A stretch of 33,763 bases of DNA. Source: Fimbriimonadaceae bacterium. Its GTDB lineage: Bacteria; Armatimonadota; Fimbriimonadia; Fimbriimonadales; Fimbriimonadaceae. Position numbers and translations under genes: made by a program. Below, piece after piece: positions 1 to 33,763 of this stretch. The notes beneath the pieces were generated by a model. The model was not told the DNA's origin. It saw only the letters and a program-made list of their open reading frames with translations, and did not search any database. The stretch's first letter is position 1. Each line of letters opens with the position of its first letter. The stretch covers positions 1 through 33,763 of the forward strand of contig JBKJIP010000271.1 in the NCBI GenBank assembly GCA_046598515.1, given 5' to 3'.

Positions 1-81
1 GTCAGCAAGGGTGTAGACGCGGCCCAGTGCAGCGCCCTTCTGTGCCCTTCTGCGTCCCTCTGTGGTTAAAGGAATCTCTCC

Positions 82-639
82 CTAGCCCACGAAGAGCCGC
101 CGAAGCTTATCCAAGCATCGCGCTCGGGTGGGCCCGATCGCTCCGATCGCAATCTTCAGCCGCTCCGCGATCTCCTGATAAGCGCTCTCCTCAAAGTAAA
201 GGAGCTTTAGAAGCTGCTCACAGCGGCCGCCTAGTTTCGCGAGTGCCCGATGTAGTCCCTCGGTCTGGACGGCATCGATAGCCATGGTCTCGGCGGAGGC
301 ATCCTCGGCGGCAAGCTGCTCGTCCAGGTTCTCGAACCCCTGCTTCGATAGTCGCCGCGAGACGCGATAGGTTTCCCGAGAAGCGGTCGTGGCCAGCCAT
401 CGCGGAAGGGTCTGCGGATCGTCGATCCGATCGAGGTGCCTGTACAGGGCGACGAAGGTGCCCTGGAAGACGTCGTCACAATCGGAATCGCCGAGGCCGG
501 AGCGTTTGGGAATGGAATAGACCAACCGCTGGAACTCGGCGACCAACGAATTCCAAGCGCGTTCGTCCCCAAGGAGGCTTTTTCGAATCCAGACGCCATA
601 AATCTTCCCTTTTTCTTCGAAAGATGTATCAGCGTTCAC
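82..639 (-). CDS. ECF-subfamily sigma-70 RNA polymerase sigma factor
   Basis: 185-aa ORF. Region 2-like DDVFQGTFVALYRHLDRIDD...LPRWLATTASRETYRVSRR and region 4 HTH SAYQEIAERLKIAIGAIGPTRARCLDKLRR. GTG start at 639 with AGGAGAGGG a few nt upstream on the minus strand. Confidence 0.9.
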   Translation of the reverse strand: MNADTSFEEKGKIYGVWIRKSLLGDERAWNSLVAEFQRLVYSIPKRSGLGDSDCDDVFQGTFVALYRHLDRIDDPQTLPRWLATTASRETYRVSRRLSKQGFENLDEQLAAEDASAETMAIDAVQTEGLHRALAKLGGRCEQLLKLLYFEESAYQEIAERLKIAIGAIGPTRARCLDKLRRLFVG

Positions 640-698
640 GGTGACCCTCTCCTAGTTTCCACGAGCTGATAGAAAGTCAGCCAAGTAGGAACTCCAAA

Positions 699-1073
699 AT
701 GAAGAACATCTTAATCGTACTCGCAACCGCTTCCCTCATGGCCGGCGCCGTCGCTCAGACTGGCCGAGCCGAGTATCAAGCCAACATGGCCGGCCAAGGC
801 AAGGGCAAAGCCAAATGGCAAATCCGCGACAGCGGAACGCAGAAGCAAGCCGAGCTCGAAGTCGAAGGGGAGAACCTCACCAAGAACGCGGTCTACAAGG
901 TTCGCATCCTTGCTTATAGCTGGAATGTGACTACCGACGCGCTTGGCCGATTCACCCTTGTTCGACGGTACACGACAGCGACCCGCCCGAACATCCTCGC
1001 CGGAACGCAAGCCAAGCTTTATCGAGCGAACGGCACACTCGCTCAGAGCGGGGTTTTTATTCGAACCCGCTAA
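699..1073 (+). CDS. small secreted hypothetical protein
   Basis: 124-aa ORF with a signal-peptide-like N-terminus (MKNILIVLATASLMAGAVAQ). AGGAA upstream of the ATG. No recognised catalytic motif. First gene divergent from the ECF sigma gene. Confidence 0.6.
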   Translation: MKNILIVLATASLMAGAVAQTGRAEYQANMAGQGKGKAKWQIRDSGTQKQAELEVEGENLTKNAVYKVRILAYSWNVTTDALGRFTLVRRYTTATRPNILAGTQAKLYRANGTLAQSGVFIRTR

Positions 1074-1166
1074 CCAGGCTTCTCATCACCCTCCACCAAA
1101 GAAAGGCGCGGGCGTCCACGGGCGCCCGTCGCTTTACCCCACAAACTCTGTATCCTCTGAGGAAGT

Positions 1167-1682
1167 ATGCGAAACATGGAATGCCGCAAGCACTGGAATG
1201 AGCTGGTCGATCTGGCCGAGGGCCGAGACATGCCCGAGGCCACCGCCCATGCTTCTTCGTGCGATTCCTGCGGCCAGCGCCTTCAGGATCTCCGCGAAAT
1301 GATCCGACTCACGGGAGCGGCCGTTCACGTAGCGCCGGTCGAGTCCATTTCCCGTGCTCAAGCCATCTTCGCGCCCCGCCGCCCAGTGGTTCTGGCCCGA
1401 CTTGCGGCCGTGGGATCGGGCGCCCGCGCCGTGGCCGAGTCAATGCAAATCCGGTGGGAAGCCGATGGCCTCTCTGTTCGGCTGATGATCCGTCAAGAGG
1501 GATCGGGCTGGCAAGTTCTTGGTCAGATTTCGGGCACGTCGGCGGTCGAGATTCTCTACGGCGATGAAAAGATCGCCATCACAAACGGCGCTTTCGAATT
1601 CACGGCCCCGAGCTTGGATGAAGATTTCTGGGTCGATGAAGGTGAGCGATTAGTTCGCATTCCCCTCCGGTCCGAGGCGTAG
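1167..1682 (+). CDS. putative soluble zinc-binding (ZAS-type) anti-sigma factor
   Basis: 171-aa ORF. Cys6 plus H28-x3-C32-x2-C35 (AHASSCDSCGQ, nt 1248-1271) matches the HxxxCxxC ZAS signature. No clear transmembrane helix. Lies next to the ECF sigma gene. Stop codon is 2 nt before the CHAT gene ATG. Confidence 0.6.
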   Translation: MRNMECRKHWNELVDLAEGRDMPEATAHASSCDSCGQRLQDLREMIRLTGAAVHVAPVESISRAQAIFAPRRPVVLARLAAVGSGARAVAESMQIRWEADGLSVRLMIRQEGSGWQVLGQISGTSAVEILYGDEKIAITNGAFEFTAPSLDEDFWVDEGERLVRIPLRSEA

Positions 1683-1684
1683 CC

Positions 1685-4165
1685 ATGACTCCCGAAGAGC
1701 TGCTCTCTGCGTTTGAATCGGCTTCGACCCGCCGTCAAGCCGAGCGCATCCTAGGCAATACCGACATTTCGGAGGCTTTCTTCTTTCGGGTCGCCGCCCT
1801 CAGCGGCCAAGACCCTCGGGCTTGCATCCGCCTCGCACGCCGGGCCGCTTGGATGCCCACATCGCAGTTGGGATATGTTTATCGGGCGAAAGCGGTTGGA
1901 GCGAGGGCCGCCGGCAAGTGGCAGCTCGCCGCGGATTTCTTCTTCCAGGCCGCGAATCATTGCAAAGGCAACGATAAGTGGGCATTTTCCATTGGGGCCA
2001 TCGACAGCTTGGCCCGAGCCGGCAAGCCCGCCGAGGCGGTCGAGTACGGTCTAAAGGCAATCCGCGGCATCAAGAACGATGACCACCTAAAGGCGAGGGC
2101 GCGGCTCAATGTTGCCAATGCGCTGGTTTGGCAAGATCGAAACTCCGAAGCCGCTCAGGAGTACGCCCGGGCGCTTAATCTCTTGCCTCCACATGCGACG
2201 CTCGAACAAGCGAGCGCTTCGCTCGGGCTCTCCACGGCTGCACTTCTTGGTGACGATCCGCTCGCCGCTCGCGACGCCGCAGAGCGGGCGGCCCAGCTCT
2301 TCGACTCGGAGGAGATGACGTACCACGCCAATCTTGCCCGACTGAATCTAGCTCAGGCGGACTTGCAACTTGGACGGCCAGACGACGCCGTCCGACAGTT
2401 CCTCGAACTGGTGCCTGCGTTCGATGACTCCCCGCCCGATGTAGTTCGGATTCAGGAGTTCCTAGGCGATTGCTATCTACGGCTCAATCTTTCCAGCGAG
2501 GCGGAGAGCGCCTATCGCACGGCCCTGCGTTCGACCGCAATCGAGGAAATGCCTCTGAACTTGGCAAACTGCCGTTTCGGTCTGGCGCGCCTATTGGAGC
2601 GGAAGAGTCCGAAAGAATCCCAGCGCCTTTACCGCTTGGCCGCGCGAAGCTACGGTCAGGTAGACAACCGACCCTGGGAACTGGCAGCGAGCGGAAGAGC
2701 CGTGCCCTCTGGAGTTTCGAAGGCCGTCGCTGAACTGACCGCTTTGAAAGCCAGATACTTGACCGAGGACCTCGCCATCTGGGGGGCGGAAGCCGGAGTC
2801 TTGGTGATCCCGGCCAAGCCCAAGTCGCCGCCGCTCGAGTGGCGATATGCCCTCTTGATCGCGAGGCAGAAGCCGACCCGAGCGAACTACCGCAAGGTTT
2901 TCGAACTCATCGAGCGAGACCGGCAAGCCATCCGCACACCGAGCGCTGCTCTGCGATTCTTTGACGACCGCGGAGCGGCCGTCAACGAGTATCTCGAACT
3001 CCTCATCGATGCCGGCGATGTGGCGGGCGCGATCGACGTCATCACCCGATCACGTTCGGCCGCTCTTATCGATGAAATCGTCGCTTCGCGTGGACAGCAG
3101 CTGAGTCCCAAAGCTCTCAACGAGTTGAGCATCCTTCGCTACGCCTACGGAGCCGATCAAGCTCCAGGCTCCCGACTTCGCAATGACCTTCATGCCGTGA
3201 CTCCCCGGCAATGGACCGAATACACCTGGGATTTGCGCGCGGCAACCGACGCGGCCCGGCCGGCTCGCAAAGCCGCCGACGGAGACGTCTGGCTGGATAC
3301 CGGTGAGAGGATGTATCGCCTTCGGGGCGAAACCTCGGCGAAGATGCCCTTCACAACGCACGATTTAGCGAGAAAGCTCGACTGGCTCGAGTTCTATCTC
3401 TTCGAGCCCATGATCGACCCGGCGGCCGACTGGAACTGTCCGGGAGAGGCCATTACCGAACTCGCCGCCGCCATTGACACACCGAAAGGAACGGTTTGCC
3501 CGGACGGCGTCCTTTGGAGAGCACCCTGGACATTGCTCTCCGAAGGCGAAGTCACGCTGGTCCTCAACCCCGCTGACATGATGGGAGAAGTGCGGATGCC
3601 TGAGTCCCCCCGGGTTGCGGTTTGGGCCGCGCACGCCGTCGACCTGCCCTCCATCGATGAAGAAATCGATGCCGTGCTTGCGGCTTTTCCGAATGCCGAT
3701 GTGCTCACTACGCGGGCCGAAGTCCGGGCAAGCTACGGGCAGGAATATGACTTGATCCACGTTGCGGGTCATGCTCGGATCAACCCGGAGAGTCCGGCGC
3801 TCTCCTACATCGACTTTGGCGATGGACCCCTCCACGCCACAGAAATCGCGCGTAGCGGGCTACGCGTGAAACTGGCTATCGTGGCCGCATGCCGATCGGG
3901 AATGGCGCTGTCTCATCAGCGTTTCGAACCTGAGGGGATCGTTCGCTCCTTCCTCGCATGTGGAGCCGAAGCGGCGGTCGGCAGTCTGTGGCCCCTCGAT
4001 GATAGATTTACGGCCAGTTTTATGCGGGCGCTGTACCCTCAGTTGGCGTATAGAGAAACACTCCTGACGGCGATGAGCTCTGCTCGACGGCATTGCCGCG
4101 AACACTTCCCCCACCCCTACTACTGGGGCTCCCTAGCCACCTTTGGAGGCTATCGAAACTTATGA
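1685..4165 (+). CDS. TPR-repeat / CHAT-domain caspase-like protease (cytoplasmic)
   Basis: 826-aa ORF. The N-terminal half is helical and TPR-like. The C-terminal CHAT signature has candidate dyad His696 (DLIHVAGHARIN, codon 3770-3772) and Cys736 (AIVAACRSG, codon 3890-3892). No signal peptide. Confidence 0.85.
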   Translation: MTPEELLSAFESASTRRQAERILGNTDISEAFFFRVAALSGQDPRACIRLARRAAWMPTSQLGYVYRAKAVGARAAGKWQLAADFFFQAANHCKGNDKWAFSIGAIDSLARAGKPAEAVEYGLKAIRGIKNDDHLKARARLNVANALVWQDRNSEAAQEYARALNLLPPHATLEQASASLGLSTAALLGDDPLAARDAAERAAQLFDSEEMTYHANLARLNLAQADLQLGRPDDAVRQFLELVPAFDDSPPDVVRIQEFLGDCYLRLNLSSEAESAYRTALRSTAIEEMPLNLANCRFGLARLLERKSPKESQRLYRLAARSYGQVDNRPWELAASGRAVPSGVSKAVAELTALKARYLTEDLAIWGAEAGVLVIPAKPKSPPLEWRYALLIARQKPTRANYRKVFELIERDRQAIRTPSAALRFFDDRGAAVNEYLELLIDAGDVAGAIDVITRSRSAALIDEIVASRGQQLSPKALNELSILRYAYGADQAPGSRLRNDLHAVTPRQWTEYTWDLRAATDAARPARKAADGDVWLDTGERMYRLRGETSAKMPFTTHDLARKLDWLEFYLFEPMIDPAADWNCPGEAITELAAAIDTPKGTVCPDGVLWRAPWTLLSEGEVTLVLNPADMMGEVRMPESPRVAVWAAHAVDLPSIDEEIDAVLAAFPNADVLTTRAEVRASYGQEYDLIHVAGHARINPESPALSYIDFGDGPLHATEIARSGLRVKLAIVAACRSGMALSHQRFEPEGIVRSFLACGAEAAVGSLWPLDDRFTASFMRALYPQLAYRETLLTAMSSARRHCREHFPHPYYWGSLATFGGYRNL

Positions 4166-5373
4166 AAACCAATCTCATCCGCATGACGCTTACCCTGGCC
4201 CTGATGGCGGGCACCTTGATGGTCAATGCCCAGGACATGCTCATCGTTCGAGTGAAGGACCCGGCTTTCGCTTATCCGGTGGCAGGAGCGCACAGTCTCA
4301 CCGTCCTGGATCGCACCGTCGGCGCGCCGTTTGTGTACTACCGAACGCCCGTCGGTTCCGTGAAGGAGACGGTGGTGGCGAATCTGATGGCGGACACGCG
4401 GGTGGTGTGGGTGGAGGATGACGACACCGTCGAATCCGCCGAAAATCAAAGCGGCGGCAAAGGCAGCACTGTCGCTGCCGTGAACGACCGGACGACTCTC
4501 TATGCGTTCAACGGCTCGATGCTAAGCAAAATCAGCTTCGTGCCCGATCGAGCCCAAGCGCCGGGAAGAGCCGTCAAGATCGCGATCCTGGATACTGGTC
4601 TGGCCCGACGTTCCTTCGCGTTGTGGCACCGCGTGGTGAACAGTGCGAACTTCGTCGAGTCCGGTGCATCGGCCTATGACCAACCGAAAGGGACTGACTC
4701 GAACGGAAACAGCGTTCCCGACGAGGGCGTCGGCCACGGCACCTTTGTGGCGGGTCTCGTCGATCAGGTCGCTCCGCTTTGTCCCCTCGTTATCGTTCGC
4801 GTCGCCGACAGCGACGGCGTCGCCACCGCGTGGAGATTGACGAAAGGGATCGCCTATGCGGTCACCAGCGGCTGCGAAGTCGCCAACATTAGCTTGGGAG
4901 CTCCCCGAAACGTGGTAGCTCTGCATGACGTTTGCGAATGGGCGATGGCTCAGGGCTTGTTGATCGTCGGCGCGGCGGGCAACGACAATGACAACAGAGC
5001 CCATGATCCCGCCCGTTCAAGCAGCGTCGTCTGTGTTTCCGGAGTGGATGCCAACGATCGCAAAGCGAGCTTTGCGAACTGGGAATCCAGCGTCGCCTCC
5101 AGCGCCCCGGCAACGGGCATCAAGAGCGCTTGGGTCGATGGGACGACCGTGATCTGGCAAGGAACTTCCTTCGCTTCCCCGCTCGTGGCGGGCGGAATCG
5201 CCGATTCGTTGCGACGCCGAGCCCGGGCGTACCCGATCGACCTCCAGCGAGTAGCAAGCCGAGCCGGCGACGGCATCAACGCGTTGAATCCGAACTACGA
5301 TCACAAACTGGGTGTACGGCTTAACCTCACGAAACTGGATAACAGCATCAAGGCGCTCCGAAACCGACCGTAA
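4162..5373 (+). CDS. secreted subtilisin-family (peptidase S8) serine protease with propeptide
   Basis: Start moved to ATG 4162 (MKTNLIRMTLTLALMAGTLMVNAQ signal peptide), which overlaps the CHAT stop as ATGA. Triad motifs: IAILDTGL (Asp144, 4591-4593), GHGTFVAG (His192, 4735-4737), GTSFASPLVAG (Ser336, 5167-5169). I9-like propeptide region. Confidence 0.9.
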   Translation: MKTNLIRMTLTLALMAGTLMVNAQDMLIVRVKDPAFAYPVAGAHSLTVLDRTVGAPFVYYRTPVGSVKETVVANLMADTRVVWVEDDDTVESAENQSGGKGSTVAAVNDRTTLYAFNGSMLSKISFVPDRAQAPGRAVKIAILDTGLARRSFALWHRVVNSANFVESGASAYDQPKGTDSNGNSVPDEGVGHGTFVAGLVDQVAPLCPLVIVRVADSDGVATAWRLTKGIAYAVTSGCEVANISLGAPRNVVALHDVCEWAMAQGLLIVGAAGNDNDNRAHDPARSSSVVCVSGVDANDRKASFANWESSVASSAPATGIKSAWVDGTTVIWQGTSFASPLVAGGIADSLRRRARAYPIDLQRVASRAGDGINALNPNYDHKLGVRLNLTKLDNSIKALRNRP

Positions 5374-5376
5374 CCC

Positions 5377-5399
5377 GTAGCATGACCGTCCCGGTCATG
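5377..5399 (+). repeat. solo REP element (GTAG + CATGACCG-TCC-CGGTCATG hairpin), probable terminator of the S8 gene
   Basis: Identical to the outer REP of the RAYT-flanking doublets at 14596-14618 and 15303-15325. Perfect 8-bp stem with a 3-nt loop, 3 nt after the TAA stop. Confidence 0.75.
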
Positions 5400-5553
5400 G
5401 CGGCTAGGATAGAGCTTGGCTTGAAACCGAAAAGCCCCATTTTAAAGCGCGGCCACGGGCCGCGCACTCCCAGGACCCGGTGAAAAGCACAGAGTTTTCG
5501 AGTGCGCTGTAAATCGACTGAACCCGGCTCGACGGGCGGGACATGAATGGTTC

Positions 5554-6054
5554 ATGCAGCTTTTGGATCAAGTCCGCGTCGCTAAGCCTTGTCCCGCTTC
5601 CTGGAGCGAAATGAGCGGCGATGACCGCGCCCGGCATTGCTCGCTTTGCCGATTGAATGTGTACAACCTGTCGGGATTGACCCGCTCCGAGGCCGAATCC
5701 TTTCTTCAGAAGGTGGAGGGCCGAGTGTGCGTCCGCTACTACGAGCGAGCCGACGGCAAAGTCATGACCCGCGACTGCCCGAAAGGCATGGCCGCCGTCC
5801 GGCGGAGTGCGGCGATGTCGCTTCTGATGATCGCGACGGTTTGGACAACCGCGGCATCATTCCTCCTCGCCAAACCGATTCCTCGTGCGAAATTCGAAGA
5901 AGTAAAGACGCAGGTTCGAGAGTCCGAGCCGATCAAGTCGATCCTCGACAAAATTTCTCCACCCCCTCCCGTCGTAATGGGCAAGATGCCCGTGACAATG
6001 GGAATGGTCGCCCCAACGCCCGCGCCGGTCCCGCCCACTCCTAAGAAGCCGTAA
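5554..6054 (+). CDS. membrane-anchored Cys-rich (zinc-ribbon-like) hypothetical protein with Pro-rich C-terminus
   Basis: 166-aa ORF. N-terminal KPCPASWSEMSGDDRARHCSLCRLNVYNLSGLTRSEAESFL block with further Cys in RVCVRYY and RDCPKG. One hydrophobic helix (AAMSLLMIATVWTTAASFLLA). PPPVV...PTPAPVPPTPKKP tail. Confidence 0.6.
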   Translation: MQLLDQVRVAKPCPASWSEMSGDDRARHCSLCRLNVYNLSGLTRSEAESFLQKVEGRVCVRYYERADGKVMTRDCPKGMAAVRRSAAMSLLMIATVWTTAASFLLAKPIPRAKFEEVKTQVRESEPIKSILDKISPPPPVVMGKMPVTMGMVAPTPAPVPPTPKKP

Positions 6055-6159
6055 AAAAGACATCTGGCCCGCCTCCCCTAGGCGATGTTTGTGCGCCTGG
6101 GGGAGGTCGGTGAGTTTACGAACCGGGTGGGGGCAAGTCCCCGACATCTGCCCCGCAAG

Positions 6160-7848
6160 ATGTGGGGTAAGACCAGCGTTATGCTGGTCTTGATCGCGCT
6201 TGCCTTCGCCGCTCCTGCCGATACCGTTATCGAACACGCGACACTCTGGTCGGACGGCAAGACGACGAAGGACACCTGCATCGCCATTCGAGATGGACGC
6301 TTCGTGAGCGTCGGTCGAAGAGATGCGAGCCTGATCGGCCCCGAGACCAAGGTCGTCGATGCGAAGGGCGCCTTCGTGATGCCGGGCGTTATCGACAGCC
6401 ACATGCATCTCATGCGCGGCGGCATTCGGCTTCACTACCTGCGCCTCGACAAGGCAAACACAAAGACCGAATTCCTCGACCAGATCAAGGCATACGCCGA
6501 GAAACAGCCTGCCGAAGGCTGGGTGATCGGTTCCGGCTGGTCAGCCGAGAGTTGGCCCGAGAAGGTCCAGCCGAACCGGGAGATGCTCGACTCTGTGACG
6601 GGAGATCGACCGGCGGCGCTGACCCGCATGGACGGTCACAGCGTCCTACTAAACTCCAAGGCCCTCAAGCTAATGGGAATCGACAAGGCGGGACCGCCGA
6701 ACCCGAACGGAGGTTCGATCGATCGCGATGCCGCCGGCGAGCCGACCGGCCTGCTGCGGGAAACCGCGATGGGCCTTCTCCGGCTTCCCCCCTCGACTCC
6801 GGAACAGATCTATCGTGGCTTCCAAGATGCGGTCAAGATGGCGAACTCGATGGGCATTACCGCCGCCGGAGAGATCGGAAGCTGGATCGACAATGACTCC
6901 TATCTCAAGTATGCCCAAGGGGAGCCCACGATCCGACTTGGCCTATTCCCCGTGGCGACCAACTGGACGAATGAGATCCAAGCCACCAAGGGCTTCCGAA
7001 GCATCGCCGGATGGGTCTATGGGCGAGGCATCAAGGGCTATATGGACGGCACGCTCGGCTCGCGAACCGCGTTCATGTTCGAACCGTTCACCAAGCAGCT
7101 TCCCGACCAAACCAGCCCGACCGGTCTGCCCCGCGCCGGCTTCGGGGACGGCTCCTATGCCAAGGGAGTGAAAGCCGCTGCCGCCGCGAACCTTCAAGTT
7201 CTTTTTCACGCGATCGGAGATCGAGCGAACAGCGAAGTTCTCAACATGTACGATGCGAATGCGCCGGGCCTGAGCCGACGTCGATTCCGAATCGAGCATG
7301 CTCAACACCTGGCCCCAGCCGACATTCCGCGCTTCGGCAAACTCGGCGTCATCGCATCCCTTCAGCCGTATCACAAGGCCGACGACGGCCGATACTGCGA
7401 GGAGATCATCGGCACCGAGCGAAGTCGAACGAGCTACGCCTACCGAGACCTCCTCAAGAGCGGGGCTCGTTTGGCATTCGGCTCCGACTGGCCGGTCGTT
7501 ACGGCCAATCCGTGGCTCGGAATCGAGACGGCCGTCACGGGGCGGATCATGACCGGGGCCGTATGGATGCCGCACCAGAACATCACGGTCGACGAAGCCC
7601 TGCAGGCTTACACCAGCGGAGGTGCCTACGCGATGGGAATGGAGGGCGAGATCGGACAAGTCCGCGTCGGCTTCCGGGCCGACCTCCTCATCCTTAATGA
7701 ATCGCCTTTCGGCAGCGCACCCGACTGGAAGGCCATGCGTCCGGAGCGGGCGTGGGTCGACGGCCGAGAGCTTTCGCTCGCAAACATGCGTGAGGAAGCA
7801 AAGGGTGGGGCCCCGGACGACTGTTGTGTCAGTCACCCCTCTCCGTGA
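6160..7848 (+). CDS. metal-dependent amidohydrolase (Amidohydro_3 / YtcJ-like), secreted
   Basis: VMPGVIDSHMHLMRGG metal-binding motif, FHAIGDRAN, RIEHAQH, GSDWPV. ATG 6160 gives signal peptide MWGKTSVMLVLIALAFAAPA and is preferred over the track start at 6085. Confidence 0.85.
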   Translation: MWGKTSVMLVLIALAFAAPADTVIEHATLWSDGKTTKDTCIAIRDGRFVSVGRRDASLIGPETKVVDAKGAFVMPGVIDSHMHLMRGGIRLHYLRLDKANTKTEFLDQIKAYAEKQPAEGWVIGSGWSAESWPEKVQPNREMLDSVTGDRPAALTRMDGHSVLLNSKALKLMGIDKAGPPNPNGGSIDRDAAGEPTGLLRETAMGLLRLPPSTPEQIYRGFQDAVKMANSMGITAAGEIGSWIDNDSYLKYAQGEPTIRLGLFPVATNWTNEIQATKGFRSIAGWVYGRGIKGYMDGTLGSRTAFMFEPFTKQLPDQTSPTGLPRAGFGDGSYAKGVKAAAAANLQVLFHAIGDRANSEVLNMYDANAPGLSRRRFRIEHAQHLAPADIPRFGKLGVIASLQPYHKADDGRYCEEIIGTERSRTSYAYRDLLKSGARLAFGSDWPVVTANPWLGIETAVTGRIMTGAVWMPHQNITVDEALQAYTSGGAYAMGMEGEIGQVRVGFRADLLILNESPFGSAPDWKAMRPERAWVDGRELSLANMREEAKGGAPDDCCVSHPSP

Positions 7849-7963
7849 AGGTTTGTGTCACGGAGAGGGGCGTGGGGAAAGCCTTCCAAACTTCCCGGAG
7901 ATTCCAAGGCTCTCTTTCCCCACGCCTGCCCCTCCCCACGGCACGAACATCCGTGGAGAGGGG
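7836..7963. terminator. three consecutive long palindromes between convergent genes (bidirectional terminator / repeat element)
   Basis: Hairpin 1: 7836-7848 / 7858-7870, 13-bp perfect stem (CCCCTCTCCGTGA / TCACGGAGAGGGG). Hairpin 2: 7869-7881 / 7914-7926, 13-bp perfect stem (GGCGTGGGGAAAG / CTTTCCCCACGCC). Hairpin 3: 7929-7941 / 7951-7963, 13 bp with 1 mismatch. Hairpin 1 includes the amidohydrolase stop codon. Confidence 0.55.
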
Positions 7964-7977
7964 TTCTGAGGCTGGAT

Positions 7978-9348
7978 TCAGATTTCGAATTTCTGATGCC
8001 ACGTCGGAATCACGGTCGACCAACCCAGTTCGGCCGTAATCTTCGCCTGCAGGGCAGCCTGAGCGGGCGGTTCGCCGTGGACGATGAAGGTCTTCTTGGG
8101 GGCGGATTTGAAGCCGCCTAACCAGCGCATCATCTCGCCCTGGTCCGCGTGAGCGGAGAGGGCGTTCAGCTTTTCGACACGCGCTTGAACCGCGATTTCT
8201 TTGCCGAAGATCTTGACGGTATCCGCACCCTCGATGAGCTTGCGCCCCAGCGTGCCGTTCGCTTGGTAACCGGTGAAGACCACCACGGTGCTCGGATCGC
8301 TCAGCCGGTGCATGAGGTGGTGAATGATGCGGCCGCCATTGGCCATGCCGCTACCGGCGATGACCATGAAGGGTCCCGGCCTCGAGTTCAGCTCCTTTGA
8401 TTGCTCGCGATCGCGCACGAAGGTGACGTTCTCGGGCTGCATGGGTGCGTGGCCCATCTTGAGCTCGCGGAGCATATCTTCATCGTGCTCTTCATAGGCA
8501 GACCGATAAAGGTCGGTAGCGCTGACAGCCATGGGGCTGTCGATGTAAATCGGGATTCGCGGGCACTCGCCCCGGTCTTGGAGCTCGTGGATAAAGTAAA
8601 GCAATTCTTGCGTTCGCCCAATGGCAAAGCTCGGCACAAGGACGGCGGAGCCGTTGTTGTAGGCATCCTTCATGATCGACGCGAGCCGCTCGTGAGTGTC
8701 CTCGGGCTTATGCAGGCGATCGCCGTACGTGCTCTCGATAACCAGATACTCAGAGAAATCTACTGCCGTCGGATCCTTGATGATCGGGGTGTTGAAGCGC
8801 CCAAGGTCCCCGGACATGAAGATTCGCTCGCCGCTCGGGAAGTAAATCTCGGTGAAGGCCGAACCCAGGATATGACCGGCGGGCAGATAACGCCACTCCA
8901 TCCGGCCGGGCAGGGTGTGGAAGTCGTCGTACGACTTCTTTTCCATCAGTTTCAGAGCGGCATAGGCGTCTTCTTCGGTGTAGGCAGGCTCGACTATCTC
9001 GCCGTGCTTGCTCCGGTGACGCGCCTCTTCTTCTTGCAGGCGTCCGCTATCGGGAAGACTAATTTTGCACAGGCCGACCGTGGCGGCCGTTCCATAAATC
9101 GGACCCCGATAGCCCGCCTTTACGAGCGCGGGCAAGAAGCCGATATGATCGATATGGGCATGGGTGAGGACGATGGCATCAATTTCAACGGGATTGATGG
9201 GAAATGGCATGCGATTGCGCGCGTTCAGCTCGGCGGAGCCTTGGAAGAGGCCGCAATCGATGAGGATTTTCTTCCCACCTACCTCGATCAAGTGGCGCGA
9301 GCCGGTTACCGTTTCGGCGGCGCCGTGAAATGTGATGCTTCCGTTCAT
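7978..9348 (-). CDS. MBL-fold beta-CASP family RNA-metabolising hydrolase
   Basis: 456-aa ORF. HAHIDHIG metallo-beta-lactamase motif, beta-CASP-like middle region, C-terminal SAHADQGEMMRW and IVHGEP motifs. Confidence 0.88.
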   Translation of the reverse strand: MNGSITFHGAAETVTGSRHLIEVGGKKILIDCGLFQGSAELNARNRMPFPINPVEIDAIVLTHAHIDHIGFLPALVKAGYRGPIYGTAATVGLCKISLPDSGRLQEEEARHRSKHGEIVEPAYTEEDAYAALKLMEKKSYDDFHTLPGRMEWRYLPAGHILGSAFTEIYFPSGERIFMSGDLGRFNTPIIKDPTAVDFSEYLVIESTYGDRLHKPEDTHERLASIMKDAYNNGSAVLVPSFAIGRTQELLYFIHELQDRGECPRIPIYIDSPMAVSATDLYRSAYEEHDEDMLRELKMGHAPMQPENVTFVRDREQSKELNSRPGPFMVIAGSGMANGGRIIHHLMHRLSDPSTVVVFTGYQANGTLGRKLIEGADTVKIFGKEIAVQARVEKLNALSAHADQGEMMRWLGGFKSAPKKTFIVHGEPPAQAALQAKITAELGWSTVIPTWHQKFEI

Positions 9349-9388
9349 TTAGCCTTATCTTGGCGCATTCCCTCCAGCCCGGGTTTGA

Positions 9389-9910
9389 ATGATCCTTCCG
9401 GGTAACCTTATGGAGATGCCGGAAGAGATCCCTGGTGAGGGCGACGATCTTAATCTCCCGCCATCCTTCTTTCCGATGGATGACGATCCGGACGCCGTAC
9501 GTTCCTATGGCGAGCCTGTAAAGTGTCATATCGAGGGCGTCTTCACCGTTCAGCAGGGCACAAATCTCAGCCAATTCGTGCTCCTCTCCGACGGCGAGCG
9601 AAAAGTGCCCATCTCCATCGGCCCGTTCGAAGCGCTTTCCATCAGTCAGGCTCTTGAGCGCGCCCGACCAGACCGGCCCCTCACTCACGATTTGGTCAAG
9701 ACAATAATCGAGCGTTTGCGCGGCGACATCGACCGAGTCGTCATCGACGATCTTTGGAATAGCGTCTACTACGCGAAGATTTATCTGAAGGTCGACAAAG
9801 AGGAGCTCGAAATCGATTCGCGCCCAAGCGACGCGGTCGCCATCGCCGTACGGTTCGGCGCTCCGATTTACGTTGCCGACGGCATTCTCGATCTTGGCGA
9901 CGAGGGCTAA
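9389..9910 (+). CDS. bifunctional nuclease family protein (DUF151/BFN domain)
   Basis: VLLSDGERKVPISIGPFEALSISQAL...RPLTHDL...VVIDDLWNSVYYAKIYL is typical of DUF151. The start could instead be ATG 9410 or 9416. Confidence 0.8.
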   Translation: MILPGNLMEMPEEIPGEGDDLNLPPSFFPMDDDPDAVRSYGEPVKCHIEGVFTVQQGTNLSQFVLLSDGERKVPISIGPFEALSISQALERARPDRPLTHDLVKTIIERLRGDIDRVVIDDLWNSVYYAKIYLKVDKEELEIDSRPSDAVAIAVRFGAPIYVADGILDLGDEG

Positions 9911-9913
9911 TCC

Positions 9914-10555
9914 TTGTACGAGGGGCTTTTCGACGGCATTACAAACATGCGGCGCGATGCCGATCTCTTGTCACAAGCCGAAAGTGGTGTGACAGCATGG
10001 CGAGTGTACGGATGGGACGGTCCCTGGGTGAGCCTTGGTCGCTTCCAGAAGGCGGATACCGCCCTCAAGCCCGATGCGCCAGTTCAGTGGGTGGAACGCC
10101 CCACCGGTGGACGGGGAGTCCTTCACGGGCACGACGTTACTCTTGGGCTCGCCTTCCCTCTCGTTGAACTATGCCCTCAGGAAGAGTGGCGCAACATTCG
10201 GGCCGTATACCGAGCCACTATAACGCCGATCGTCGAAGCGTTGCGGCTCTGCGGCATTGATGCCGCCCTCGGCGAGACCCTCAATCGGTCGCCCGATCTC
10301 AAGTCTCCAGACTGCTTTGCTCTGATCTCGGCCAACGACGTAGTCGACCTGGCAAACGGGGAGAAAGTTTGCGGCTGCGCGTTGCGGTTAACTGAAACCG
10401 CGGTGCTCGCCCAGTGTAGTATTCCCGCTGCCGCCCCGTTGGTGAATCCGGCGGAAGTCTATGCAGGAGCTGCTCCAGCCCATTGGATTCAGCTCGAACA
10501 TGCGGTTTTTGCCGGTGCCCTTAAAGATTTCATAAACAAGAAAGCCCGGCAGTGA
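9914..10555 (+). CDS. lipoate/octanoate-protein ligase-like protein (BPL/LPL catalytic domain)
   Basis: N-terminal NMRRDADLL (compare NMAxDEALL), SLGRFQ, ERPTGGRGVLHGHDVT and GEKVCGCALR (candidate Lys) motifs. TTG start 4 nt after the upstream stop. The N-terminal motif argues against the later ATG at 9947. Confidence 0.7.
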   Translation: MYEGLFDGITNMRRDADLLSQAESGVTAWRVYGWDGPWVSLGRFQKADTALKPDAPVQWVERPTGGRGVLHGHDVTLGLAFPLVELCPQEEWRNIRAVYRATITPIVEALRLCGIDAALGETLNRSPDLKSPDCFALISANDVVDLANGEKVCGCALRLTETAVLAQCSIPAAAPLVNPAEVYAGAAPAHWIQLEHAVFAGALKDFINKKARQ

Positions 10556-10564
10556 GGCCGGGCT
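10543..10564. terminator. hairpin terminator between convergent genes
   Basis: AGCCCGGC-AGTGAG-GCCGGGCT, 8-bp perfect stem. On the minus strand it is followed by TTCTTGTTT, so it best terminates the 10595-11155 gene. It overlaps the stop codon of the LplA-like gene. Confidence 0.55.
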
Positions 10565-10594
10565 TCTCGACGTTAAGGAGGAACCTAAAGTCGT

Positions 10595-11155
10595 TTAGAG
10601 ACCGCCGCCGCCCTTGCCCTTATTGCCACCTTTAGCGGCACCAGCACCACCACCGGCGCCTGGACCACCCGGTCGGCCGCCACCCATGTTCTTGCGCATT
10701 TCGGCGCGCATGGCCTCGAGCTTCTTCTTCTGATCAGCCGTAAGGACAGCTTCGGCTTTCTTTTGGATTGCTTCCATCTTCGGGCGCACCTTCTGCATGA
10801 TCTCCATGAATTTGGCGCGATTCTTTTCCCGGTCCTCGGGCTTCGCGTTGCGCATCTTTTCCATGTCGGCCTGGTAGGGCTTCATCACAGCTTCGCCTTC
10901 CTTCTGAATGGCCTCGAGCTTCGTCTTCTGCGCAGGGGTGATGCCGAGTTTCTTCTGAGTTTCAGGAGTCATCAGCAATCGCGAACCACCGCGCATGCCG
11001 CCCATTCGCATGCCACCTTGGCCGCGCTGCTGGGCGCCGCCTTGCTGACCTTTGCCTTGGGTGCCCTGCTTGGGTCCGGCTGCTTGAGCCGAGGCGGAAC
11101 CGACAAAAACTACGGCGAAAGCCGCGGAAACGAGTAGCGTCAAAACCTTTTTCAT
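10595..11155 (-). CDS. secreted Gly/Met-rich LTXXQ-motif (Spy/CpxP-like) periplasmic protein
   Basis: Signal peptide MKKVLTLLVSAAFAVVFVGSASAQA. QGGAQQRGQGGMRMGGMRGG tract. ITPAQKTKLEAIQ and LTADQKKKLEAMR motifs. Gly-rich tail. Confidence 0.65.
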   Translation of the reverse strand: MKKVLTLLVSAAFAVVFVGSASAQAAGPKQGTQGKGQQGGAQQRGQGGMRMGGMRGGSRLLMTPETQKKLGITPAQKTKLEAIQKEGEAVMKPYQADMEKMRNAKPEDREKNRAKFMEIMQKVRPKMEAIQKKAEAVLTADQKKKLEAMRAEMRKNMGGGRPGGPGAGGGAGAAKGGNKGKGGGGL

Positions 11156-11219
11156 ATTCTCTCTCTCAAAGCTCTAGCTTGAGGATACGAGTTGAAAGAC
11201 GCGCACGAAAGGCGGAAGT

Positions 11220-11957
11220 TCACCTCACCTCATCAAAAGAGTTCGCACGAGACTTACCAACAAGTTCCCTGATCGCCGGACGGTCGCTGTTTTCAAACCC
11301 TTCCGTGTCTCCAACGTATGTCAAATGACCCGCTTCGAGGAAGGCCACGCGGTCCGCGACCCGAAAAACTGACGAGACATCATGGCTAACAACCAGCGAA
11401 GTTACCCCTAGCCGATCGCGCAACTCGACGATTTCGGAGTCGATCGTGTAGGCCGTTATAGGGTCGAGGCCCGTTGTCGGCTCGTCGTATAGAATGACCT
11501 CGGGTTCCAGAGCAAGGGCCCGCGCAATGCCGACCCGCTTTCGCATCCCGCCGCTGAGTTCCGAAGGCATCTGACTCTCGATGTCCTTGAGACCAACGCT
11601 GTCGAGCGCTTCGCGGACGACGTCCGCTTCGTCCTTCCGCGAGAGCTTTCGAGTTCGACGTACTCCAAAAAGAATGTTTTCACCGACCGTCATGTAATCG
11701 AACAACGCGGCGGACTGGAACACGAGGCCCATTTTCTTGCGAGCGGCTTCGGCTTTCTCGGGCACTTTCATGCCGGCGACCTCGATCGTGCCTTCCTCAT
11801 AGGGAATGAGGCCCGCGATGCACTTGAGGAGCGTGGTCTTCCCTCCCCCCGAGCTGCCCATGATCGCCACGATCTCACCCTTGGAGAGTTCGAGATTGAT
11901 GTCCGTGAGAACGGTATGCGTCCCAAACCGCTTCGTAAGGCCCCGGACCGCAATCAT
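11220..11957 (-). CDS. ABC transporter ATP-binding protein (MlaF-like)
   Basis: Walker A GSSGGGKTTLLK, signature LSGGMRKRVGIARAL, Walker B ILYDEPTTGLD, H-loop VVSHD. Confidence 0.85.
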   Translation of the reverse strand: MIAVRGLTKRFGTHTVLTDINLELSKGEIVAIMGSSGGGKTTLLKCIAGLIPYEEGTIEVAGMKVPEKAEAARKKMGLVFQSAALFDYMTVGENILFGVRRTRKLSRKDEADVVREALDSVGLKDIESQMPSELSGGMRKRVGIARALALEPEVILYDEPTTGLDPITAYTIDSEIVELRDRLGVTSLVVSHDVSSVFRVADRVAFLEAGHLTYVGDTEGFENSDRPAIRELVGKSRANSFDEVR

Positions 11958-11958
11958 T

Positions 11959-12657
11959 CTAACGGTTTACCTGAACGGAAAGGCTTCCCTTGCGAAGGGC
12001 CGACGGGCTGACCGCGAACCGCGCGGTAAACGCCCGCGTAAAGTGGGACGGAGCACTGAATCCGCAAGCCACGGCGACTTCGTTGATCGTGGCGAAATTG
12101 TCGCTGACGATCATCTCCTTCGCCCGCTCCAGCCTAAGGTTCGAGAGATACTTGCTGAACGGCGTTCCCGTAACCTCTTTGAAGAGGTGGCGGAAGTGCG
12201 ATGTGCTCAGGCCAAACTTTGCGGCAACGACATCATCGTTCAAGTCATCCCCAAACTTCTCGCTCAACATTTCAAGCGATCGCTCGATCAGGACATGAGA
12301 AGGGTTGGGGAGCGGGGAGAACATCGAGGAAGTTACCTCCGTCGAGATGCGCACGGCTTCCGCGGCGACATCCTCATGGGTCGTCATTCGATCCAGCGAT
12401 CGAGCGGCCTCAAGTTGAACGCGGTGCATGTAGCGGTCGCCACCGATCTCAAGCGTTGCCGCCGTCACGACGGCGATAAAAGTCAGGGCTTCGCCCTTGG
12501 CCTCGTCTAGGTCTTTGGTCGCATTGACGGCGCGAACGAGCTGGTCGATCGCACGTTGCATTCGCGTCCTATCTGCGCAACGGACAATTCCGGCGATCTC
12601 GGATAGGCTAACGCCCGTTCCATGGGAATGGAACGGGCATGCATGAAGTTCACTCAC
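11959..12657 (-). CDS. AraC-family transcriptional regulator with uncharacterised helical N-terminal domain
   Basis: C-terminal double HTH: AAKFGLSTSHFRHLFKEVTGTPFSKYLSNLRLERAKEMI...INEVAVACGFSAPSHFTRAFTARFAVSPSALR. The GTG start at 12657 is uncertain; an alternative is the ATG at MQRAIDQL. Confidence 0.8.
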   Translation of the reverse strand: MSELHACPFHSHGTGVSLSEIAGIVRCADRTRMQRAIDQLVRAVNATKDLDEAKGEALTFIAVVTAATLEIGGDRYMHRVQLEAARSLDRMTTHEDVAAEAVRISTEVTSSMFSPLPNPSHVLIERSLEMLSEKFGDDLNDDVVAAKFGLSTSHFRHLFKEVTGTPFSKYLSNLRLERAKEMIVSDNFATINEVAVACGFSAPSHFTRAFTARFAVSPSALRKGSLSVQVNR

Positions 12658-14267
12658 TATTGACTTAGACGCGTCTTGGTGTGCGGTAAGTGCCCGAAAA
12701 GTGATTCGCGCATCCCGCTGATGCGAGGACTGACCAGCTCCACGTCACGCTGGAAGTAGATCGGGACCCACACCGCATCGGCGAGGATTAGGTCTTCGGC
12801 CTGCTGATAAAGCTTGGCTCGGGCGTCGTTTTCGGTCTCAGGCATGGCGTCTGCTTGGCGGCAAAGTGCATCAACCTGATCGTTCTTGTAGCCGAAGTGA
12901 TTCTCCGGTCCAAAGCTAGCGAGCATTTGGCTGATGAAGTTCTGGGGGTCGAGATAGTCGGCCGCCCATCGCATGTGGAAGAACGCATTCTCGCCGCGAT
13001 TGTCTCGCTCGAGGTACGCCTTCCATTCCGTCTCGCGAACTTTGACCGTAACGCCGAGCGTGGCTTTGATCTGGCTGGCGACGGACTCGGCTACGCGGGA
13101 AATGTCCTTGTAACCCTGTCGGCAGCGAATCTCGAGCTCGGGCATTCCCTTGCCTCCGGGATAGCCGGCTTCGGCCAGAAGCCTCTTGGCACCTTCCGGA
13201 TCGAAAGGAATCGTCGCAGGCGACTTTTCACGGTTGCCAAAGACTCCGGGAGGAATGATCGTGTGCGCTTCCTGGTTGATGCCGCCCAGGTAGTTGTTGA
13301 CGATCGTCTGTCGATCGATGGCCATCGCGAACGCCTGGCGTACGCGGCGATCGGCGAACGGCTTGTACAGGCCGCTCGGGGCGATACCCACATACCAAAT
13401 CGCGGGACGATTATAGGTCTTGAGCATGGACGCGAACTTCGTGTCCTTCTTCAGGCCGTCGACTTCCTCACGCTGGAGCAGGAGAATATCCAGTTCGCCA
13501 GCCTTGAACTTTGCGAGGCGAGTCGTCGCATCCAGAATGATCGGGCGCTCCATTCCGTCGAGGGAGGGCGCGCCGTCGTGGTAATCCTTGTTCGCTTCGA
13601 GCTTCATGACCTGCTCGGCGATGTACTCTTTCGCTTTGAAGGCACCGGTGCCGATCATGTTGTCGACCTTGGTCATTTCCGTGCCTGCGTTCTGTGCTTC
13701 CTTCGCGATAACAGAGAAGACAGGATAGGTCATCTTGCCGAGGAAGTAGGGACGAGCCTGATCGAGTTCGACTCGCAGGGTGTAGTCGTCCACGGCCTTG
13801 ACGCCGCTGATTTCTTTGGCTTTGCCTTGAACCACGTCCATGACGCCCATGACATCGCTCATGTAAGCCTCGGCCATAGTCGACTGAAGAGCCGGATTCG
13901 CATTGCGATTCCAGGTGTAGACAAAGTCCTCCGCCTTCAGTTCGCGGCCGTTGTGGAACTTGACTCCCTTCTTGATTTTGAAGAGATAGACCTTGCCGTT
14001 CTGCTCGGTCGTCCAGCTTTCGGCGAGAACGCCGACCGGTTGGTTGTCCTCACTCCAACTGATCAGGCCTTCATAGACCTGTTGGATCATATCGATGGTA
14101 TCGCCATCGCGGACCTTTCCAGGATCGAGGCTCGTGGGCTTGTTAGGAATCGCGTACCGGAGGATATTGGACTTCCCCTTGTTCGCCTCCTGAGAGAAAT
14201 TGCCCTTGCCACATCCGGGCAAAACCAGGGCGGCGGCAAGGAATGCCAAGAAAAGAGAGCGCTTCAT
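12657..14267 (-). CDS. ABC transporter substrate-binding lipoprotein, family 5 (peptide/nickel type)
   Basis: 536-aa ORF. Lipobox LVLPGCGKG. Family-5 SBP features along the full length (YEGLISW, FKIKKGVKFHNG, WAADYLDPQNF). Confidence 0.88.
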   Translation of the reverse strand: MKRSLFLAFLAAALVLPGCGKGNFSQEANKGKSNILRYAIPNKPTSLDPGKVRDGDTIDMIQQVYEGLISWSEDNQPVGVLAESWTTEQNGKVYLFKIKKGVKFHNGRELKAEDFVYTWNRNANPALQSTMAEAYMSDVMGVMDVVQGKAKEISGVKAVDDYTLRVELDQARPYFLGKMTYPVFSVIAKEAQNAGTEMTKVDNMIGTGAFKAKEYIAEQVMKLEANKDYHDGAPSLDGMERPIILDATTRLAKFKAGELDILLLQREEVDGLKKDTKFASMLKTYNRPAIWYVGIAPSGLYKPFADRRVRQAFAMAIDRQTIVNNYLGGINQEAHTIIPPGVFGNREKSPATIPFDPEGAKRLLAEAGYPGGKGMPELEIRCRQGYKDISRVAESVASQIKATLGVTVKVRETEWKAYLERDNRGENAFFHMRWAADYLDPQNFISQMLASFGPENHFGYKNDQVDALCRQADAMPETENDARAKLYQQAEDLILADAVWVPIYFQRDVELVSPRISGMRESLFGHLPHTKTRLSQ

Positions 14268-14279
14268 GCTATGCAGAGT

Positions 14280-16562
14280 TTAACATAGCGCGGCGTCACT
14301 TAGAGCCTCAGTTGTCGCATAGTAGTACGGAGTGTGCGATTCGAACTCACCCGCGCACGTGTCGACCATCTTGTAACCGACCGGCTCCTGGCTCGGCGGG
14401 TCCTCAAGAATCCCCTTGATTTTGCGGAGGAACCACTTGTCCACGCGGCTGAGCTTGTGCACTTCTTCAACGCTCCACCCCCGCCGCAACCCCTCGGCGA
14501 TCGCCCATAGGCGCTCGTCGGTGGGGATTTTGATGGCTTTAGCCAAAGCCTCATCCGTAGCAGGAACCTCCCCCGTGGCAGGGGCTTCCCCTTGCGTAGC
14601 ATGACCGTCCCGGTCATGTGTAGTTCGACCGTCCCGGTCGAAAGTCTCGGCAAGCTGCTCTCTCACGTAAGTCCATTCCCAATCCTTGAGATTGGCCTTG
14701 ACTGGATTGTCCAGAGTGTAACGAATGCAGCGGAGATAGCCGCCCTGGTTCCTGATGAGATGATCGTAGTTCTCATCCTGCCAGAAGTCCCCAGAACGAT
14801 TCAGCAGGCGATTGATCTCATGGGCAGTGAACGACTTCCAAGAGTGAAGAATTTTCGGCAAATCGTATTCTGTCGTGGGCGTCACAACCGCATGAACGTG
14901 ATTGGGCATGACGGCGAATGCGTCAAGTCGGTAACGCTCGCCATCAAAGTGCTTCATCGCCTCGGCGACAATCGTAGCCACTCGCGGATCTCGGAGGAAG
15001 CACGCTCCGTGCCCAGCATCCAGGTATTCACCGATCTTATCGGACAGTAGCCTTTCGTGCTGTGCGGCCTGCGCTGGCGTTAAATGTTGCTTGCTCTTGA
15101 GTTCATCCAGACGCCGCCGCTCCTCTCGCCACTCTTCTCTGGTCGCCACCGGGACCGAGTCAGCGAGGCGGAAAGTCACGAAGTAGGAGGCTCCCTCTGA
15201 ATAGACGTGAGGCAGTCTTGCTCCCTTATGGCGATCCAAACCGGCCTCGGGATTCCAAGCGTAGAGGGCTTCTTCGGTTTCGACCGGGACGGTCGAACTA
15301 CTCATGACCGGGACGGTCATGCTACTGGATACGGAGCGGGGGCCGGCGAACTTTTCTAGCCAGAGATCCTTCGTCTTCACTTCTAGACCACGCACTGCTT
15401 TCAACAGCGCCCCCTCGAAAGTCCGGTCGATCGCCATGACCTCACCCGTCGCCTTCATTTGCGTGAACAGCGTCCGGTCGCCGGATGCGAACTTGTCGAA
15501 GGGCCATCGGGGAATCTTCACTACGCAGTAGTCCAAGGCGGGCTCGAAGCAGGCTTTGGTCGTGCCGGTGACCTGATTCTCGATCTCATCGAGCGTCTTC
15601 CCGCTGGCAATTTTCGCGGCGACGCGGGCGATGGGGTAACCGGTCGCCTTGGAAGCCAACGCCGAGGATCGAGACACCCGAGGATTGACCTCGATGATGT
15701 AGTAGTCAAAACTCTCCGGGTTAACCGCGAGCTGCACGTTGCAGCCTCCCTCGATCCCCAGCGCTTGAATGATCTTCAGCGATGCGGTCCGCAGCATGTG
15801 ATATTCGATGTCGCTCAGCGTCTGCGAAGGGGCGACGACGATGGAGTCGCCCGTATGCACGCCCATCGGGTCGAAGTTCTCCATGTTGCAAACCGTAATG
15901 CAGGTTCCCTTCGAGTCACGCATGACCTCATACTCGACTTCTTTCCAGCCCAGCAGACTCCGCTCGATCATGATCTGGGAGCGCAAGGAAAGCTTGAGAC
16001 CGTTGTTGCCGATCTCCCAGAGCTCTTCCGGCGTGTTCGCGATGCCGCCGCCGGTACCGCCGAGCGTATAAGCCGGGCGAACGATGCAGGGATACGGCGC
16101 AGTTTCCAGGAGTGCTTTGAGTTCATCCGGATTCTGGATGATCCAGCTCTCCGGAACGGGCTCGCGGATCTCCCGCATGAGGGCTCGGAACTCGTCTCGA
16201 TCTTCTGCCTTTCGAATGGCGCTGAGGGGTGTGCCCAACACTCGAACGTTGTATTTCTCGATGATTCCGGCGTCTTCGAGTTGAATCGCGAGATTCAAGC
16301 CGGTTTGACCACCAAGAGTGGGCAACAGGGCATCTGGCCGCTCCCGAGCGATTACTCGCTCGCAGAAGTCCACATTCAACGGCTCGATATAGAGCGCATC
16401 CGCCACTCCGGGATCAGTCATGATCGTGGCAGGATTCGAATTGATAAGGACGACTTGGTGCCCCTCTTCTTTTAGGGACTTGCATGCCTGAGTGCCGGCA
16501 TAATCAAATTCGGCCGCTTGCCCGATGACGATTGGGCCGGAGCCGATAACGAGAACTTTCAT
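14280..16562 (-). CDS. carB: carbamoyl-phosphate synthase large subunit, N-terminal half only, carrying an in-frame RAYT transposase insertion (aa ~409-669)
   Basis: [51 protein letters not shown]..., ATP-grasp core, [20 protein letters not shown], then oligomerisation-domain sequence [17 protein letters not shown]...VDKWFL...[18 protein letters not shown]. The ORF stops where full-length CarB would begin its second ATP-grasp half. It is a single uninterrupted 760-aa frame. Confidence 0.85.
14596..14642 (+). repeat. REP doublet (GTAG-CATGACCGTCCCGGTCATG-t-GTAG-TTCGACCGTCCCGGTCGAA)
   Basis: Two perfect hairpins (8-bp stem, 3-nt loop), each preceded by GTAG. Translated within the carB frame as [15 protein letters not shown]. 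Confidence 0.85.
15279..15325 (-). repeat. REP doublet, inverted copy
   Basis: Its reverse complement matches 14596-14642 at 46/47 positions. Translated within the carB frame as [15 protein letters not shown]. Confidence 0.85.
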
Positions 16563-16571
16563 GGTCCAGAG

Positions 16572-16647
16572 TGGTGGGCCCGGTGGGGATCGAACCCACG
16601 ACCATGCGGTTATGAGCCGCGTGCTCTAACCCCTGAGCTACAGGCCC
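16572..16647 (-). tRNA. tRNA with CAT anticodon (elongator Met or lysidine-modified Ile2), CCA encoded
   Basis: Hand-folded 76-nt cloverleaf. Acceptor GGGCCTG/CGGGCCC (one G-U). T8 A9. D-arm GCTC-AGGGGTTA-GAGC. Anticodon arm CGCGG-CTCATAA-CCGCA (one mismatch). T-arm GTGGG-TTCGATC-CCCAC. A73-CCA. G1-C72 excludes initiator tRNA. Confidence 0.85.
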
Positions 16648-16870
16648 GCCTGGAGTCGGATCATACCTGTTATGAACCTAATCGGGAGTTGAGTGGCGTG
16701 ACAGCTACTCTCGGGTTGTCGCGGTACAGACCTCCGCGACCCACAATTGACTTTCTCCTTCCCCCAAGGGTTGTCACCCATTTGAGCGACCCAGCAATTT
16801 GCCTAAGCTGGGACTGAACAAGTAGCGGCAAGACCCGTCTATTCGTACTTCGGAGGTCTAGCTCTTTACG

Positions 16871-17557
16871 ATGAACCTAAAATCCATTTTTGCGGTCGCG
16901 CTATTCTCAGTGGTGGCAATCGCAAGCGCCCAAGGTGGCGGCGGCGGACAGCGCGGCGGAATGCAGCGCATGGGCGGCGATTCGCTCAACGGACTCCTGC
17001 GACGCACGGACGTCCAGGCTGAGCTCAAGCTCACAGATGATCAGAAGACGAAGCTCGTACCGCAGCGCGGTGGCGGTGCAGGTGGAGCAGGCGGCGGCCA
17101 GGGCGGCGGTCAGCGCGGTCAGGGCGGAGCCGGTGGCGGCGGTGGTCAAGGCGGCGGTCAGGCGGTCGACCCGGCAGCCATGCGACAGCGCCAAGCCGAG
17201 CAAGAGAAGCTTGTTTTCGACACGCTCGACGCGACCCAGGGCGCTCGCCTCAAAGGTCTTTATGTTCAGCGCGTTGGTAACCGAGCCGTTCTTAGCGGCG
17301 TGATCGCCAAGGACCTGGAACTCACGGCCGATCAGAACAAGAAGATCGAAGGGCTTCAAGCCAAGCAGCGCGAAGCGATGCAGGCCGTCATGGAAAAGAG
17401 GCGCAACGGTGAAATCGAGCGCGATCAGATCCAAGACATCATGAAGAAGAACAACGACATCTTCAGCGAAGAGCTCGGCAAGATCCTCACCGAGGATCAG
17501 AAGGGCAAGCTGAAAACGATGCGCGGCGCCGACTTCAAGTTCGTCGACGGCAACTAA
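16871..17557 (+). CDS. secreted Gly-rich LTXXQ-motif (Spy/CpxP-like) periplasmic protein, paralog of 10595-11155
   Basis: Signal peptide MNLKSIFAVALFSVVAIASAQ. GGGGGQRGGMQRMGG and a long (G/Q/A)n tract. LTDDQKTKL, LTADQNKKIEGLQ and LTEDQKGKLKTM motifs. Confidence 0.65.
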   Translation: MNLKSIFAVALFSVVAIASAQGGGGGQRGGMQRMGGDSLNGLLRRTDVQAELKLTDDQKTKLVPQRGGGAGGAGGGQGGGQRGQGGAGGGGGQGGGQAVDPAAMRQRQAEQEKLVFDTLDATQGARLKGLYVQRVGNRAVLSGVIAKDLELTADQNKKIEGLQAKQREAMQAVMEKRRNGEIERDQIQDIMKKNNDIFSEELGKILTEDQKGKLKTMRGADFKFVDGN

Positions 17558-17587
17558 GCTTAACTAAGCACGTCAAACAACCTCTAC

Positions 17588-17620
17588 GGGCCTCGCCGAC
17601 TAGGCGGGGCCCTGGTTTTT
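17588..17620 (+). terminator. rho-independent terminator
   Basis: GGGCCTCGCC-GACTA-GGCGGGGCCC (10-bp stem with one G-U) followed by TGGTTTTT, 30 nt after the stop codon at 17557. Confidence 0.75.
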
Positions 17621-17650
17621 GTCCGACCGCCTTCGAAGCCCCCTCGCTAG

Positions 17651-17690
17651 CTTGTCGGCTCGCCACACGAGGGCGTGTGGCGCGAACAGG
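17651..17690 (+). repeat. REP-like element, family 2 (core CCACACG-AGGG-CGTGTGG)
   Basis: CGCCACACG-AGGG-CGTGTGGCG forms a 9-bp perfect stem. The flanks (cttGTCGGC...GAACA) match the copies at 23090-23131, 23158-23197 and 23207-23246. Confidence 0.7.
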
Positions 17691-17728
17691 AAGGCCCAAA
17701 TAGTTCGAATCCAAGATCCCTGTTCGTC

Positions 17729-17756
17729 GATTTACGATTTACGACTTACAATTTAC
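17729..17756 (+). repeat. four tandem heptamers GATTTAC-GATTTAC-GACTTAC-AATTTAC
   Basis: Read directly from the sequence in the roughly 250-nt untranslated region upstream of the DEAD-box helicase gene. Confidence 0.7.
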
Positions 17757-17869
17757 GGACTCTAAAATGATCAACTTTTCCGCGCAATAGGCCCAAAACT
17801 GAACATTCAGTTGAGTCTAAGCGTCATAATGAACGTGCCTGAGCAGATGCTCTCTGCTTGGGTTTTCTT

Positions 17870-19357
17870 ATGCCTGAAACACTGAATGAGGTGAGCTTCA
17901 AGTCGCTCGGCCTCCCCCGAAACTTACTCGACTTACTTGACCGCTTGGGATTCGTCACCCCAACCCCGATTCAAAACCTATCGATCCCGATCGCCTCCAA
18001 GGGCACAGACATGATCGGCATCGCGCAAACCGGCACCGGAAAGACTTTAGCCTTTGCGTTGCCCATTGCCGCCCGGCTACAGCAGGACCGGATGGCCCTG
18101 GTGCTTGCTCCTACGCGTGAACTCGCGGAGCAGATCGCCGTCGTTTTCCAAAAGCTTGGACTGAACACCGCTCTTCTGATCGGTGGCGAAGGTATGCAGA
18201 AGCAGAAGAACCAGCTTCGCAGCCGCGTCCAAGTGATCGTCGCCACACCCGGACGCCTAGAGGATCATATCCGCCAAGGTTATCGTGCGCTTAAGCATGC
18301 CGAAATCGTCGTTCTCGATGAAGCCGATCGCATGCTCGATATGGGCTTCGCGCCTGCCATTCACCGCATCCTCGGCCATGTCCCGACGGATCGGCAAACG
18401 ATGCTCTTCTCGGCCACGATGCCGAAGGAAATCTCGGATCTCGCCTCGGCTTATCTGCGCAACCCTGCGCGGGTGGACGTAAAGCCGTCGGGCACGACCG
18501 CGGAAGGCATCGACCAAGAGTTGGTCATCGTCAACAAAGACGATAAGCCAGGTGTGCTCGGCGACTTGCTCGCTGCCCACAATGGCTCTATTCTTGTTTT
18601 CGCCCGAACCCGGCACGGTGCTCGAAAGATCGCGCACTCGATTCGGGTGCTCGGCCATTCCGCCGCGGAGATCCACGCCGATCGATCCCTTCCCCAGCGG
18701 CGCGCCGCTCTTGAAGGTTTCAAAACGGGTGAGCATCGCGTCCTCGTCGCCACCGATATCGCCGCGCGCGGTATCGATGTGAAAGACATTTCACTGGTCA
18801 TCAACTACGATGTGCCGGAGAAGCCGGAAGATTACATTCACCGAATCGGCCGCACCGGCCGCGCCGGTGCGCGTGGTTTGGCGATCATGATCGCCACGCC
18901 TGATCAGCAGCGAGACGTTCTCGATATCGAAAGGCTGATGAGGATCACGATCCCCGTCTCCCCGCGATCCCGAGTTCGCATGGCCGCTACGAACGCCGGT
19001 CACGAGCGATCCGCTCAGCGCCGACAGCCTCAGGGCCGTCCGTCGTCACCAGGTCGACCGCCGCGGGCTGAGGGCAATGCCCCGAAGGCGCCGGATACGC
19101 GAAGCCATGGCGCACCGCGCCACGAGGCCAAGCCTCACGATCACCGTCCTGCTCGACCGTCCAACCCTATGCCGAACGCGAAGGTCGATCAGCCCATCAA
19201 GCCGAAGCGAACAGATCACAGCGACCGCCCGAAAGGTGGTCAAAGCGAAACTCCGGCCGCAAAGAGCACGGGATTCCATAGGGGTCCGGCGTCCAATCCG
19301 AAGCCGAGACGGCTGAACTGGTCCGGCGGACGCCCCACATCGAAGAAGCGCCGCTAG
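17870..19357 (+). CDS. DEAD-box ATP-dependent RNA helicase with basic low-complexity C-terminal tail
   Basis: Q motif PTPIQ, motif I AQTGTGKT, Ia PTRELA, Ib TPGRL, II VLDEADRM, III SAT, V/VI ARGIDV and HRIGRTGRAG. ATG 17870 is preferred over the TTG at 17858. Confidence 0.9.
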   Translation: MPETLNEVSFKSLGLPRNLLDLLDRLGFVTPTPIQNLSIPIASKGTDMIGIAQTGTGKTLAFALPIAARLQQDRMALVLAPTRELAEQIAVVFQKLGLNTALLIGGEGMQKQKNQLRSRVQVIVATPGRLEDHIRQGYRALKHAEIVVLDEADRMLDMGFAPAIHRILGHVPTDRQTMLFSATMPKEISDLASAYLRNPARVDVKPSGTTAEGIDQELVIVNKDDKPGVLGDLLAAHNGSILVFARTRHGARKIAHSIRVLGHSAAEIHADRSLPQRRAALEGFKTGEHRVLVATDIAARGIDVKDISLVINYDVPEKPEDYIHRIGRTGRAGARGLAIMIATPDQQRDVLDIERLMRITIPVSPRSRVRMAATNAGHERSAQRRQPQGRPSSPGRPPRAEGNAPKAPDTRSHGAPRHEAKPHDHRPARPSNPMPNAKVDQPIKPKRTDHSDRPKGGQSETPAAKSTGFHRGPASNPKPRRLNWSGGRPTSKKRR

Positions 19358-19358
19358 G

Positions 19359-21983
19359 CTACTGTTCTTCCCACTTCACCAGCGGAAGCTCGCTGGGTAC
19401 GTGAACGTCAGGGTGACTCGGTATCACCCTGACTGTATAGCCTCGGTTTCCGGGTTGTTCGCAAACGAAGCTGCCCGCATACGTGGCGACTGATCCTTCT
19501 TGCGACTCAAACTCCAGATCGACTACGGATGCGTCAAAGAGATCGCGTCCCGAGCCCACCTGTCCGATGACCGCTTGAGCACGGATATCTGACGCGGGAA
19601 GGCCGTCGATCTCTACTTCAGCGGTGACGCGCAAGCTGTTCCCTACCGAGCAACTCACGCCGCCATTGTCGCGGACCGACACGATATGAACGGAGTCCCA
19701 TGAGTGCTGGATGCGTTCCCGCCACTTCAGCGCCTCGGCGACACGGTCCGGTGAGGAATCCAGGCGAGTGAATGCCTCATGAGAAGGCAGGTATGCCTTC
19801 TGGGCATAGTCCATTACCATCCGGGCGCTGGAGAACTGAGGAGCAAGCTTCGTGATCGACTTCTTGATCATTTCCACCCAGCCTAGCGGCACCGCGCCAT
19901 CGATGCGGTGGTAGAACGTGGGTGCGATTTCCGTCTCCAAAAGGTGGTAGAGGGTGCGGCTATCCAGCCAGTCCTGCTGTCCGTCGTCGGGCAGATCGAT
20001 TCGACCGCCAATCGCCCAGCCCAGCCCCGGCTCGTAGGCTTCATCCCACCATCCATCGAGAATGGAGCAGTTGAGCGCGCCATTCGGCACCGCCTTCATG
20101 CCGCTCGTGCCGCTCGCTTCCATGGGGCGCCGAGGATTATTCAGCCAGACATCGACGCCTTGAACCAGCATGCGGGCGACCCGCATATCGTAGTCCTCGA
20201 GGAACACCATTCGGGAACGGCCGCCTTCATGTTCGATGAAGTGGTTTAGCTCCTGAATGAGCTTCTTTCCGCCATCGTCCCGCGGGTGAGATTTACCGGC
20301 GATGATGATCTGGATTGGCCGCTCCGTGTGGAACAAGAGTTCCTTGAAGCGATCCTTGTCCAAGAGCATGAGCGTTCCGCGCTTATAGGTCGCGAAGCGG
20401 CGGGCGAAGCCGATGGTGAGGACGCGCGGATCGAGAATCGATTCCACTTGTCCGAACGTGGCCCGTCCGAATCCCTTGCGCTGTCCGGTCTCGCGCAAAT
20501 ACTTGCGAACGAAGCGAACGAGGTCGCCCCGCTGGTTCTCACGAATAGCCCAGAGTTCGTCATCGGGAATGTCCTGCACGCCCTTCCAAACCTCGGGGTC
20601 ATGCGTATTAGCACGCCAAGACTTGCCAAGATACTGATCGAACAAGTTCGTCATTTTGGCGCTAGTCCAGGTGCCCACATGGGCGCCGTTCGTCACCGCT
20701 TGGATCGGCACCTCCTCTTCCGGGAAGTCCGGCCAACGAGGGTGGAACATCTCGCGGGAAACCTTGGCGTGAAGCTTGGAGACCCCGTTCACGACATTGG
20801 AGTTCTCCATGGCGAGCAGGGCCATATTGAAGGGCTCGTTGATGTCGGAAGGATTCATCCTGCCCATCTTCAAGAAGTCGGAGAAGGCGACGCGAGCCTG
20901 TGAGGCCACCTTTCCGACGTACTTTTCCACCATCTCGGCCCGAAAGACGTCGAACCCGGCCGGGACCGGCGTATGCGTCGTGAAGACATTGCCGTGAACA
21001 TTAATCTGCCGAGCCGTGCGGAAATCACAGCCCGTATCTACCACCATCTGTCGGATGCGCTCGATCGACATGAATGCGGCGTGGCCTTCATTCATGTGGC
21101 AGACCGTGGGGCGAAGCCCAAGCTGCTGAAGAACGCGCATGCCGCCGACGCCCAGGATCAGTTCCTGGCGAAGCCGTGTCTCCTCGTCGCCGCCGTAGAG
21201 CGTGTCGGTAATGGTTTGATCAGAGGGCTCATTCTCGAGCACATTGCTGTCAAGCAGATAGAGTTGGATTCGCCCAACTTCCGCCTTCCAGATCTGGCAA
21301 GTGACCATGCGGTCGGGGAGCTCTACTTCGACTCGCTCTGCCCGCCCGTCCGGCGTTCTAAGCAGCGTCAAGGGCATCTGGAAGAAATCGTAAGCGGGAT
21401 AGTATTCCTGCTGCCAGCCGTCGGGCGTGAGAATTTGGCGGAAATAGCCCTTGGTGTATAGCAAGCCAACGCCAACCAACGGTAGGCCAAGATCGGAGGC
21501 CGCTTTCAGGTGGTCGCCGGCCAAGACGCCGAGGCCGCCGGAATAGATGGGCAGGGATTCGCTGATGCCGAACTCAGCGCAGAAATAAGCGACGAGCAGC
21601 TCATTGTCCGGATAGTTCTCTTGGAACCACTTCGGATCGGTGAGGTAGCGATCCAAATCCTCACTGCACTCGGTCAGCATGCTTAGGAACACCCGGTCGG
21701 TGCTCAGCTCGGCCAAGCGCTCCTTTGAGGCGCGCCGGATCAGTTCGACGGGGTTATGCCCCAGTTCCTCAAAGAGCTTGCGGTCGATTTCGCGGAAGAG
21801 CTCGCGGGTCCGATGGTGCCAAGTCCAGCGGAAATTGCGCGTCAGCTTCAAGAGAGGCTGTAACGCAGGCGGCAACTCGGCCACCACTTCAAAGGAATGG
21901 GTGCATTTAGGGTGCTTCAACCCCCCTATTATGGGAGCTTGCCGAGTTTTAGGTCTGGTTGAACCACTTTTGGAACTGCTCAT
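19359..21983 (-). CDS. glgP: alpha-glucan (glycogen/maltodextrin) phosphorylase, GT35
   Basis: 874-aa ORF. LTRNFRWTWHH N-terminal motif, YSGGLGVLAGDHLKAASDLGLP, PLP-lysine motif EASGTSGMKAVPNGALN. The start overlaps the upstream gene by 35 nt, so it is uncertain. Confidence 0.88.
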   Translation of the reverse strand: MSSSKSGSTRPKTRQAPIIGGLKHPKCTHSFEVVAELPPALQPLLKLTRNFRWTWHHRTRELFREIDRKLFEELGHNPVELIRRASKERLAELSTDRVFLSMLTECSEDLDRYLTDPKWFQENYPDNELLVAYFCAEFGISESLPIYSGGLGVLAGDHLKAASDLGLPLVGVGLLYTKGYFRQILTPDGWQQEYYPAYDFFQMPLTLLRTPDGRAERVEVELPDRMVTCQIWKAEVGRIQLYLLDSNVLENEPSDQTITDTLYGGDEETRLRQELILGVGGMRVLQQLGLRPTVCHMNEGHAAFMSIERIRQMVVDTGCDFRTARQINVHGNVFTTHTPVPAGFDVFRAEMVEKYVGKVASQARVAFSDFLKMGRMNPSDINEPFNMALLAMENSNVVNGVSKLHAKVSREMFHPRWPDFPEEEVPIQAVTNGAHVGTWTSAKMTNLFDQYLGKSWRANTHDPEVWKGVQDIPDDELWAIRENQRGDLVRFVRKYLRETGQRKGFGRATFGQVESILDPRVLTIGFARRFATYKRGTLMLLDKDRFKELLFHTERPIQIIIAGKSHPRDDGGKKLIQELNHFIEHEGGRSRMVFLEDYDMRVARMLVQGVDVWLNNPRRPMEASGTSGMKAVPNGALNCSILDGWWDEAYEPGLGWAIGGRIDLPDDGQQDWLDSRTLYHLLETEIAPTFYHRIDGAVPLGWVEMIKKSITKLAPQFSSARMVMDYAQKAYLPSHEAFTRLDSSPDRVAEALKWRERIQHSWDSVHIVSVRDNGGVSCSVGNSLRVTAEVEIDGLPASDIRAQAVIGQVGSGRDLFDASVVDLEFESQEGSVATYAGSFVCEQPGNRGYTVRVIPSHPDVHVPSELPLVKWEEQ

Positions 21984-22941
21984 TCACCCAGGAAGCGCGA
22001 ACCGCCATGCTGAGAGCGAGGTTCTCGATGATGCCGAGGTGATACAGCGTGTTCGGAATGAACGTCTGATACTCCAGCTTCCCATCTTCAAAGCCCCATG
22101 AGCCGATCATCTGACAGCGAAGCCACTCTTTACGCTCCAGGTTGTTGAGCTCCATCGCCGTGTGAGCGCATCGCTCCGGTCCCAAATGAAGCGGAATCAT
22201 GAGCCGCATCCGCAGGCCACTCCCCAGGGTGGGATGCGGTTCCGTGCTGGTCACCACGAGTTCGATCGGTGTCGACGGATCTAAGAACCACGGAAACACA
22301 GCTCGGCAGAATGTGGACTTGTCGGTCTCGAACCGATCCGCTTGACGGTCCATAGCCCAGCCGACTTCCTGCCATTCCCCATTGTCAGTCCACCGTGAAG
22401 GTCCTCTGCCATAAGGCTTGAAAAAGCGGTCCATGGCGCCGAGAATGGGGTCCGGTTGACTTCGAAGTCCGTGAGCGGGGTGCTCGGAGATCGCGGGCAC
22501 CGCATGTAGTTTCTGCGCCAACTGGTGGCCGAAAACGTGGGCCTCGTCCACCTGCAAAGCCGTCCCGCCAATGAAGACCTTGGGCAGCCAATCTTCGTTG
22601 TCGTGCGTGAAATAGCCCGAGGAATGAAGAACATAGCAATCGCGGTCGACGTCGAAGCAGACCGCGCTGGTTGTCGCATGGCCCATTTCCGTAGCCAAAG
22701 CGAGCTCAAACTGTTGGGCCTTGCCTCGACCGAGAATAAAGTCGGTCTCAACATGAACCCGGAAGTAGGACTGGGCATTGCTGAACACGCCCTCGTCCGC
22801 CCACACTTTTTGCGAGAACTCTTCCGCCCACCACTTGAAGCCGCGCGCGAAGTCGCTTCTCCAATGGTCAGGCACCTTCAACGTATCGTGAATTTGACTC
22901 ACGAGTTCGAGTCCAAAATCTGTTTTTCCGCGCCAGTCCAT
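21949..22941 (-). CDS. hypothetical protein, no recognised domain
   Basis: 330-aa ORF with protein-like composition (many Trp/His/Phe, not Arg/Pro/Gly shadow-like). Same strand as glgP and overlapping its start. No signal peptide or TM helix. Confidence 0.6.
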   Translation of the reverse strand: MDWRGKTDFGLELVSQIHDTLKVPDHWRSDFARGFKWWAEEFSQKVWADEGVFSNAQSYFRVHVETDFILGRGKAQQFELALATEMGHATTSAVCFDVDRDCYVLHSSGYFTHDNEDWLPKVFIGGTALQVDEAHVFGHQLAQKLHAVPAISEHPAHGLRSQPDPILGAMDRFFKPYGRGPSRWTDNGEWQEVGWAMDRQADRFETDKSTFCRAVFPWFLDPSTPIELVVTSTEPHPTLGSGLRMRLMIPLHLGPERCAHTAMELNNLERKEWLRCQMIGSWGFEDGKLEYQTFIPNTLYHLGIIENLALSMAVRASWVNEQFQKWFNQT

Positions 22942-23071
22942 TAACCCTCCTAGCTTGCGTAAGTGTTAGCATAACGCACCGCAACTGGAATTAGGTTGCA
23001 TTCGGACCAAATGGCCTGGAAAATTACGACAGGAAATGACGCTTGCAAGTCGTTTACCAGGGCCGTACGTA

Positions 23072-23246
23072 GCCTGGACTCGGTTGGAGGCTGGTCGGCA
23101 CACCCATACGAGGGCGTATGGTGTGAACAAGCTCCGGAGCCTGGACTCAGTTTGGAAGCTGGTCGCCAAACCACACGAGGGCGTTTGGTGTGAACAATTT
23201 CCGCCAATGTTAACGGCACACGCCCTCGTGTGTCGTGCCTACCAGC
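23072..23246. repeat. REP-like family-2 cluster: two 67-bp tandem units plus one inverted copy
   Basis: Unit 1 at 23072-23138 and unit 2 at 23139-23205 (GCCTGGACTC.G.TTGGA.GCTGGTCG.C...ACGAGGGCGT.TGGTGTGAACAA). Inverted core copy at 23207-23246 (CACACG-CCCT-CGTGTG). Confidence 0.75.
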
Positions 23247-23251
23247 ATTGC

Positions 23252-24409
23252 TTAGTCGTTTACCAGGGCCTTGCGTTCCAACTCTAGCCGGCGAACCTCC
23301 CCGCCAGATGAAATGGAGAGGGCGACCTTGGTGCCGACCTTGCCGTCGAGGATCGCTTCGAGCTCCCGATAGCCGATCGCGCCGAGCATGTCCTTGCCAT
23401 CGATCGAGAGAATCGTATCTCCGCGCTTAATGCCGGCTTCCTTGGCCGGACTTTCGGGCGAGACATTGGCGATCCGCACGCGGCCCGTAGCTTCGTGCCA
23501 GATTGCCGCCATGCCAATCGAACCGGTCGGCTCATTACCCACGCTGCCGGTCCAGTTTTCGAGCCAGACGCGCCGACGATCGTAGTCGATCGTGATGTTG
23601 AAATTCTTCAAGAAACCGTAGCCGATCGTCCCGTCACCCTCAGCCGAACTAGAAGGTAGGTCGATAATGCTCCAATAGCTCTCCGGAACCTTGACGCCGA
23701 AGATCGTCAAGTCGGTCATCTTCTTGTACCAACTGTCTACCGGGCCCGATGCCACCATCGCTTGCACCATGTAACGAGGAGTTTTATCACTCTTCCATTC
23801 GCCGATCCGCTCGAGGACATCGCGGTGAGTGGTCGCGTAGAATCCGTTGCCCGTGTCAAGCGCCAAGATCATCCGCTTACCGGAGGCGGTTTTGACTTCG
23901 GCTTCCACCGAGTTATGCCCGATCGGGAGCATCTTGAGAAGGAAAGTCTTGACGTTGTCCGGAGTTTTCTTTGTAATGTCGTAGCTCGGAGGGTGGAAGA
24001 TGAATTTCTTGTTTTGGAAGCTGATCTCGGTGATCTCGTTCTTGATCACATCGAAGCCCATGATTCCGTCGCAGTGAGTGTTATAGGCAAAACTGAAATC
24101 GGCAGGCTGCATAACCGCCTCGTGCTCGCCGCTGATCTTCTTGGAACCGAGACTTACCGACTTCAACTTGACGGTCTCGGCTTGGAACTCTCCCACGAAA
24201 TCGCGGAGGGTCATCTTGCCCGTGGCCTTTCCGAGAGAAATGTTGTTGTCGACGACGAAAGCCCCGCCGAACCCAGTGTCGAACATGAAGGACAACTTGC
24301 GGTCATTCAACGTGGCGTCGACGATGATCGCATTCTCACCGACGCGAAACGGCACTTCGACGCGCTCTTGCGTCAAGTTCAGGGCAATAAGGGCGGCTAA
24401 CATTGGCAT
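23252..24409 (-). CDS. double retropepsin-like aspartyl protease with C-terminal PDZ domain
   Basis: Two DTG motifs (SFMFDTGFGGAFVV and ILALDTGNGFYAT). C-terminal PDZ-like segment GRVRIANVSPESPAKEAGIKRGDTILSIDGKDM. Short hydrophobic N-terminus MPMLAALIALNL. Confidence 0.75.
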   Translation of the reverse strand: MPMLAALIALNLTQERVEVPFRVGENAIIVDATLNDRKLSFMFDTGFGGAFVVDNNISLGKATGKMTLRDFVGEFQAETVKLKSVSLGSKKISGEHEAVMQPADFSFAYNTHCDGIMGFDVIKNEITEISFQNKKFIFHPPSYDITKKTPDNVKTFLLKMLPIGHNSVEAEVKTASGKRMILALDTGNGFYATTHRDVLERIGEWKSDKTPRYMVQAMVASGPVDSWYKKMTDLTIFGVKVPESYWSIIDLPSSSAEGDGTIGYGFLKNFNITIDYDRRRVWLENWTGSVGNEPTGSIGMAAIWHEATGRVRIANVSPESPAKEAGIKRGDTILSIDGKDMLGAIGYRELEAILDGKVGTKVALSISSGGEVRRLELERKALVND

Positions 24410-24452
24410 TGAACAGGCTCCATTATCCTACGTCCGGGATCCACATCGGTTG

Positions 24453-25334
24453 TCATTTTCTTCCGGCCGCGATGTAAAGTCCCATGACGACGCCGGGAAG
24501 ACATCCGCTGGTTATGCAGCAGCACACCGCGAATGGGATCAGCCAGACCAGGCTCGTCCGCCGGTCCAAGATATCCATGATCATCCAAGTTAGCGAGGCA
24601 AAGGCCGTTAGGATGGAGAGGCCGATGACCACTACCGATCCCATTGCCGGCTGGATTTGTTGCTGAGGCTGCCGTCCGGCCAGCATGTCTTGGAACTGAC
24701 CGGGAGCCATCAAGAAGGATATTCCGAAGAGAAAGATGGGAAGAATCGCAAGTCCGGCGCCGATCCAGATCCAAGCATTTCCCATTTTCTCGACAAGGGG
24801 AATGCTATGCACTTCTTCAGGGTCCGAATCATAACCCTCTCGATAATATGGGTCGGTATGGTCGCCCGTCGGTCGATATGGGGAATCGATCGGTTCGGCG
24901 TCTTCGGCGAAAACGTCCATGGGCTTAGCCGCCATCCCTAGCTCGATTTCGATCTTTCGACAGAGATCCTGAGCGGCCAAGTGCGAGCCGTCGAAGTCCA
25001 CCGCCTTCCGAGCCGCCTCCAGAGCCGGCTGGGTCCGCCCGATGCCGTACAGGTGGACAGCAAGGTTGTAGTGCCCTTTTGTGGTCGTCGGCTGAATTCG
25101 GATGGCTTCGCGGAACGAATCCGTGGCGGCATCCGGTTGATTGGTTTGGGACTGTGCGATTCCACGAACGATGAGGCCTTCGTAGCTTTGGGGATCCAGC
25201 GTCAAGCACTGTTCGATCAGAGTCAGGGCCCTTTCAAATTGGCCCGTTTGAACGGCGCTGGTCGCTTGCTCCAAATAGGACTTGGCTTCTTCGTTCGGCA
25301 TGACCCTGAAAGGATACGCGACGAAGCGCTCCAA
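24453..25334 (-). CDS. TPR-repeat protein with C-terminal multi-pass membrane region
   Basis: N-terminal TPR-like repeats (ALTLIEQCLTLDPQSYEGLIVRGIAQ..., AIRIQPTTTKGHYNLAVHLYGIG...). The C-terminus has 3 or more hydrophobic helices ending in a Cys-rich segment FAVCCCITSGC. TTG start at 25334; alternative ATG at 25301. Confidence 0.7.
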   Translation of the reverse strand: MERFVAYPFRVMPNEEAKSYLEQATSAVQTGQFERALTLIEQCLTLDPQSYEGLIVRGIAQSQTNQPDAATDSFREAIRIQPTTTKGHYNLAVHLYGIGRTQPALEAARKAVDFDGSHLAAQDLCRKIEIELGMAAKPMDVFAEDAEPIDSPYRPTGDHTDPYYREGYDSDPEEVHSIPLVEKMGNAWIWIGAGLAILPIFLFGISFLMAPGQFQDMLAGRQPQQQIQPAMGSVVVIGLSILTAFASLTWMIMDILDRRTSLVWLIPFAVCCCITSGCLPGVVMGLYIAAGRK

Positions 25335-25417
25335 AGATACGCCTAGACCCGTCCTCCATTCGGTATAGTCTCATATCGCACCCCAGCCAACTCAACAGGA
25401 AGGTAGGTGACTTTCAA

Positions 25418-26638
25418 ATGAAGTCCAATCTCAAATCTCTCGCATTAACTGCGTTCAGCACACTCCTCATCAGCAGCGCCCTAATCGGTTGCGGCAACAA
25501 AGATGGCGGCACGACCACAACCGCGGGCACGACAACGACGTCAGGTGACGGCGGAAAGTCGGCCGGCGGCCTCAAGCTCGGTCTCGCGGCCAGCCTTAAC
25601 GGCGCTCTCAAGCCGTGGGGCGAAGACAGCCAGAAAGGCGCCCGACTCGCAGTTGAAGAAATCAACGCGGCCGGCGGCGTCAAGGGCAAGATGATCGAAC
25701 TGATCGAAGAGGACACCAAGTCCACTCCGGAAGACGGCAAGACCGCCGCGGAGCGCCTCATCGAAAAGGGTTCCATCGCCATCGTCGGCGAAGTCGCGTC
25801 GGGCATTACCGCCCAGATCGCGAATGCCGCGGAAGCCAAGAAGATCCCCGTCATCGCCGTTGGCGCGACCAAGACCGACCTGCCCGGTATCGGTGATTGG
25901 GTCGCTCGCGTCTGCTACGTGGACGATCTTCAAGGTCCGGTCATGGCCACTTTCGCCCGCGAAAAGGGACTCAAGAACGTTGCCCTCATCACGGACAACA
26001 AGCAGCCTTACTCTCAGTATCTGAGCAAGACGTTCAAGGACTCGTTCATCAAGCAAGGTGGCACGATCACCGGCGAAGAGTTCTATGAGTCGGGCATGAC
26101 TCAGTTCGCGGCTCTTCTCGCGAATGTCAAGGCCAAGAACCCGGACGGTCTGTTCCTCAGCGGCTACTTCAACGAAGTAGGCCCCATCGTTCGCCAAGCA
26201 AAAGAAGCCGGCATCAATGCCATCTACATGGGCGGCGACGGCTGGGACAGCGCGGAGATCCTGACCTCGGGTGGCGATGCCATCCTCGGCGCGTTCTTCT
26301 GCAACCACTACAACAACCAGGAAAACCGACCCGAAGTGAAGGGCTTCCTCGATAAGTGGAAGGCCAAGTACGGCGGCGTTCCCGGAACGACCATGGGCGC
26401 ACTCGGCTACGATGCTGTCAAGCTTGCGGCCGATGCCATGGGCCGCGCGAGCGATCCTTCCAACTCGGAAGAAGTTCGCAAGGCAATGCAAGAGACCGAA
26501 GGCTTTGCCGGTGTCTCTGGAATCATCACGCTCAAGGGCAAGGGTGGTAACCCGGACAAGCGAGCTCTCGTCGTCAAACTGACGAAGGACGGCCAAATCT
26601 TCGAGAAGGCCTACGAAGCCGCCGACGTCAAGAAGTAA
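25418..26638 (+). CDS. branched-chain amino acid ABC transporter substrate-binding lipoprotein (LivJ/K family)
   Basis: Lipobox ALIGCGN. Family features LKLGLAASLNGALKPWGEDSQKGARLAVEEINAAGGVKGK and VIAVGATKTDL. Followed by the livHMG permease and ATPase genes. Confidence 0.88.
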   Translation: MKSNLKSLALTAFSTLLISSALIGCGNKDGGTTTTAGTTTTSGDGGKSAGGLKLGLAASLNGALKPWGEDSQKGARLAVEEINAAGGVKGKMIELIEEDTKSTPEDGKTAAERLIEKGSIAIVGEVASGITAQIANAAEAKKIPVIAVGATKTDLPGIGDWVARVCYVDDLQGPVMATFAREKGLKNVALITDNKQPYSQYLSKTFKDSFIKQGGTITGEEFYESGMTQFAALLANVKAKNPDGLFLSGYFNEVGPIVRQAKEAGINAIYMGGDGWDSAEILTSGGDAILGAFFCNHYNNQENRPEVKGFLDKWKAKYGGVPGTTMGALGYDAVKLAADAMGRASDPSNSEEVRKAMQETEGFAGVSGIITLKGKGGNPDKRALVVKLTKDGQIFEKAYEAADVKK

Positions 26639-26666
26639 GCATCCAGGGTTTCATCCCGGAGAGTTT

Positions 26667-26696
26667 CTGGCCGCCCAATGGGGTTTGGGCGGCCAG
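26667..26696 (+). promoter_or_regulatory. intercistronic 12-bp perfect hairpin between SBP and permease genes
   Basis: CTGGCCGCCCAA-TGGGGT-TTGGGCGGCCAG with no T-run. It buries the track ATG at 26678, which supports ATG 26708 as the livH start. Confidence 0.6.
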
Positions 26697-26707
26697 TTAA
26701 GGGGACA

Positions 26708-27931
26708 ATGAGTCAGACAAGGAACGTCGGATTAATCGTTAGAAATTTGCTCATCGGCTTTTTCGTGCCGTTGATCGTAATTTTGCTTCTCGGCCTGTGG
26801 CTTGGTAAAGATCCAGGCCTCCTACCGCAGCAAATCGTCGGCGGTATCATGGCCGGCTCCATTTATGCCCTCGTGGCCCTCGGGTACACGATGGTTTACG
26901 GCGTTCTGAAGCTCATCAACTTCGCCCACGGTGAGATCTTCATGCTTGGCGCCTATGCGAGCTTGTTCGGCTCGTGGGCGCTGGGATACGGAGACAACAA
27001 GCTCGAAACATCGAGCCCAATGAATCTAGTCATCCTGCTCATCATCAGCATGGCGGCGTGTGGACTGATCGGCGTCATCGTCGAGTTCCTCGCGTATCGC
27101 CCGATGCGAAATCAGCCGCGCATTGCTTCGTTGATCACGGCCATCGGTTTGTCGCTCCTGTTTCAGTACGGCGGCGCCCTAATCCTGCCGCAATCGCCTC
27201 CCCCCAGCATCCGCGAGAAGGTCAATCCCTATCGCGGCACCGCTCTCATAAATGTGACCCAGCCCGAAGCGTCGCTCTTAACCGCCGAAAAGGCCGCCAT
27301 CGATGCGAGATCCGCGGCGGATAATGCCTTTGAAGAGGCCCGGAAGAACAACGCCCCCAAGGATCAACTCGACGTCTTGGAGAAAGCGAAGATCGAGGCG
27401 AACTCCGCCTATGGCGACGCTCAGCGGAAGCTGGACAGTTCGGGAATCAAGATTCGTATCCCTCAGGGCCAGTTGATCATGTTCTTGACCACCATGGTCC
27501 TCATGGCGATCCTGACCTATCTGGTCATGTTTACATCGGTGGGCAGGGCTATGCGTGCGGTTTCGCACGACTTCGACTCCGCTTCGCTGATGGGAATCAA
27601 TGTCGGGCGGGTTGTTACGTTTACATTTTTGATCGGCTCGATGCTGGCTGGAGCGGGAGCGATGATGAATGCTACGTTCTTGGGCACCGCGCTTACAACC
27701 CAGTTCGGCGTGCAGCCGGGCGTCAAGGCGTTCGTCGCCGCTGTTCTCGGTGGCATCGGCAATATTCCCGGCGCGGTCCTCGGCGGACTGCTCATGGGCG
27801 TGGCCGAGAACATGGTCGTTTGGTTAGGCTTCGGCCAATATAAGGATGCGATCGCCTTCGTCATTCTGATCATTGTCTTGCTCTTCCGTCCCGGAGGATT
27901 GCTCGGATCATCGAAGGTGGAGAAGGTCTAA
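26708..27931 (+). CDS. livH: branched-chain amino acid ABC permease LivH-type with a ~80-aa helical loop insertion
   Basis: GSIYALVALGYTMVYGVLKLINFAHGE, GVKAFVAAVLGGIGNIPGAVLGG and LLFRPGGLLG motifs. AAGGGGA RBS lies before ATG 26708. Confidence 0.85.
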   Translation: MSQTRNVGLIVRNLLIGFFVPLIVILLLGLWLGKDPGLLPQQIVGGIMAGSIYALVALGYTMVYGVLKLINFAHGEIFMLGAYASLFGSWALGYGDNKLETSSPMNLVILLIISMAACGLIGVIVEFLAYRPMRNQPRIASLITAIGLSLLFQYGGALILPQSPPPSIREKVNPYRGTALINVTQPEASLLTAEKAAIDARSAADNAFEEARKNNAPKDQLDVLEKAKIEANSAYGDAQRKLDSSGIKIRIPQGQLIMFLTTMVLMAILTYLVMFTSVGRAMRAVSHDFDSASLMGINVGRVVTFTFLIGSMLAGAGAMMNATFLGTALTTQFGVQPGVKAFVAAVLGGIGNIPGAVLGGLLMGVAENMVVWLGFGQYKDAIAFVILIIVLLFRPGGLLGSSKVEKV

Positions 27932-29115
27932 TGAAGTTCTGGGCCATTCGCATCGGTTCCATTGGCATCGCCCTCCTGGCGGTCTATCTCATCCACTCAT
28001 GGGCCATAAAGTCGGAGAGCGAGTTGTTGATTCGGATGACGTTCCTCACCGCGCTCTACATCACGCTTTCGGTCAGTCTAAACCTCATAAACGGCATCAC
28101 CGGGCAGTTCTCGATCGGACACGCCGCCTTCTACATGGTTGGGGCGTACGTTTCCGGGGCGTTAACCAATGCCTACATCAAGGATATGTCTTGGCCCGAT
28201 CCTGTCAAGATGCTCGTCCTCATGATTTGCGGCGCGATCGGAGCCGGACTCGCCGGAATCATTGTGGGCCTTCCATCTTTGCGGCTCCGTGGGGACTACT
28301 TAGCCATTGTCACCTTGGGCTTTGGAGAAATTCTCCGCATCGTCGCGCAGAACACCGAGGCCATCGGCGGTTCCTACGGCATGAACGTCAAGGACAAGTT
28401 CAAGATGGTCTGGATGGTTTGGCTCCTCGCGATCGTCTGCATCGCGGTGTGTCGAAACCTCCTAAAGACTGCCCACGGACTTCCCTTCCTCTCCGTCCGA
28501 GAGGACGAGATCGCCAGTTCGGCCATGGGCGTCAACGTAACGAAGGTCAAGGTGACGGCATTCGTCATTGGATCGGCCTTTGCCGGCGCGGCGGGTGCGA
28601 TGTATGCCAACTTCGACGGCTTCGTATCTCCGACCACGTTCCCGATGGAACTCAGCTTTACGATCCTCACTATGGTCGTGCTCGGTGGCACAGGTTCGAT
28701 CACGGGTTCGGCCGTGGCCGGTGCGCTGCTCTATCTCCTTCCAGAGAAGCTCCGCGACATGCCGCCGATTAGCGGCTCGTCACTGATGGCGAGCGTGATC
28801 GCCCTGTTCATTGCGGTTGTGCTGGTCAAAAAGATAAGCGACCACTATCACGGGCCGAAACTAAAGAAGGCCGGTCTCTTTGTGGCTACTATCGTTGGCG
28901 CATGCATTCTCGAGTTCGTGCTCGCCTTGCTTCTCCAGAACATCAAGTCCCTTCACGACGCGAGCTTTGAAGCGGCCAAGCTGCGTATGGTCATGTTCGC
29001 AGGCACTCTGATTATCCTCATGCTCATTCGACCTCAGGGCATCCTAGCCCATCACGAATTCAGTTGGAGCCTGTTCAAAAAGGGCGATAAGGGTAAGCCG
29101 GCGGTGGCTGTATGA
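27931..29115 (+). CDS. livM: branched-chain amino acid ABC permease LivM-type
   Basis: LNLINGITGQFSIGHAAFYMVGAY, LRLRGDYLAIVTLGFGEI, GVNVTKVKVTAFVIGSAFAGAAGA. TAATG overlap with the livH stop. Confidence 0.85.
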   Translation: MKFWAIRIGSIGIALLAVYLIHSWAIKSESELLIRMTFLTALYITLSVSLNLINGITGQFSIGHAAFYMVGAYVSGALTNAYIKDMSWPDPVKMLVLMICGAIGAGLAGIIVGLPSLRLRGDYLAIVTLGFGEILRIVAQNTEAIGGSYGMNVKDKFKMVWMVWLLAIVCIAVCRNLLKTAHGLPFLSVREDEIASSAMGVNVTKVKVTAFVIGSAFAGAAGAMYANFDGFVSPTTFPMELSFTILTMVVLGGTGSITGSAVAGALLYLLPEKLRDMPPISGSSLMASVIALFIAVVLVKKISDHYHGPKLKKAGLFVATIVGACILEFVLALLLQNIKSLHDASFEAAKLRMVMFAGTLIILMLIRPQGILAHHEFSWSLFKKGDKGKPAVAV

Positions 29116-29879
29116 GTGGACTCCTCGAACTTCAGGAAGCCACGATCCAGTTTGGCGGCTTGATCGCCGTTAACAAGGTCACCTTTGATATTCAGACCGG
29201 CCAGCTCTTCGGGCTCATCGGTCCGAACGGCGCGGGCAAGACGACTTGTTTCAATCTGATCACCGGCGTGTACACGCCGACGAGCGGCTCTATCAAGTTC
29301 GAGGGCAAGGAGATTTCCGGCACTCCGGCGAACAAGATCGCTCGCAAAGGCATCGCCCGCACCTTTCAAAATATCCGCTTGTTCAAAGCGCTTTCGGTGC
29401 TCGAAAATGTTGTTGTCGGCGGATACTTGCGGCACCACACGGGCCTGCTGTCGGGCTTGGGATTGCTTCCCAGCGCCATCAAGGAAACGGAACACCTTCG
29501 AGACGAAGCGATGAAACTTCTGAAGGTGGTCGACCTCGACCACGTGGCCAACGTCCGATCCAACGATCTCTCCTACGGTATGCAACGGCGCCTGGAGATT
29601 GCCCGTGCAATGGCGACTCAGCCGAAGCTCCTCCTCCTCGACGAGCCCGCCGCCGGCATGAACCCCGGCGAAAAGGAAGATTTGATGCATACAGTCCGCC
29701 GTATCCGAGACGATCACGGCAAAACCGTTCTTGTTATCGAGCACGATATGAAGTTCGTTATGAACCTTTGTGAGCAAATCGTGGTTCTCGATCACGGTGA
29801 AGAGATTGCTTATGGACCGCCTTCCTCCATCAGAAATGACCCCAAGGTCATCGAAGCTTACTTAGGCGAAGCAGTTTAG
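29112..29879 (+). CDS. livG: branched-chain amino acid ABC transporter ATP-binding protein LivG-type
   Basis: Walker [55 protein letters not shown] overlap with livM. Confidence 0.88.
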
Positions 29880-29929
29880 GCTTTTCTTTCTTACACGCCT
29901 TTTATGAGAGGTTCGGTAGGCTCGCGAAC

Positions 29930-31822
29930 GTGCGGGGCAAAGAAGTGCTCTTTAAGATATGGCTTGCGCCTCGGTGGTCGCATTACGCGGTAACTCTTGC
30001 CGCCGTCATCTGTTGCACGATTATCCGTATTCTGCTCGCGCCGGTCCTAGGTGATAGCATCCAGTTGGTCTGGTTCACGATCCCCGTGGGGATCGCCTGC
30101 TTCATCGGGGGCCTTGCACCCGGAATGCTTGGCATCACCCTCTCGATGCTGATCGGAGTTAACATGTTTGTCATCGGCTCGAATCAGTGGCGTGTGAACC
30201 CCACGATGTCGATGGTTGCGGTGGGATCTTTTGGGGCGATCTGGCTCTTTATCTGCTTTGTCTGCGACATCATGCGAAACACGGCCATTGGTTTTCGGCA
30301 CGTGGCGCGCGAGCGTGATCAATCGGAGAATCGCTTTGTTAGCATCCTTTCGGGCATCTCCGATGGCTTTTGCGCCGTGAGTCGAGACTTCGAAGTGCTG
30401 CACACCAATCGTGCATTCCGCGATTTGCTTGGACTCCAGGAAGACGTCAACGGCACGTCCCTATGGTCCCTCCTCAGCGAGAAATCGCATCCCGCGATTC
30501 GAAGTCAGCTCGATACGGCGCTCGCCACCGGCAAGCCCGTGCTCTTCGATGACCAGATCACAACGGACGATCGCTTCTTTCACATTCGAGGATTTCCCAA
30601 TAACCAGGGTCTCTTCGTCTATGTCCAAGACATCACCGCCCGCCGCGATCTCGAGGTGCGCCGAGAGGAACTGTTGAACGAAGAACGCCGGGCCAGAAGT
30701 GAGGCTGAAGAGGCCAACCGCCTGAAGGACGAGTTTGTCGCCACAGTCTCCCACGAACTTCGCACGCCTCTGACCACGATTCTCGGCTGGTCCGAGCTTC
30801 TCGGGCGCAAGGCTCAAGACAATCCAGAGTACGGCGAGGGACTGGCCATCATCGAGCGCAGCACCCGCCTCCAGGCTCAGCTTATTGAAGACCTTCTCGA
30901 CGTTAGTCGGCTGACGACCGGAAAGCTTCGCCTCGACTTGGAAATCATGGACCTTGCCGAGGTCGTCTCCGACGCTGTAAAGTCTGCCCGGTCGGCGTCC
31001 GCGCTGAAGCACATTCAGATCGTCTCGAAGCTGGGCTCGGACGAAGTTTTCGTAAAAGGCGATGCTTCCCGCCTCGGGCAGGTCGTATCGAATCTCATTT
31101 CGAACGCTCTGAAGTTCTCGCCCGAAAACCAGGAAGTCACGGTCGAACTATCTTCTACGGAGACGACCGCTACCATCACCGTCAAGGATCGTGGCATCGG
31201 GATCGACCCCGAGATCATGCCGATTATCTTTGATCGCTTCCGTCAAGCAAACGCCTCAATCACTCGCAAACACGGCGGACTCGGCCTCGGGCTCGCCATC
31301 GTCAAGCAGATCACGGAATTGCACGGGGGCGAGGTCCTCGTTGAGAGCGAGGGCTTGGGCAAAGGCAGCACCTTCCGGATCGTCTTACCGCGGACGAAGC
31401 TAACCCTTCCCATCGGGCTGCCGGAGCCCCAAGGAAGTCTCGCCAAAATCGAGGGGCTAAACATCCTGGTCGTTGACGACGATGAGGCAACGCGCACTCT
31501 GTTGACGGTTCTGCTGACCGATTCTGGTGCCCACGTCACTTCCGCCCAAAACGCGATCGACGCGCTTCGAGAGTTGGATGAGAATCCGCCCGAAATTATC
31601 CTCAGCGATATCGGCATGCCGGATATGGACGGATATGAGTTCATGAAAACCGTGCGGGACCGGGGGCTGAGAGTTCCAAGCATTGCGTTGACGGCGTTCT
31701 CCCGCGAGGAGGACCGCGTGCGAGCCCTCGACTCCGGATTCCAAGAGCATATGGCAAAGCCGATCGATGTCGATCGGCTTTTGAGCACCATTCTGAAGCT
31801 GTCGGAAGCGGCTACGCGGTGA
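29930..31822 (+). CDS. hybrid sensor histidine kinase / response regulator (membrane N-terminus, PAS, HisKA, HATPase_c, REC)
   Basis: DUF4118-like hydrophobic N-terminus. H-box FVATVSHELRTPL (His codon 30752-30754). G-boxes DRGIGI and GGLGLGLAIV. REC domain ILVVDDDE...SDIGMPDMDG...AKP. GTG start. Confidence 0.85.
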   Translation: MRGKEVLFKIWLAPRWSHYAVTLAAVICCTIIRILLAPVLGDSIQLVWFTIPVGIACFIGGLAPGMLGITLSMLIGVNMFVIGSNQWRVNPTMSMVAVGSFGAIWLFICFVCDIMRNTAIGFRHVARERDQSENRFVSILSGISDGFCAVSRDFEVLHTNRAFRDLLGLQEDVNGTSLWSLLSEKSHPAIRSQLDTALATGKPVLFDDQITTDDRFFHIRGFPNNQGLFVYVQDITARRDLEVRREELLNEERRARSEAEEANRLKDEFVATVSHELRTPLTTILGWSELLGRKAQDNPEYGEGLAIIERSTRLQAQLIEDLLDVSRLTTGKLRLDLEIMDLAEVVSDAVKSARSASALKHIQIVSKLGSDEVFVKGDASRLGQVVSNLISNALKFSPENQEVTVELSSTETTATITVKDRGIGIDPEIMPIIFDRFRQANASITRKHGGLGLGLAIVKQITELHGGEVLVESEGLGKGSTFRIVLPRTKLTLPIGLPEPQGSLAKIEGLNILVVDDDEATRTLLTVLLTDSGAHVTSAQNAIDALRELDENPPEIILSDIGMPDMDGYEFMKTVRDRGLRVPSIALTAFSREEDRVRALDSGFQEHMAKPIDVDRLLSTILKLSEAATR

Positions 31823-32516
31823 GCCGGTAGCCAACCCGCGGCTCTGTCAAGAGCAAGCGCGGATTCTCGGGATCGGCTTCGAGCTTCTTGCGGAGATAGC
31901 CCATATACACGCGCAGGTACTGCGCTTCCTCGGTGTACTCTTCGCCCCAAACCTCGGTGAGCAACTGGCGGTGGGTAACAACCTTGCCGGCATGCTTTGC
32001 GAGGGTGAGTAGAATCTTGAACTCGATCGGTGTCAGCCGAACACGCTCTCCGCGCGCATACACTTCTCGCGCAGCACGATCGATCTTGATGTCTCCGGCT
32101 TCGAAAATCGCTTCGGCCGTCGTTCCACCCGCGGCTTGGGCATGGCGCAGAGCTACCTTCATGCGGGCGAAGAGCTCGGCTACGCCGAAAGGCTTGGTGA
32201 CATAGTCATCCGCCCCAGCTTCAAGCGCTTCAACCTTTTGGTCTTCCCCACCCTCGCCGCTAACGATGAGGATCGGAGTGGAGGTCCAGCCGCGCACCGT
32301 GCGGATCACGTGGAGGCCACCAACGTCTGGCAGGCCGAGGTCCAGAAGAATAAGGTCCGGCCGTTTCTTTGCGGCCATATCAATGCCCTCGGCGGCGCTC
32401 TCCGCTTCGATGAGTTTGTATTCCGTACCTTCGAAGGCGGCCTTCATGAGGCGTCGAATGGCGATGTCGTCTTCAATGGCGAGAACCGTGACGGGAACTG
32501 AGAAGTCGTTTTCCAA
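31812..32516 (-). CDS. OmpR/KdpE-like winged-helix response regulator
   Basis: REC domain (VLAIEDD...LILLDLGLPDVGG...YVTKPF) plus trans_reg_C (LTPIEFKILLTLAKHAGKVVTHRQLL...LRVYMGYLRKKLE...EPRVGYRL). The 3' end overlaps the kinase 3' end by 11 nt. Confidence 0.88.
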   Translation of the reverse strand: MENDFSVPVTVLAIEDDIAIRRLMKAAFEGTEYKLIEAESAAEGIDMAAKKRPDLILLDLGLPDVGGLHVIRTVRGWTSTPILIVSGEGGEDQKVEALEAGADDYVTKPFGVAELFARMKVALRHAQAAGGTTAEAIFEAGDIKIDRAAREVYARGERVRLTPIEFKILLTLAKHAGKVVTHRQLLTEVWGEEYTEEAQYLRVYMGYLRKKLEADPENPRLLLTEPRVGYRLTA

Positions 32517-32665
32517 AGTGTTATCGGCCTCCGAGTGGCGTTGTCCCTGAACTCATCTTATTGCAATCTTACGCATTGACCGATGCGTTTCATGCCCGGT
32601 TGACATGCCCTTCCGTTTGGTTAAGCACGTCACCGCAAAAATAGGGCGGCGTGGAGACTATACCT

Positions 32666-33064
32666 ATGAAAACGCCCCTTTTGGGAATCTTGCTCACAGC
32701 CAGCCTGATTGCCTGTTTTGGATGCCAGAACACGGCGGATGGTCTCCAGCAAGACGCGGAGATCAATCGACAAAAGGCAACTCAAGCCAGCGAGAATGCA
32801 GGTTCAAAATTGAAGGAAACCGGCGCAGATGTTTCCGCCGCCGTAACACTCACTCCGGCCATCAAGTCGGCCCTCGGCAAGGATGTAGACCTTAAACCAT
32901 ACGTCGACAACATCGACGTCGACTCAACAGAGGAGAAAGTCTCCCTCAATGGTTTCGTCCCGTCGGCCAGCGCAAAGCTTAAGGCCGAGGATATTGCGGT
33001 CGCCGTGATGACCGAAAGAAAGGCCAAGCAAAAGCTGGTCAACAACCTGGAGATTAAGAAGTGA
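32666..33064 (+). CDS. BON-domain lipoprotein
   Basis: MKTPLLGILLTASLIACFGC lipobox. BON-like segment IKSALGKDVDLKPYVDNIDVDSTEEKVSLNGFVPSASAKLKAEDIA. ATG 32666 is preferred over the GTG at 32651. Confidence 0.75.
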   Translation: MKTPLLGILLTASLIACFGCQNTADGLQQDAEINRQKATQASENAGSKLKETGADVSAAVTLTPAIKSALGKDVDLKPYVDNIDVDSTEEKVSLNGFVPSASAKLKAEDIAVAVMTERKAKQKLVNNLEIKK

Positions 33065-33238
33065 TGACGTGCTTCGCCCCTAACCAACTCACCTTTTTTG
33101 CCCCCTGCGACCTTGCAAGAGTTCCTTGCACGGGAGCTCACCAAGCGCTTGTGCTGATGCGAAAACTCGCTCTGCGCCTGCCCATTCTGAGGGAGTTCAA
33201 CCCCTTTATCTAAACAACACAACCTAAGGAGAACCTAG

Positions 33239-33763
33239 ATGCAACAGACTATTCACGCTTCCTACTCGAATCCCGACAATGCCGCCAAGGCTGTCGCCGC
33301 CCTCATGGACCACGGCGTCCCGAGCACCGATATTTCGGTATTCATCAAGAATCGCCCCGCCCATTGGGACGACGACAAGACCCTCGACGGCAACGATGTC
33401 GTGAAGACTGCGGAGCAGGGCTTAACCACGACGACGGGCGAAGACGCCGCCGCCGGTGGCCTTAAGGGCGCCGGAGTGGGCCTCGGCGTAGGCATCCTCG
33501 CCGCTCTCGCTGCGGTTACGATCCCCGGTTTCGGTCTCGTCCTCGGTGGCGGCGCCCTGGCAACCGCTCTGGCGGCCGCCGCGGCAACTACCGCAGCCGG
33601 CGCGATCGCAGGCGGTGCCTATGGCTTCCTGGCTGACCAGGGTGTCAACGAGGACCAGGTCACGCGAATCTCAGACACAGTCGACGCTGGTGGCGCTCTC
33701 GTAAGCGTATCCGTCCCGACGGCAAAGTTGACCCACGAAGAAGTGGAGGCAATCTTGGCCAAG
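33239..33763 (+). CDS. partial (3'-truncated by the window) stress-response-like protein with glycine-zipper membrane segment
   Basis: Not in the ORF track because it has no stop within the window. ATG 33239 is preceded by AAGGAGAA. Open for 175 codons to the window end: MQQTIHASYSNPDNAAKAVAALMDHGVPSTDISVFIKN... (YflT/GsiB-like N-terminus), then GVGLGVGILAALAAVTIPGFGLVLGGGALATALAAAAA. Confidence 0.6.
   Translation, partial: MQQTIHASYSNPDNAAKAVAALMDHGVPSTDISVFIKNRPAHWDDDKTLDGNDVVKTAEQGLTTTTGEDAAAGGLKGAGVGLGVGILAALAAVTIPGFGLVLGGGALATALAAAAATTAAGAIAGGAYGFLADQGVNEDQVTRISDTVDAGGALVSVSVPTAKLTHEEVEAILAK

Follow-up and report, generated by a model that had tools for sequence, protein, structure and literature searches.

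A CRISPR-free gene cassette joining an ECF sigma factor, a putative ZAS-type anti-sigma protein and a TPR-CHAT protease is conserved across bacterial phyla

Introduction

The control of ECF sigma factors by caspase-like proteases is not unprecedented, as the type III-E craspase (Cas7-11/Csx29/Csx30/CASP-sigma), the DdvA protein of Myxococcus xanthus and, as far as its published description goes, the genomic context of ECF54 are existing precedents for the logic considered here. Experiments have shown that Csx29 cuts a sigma inhibitor (PMC10028731). DdvA, the partner of DdvS, combines a ZAS anti-sigma domain, a TM helix and a periplasmic TPR-CHAT region in one protein, and has been proposed to cut itself (PMC11506125). 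For the actinobacterial group ECF54, proteins with carboxypeptidase, subtilase and CHAT domains are described as conserved in the gene neighbourhood (PMC8999054, citing Huang et al. 2015), and the 2021 re-classification gives the ECF54 neighbour as a 4Fe-4S protein, not CHAT. Related systems include CalpL/CalpT/CalpS (type III-B) and DegS-RseP/RseA/RpoE (summarised in bioRxiv 10.1101/2023.06.23.546230 and PMC10028731).

Genome surveys have already hinted at a stand-alone version of such a switch. Here we describe a candidate in a 33.7-kb window, the whole stretch of 33,763 nucleotides analysed from a Fimbriimonadaceae bacterium. A sequence-only reading of this DNA had proposed that a TPR-CHAT protease may release an ECF sigma factor, and had held that no stand-alone switch of the kind was described. 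The latter claim was too strong, given the DdvA fusion (PMC11506125) and the CHAT/subtilase context reported for ECF54 in PMC8999054.

Results and Discussion

A conserved cassette in a CRISPR-free setting

ORF calls on the window returned the five genes expected from the sequence-only reading, with their motifs intact (Table 1). The anti-sigma and CHAT genes abut or overlap in the window and in relatives, the gap in the window being 2 nt, and the 4-nt ATGA overlap between CHAT and S8 recurs in 22 of 29 loci.

Table 1. Positions of genes, residues and non-coding elements in the window
Feature	Position	Strand	Remark
ECF sigma gene	82-639	-	185 aa; GTG start
Complete motif TGTATC-N-CCTCTCC	625..652	+	74 nt 5' of 124-aa ATG
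Small secreted protein gene	699-1073	+	124 aa
GC-rich hairpin followed by only TTT	1104..1137	+	3' of 124-aa gene; read from sequence
TGTATC half-motif	1144..1149	+	5' of anti-sigma gene
Anti-sigma-like protein gene	1167-1682	+	171 aa
R87 codon	1425-1427		G-A-R motif
Anti-sigma stop codon TAG	1680-1682		CHAT ATG at 1685
TPR-CHAT protease gene	1685-4165	+	826 aa
CHAT dyad H696	3770-3772	+	His
CHAT dyad C736	3890-3892	+	Cys
CHAT/S8 overlap ATGA	4162-4165
S8 subtilase gene	4162-5373	+	403 aa counted from ATG at 4162
S8 triad D144	4591-4593	+	catalytic residue
S8 triad H192	4735-4737	+	catalytic residue
S8 triad S336	5167-5169	+	catalytic residue

We compared 50 non-identical related loci, 34 of which were evaluable on each side. 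A sigma gene lies upstream of CHAT in 33 of the 34 loci with enough upstream DNA, the sole exception being L036, where none stands beside the module, and an S8 gene lies downstream in all 34 loci with enough downstream DNA. The module is flanked by housekeeping genes that are unrelated from locus to locus; because the gene set is kept together despite these differing flanks, the cassette does not represent chance neighbours. The same synteny was recovered with distant members of the small-protein family as the starting point, and the core of sigma factor, small protein and TPR-CHAT protein is also found in Ideonella, a betaproteobacterial MAG and Nocardioides, so that the cassette occurs in at least three phyla, with Armatimonadota, Betaproteobacteria and Actinobacteria represented. 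This core persists in loci without S8. No CRISPR array or cas gene was detected in the 33.7-kb window or in annotated relatives.

The proposal in the sequence-only reading therefore survives in part. Conserved synteny, on which that reading had staked itself, is strongly borne out and extends across phyla, as are a ZAS-type protein, an intact CHAT protease and a CRISPR-free setting; orthology to Csx29, similarity to Csx30, a redox cue as the general trigger and the lack of precedent are not. On balance, we lean towards viewing the cassette as a self-contained, CRISPR-independent, protease-released ECF sigma switch.

The sigma factor and its putative inhibitor

The window sigma factor matches TIGR02937 (sigma70-ECF, 1.1e-22) and Sigma70_r2 (1e-08) in domain searches, and consists of sigma2 and sigma4 domains only. 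It is 47% identical to the sigma of the Nocardioides module (6e-42) and 41% identical to that of the Ideonella module (7e-40); by this measure, 41-47% identity across phyla, the module sigmas form one group. In the window clade the sigma gene points away from the other module genes; in most relatives it lies on the same strand, immediately 5' of the anti-sigma gene.

The 171-aa protein is best described as a soluble ZAS-type anti-sigma-like protein, an assignment that required a family profile rather than a single sequence. Searched alone, the protein had no match in Pfam or NCBIfam, zf-HC2 included. The profile of its N-terminal region, in contrast, found RsiW (2e-05), RslA (0.066) and DdvA (0.27) in the PDB, so that the best three matches are all anti-sigma domains, and the counterpart in L057 scores above the Pfam zf-HC2 threshold. 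Its family comprises about 240 unannotated clusters of soluble proteins, with no TM segment in 153 of 154 members. All four residues of the C6 and H28xxxC32xxC35 pattern noted earlier are present in the ZAS domain (aa 1-68), which is followed by a disordered linker (aa 68-90) and a C-terminal beta-sandwich (aa 92-165). Accordingly, a single-chain AF2 model has helices at 4-68, pLDDT below 50 for 68-90 and a sandwich at pLDDT of about 90. The sandwich resembles CarboxypepD_reg in homologues from Oscillochloris (1.6e-07), Nocardioides (0.014) and a betaproteobacterium (0.023). Domain similarity and gene position suggest that the protein binds the sigma factor.

R87 is conserved above all other residues of the family, in 142 of 144 members. 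This conservation makes Arg87 a candidate site of cleavage, as do its place in the one stretch of the model that is linker-like and of low confidence, and the retention of the G-x-R motif in the small proteins of Nocardioides, Ideonella, the betaproteobacterium and L057. Alternatively, Arg87 could serve structure or docking and not be the P1 residue.

Might the zinc site itself be the switch? In an ordinary redox pair resembling RsrA-SigR, zinc-site oxidation would free the sigma factor, and the CHAT, S8 and 124-aa proteins would be regulon products rather than regulators. Such a pair fits the CHCC spacing, which is typical for ZAS proteins, the solubility that the 171-aa protein shares with RsrA, and a promoter-like motif 5' of the anti-sigma-CHAT-S8 genes (see below), which would make them sigma targets. 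We nevertheless judge it unlikely. The HxxxCxxC motif is present in 116 of 154 family members, and the CHCC ligands are invariant within the ZAS-bearing subset, but 38 of 154, as well as the Ideonella, betaproteobacterial and Nocardioides proteins, lack zinc ligands while the module is retained. In addition, CHAT still lies beside the small protein where S8 has been lost, and the residue under strongest conservation is in the linker rather than the zinc site. The redox cue suggested by the sequence-only reading is excluded as a general trigger by this loss of ligands in about a quarter of members; set against the invariant CHAT dyad, it indicates that zinc is dispensable and the protease is not. 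The outputs of a redox-controlled pair might be proteolytic stress, nutrient-scavenging or cell death functions.

The TPR-CHAT protease

The 826-aa protein matches CHAT (PF12770, 2.8e-27) and TPR families, with a TPR superhelix at about aa 1-520 and the CHAT domain at about aa 530-826. It has no predicted TM segment or signal peptide and is predicted to be a cytoplasmic, caspase-like protease. The dyad of H696 and C736 is intact, as had been claimed, and is invariant, with the surrounding residues, across 22 homologues that are 28-63% identical to the window protein, which argues for retained catalysis. With a single-chain AF2 model (mean pLDDT 85), Foldseek recovered Csx29 (8eey_B, 2.3e-11), separase (9e-11) and DdvA (8rw5, 3.2e-10; 8rot_A, 4.1e-10), precedents that support a model in which CHAT cuts the inhibitor. 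The resemblance to Csx29 holds at the level of fold and not of orthology, which we reject: the single-sequence comparison gave an E-value of 0.75, and the family profile reached 1.5e-05 over only about 83 residues around the dyad. Nor is the 171-aa protein a Csx30, as no similarity between the two was found when this suggested comparison was made.

Perhaps the TPR-CHAT protein acts instead as a scaffold or partner-switching sensor, which binds the sandwich or linker and alters sigma affinity without cutting, or perhaps its substrate lies elsewhere (the sigma factor itself or an unlinked protein). Coupled translation points to a complex of fixed stoichiometry, TPR domains typically mediate protein binding, and CHAT activity of DdvA was not demonstrable, dyad mutants behaving like the wild type in unstimulated cells (PMC11506125). 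The invariance of the dyad and its neighbours at such low identities speaks against this, however, and the module encodes no further conserved candidate substrate; we consider these possibilities rather improbable.

Comparison with described systems

As in craspase (PMC10028731), a TPR-CHAT gene adjoins genes for an ECF-type sigma factor and a soluble inhibitor of two domains with a flexible join, the best PDB fold match of the protease is Csx29, and the proposed logic is that cutting of the inhibitor frees the sigma factor. Unlike craspase, the cassette has no Cas7-11, crRNA, CRISPR array or csx31, so target RNA cannot be the trigger; its CHAT protein is not a Csx29 orthologue, its inhibitor is a ZAS domain plus beta-sandwich rather than Csx30, and its CHAT gene is coupled to one for a secreted S8 protease.

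With DdvS/DdvA the cassette shares a CHCC-type zinc anti-sigma domain, for which the DdvA N-terminus ranked third among the profile's PDB matches, and a TPR-CHAT region with a His-Cys dyad and similar fold; cutting of the anti-sigma linker by CHAT is also the first step proposed for DdvA. The cassette differs in splitting these functions over two separate soluble cytoplasmic proteins, and in adding a beta-sandwich domain and an S8 gene. As there is no TM helix, an RseP-type intramembrane step is not expected. Reports of the fused type are confined to Myxococcota and one Comamonas, whereas we find the split type in Armatimonadota, Betaproteobacteria and Actinobacteria. The Calp and DegS-RseP systems use proteases of other families (Lon-SAVED and S1/S2P, versus the clan CD CHAT of the cassette) and respond to cyclic oligoadenylate and envelope stress, whereas the cassette lacks a second messenger, a cyclase and a membrane anchor.

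Compared with the published description of ECF54, the cassette has the same neighbourhood content, and an actinobacterial module, that of Nocardioides, carries a sigma with 47% identity to the window's. The beta-sandwich with CarboxypepD_reg matches may be the 'carboxypeptidase' of that description. ECF54 is, however, described as without an anti-sigma factor (PMC8999054, PMC7826278), whereas the small protein of the cassette has a ZAS domain.

Secreted products

The 403-aa protein is a subtilase (Peptidase_S8 PF00082, 3.9e-24; subtilisin DY, 1.1e-23), whose triad (D144, H192, S336) is intact and, together with N274, invariant with at most one exception across 29 homologues. Its N-terminus is predicted to hold a signal peptide and a propeptide-like region; a signal-peptide-like N-terminus is present in nearly all 29 loci, the exceptions resembling mis-picked starts. 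The 124-aa protein also begins with a hydrophobic, signal-peptide-like stretch, and the sigma, 171-aa and CHAT proteins do not, in agreement with the locations first proposed. The 124-aa gene is adjacent in 16 of 34 evaluable loci, always divergent from the sigma gene, and counts as an accessory part of the module. The 124-aa protein had no match in Pfam, NCBIfam, PADLOC or the PDB, and a relationship to the anti-sigma C-terminal domain was rejected (hhalign probability 1%). The export of S8 and the 124-aa protein as opposed to the cytoplasmic CHAT is a compartment mismatch that we count against the model.

Two proteases side by side also recall an anti-phage or cell-death cassette (Borvo-like, gasdermin-activating or IetS-like), in which they would be effectors and the sigma/anti-sigma pair would tune expression. 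PADLOC gave domain-level matches to BovA (2e-07, CHAT core), 'subtilase' (8.6e-11) and IetS (1.4e-04), and the known CHAT-sigma links stem from defence loci (PMC10028731, PMC11506125). These matches are restricted to catalytic cores, however, no gasdermin, cas, CBASS or other defence gene was found within the window or annotated relatives, the housekeeping neighbours differ at each locus, and the exported S8 with its propeptide resembles ordinary secreted subtilisins. We therefore regard a defence function as very unlikely.

A shared promoter-like motif and a proposed mechanism

A module-specific motif, TGTATY-N17/18-CTCY, occurs 5' of the anti-sigma and small secreted genes and, in Betaproteobacteria, also of S8. 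Matches numbered 37 versus 15.5 +/- 3.6 in shuffles, and 24 of the 37 face the same way as an anti-sigma, 124-aa or S8 gene that follows within about 110 nt, Betaproteobacteria included; in 20 of 22 instances the two boxes are 17-18 nt apart. The pattern TGTATYN{15,18}YCTCY has a single match in the 33.7-kb window, which overlaps the sigma GTG start on the opposite strand, and the motif stands 68-86 nt upstream of the orthologous 124-aa gene in 9 loci. Upstream of the anti-sigma gene, the window has no CTCY box at N17-18 after the half-motif; among relatives, the motif there is complete in L001 and near-complete in L008 (ACTCC box). We infer that the motif depends on the module sigma, although another factor could read it. 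The earlier suggestion that S8 and the 124-aa protein are co-regulated outputs fits this shared element.

Returning to the protease-released switch, it is tempting to speculate as follows. The sigma factor would be kept inactive by the soluble 171-aa protein, whose ZAS domain would contact it and whose flexible linker, with its near-invariant Arg, would connect this domain to the beta-sandwich. The TPR-CHAT protein, made in fixed proportion to the anti-sigma via the coupled genes, would stay latent until a cue is sensed, presumably by the TPR superhelix. CHAT would then cut the anti-sigma, with the G-A-R motif of the linker or its close surroundings as the likeliest site, and destabilisation of the sigma-binding fragment would free the sigma factor to read the module promoter. 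Transcription from that promoter would yield the small secreted protein as well as anti-sigma-CHAT-S8, the latter providing a negative feedback, so the exported S8 and 124-aa proteins would be the visible outputs.

Between the 124-aa and anti-sigma genes lies a weak terminator-like hairpin (Table 1), flagged by a scan on the minus strand only; at the equivalent position, L001 has a strong hairpin followed by T8.

The module and its conservation

The ECF sigma factor, anti-sigma-like, TPR-CHAT and S8 subtilase genes at the start of the window belong to a module that occurs in at least three phyla. All five open reading frames of the sequence-only reading, including the gene of a 124-aa protein, are present where it placed them (Table). 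The sigma factor has the sigma2 plus sigma4 make-up of its class, only 2 nt separate the anti-sigma stop from the CHAT ATG, and an ATGA overlap joins CHAT to S8. All 22 CHAT homologues compared, only 28-63% identical to the window protein, keep H696 and C736, and the 29 S8 homologues keep D144, H192, S336 and N274 (triad and oxyanion Asn) with at most one exception. Signal-peptide-like N-termini are found, among the module proteins, only in S8 and the 124-aa protein. The latter gave no family match in Pfam, NCBIfam, PADLOC or a PDB profile search (sole match FimG, at 0.19), and the idea that it is a paralogue of the anti-sigma beta-sandwich was rejected (hhalign probability 1%).

Features of the window and of related, module-bearing loci (L numbers)
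Locus	Feature	Positions	Strand	Remarks
Window	ECF sigma gene	82-639	minus	TIGR02937 1.1e-22; Sigma70_r2 1e-08
Window	Promoter-like motif	625-652	plus	Sole match in the 33.7-kb window; upstream of 124-aa gene
Window	Sigma GTG start codon	637-639	minus	Overlapped by the motif at 625-652
Window	124-aa protein gene	699-1073	plus
Window	TGTATC	1144-1149		Upstream of anti-sigma gene; second box absent
Window	171-aa anti-sigma-like gene	1167-1682	plus
Window	TPR-CHAT gene, 826 aa	1685-4165	plus	TPR repeats and C-terminal CHAT; PF12770 2.8e-27
Window	ATGA overlap of CHAT and S8	4162-4165	plus
Window	S8 subtilase gene	4162-5373	plus	Last module gene; PF00082 3.9e-24; closest to secreted subtilisins
Window	166-aa ORF	5554-6054	plus	Directly after S8; Cys-rich N-terminus (CPxxW...CxxC), one TM-like segment, Pro-rich tail
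Window	760-aa ORF	14280-16562	minus	Carbamoyl-phosphate synthase large-chain D1+D2 (aa 1-326) and D3 (aa 676-720)
Window	Tandem repeat	23071-23197		67-bp unit x1.9, 86% identity; intergenic, upstream of the next feature
Window	PDZ/aspartyl-protease gene	23252-24409
L001	Motif before anti-sigma gene	5455-5495		Second box ends 1-2 nt before first anti-sigma ATG; second in-frame start (ATG or GTG) 6-7 nt further on
L008	Motif before anti-sigma gene	3856-3900		As in L001
L013	Two tandem S8 paralogues after CHAT, not one	8646-11238
L016	Two tandem S8 paralogues after CHAT, not one	8562-11161
L035	Two tandem S8 paralogues after CHAT, not one	2607-5206
L036	Region before anti-sigma gene	4086-4440		No sigma gene; a membrane-protein ORF lies upstream; TGTATC-N-CCTCT kept at 4438
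L057	708-aa repeat-rich protein	9232-11358		After CHAT instead of S8; TM-like N-terminus, many 'YAY/H...GW' repeats, beta-propeller-like appearance

Full-length CHAT homologues were initially found only in Armatimonadota, in MAGs of Fimbriimonadaceae, Fimbriimonadales and Chthonomonadaceae, and weak CHAT matches led to the same architecture outside this phylum. Ideonella sp. A 288 and a betaproteobacterial MAG carry sigma, a 160-169-aa protein, TPR-CHAT and S8; Nocardioides carbamazepini has sigma, a 197-aa protein and CHAT, without S8. The window sigma is 47% identical to that of Nocardioides and 41% to that of Ideonella, so the module sigmas form one group across phyla. Across a sample of 50 non-identical loci from genomes and metagenomes, sigma was present in 33 of the 34 with enough upstream DNA (the exception being L036) and S8 in all 34 with enough downstream DNA; by the same count of 33/34, the anti-sigma-like gene adjoins an ECF sigma gene. 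The sequence-only reading had made conserved synteny of these four genes a test of its proposal, and these counts, together with the occurrences in other phyla, bear it out. The gap between sigma and CHAT is filled by a small-protein ORF in the loci examined, loci of remote small-protein family members show these four genes again, and the flanking genes vary from locus to locus. Most loci have sigma, anti-sigma, CHAT and S8 in this order on one strand, with the 124-aa gene divergent from sigma in 16/34. Compared with every other locus (L009, L011, L020, L023, L028 and others), the window (82-1073), L001 and L008 have the block of sigma and 124-aa gene inverted; only in this clade is sigma thereby uncoupled from the anti-sigma operon.

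A family of small anti-sigma-like proteins

The 171-aa protein on its own matched no Pfam or NCBIfam model. An exhaustive profile search gathered 240 cluster representatives, nearly all of 160-190 aa and, by cluster look-up, nearly all metagenomic 'hypothetical proteins'. The motif HxxxCxxC is present in 116 of 154 members, 107 of which also have an N-terminal Cys; the window protein has C6, H28, C32 and C35, which are invariant in 59 ZAS-bearing members. When a profile of the N-terminal 70 residues was searched against the PDB, the top three matches were RsiW (2e-05, with an alignment extending into the fourth helix), RslA (0.066) and DdvA (0.27), all of them zinc-binding class I anti-sigma domains, in agreement with the kinship to RsrA/ZAS families that had been suspected from the sequence. 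Pfam zf-HC2 does not match the window protein at E <= 0.1; two of 14 relatives reach 0.012, and the L057 protein, which has two tandem HxxxCxxC motifs, passes the model's cut-off (25.6 versus 22.2 bits).

In the AF2 model (mean pLDDT 75), residues 4-68 form four to five helices (the fourth at 58-68) and residues 92-165 a beta-sandwich predicted with confidence; confidence is low at 68-90. C6, H28 and C35 lie inside three consecutive helices and C32 at the N-terminal edge. Such an N-terminal bundle of helices, bearing HxxxCxxC and a fourth ligand further upstream, is the arrangement of ZAS domains. No residue is better conserved in the family than Arg87 (142/144 members), within a G-A-R motif of the low-confidence linker; a G-x-R motif is common to the counterparts in Nocardioides, Ideonella, a betaproteobacterium and L057. 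The sandwich has no significant neighbour in the PDB, and CarboxypepD_reg matches fall on the sandwich of relatives from other phyla. Whole-chain Foldseek returned just non-significant Ig/SOD-like sandwiches (best E 7.7e-03); the anti-sigma assignment is based on the N-terminal profile instead.

Relation to craspase, DdvA and ECF54 systems

The CHAT protein is a clan CD peptidase, with a caspase-like fold and a His-Cys dyad. It had been proposed as part of a CRISPR-independent analogue of the Csx29-Csx30-RpoE switch, and it proved not to be a Csx29 orthologue: phmmer against Csx29 chains gave E 0.75-0.87, weaker than separase (5e-03), and the family profile matched Csx29 at 1.5e-05 over only about 83 residues around the dyad, a relation at superfamily level only. 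The model fold matches Csx29, separase and DdvA equally, each with probability 1.00. The putative substrate, the 171-aa protein, showed no relation to Csx30 either: a PDB profile search in which Csx30 was present (8eey) gave no match, and Csx30 is not among the Foldseek matches listed. Within the window no CRISPR array (TRF) and, in ORFs of 200 aa or more, no cas domains were found; the sequence-only reading had stated as much for arrays and cas7-11. Annotated relatives have no cas7-11 or CRISPR association, and the side of L001 equivalent to the DNA upstream of window position 1 carries DUF4177, DUF1232 and PhyH genes. Thus, although its working would be similar to that of craspase (type III-E Cas7-11/Csx29/Csx30/CASP-sigma), the module is without Cas7-11 or array, its putative substrate is not Csx30, and it is not of the craspase accessory type.

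We also weighed a role as a defence or cell-death cassette. PADLOC does match module proteins, in their catalytic cores only, and no known defence system was recognized; no gasdermin-like protein is among the module genes, as had been noted before, and the window (G+C ~59%) is an ordinary chromosomal context with housekeeping genes. Such a role appears very improbable.

In its parts, the nearest system is DdvS/DdvA of Myxococcus xanthus, with a CHCC zinc anti-sigma domain and TPR-CHAT. In DdvA, however, both are parts of a single membrane protein whose CHAT is periplasmic, whereas the module has anti-sigma and CHAT as two separate genes, and TM-like segments are absent from 153 of the 154 anti-sigma family members examined and from 29 of 30 CHAT proteins. 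The DdvA architecture was found by its authors only in Myxococcota and one Comamonas (PMC11506125).

A further lead concerns the ECF54 sigmas, which are described with conserved carboxypeptidase, subtilase and CHAT neighbours and no anti-sigma factor, and for which proteolytic control has been proposed (PMC8999054). This description suits the module, provided that 'carboxypeptidase' stands for the small protein's CarboxypepD_reg-like sandwich. The window sigma possibly belongs to ECF54, given the ECF54-like neighbourhood and the 47% identity to the actinobacterial module sigma, the two points in favour; the link stays a lead because the 2021 re-classification lists a 4Fe-4S protein as neighbour (PMC7826278). 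If the fit is true, the ECF54 group has an overlooked anti-sigma factor, and the module may supply the missing regulator of an ECF54-like group currently listed without one.

A promoter-like motif shared by the module genes

The motif is bipartite, TGTAT[CT]-N17/18-CTC[CT], specific to the module, and repeatedly found in sense orientation at three places: in the sigma/anti-sigma spacer, ~30-40 nt before the anti-sigma start (strict in 23/45 loci, with variants such as TGAATC or CTCAA in most others); 68-86 nt before the 124-aa gene; and before S8 in two betaproteobacterial loci, where S8 stands apart from CHAT. The 507 kb of loci contain 37 strict matches, whereas shuffles gave 15.5 +/- 3.6; of the 37, 24 are in sense orientation and precede a module gene by no more than ~110 nt. 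The spacer measures 17-18 nt in 20/22 instances. We infer that TGTATY-N17/18-CTCY is a candidate cognate promoter of the module sigma. In the window, the overlap of the motif with the sigma start codon means that the divergent transcription units overlap at their 5' ends. Since the copy before the anti-sigma gene is incomplete and the hairpin after the 124-aa gene is weak, anti-sigma, CHAT and S8 may be read through from the upstream promoter. The position of the second box in L001 and L008 suggests that the anti-sigma mRNA is leaderless or nearly so.

A sigma70-like extended -10 box with a very short leader is usual in front of the sigma gene, and sigma is probably made constitutively. A reading of TGTGATACA[AC]T upstream of sigma as nothing but an extended -10 housekeeping promoter is kept in part only, because on the opposite strand this sequence forms the -35-like box in the motif of the divergent 124-aa gene. 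Housekeeping transcription of sigma is still suggested by the sigma70-like extended -10 boxes that lie upstream of it in Ideonella, in L057 and in loci lacking the 124-aa gene. As a promoter element, a TTTTC box before GTATC was rejected: its spacing varies (7-12 nt), and in the sigma/anti-sigma spacer it represents codons of the sigma C-terminal GFFE.

A proposed protease-gated sigma switch

The gene observation of the sequence-only reading is confirmed, and its interpretation as a protease switch is supported in part. The best-supported reading, which we hold to be somewhat probable, is that CHAT cuts the soluble anti-sigma and so frees the sigma. The anti-sigma would hold the sigma until the coupled TPR-CHAT, once activated, cuts it, probably in the Arg87 linker; the freed sigma would then drive anti-sigma-CHAT-S8, as feedback, and the secreted 124-aa protein. 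Alternatively, sigma and small protein could be a plain redox ZAS pair, with the proteases as cargo. The zinc motif of most family members is what such a pair would have, yet a quarter of the family can do without zinc ligands, whereas the CHAT dyad and Arg87 are indispensable; this, the persistence of the sigma/small protein/CHAT core where S8 is absent, and the identity of the best structural neighbours argue that CHAT is a regulator and not cargo, and we regard the redox pair as unlikely. These neighbours, Csx29, separase and DdvA, are enzymes for which cleavage of an inhibitor within a flexible segment is known or proposed (PMC10028731, PMC11506125). CHAT might also be a non-cleaving scaffold, or act on another substrate. 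Its dyad is invariant, and we judge this alternative distinctly unlikely.

It is tempting to speculate that the switch closes a relay from outside the cell to the cytoplasm. Perhaps exported S8 releases a peptide by processing the secreted 124-aa protein or other proteins outside the cell; after re-import, the peptide would bind to the TPR superhelix of CHAT in the cytoplasm and so activate it to cleave the anti-sigma. Such a relay is compatible with the export of S8 and the 124-aa protein, their sharing of the module's motif and the translational coupling of S8 to CHAT, and we consider it improbable. If true, it would represent RRNPP-like peptide sensing with a caspase-like protease as receptor and an ECF sigma as output.

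To our knowledge, TPR-CHAT-gated release of an ECF sigma is so far known only from craspase and DdvA, with cleavage in DdvA being proposed. We found no description of the module in the literature searched. The view that no switch of this kind had been described was nonetheless too strong, as the logic and most parts have precedents and the gene association was glimpsed in ECF surveys. The module is not categorically new; it is a free-standing, soluble, two-protein form of the TPR-CHAT/anti-sigma/ECF theme with a coupled secreted subtilase. If the protease-gated reading is true, the craspase/DdvA logic also exists, in ordinary chromosomal settings of three phyla or more, as a switch of two proteins that is wholly cytoplasmic. 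The module yields a predicted substrate (the 171-aa family), a candidate site (G-A-R/Arg87), the catalytic H696/C736 and the candidate promoter, and might offer synthetic biology a compact part that links a protease to transcription without an RNA guide.

Other features of the window

The 166-aa ORF directly after S8 has no family match, and its adjacency to the module is not conserved in other loci. Further downstream, the 760-aa ORF has a match to IS200-like Y1 transposases (3.4e-06) at aa 528-596, between its carbamoyl-phosphate synthase domains, and may be an in-frame insertion or fusion in carB.

Follow-up and report, generated by a model that had tools for sequence, protein, structure and literature searches.

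How can a complete REP-associated tyrosine transposase (RAYT), together with its REP repeats, reside inside the open reading frame of carB, and does the enzyme that carries it still work? RAYTs have been described as single-copy, vertically inherited and "domesticated" proteins, whose expression and persistence are open questions (PMC5581495). The locus lies in a window of 33,763 nt, the whole stretch of DNA that was analysed (contig JBKJIP010000271.1, assembly GCA_046598515.1), from a Fimbriimonadaceae bacterium (Armatimonadota). The initial annotation of this window proposed three alternatives: a recent insertion that survives because it preserves the frame and sits in a surface loop, a transposase whose synthesis is tied to translation of the host gene without splicing, or an inactivated copy of carB. 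The features on which the following analysis rests are collected in Table 1.

Table 1. Coordinates in the window of the carB N-half, its insert and the REP units.
Feature	Position	Strand	Evidence
Split carB N-half ORF with insert, 760 aa	14280..16562	-	ORF list, Pfam, NCBIfam, E. coli CarB alignment; stop codon 14280-14282
CarB carboxyphosphate domain (pre-ATP-grasp and ATP-grasp), aa 1-406	15345..16562	-	aa 3-396 align to E. coli CarB residues 10-405
In-frame inserted REPtron, aa 407-669 (GPRSVSS ... GEVPAT), ~263 codons	14556..15344	-	Alignment and gap census; neither full-length CarBs nor the clean split N-half P0084 has it
5'-side REP doublet, translated; units of 24 nt, GTAGCATGACCGTCCCGGTCATG and GTAGTTCGACCGTCCCGGTCGAA	15278..15325	-	Inverted repeat; hairpin folds with z ~ -6; AF2 pLDDT <50, aa 410-429
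RAYT (TnpA-REP-like Y1/HUH) core, aa 448-632	14667..15221	-	Pfam/NCBIfam, 4ER8 sequence match, invariant columns, AF2
HUH histidines H555 and H557 of the RAYT	14892-14900	-	Motif alignment
Predicted catalytic Tyr615 of the RAYT	14718-14720	-	Motif alignment
3'-side REP doublet, translated; the 5' doublet in inverted orientation	14596..14643	+	Inverted repeat, hairpin folds; AF2 pLDDT <50, aa 642-664
Older, degenerate GT[AG]G REP units (two) beyond the young 3' doublet	14556..14594	+	Junction comparison
CarB oligomerisation domain, shortened, aa 670-760	14283..14555	-	PF02787; aligns to E. coli CarB residues 424-470 (aa 673-719) and 494-549
Solitary intergenic REP	5377..5399	+	All 23 nt match the outer doublet unit

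The 760-aa ORF is open throughout, with no internal stop, and Pfam recognizes CPSase_L_D1 (aa 2-117), CPSase_L_D2 (aa 121-326) and CPSase_L_D3 (aa 676-720) in it. Because the alignment to E. coli CarB flanks the insert at residues 405/424, the insertion point falls where the oligomerisation domain begins. The protein thus begins as CarB, ends as the CarB oligomerisation domain and is interrupted where the initial annotation had put the interruption. Its oligomerisation domain stops where the second ATP-grasp half would start, and the gene is a split N-half in which the pre-ATP-grasp, ATP-grasp and oligomerisation domains are all present and under selection. In split carB genes, such as those of Aquifex aeolicus and Methanocaldococcus jannaschii, the N-half ends past the oligomerisation domain; the separate C-half is a protein of 540-610 aa (second ATP-grasp and MGS-like domain), its gene lying at a distance of a few genes or in another part of the genome. 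We know of no mobile-element domain in such split genes.

The insert is a full REPtron, made of a Y1/HUH RAYT between two doublets of REP hairpins, which are GTAG-tagged and inverted relative to each other; all of it is in frame. Y1_Tnp (PF01797) matches aa 528-596 with 27.6 bits (cut-off 23), and the NCBIfam model REP_Tyr_transpos (NF047646) is matched with an E value of 1.7e-21 and 76.6 bits, slightly below its cut-off of 80. The NHVH motif and Tyr615 align with the matching motifs of 4ER8 (E. coli TnpA-REP), and the domain keeps the HUH motif, the catalytic Tyr and every invariant column of 49 free-standing homologues. Since an AF2 model of the whole protein gave a poor CarB part (overall pTM 0.45) and its PDB search returned CarB/ATP-grasp structures with no RAYT match, the RAYT was modelled by itself; this second model (pLDDT 87.9, pTM 0.82) found 4ER8 as its best PDB match (E 1.6e-7, TM 0.66). 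The assignment of aa ~409-669 to a RAYT in the initial annotation, including the motifs quoted there, stands. Only in the window is the RAYT core preceded by a weak SD-like GAGG and a TTG, a point against its being made through carB alone.

The RAYT lies on the same strand and in the same frame as carB and has no stop codon, as was first noticed from the ORF list, and no ATG occurs nearby other than those at 15320 and 15305, both within REP hairpins. Embedded RAYTs retain the N-terminal KRQGAxLPHW of the family, lacking the Met, and no promoter-like or terminator-like sites were detected for the embedded RAYT. The RAYT is thus a segment of CarB-N, with neither a stop nor a conserved start, and not a stand-alone gene. 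Lacking its own start codon, stop codon and promoter, it would be made only via carB translation. The conserved frame likewise points to read-through rather than to splicing of the IStron type. Of the three alternatives proposed at the outset, a transposase whose synthesis is tied to host translation is the best supported.

The REP repeats were described initially as 47-bp inverted doublets. They are indeed GTAG-tagged inverted doublets, but the arms measure 48 nt each (47/48 complementary, with 634 nt between them) and older units lie outside the 3' doublet. Each arm consists of two 24-nt GTAG-tagged units, whose 8-bp hairpins reach z values of -4.8 to -6.5 relative to shuffled sequences, and all four units are built as GTAG, 3 nt, an 8-bp stem and a 3-nt loop. 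The REP core GACCGGGACGGTC occurs five times in the window, where 0.08 occurrences are expected. The doublets are in-frame intragenic REPs: they are translated, they sit at a tolerant interdomain boundary and both are modelled with low confidence (Table 1). In the minimum-energy fold of the mRNA, the two doublets pair as a 47-bp duplex (z -9) enclosing the RAYT-coding part, which might cause cleavage or a ribosome block. Dispersal of this REP in the window's genome may be indicated by one further identical copy (5377) within 33 kb; many other genomes contain the same REP type, and in one Fimbriimonadaceae MAG it lies on at least four contigs. A scan of a genome collection recovered the 20-23-nt REP in distant phyla, a metagenome scan recovered 17 stretches, none of these matches belonged to the window's organism, and in Kuenenia the window-type REP flanks RAYT fragments.

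REPs flank the RAYT in inverted orientation in 8/8 relatives (L001, L003, L119, L120, L121, L122, L142 and L123, the last of which carries its REP-flanked RAYT in Sua5). Each of these relatives has its own REP sequence, and compensatory stem changes were found in four of them (L001, L003, L119 and L120).

The same insert, at the same site and in the same frame, is present in 42 of the best 120 CarB matches, the window's protein included, that is in at least 41 further protein clusters (90% identity; NCBI, JGI, ENA and Logan assemblies). All 42 insert-bearing CarBs are split N-halves, whereas full-length CarBs have a linker of 23-26 aa at the insertion site. The synteny of the window is common to L001-L005. 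The insert is open and in frame in 42/42 lineages, decayed RAYTs included, and all catalytic and family-invariant RAYT residues are kept in 36 of them, among which the window. In the remaining sub-clade (P0061, P0065, P0067, P0072, P0085 and P0109) the RAYT domain is decayed and catalytically dead, with LPHW, YDH, NP and the catalytic Tyr all gone. Several states among relatives correspond to in-frame losses, namely a clean site, a single REP and a REP-only remnant: L005 has a single 30-nt REP at the same carB site, P0035 is a REP-only case, and P0084 is a split N-half with a clean site. The latter provides the empty site that had been asked for at first.

Because the same insertion recurs in these further clusters and synonymous sites are saturated between lineages, sequence divergence indicates that the insertion is old, not recent, and that it has been kept in related Armatimonadota (Fimbriimonadaceae). 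Preservation of the frame and tolerance of the linker, as argued in the first of the three alternatives, hold; its recency does not. Nor do the near-identical repeats date the insertion or make the element young, as had been supposed, since older REPs lie outside them and relatives carry other REPs at that place; the degenerate REPs include a GEAPAT unit common to the window and to the RAYT-less relative L002. Turnover or homogenisation of REPs, at a site that has been occupied for long, is the likelier cause of the near-identity of the doublets.

We consider it probable that a REPtron inserted in frame into the split carB of an ancestral Fimbriimonadaceae, that it has been inherited mostly vertically since then, and that the RAYT is now a tethered domain of a working CarB. 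Its point of entry would have been the N-half linker that joins the carboxyphosphate domain to the oligomerisation domain, and the event would have taken place in an ancestor of one lineage of Fimbriimonadaceae (Armatimonadota). The RAYT would be produced solely by carB read-through, as a folded domain flexibly held between two disordered linkers that the REPs encode; CarB-N would go on working with its separately encoded C-half. The tethered RAYT would still cut and join single-stranded GTAG-REP DNA, thereby keeping up the REP population of the genome. As carB is essential, loss of the insert by frameshift or nonsense mutation would be forbidden, and the insert would be removable only via in-frame deletion or slow missense decay.

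Similarity in CarB goes with similarity in the RAYT (Mantel r 0.29, reached by 13 of 2000 permutations), and nearest neighbours by CarB and by RAYT agree inside well-sampled clades; when the window RAYT was re-scored with the best 120 of more than 7000 free-standing homologues, embedded RAYTs took ranks 2 and 3 and eight of the top 15. Its mean identity to free-standing RAYTs (45%) and to embedded ones (44%) is nonetheless equal and synonymous sites are saturated, so that what is established is short-range co-divergence and nearest-neighbour enrichment only. A site re-invaded, or a cassette replaced, in a homing-like manner, with the REPs acting as a landing pad or the carB flanks allowing homologous exchange, would account for the comparison with P0002, the closest insert-bearing CarB relative, whose carboxyphosphate domain is 94% identical to that of the window (dN/dS 0.027) but whose RAYT is 45% identical and whose REP type differs. 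The RAYTs closest to the window's are those of P0020 and P0009, despite their more distant CarBs; the near-perfect doublets of the window would then mark a recent replacement next to older degenerate units, and the sharing of the REP among distant phyla fits this too. Since pS is higher in the RAYT (~0.8) than in CarB-N (0.4-0.7), the cassette may have been replaced in some lineages. However, this gap can be put down to a strong constraint on the codons of CarB-N, the pS of the oligomerisation domain (0.68-0.72) being near that of the RAYT; the 5' GT[AG]G tag of the outer REP units keeps a codon phase (cGT/AGC) that is uniform across lineages; and the Kuenenia RAYT with the window-type REP is 42% identical to the window RAYT, below other embedded RAYTs. 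With the agreement of RAYT and CarB neighbours and the significant Mantel statistic, these observations make re-invasion or replacement a rather unlikely account. In a broader form of the same idea, RAYTs of this family would habitually be translational passengers of housekeeping genes, the cassette being exchanged between lineages or re-installed at the same codon by an intein-like "homing" through ssDNA hairpins, possibly with excision at the GTAG...CTAC ends or processing at the 47-bp REP duplex; we regard this as unlikely.

Mostly vertical inheritance of a tethered RAYT must also be weighed against a RAYT that is no longer active, trapped in a surface linker and conserved merely to fold harmlessly. 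The decayed sub-clade of six, in frame but devoid of its motifs, and the in-frame deletion of the RAYT in several lineages are what such a relic would leave behind. On the other hand, the catalytic and invariant residues persist in most lineages despite saturated synonymous divergence, and in the RAYT core pN is 0.125 against a pS of 0.82 (L121/L142) or 0.18 against 0.78 (L119/L120), with pN/pS ratios of 0.15-0.23; in one pair the RAYT core is 81% conserved when the oligomerisation domain of CarB is at 72%. Together with dN/dS values of 0.013-0.05 for CarB-N, these substitution patterns indicate that the RAYT core and CarB are both under purifying selection. Moreover, protein-folding constraint alone would not predict the compensatory changes that keep the REP hairpins paired, and an inert relic seems quite improbable. 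Removal of the insert before the protein is made, by ssDNA excision at the GTAG...CTAC ends or by RNA processing or bypass, would leave an insert-free working enzyme and is suggested by the inverted GT[AG]G tags bounding the insert, by the long duplex of the RNA fold and by the clean and REP-only sites of relatives. Such removal would not require an open frame, yet every lineage has one, even where the RAYT has decayed; neither an intron or ribozyme family nor intein motifs nor a Hint domain were detected, and translational bypass of more than 700 nt has, to our knowledge, no precedent. We hold it to be very improbable. As for a carB that is a pseudogene or a redundant copy, or else an artefact of assembly or annotation, the C-half gene is absent from the 33-kb window (tblastn with full-length CarB matched the N-half alone), and a passage of Quentin et al. 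was counted in support; the genome beyond the window may also hold a second carB or a second RAYT. But the architecture recurs in clusters from four sources of assemblies, CarB-N is constrained as stated above, stand-alone C-halves are common in the family, including that of Fimbriimonas ginsengisoli, which has no N-half within 10 kb, and the C-half gene lies 1.5-2.2 kb downstream of the insert-bearing N-half in two relatives, L121 and L122. Because of these neighbouring C-half genes we do not take the window carB for a pseudogene, and the inactivated copy proposed as the third initial alternative, like an artefact, has next to no likelihood.

Compared with known systems, the insert resembles the REPtron of E. 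coli yafM (4ER8) by its Y1/HUH fold, its HUH motif and C-terminal-helix Tyr, and by the inverted GTAG-tagged GC-rich hairpins that flank the RAYT, the REP being repeated elsewhere in the window. Signs of vertical inheritance and purifying selection recall RAYT groups 2 and 3 (PMC5581495). Unlike the E. coli REPtron, it is not a stand-alone intergenic gene but codons 407-669 of an essential enzyme, and its REPs are themselves translated; its RAYT differs from 4ER8 (17% identity) by a ~60-aa helical insertion after the first strands, which is also found in free-standing relatives of Planctomycetota and Armatimonadota. REP hairpins in frame in genes and translated are known from Rickettsia RPEs and from the intragenic GTAG/CGTC REPs that Di Nocera et al. 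(2013) described in protein-coding genes (PMC3733652), and L005 shows this state at the same site, but those are short repeats alone (20-82 aa) whereas the window embeds a whole unit with a conserved transposase. As with inteins bearing homing endonucleases, an enzyme of selfish origin sits in frame in an essential gene, is translated by the host and is shielded from disruptive loss; the present insert however has no Hint domain, no conserved Cys/Ser...His-Asn junctions and no sign of protein removal, and it sits in a linker between domains, not within an active-site motif. An intein was rejected as a candidate: there was no Hint or intein Pfam match, and the junctions (EKFA/GPRS and VPAT/DEAL) vary among relatives. 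IStrons (IS200/IS605-type elements with a group I intron) are likewise Y1-transposase elements that reside in genes without killing them, but they splice from RNA, and the window has no ribozyme. A self-splicing intron or IStron was also rejected, the Rfam scan of 13500-17500 having given a tRNA only, with a sub-threshold match on the opposite strand at that tRNA site.

The literature search found no description of a RAYT inside carB, only in-frame REPs and discarded "gene fusions". The expression of a RAYT seems to be solved here in an undescribed way: the protein has no gene of its own and would be made within a biosynthetic enzyme that is essential. Long divergence has not undone this arrangement, and a 260-aa domain is tolerated at the boundary between the CarB A and oligomerisation domains. 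Lineages with a catalytically intact RAYT, a decayed one, REPs only or a clean site form a natural series for examining the dependence of REPs on the RAYT. Furthermore, RAYTs were also seen in the interdomain linker of Sua5 and at the C-termini of AdoMet decarboxylase and YacG, and the long "fusion" RAYTs discarded by earlier surveys may be real biology.

The minus-strand ORF encodes 760 aa without interruption and is the N-half of a split carB, its stop coinciding with the start of the second ATP-grasp half in full-length CarB. Residues 10-405 and 424-470 of E. coli CarB align with residues 3-396 and 673-719, respectively, and this alignment places the extra 263 codons where the carboxyphosphate domain meets the oligomerisation domain. 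The ORF also matches the NCBIfam model REP_Tyr_transpos (E 1.7e-21), with a score (76.6 bits) slightly below the model cut-off of 80. The initial annotation had described a RAYT in frame within carB, inserted at the start of the oligomerisation domain, devoid of a stop codon and bracketed by near-identical inverted REP doublets. This description is correct on all material points: Y1_Tnp lies between CarB domains, the insert falls between E. coli CarB residues 405 and 424, the frame stays open through it into the oligomerisation domain, and the two arms are almost fully complementary. The oligomerisation domain is shortened, with E. coli residues 424-470 and 494-549 alone aligned; in relatives such as P0003, P0009 and P0046 it carries about 50-170 additional, highly variable residues and is therefore tolerant of large differences in length across the family. 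On the same strand, 10 nt separate the end of a tRNA-Met (CAT) gene from the downstream carB-N start codon, and carB-N may be co-transcribed with this gene or driven by its promoter. Separately, a plus-strand ORF of 228 aa contains long Gly-rich low-complexity runs (GGGGGQRGG...) at a local G+C peak of 0.67-0.72.

Features of the split carB, its insert and related loci (window coordinates unless a locus is named)
Feature	Nucleotides (strand)	Residues	Detail
carB N-half ORF	14280-16562 (-)	1-760	
CarB pre-ATP-grasp domain		2-117	Pfam
CarB ATP-grasp domain		121-326	Pfam
Insert	14556-15344 (-)	407-669	263 extra codons
Y1_Tnp		528-596	Pfam, 27.6 bits, cut-off 23
Oligomerisation domain, whole	14283-14555 (-)	670-760	shortened
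Oligomerisation domain, match		676-720	Pfam
Inverted REP arms	14596-14643 and 15278-15325		48 nt, 47/48 complementary
RNA segment folded	14556-15350 (-)		
Fifth core-palindrome copy	5377-5399		intergenic; 23 nt identical to outer unit
tRNA-Met (CAT)	16572-16647 (-)		
Gly-rich ORF	16871-17557 (+)		
Genes between carB halves, L121	4959-6400		TPM-phosphatase genes
Genes between carB halves, L122	7803-10017		5'-nucleotidase and aspartic protease
Sua5 locus, L123	3253-4942		
Tandem REP array, L084	4097-4260		

The inserted protein is a genuine RAYT. Homologues of the segment number more than 7000; the best matches are free-standing, 190-250 aa long and 45-55% identical, and are named "REP element-mobilizing transposase RayT" at source. 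Alignment with 49 free-standing homologues indicates that all the invariant residues (LPH, NHxH, WK, W..E..D and the Tyr..P of the Y..NP motif) are kept, the HUH motif reading N-H555-V-H557. E. coli TnpA-REP (4ER8) is its sole sequence match in the PDB; the catalytic residue of that enzyme, which we take to be Tyr115 (VDYIYINP), is aligned with Tyr615 (IRYTLDNP). Modelled alone, the RAYT reaches a pLDDT of 87.9 and a pTM of 0.82, and the top structural match is again 4ER8 (E 1.6e-7, TM 0.66), followed by IS608, ISDra2 and IS200 transposases. In a model of the whole protein the RAYT is also confident (block pLDDT about 82-97, residues 450-640), and the REP-encoded peptides (residues 410-429 and 642-664) are probably flexible linkers, given their predicted pLDDT below 50.

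Each REP arm consists of two direct 24-nt units made of GTAG, 3 nt, an 8-bp GC-rich stem and a 3-nt loop, whose DNA folds far beyond shuffled sequences (z -4.8 to -6.5). Five copies of the core palindrome are present in the window, where 0.08 would be expected. In the minimum-energy RNA fold both doublets are paired into a 47-bp long-range duplex around the RAYT-coding part (z -9 versus shuffles), which could be an RNase III substrate or a ribosome barrier in the mRNA.

The initial annotation had taken the element to be young or still active; as to age, the RAYT insertion in carB is ancient and conserved, not a recent accident. Indeed, an insert of 235-417 aa is present at exactly the same site in 42 of the 120 best database matches (the window's own protein included), all 42 being split N-halves of 701-1015 aa and, where the source is named, from Fimbriimonadaceae or Armatimonadota; in full-length CarBs of this family only a 23-26-aa linker occupies the position. 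The window and the loci of P0002, P0035, P0007 and P0091 share downstream genes for SBP_bac_5, an AraC-type regulator and an ABC ATPase. All RAYT motifs are retained in 36/42 carriers. A sub-clade (P0061, P0065, P0067, P0072, P0085 and P0109) has lost LPHW, YDH, the catalytic Tyr and NP while its insert of about 255 aa is still in frame, and this is a decayed RAYT domain retained inside CarB. Three other split N-halves have lost the RAYT in frame: the site is clean in P0084, P0091 (locus L005) keeps one 30-nt REP translated as GTHGQDAHAT, and P0035 (locus L002) keeps both REP arms as remnants, a REPIN/MITE-like derivative. The partial protein P0097 bears a REP-like scar at the site.

An inactivated carB copy, as had also been proposed, is ruled out by purifying selection on both moieties. 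Between loci L119 and L120 the dN/dS of CarB-N is 0.013 (RAYT core pN 0.18, pS 0.78), and between L121 and L142 it is 0.025 (pN 0.125, pS 0.82); in the latter pair the RAYT core (81% aa identity) is more conserved than the CarB oligomerisation domain (72%), with 53-68% for the REP-encoded linkers. An intein was rejected, since a Hint/intein domain is absent and splice junctions are not conserved, as was a ribozyme or intron, no RNA family of any kind being found in the insert. More generally, a frame strictly conserved in 42/42 lineages, those with a dead RAYT among them, is difficult to explain if the insert is taken out of the DNA or the RNA.

CarB-N and RAYT identities co-vary across the 42 proteins (Mantel r 0.29, reached by 13 of 2000 permutations), and their nearest neighbours are concordant within well-sampled clades; RAYT identity reaches a plateau near 45% below about 93% CarB-N identity. 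When embedded copies and the 120 best free-standing matches of the more than 7000 were scored anew on a common scale, the embedded ones took ranks 2 and 3 and 8 of the 15 top places by similarity to the window's RAYT. Such high ranks despite so many free-standing homologues favour common ancestry of the embedded copies. Among insert-bearing relatives, P0002 is the closest to the window in CarB, yet its RAYT is only 45% identical and its REPs are of a different type; in addition, the window's young 3' doublet has two older, degenerate REP units on its outer side. For these reasons, cassette replacement or REP turnover at an already occupied site is also a candidate, although we consider it improbable.

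With regard to expression, the embedded RAYT has neither a stop codon nor a conserved start: free-standing relatives begin with M-(6-20 aa)-KRQGAxLPHW, whereas embedded RAYTs retain ..KRQGAYLPHW and lack the Met. A signal scan found no promoter-like or terminator-like signals for it, and a RAYT translated from an internal start would still be joined to the oligomerisation domain. Most simply, carB expression would be the only source of the RAYT, which would be made as an internal domain of CarB-N on flexible tethers and at the level of carB. Translation presumably runs through the insert, with both the insert-bearing CarB and the RAYT active. CarB-N would function together with a C-half from a separate gene; C-halves commonly occur as stand-alone proteins (542-612 aa) in this family, and at L121 and L122 one lies 1.5-2.2 kb downstream of the insert-bearing N-half on the same strand, beyond two unrelated genes. 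These intervening genes are lineage-dependent. The essentiality of carB would forbid loss of the insert by frameshift or nonsense, and the changes seen fit these limits, being confined to in-frame deletions and slow missense decay.

In every insert-bearing relative examined, REPs flank the RAYT on both sides in inverted orientation and are lineage-specific in sequence. Hairpin pairing is kept by compensatory changes in four relatives (L001, L003, L119 and L120), as in L119, where CATGGGCGTCCCGCCCATG faces CACGGGCGTCCCGCCCGTG across the RAYT. At the left junction, the 5' GT[AG]G tag of the outer units always falls in one codon phase (cGT|AGC), and the right junction reads ..GCTAC|G GAT. These patterns reflect selection at the nucleic-acid level within coding sequence, constraining the REPs, as expected if the hairpins are still recognised.

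REPtrons and RAYTs, GTAG REPs and their vertical inheritance are already known (PMC3733652, PMC5581495, PMC6006769), as are in-frame intragenic REPs and RPEs (PMC3733652); a full-text literature search retrieved no account of a RAYT within carB or within any essential enzyme. Among the best homologues of the window's RAYT, other host-gene fusions occur: a RAYT joined through a REP-coded linker to the end of a complete AdoMet decarboxylase (P0169 and four more clusters), a RAYT after YacG (P0207), and a RAYT that precedes the Sua5 C-terminal domain in one ORF (P0200). At L123, on a contig with frameshifts, the order YrdC domain, REP, RAYT, REP, Sua5_C is that of a REPtron within the linker that joins the two domains of another housekeeping enzyme. 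REP-encoded linkers are found at the junctions in all three fusions whose sequence was read (L123/P0216, P0169 and P0207), and many "free" RAYT ORFs extend upstream through REP arrays open in frame.

REPs of the window's type lie on four or more contigs of one Fimbriimonadaceae MAG, among them a head-to-head pair and a tandem array, and also occur in many other phyla; in Kuenenia they flank RAYT fragments. On L084, a Fimbriimonadaceae MAG contig, a BIME-like tandem array has three copies at a 56-nt period in which the window-type REP alternates with a second hairpin. The exact 23-nt REP GTAGCATGACCGTCCCGGTCATG and its 20-nt core recur in unrelated genomes of several phyla and differing G+C (L125-L141, notably assembly JAESFG01, and L006-L118), which suggests that this REP/RAYT system has spread horizontally or is strongly constrained. 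In JAESFG01, the 23-nt REP stands head-to-head with a REP of another sequence type in at least three copies (L129, L132 and L140).
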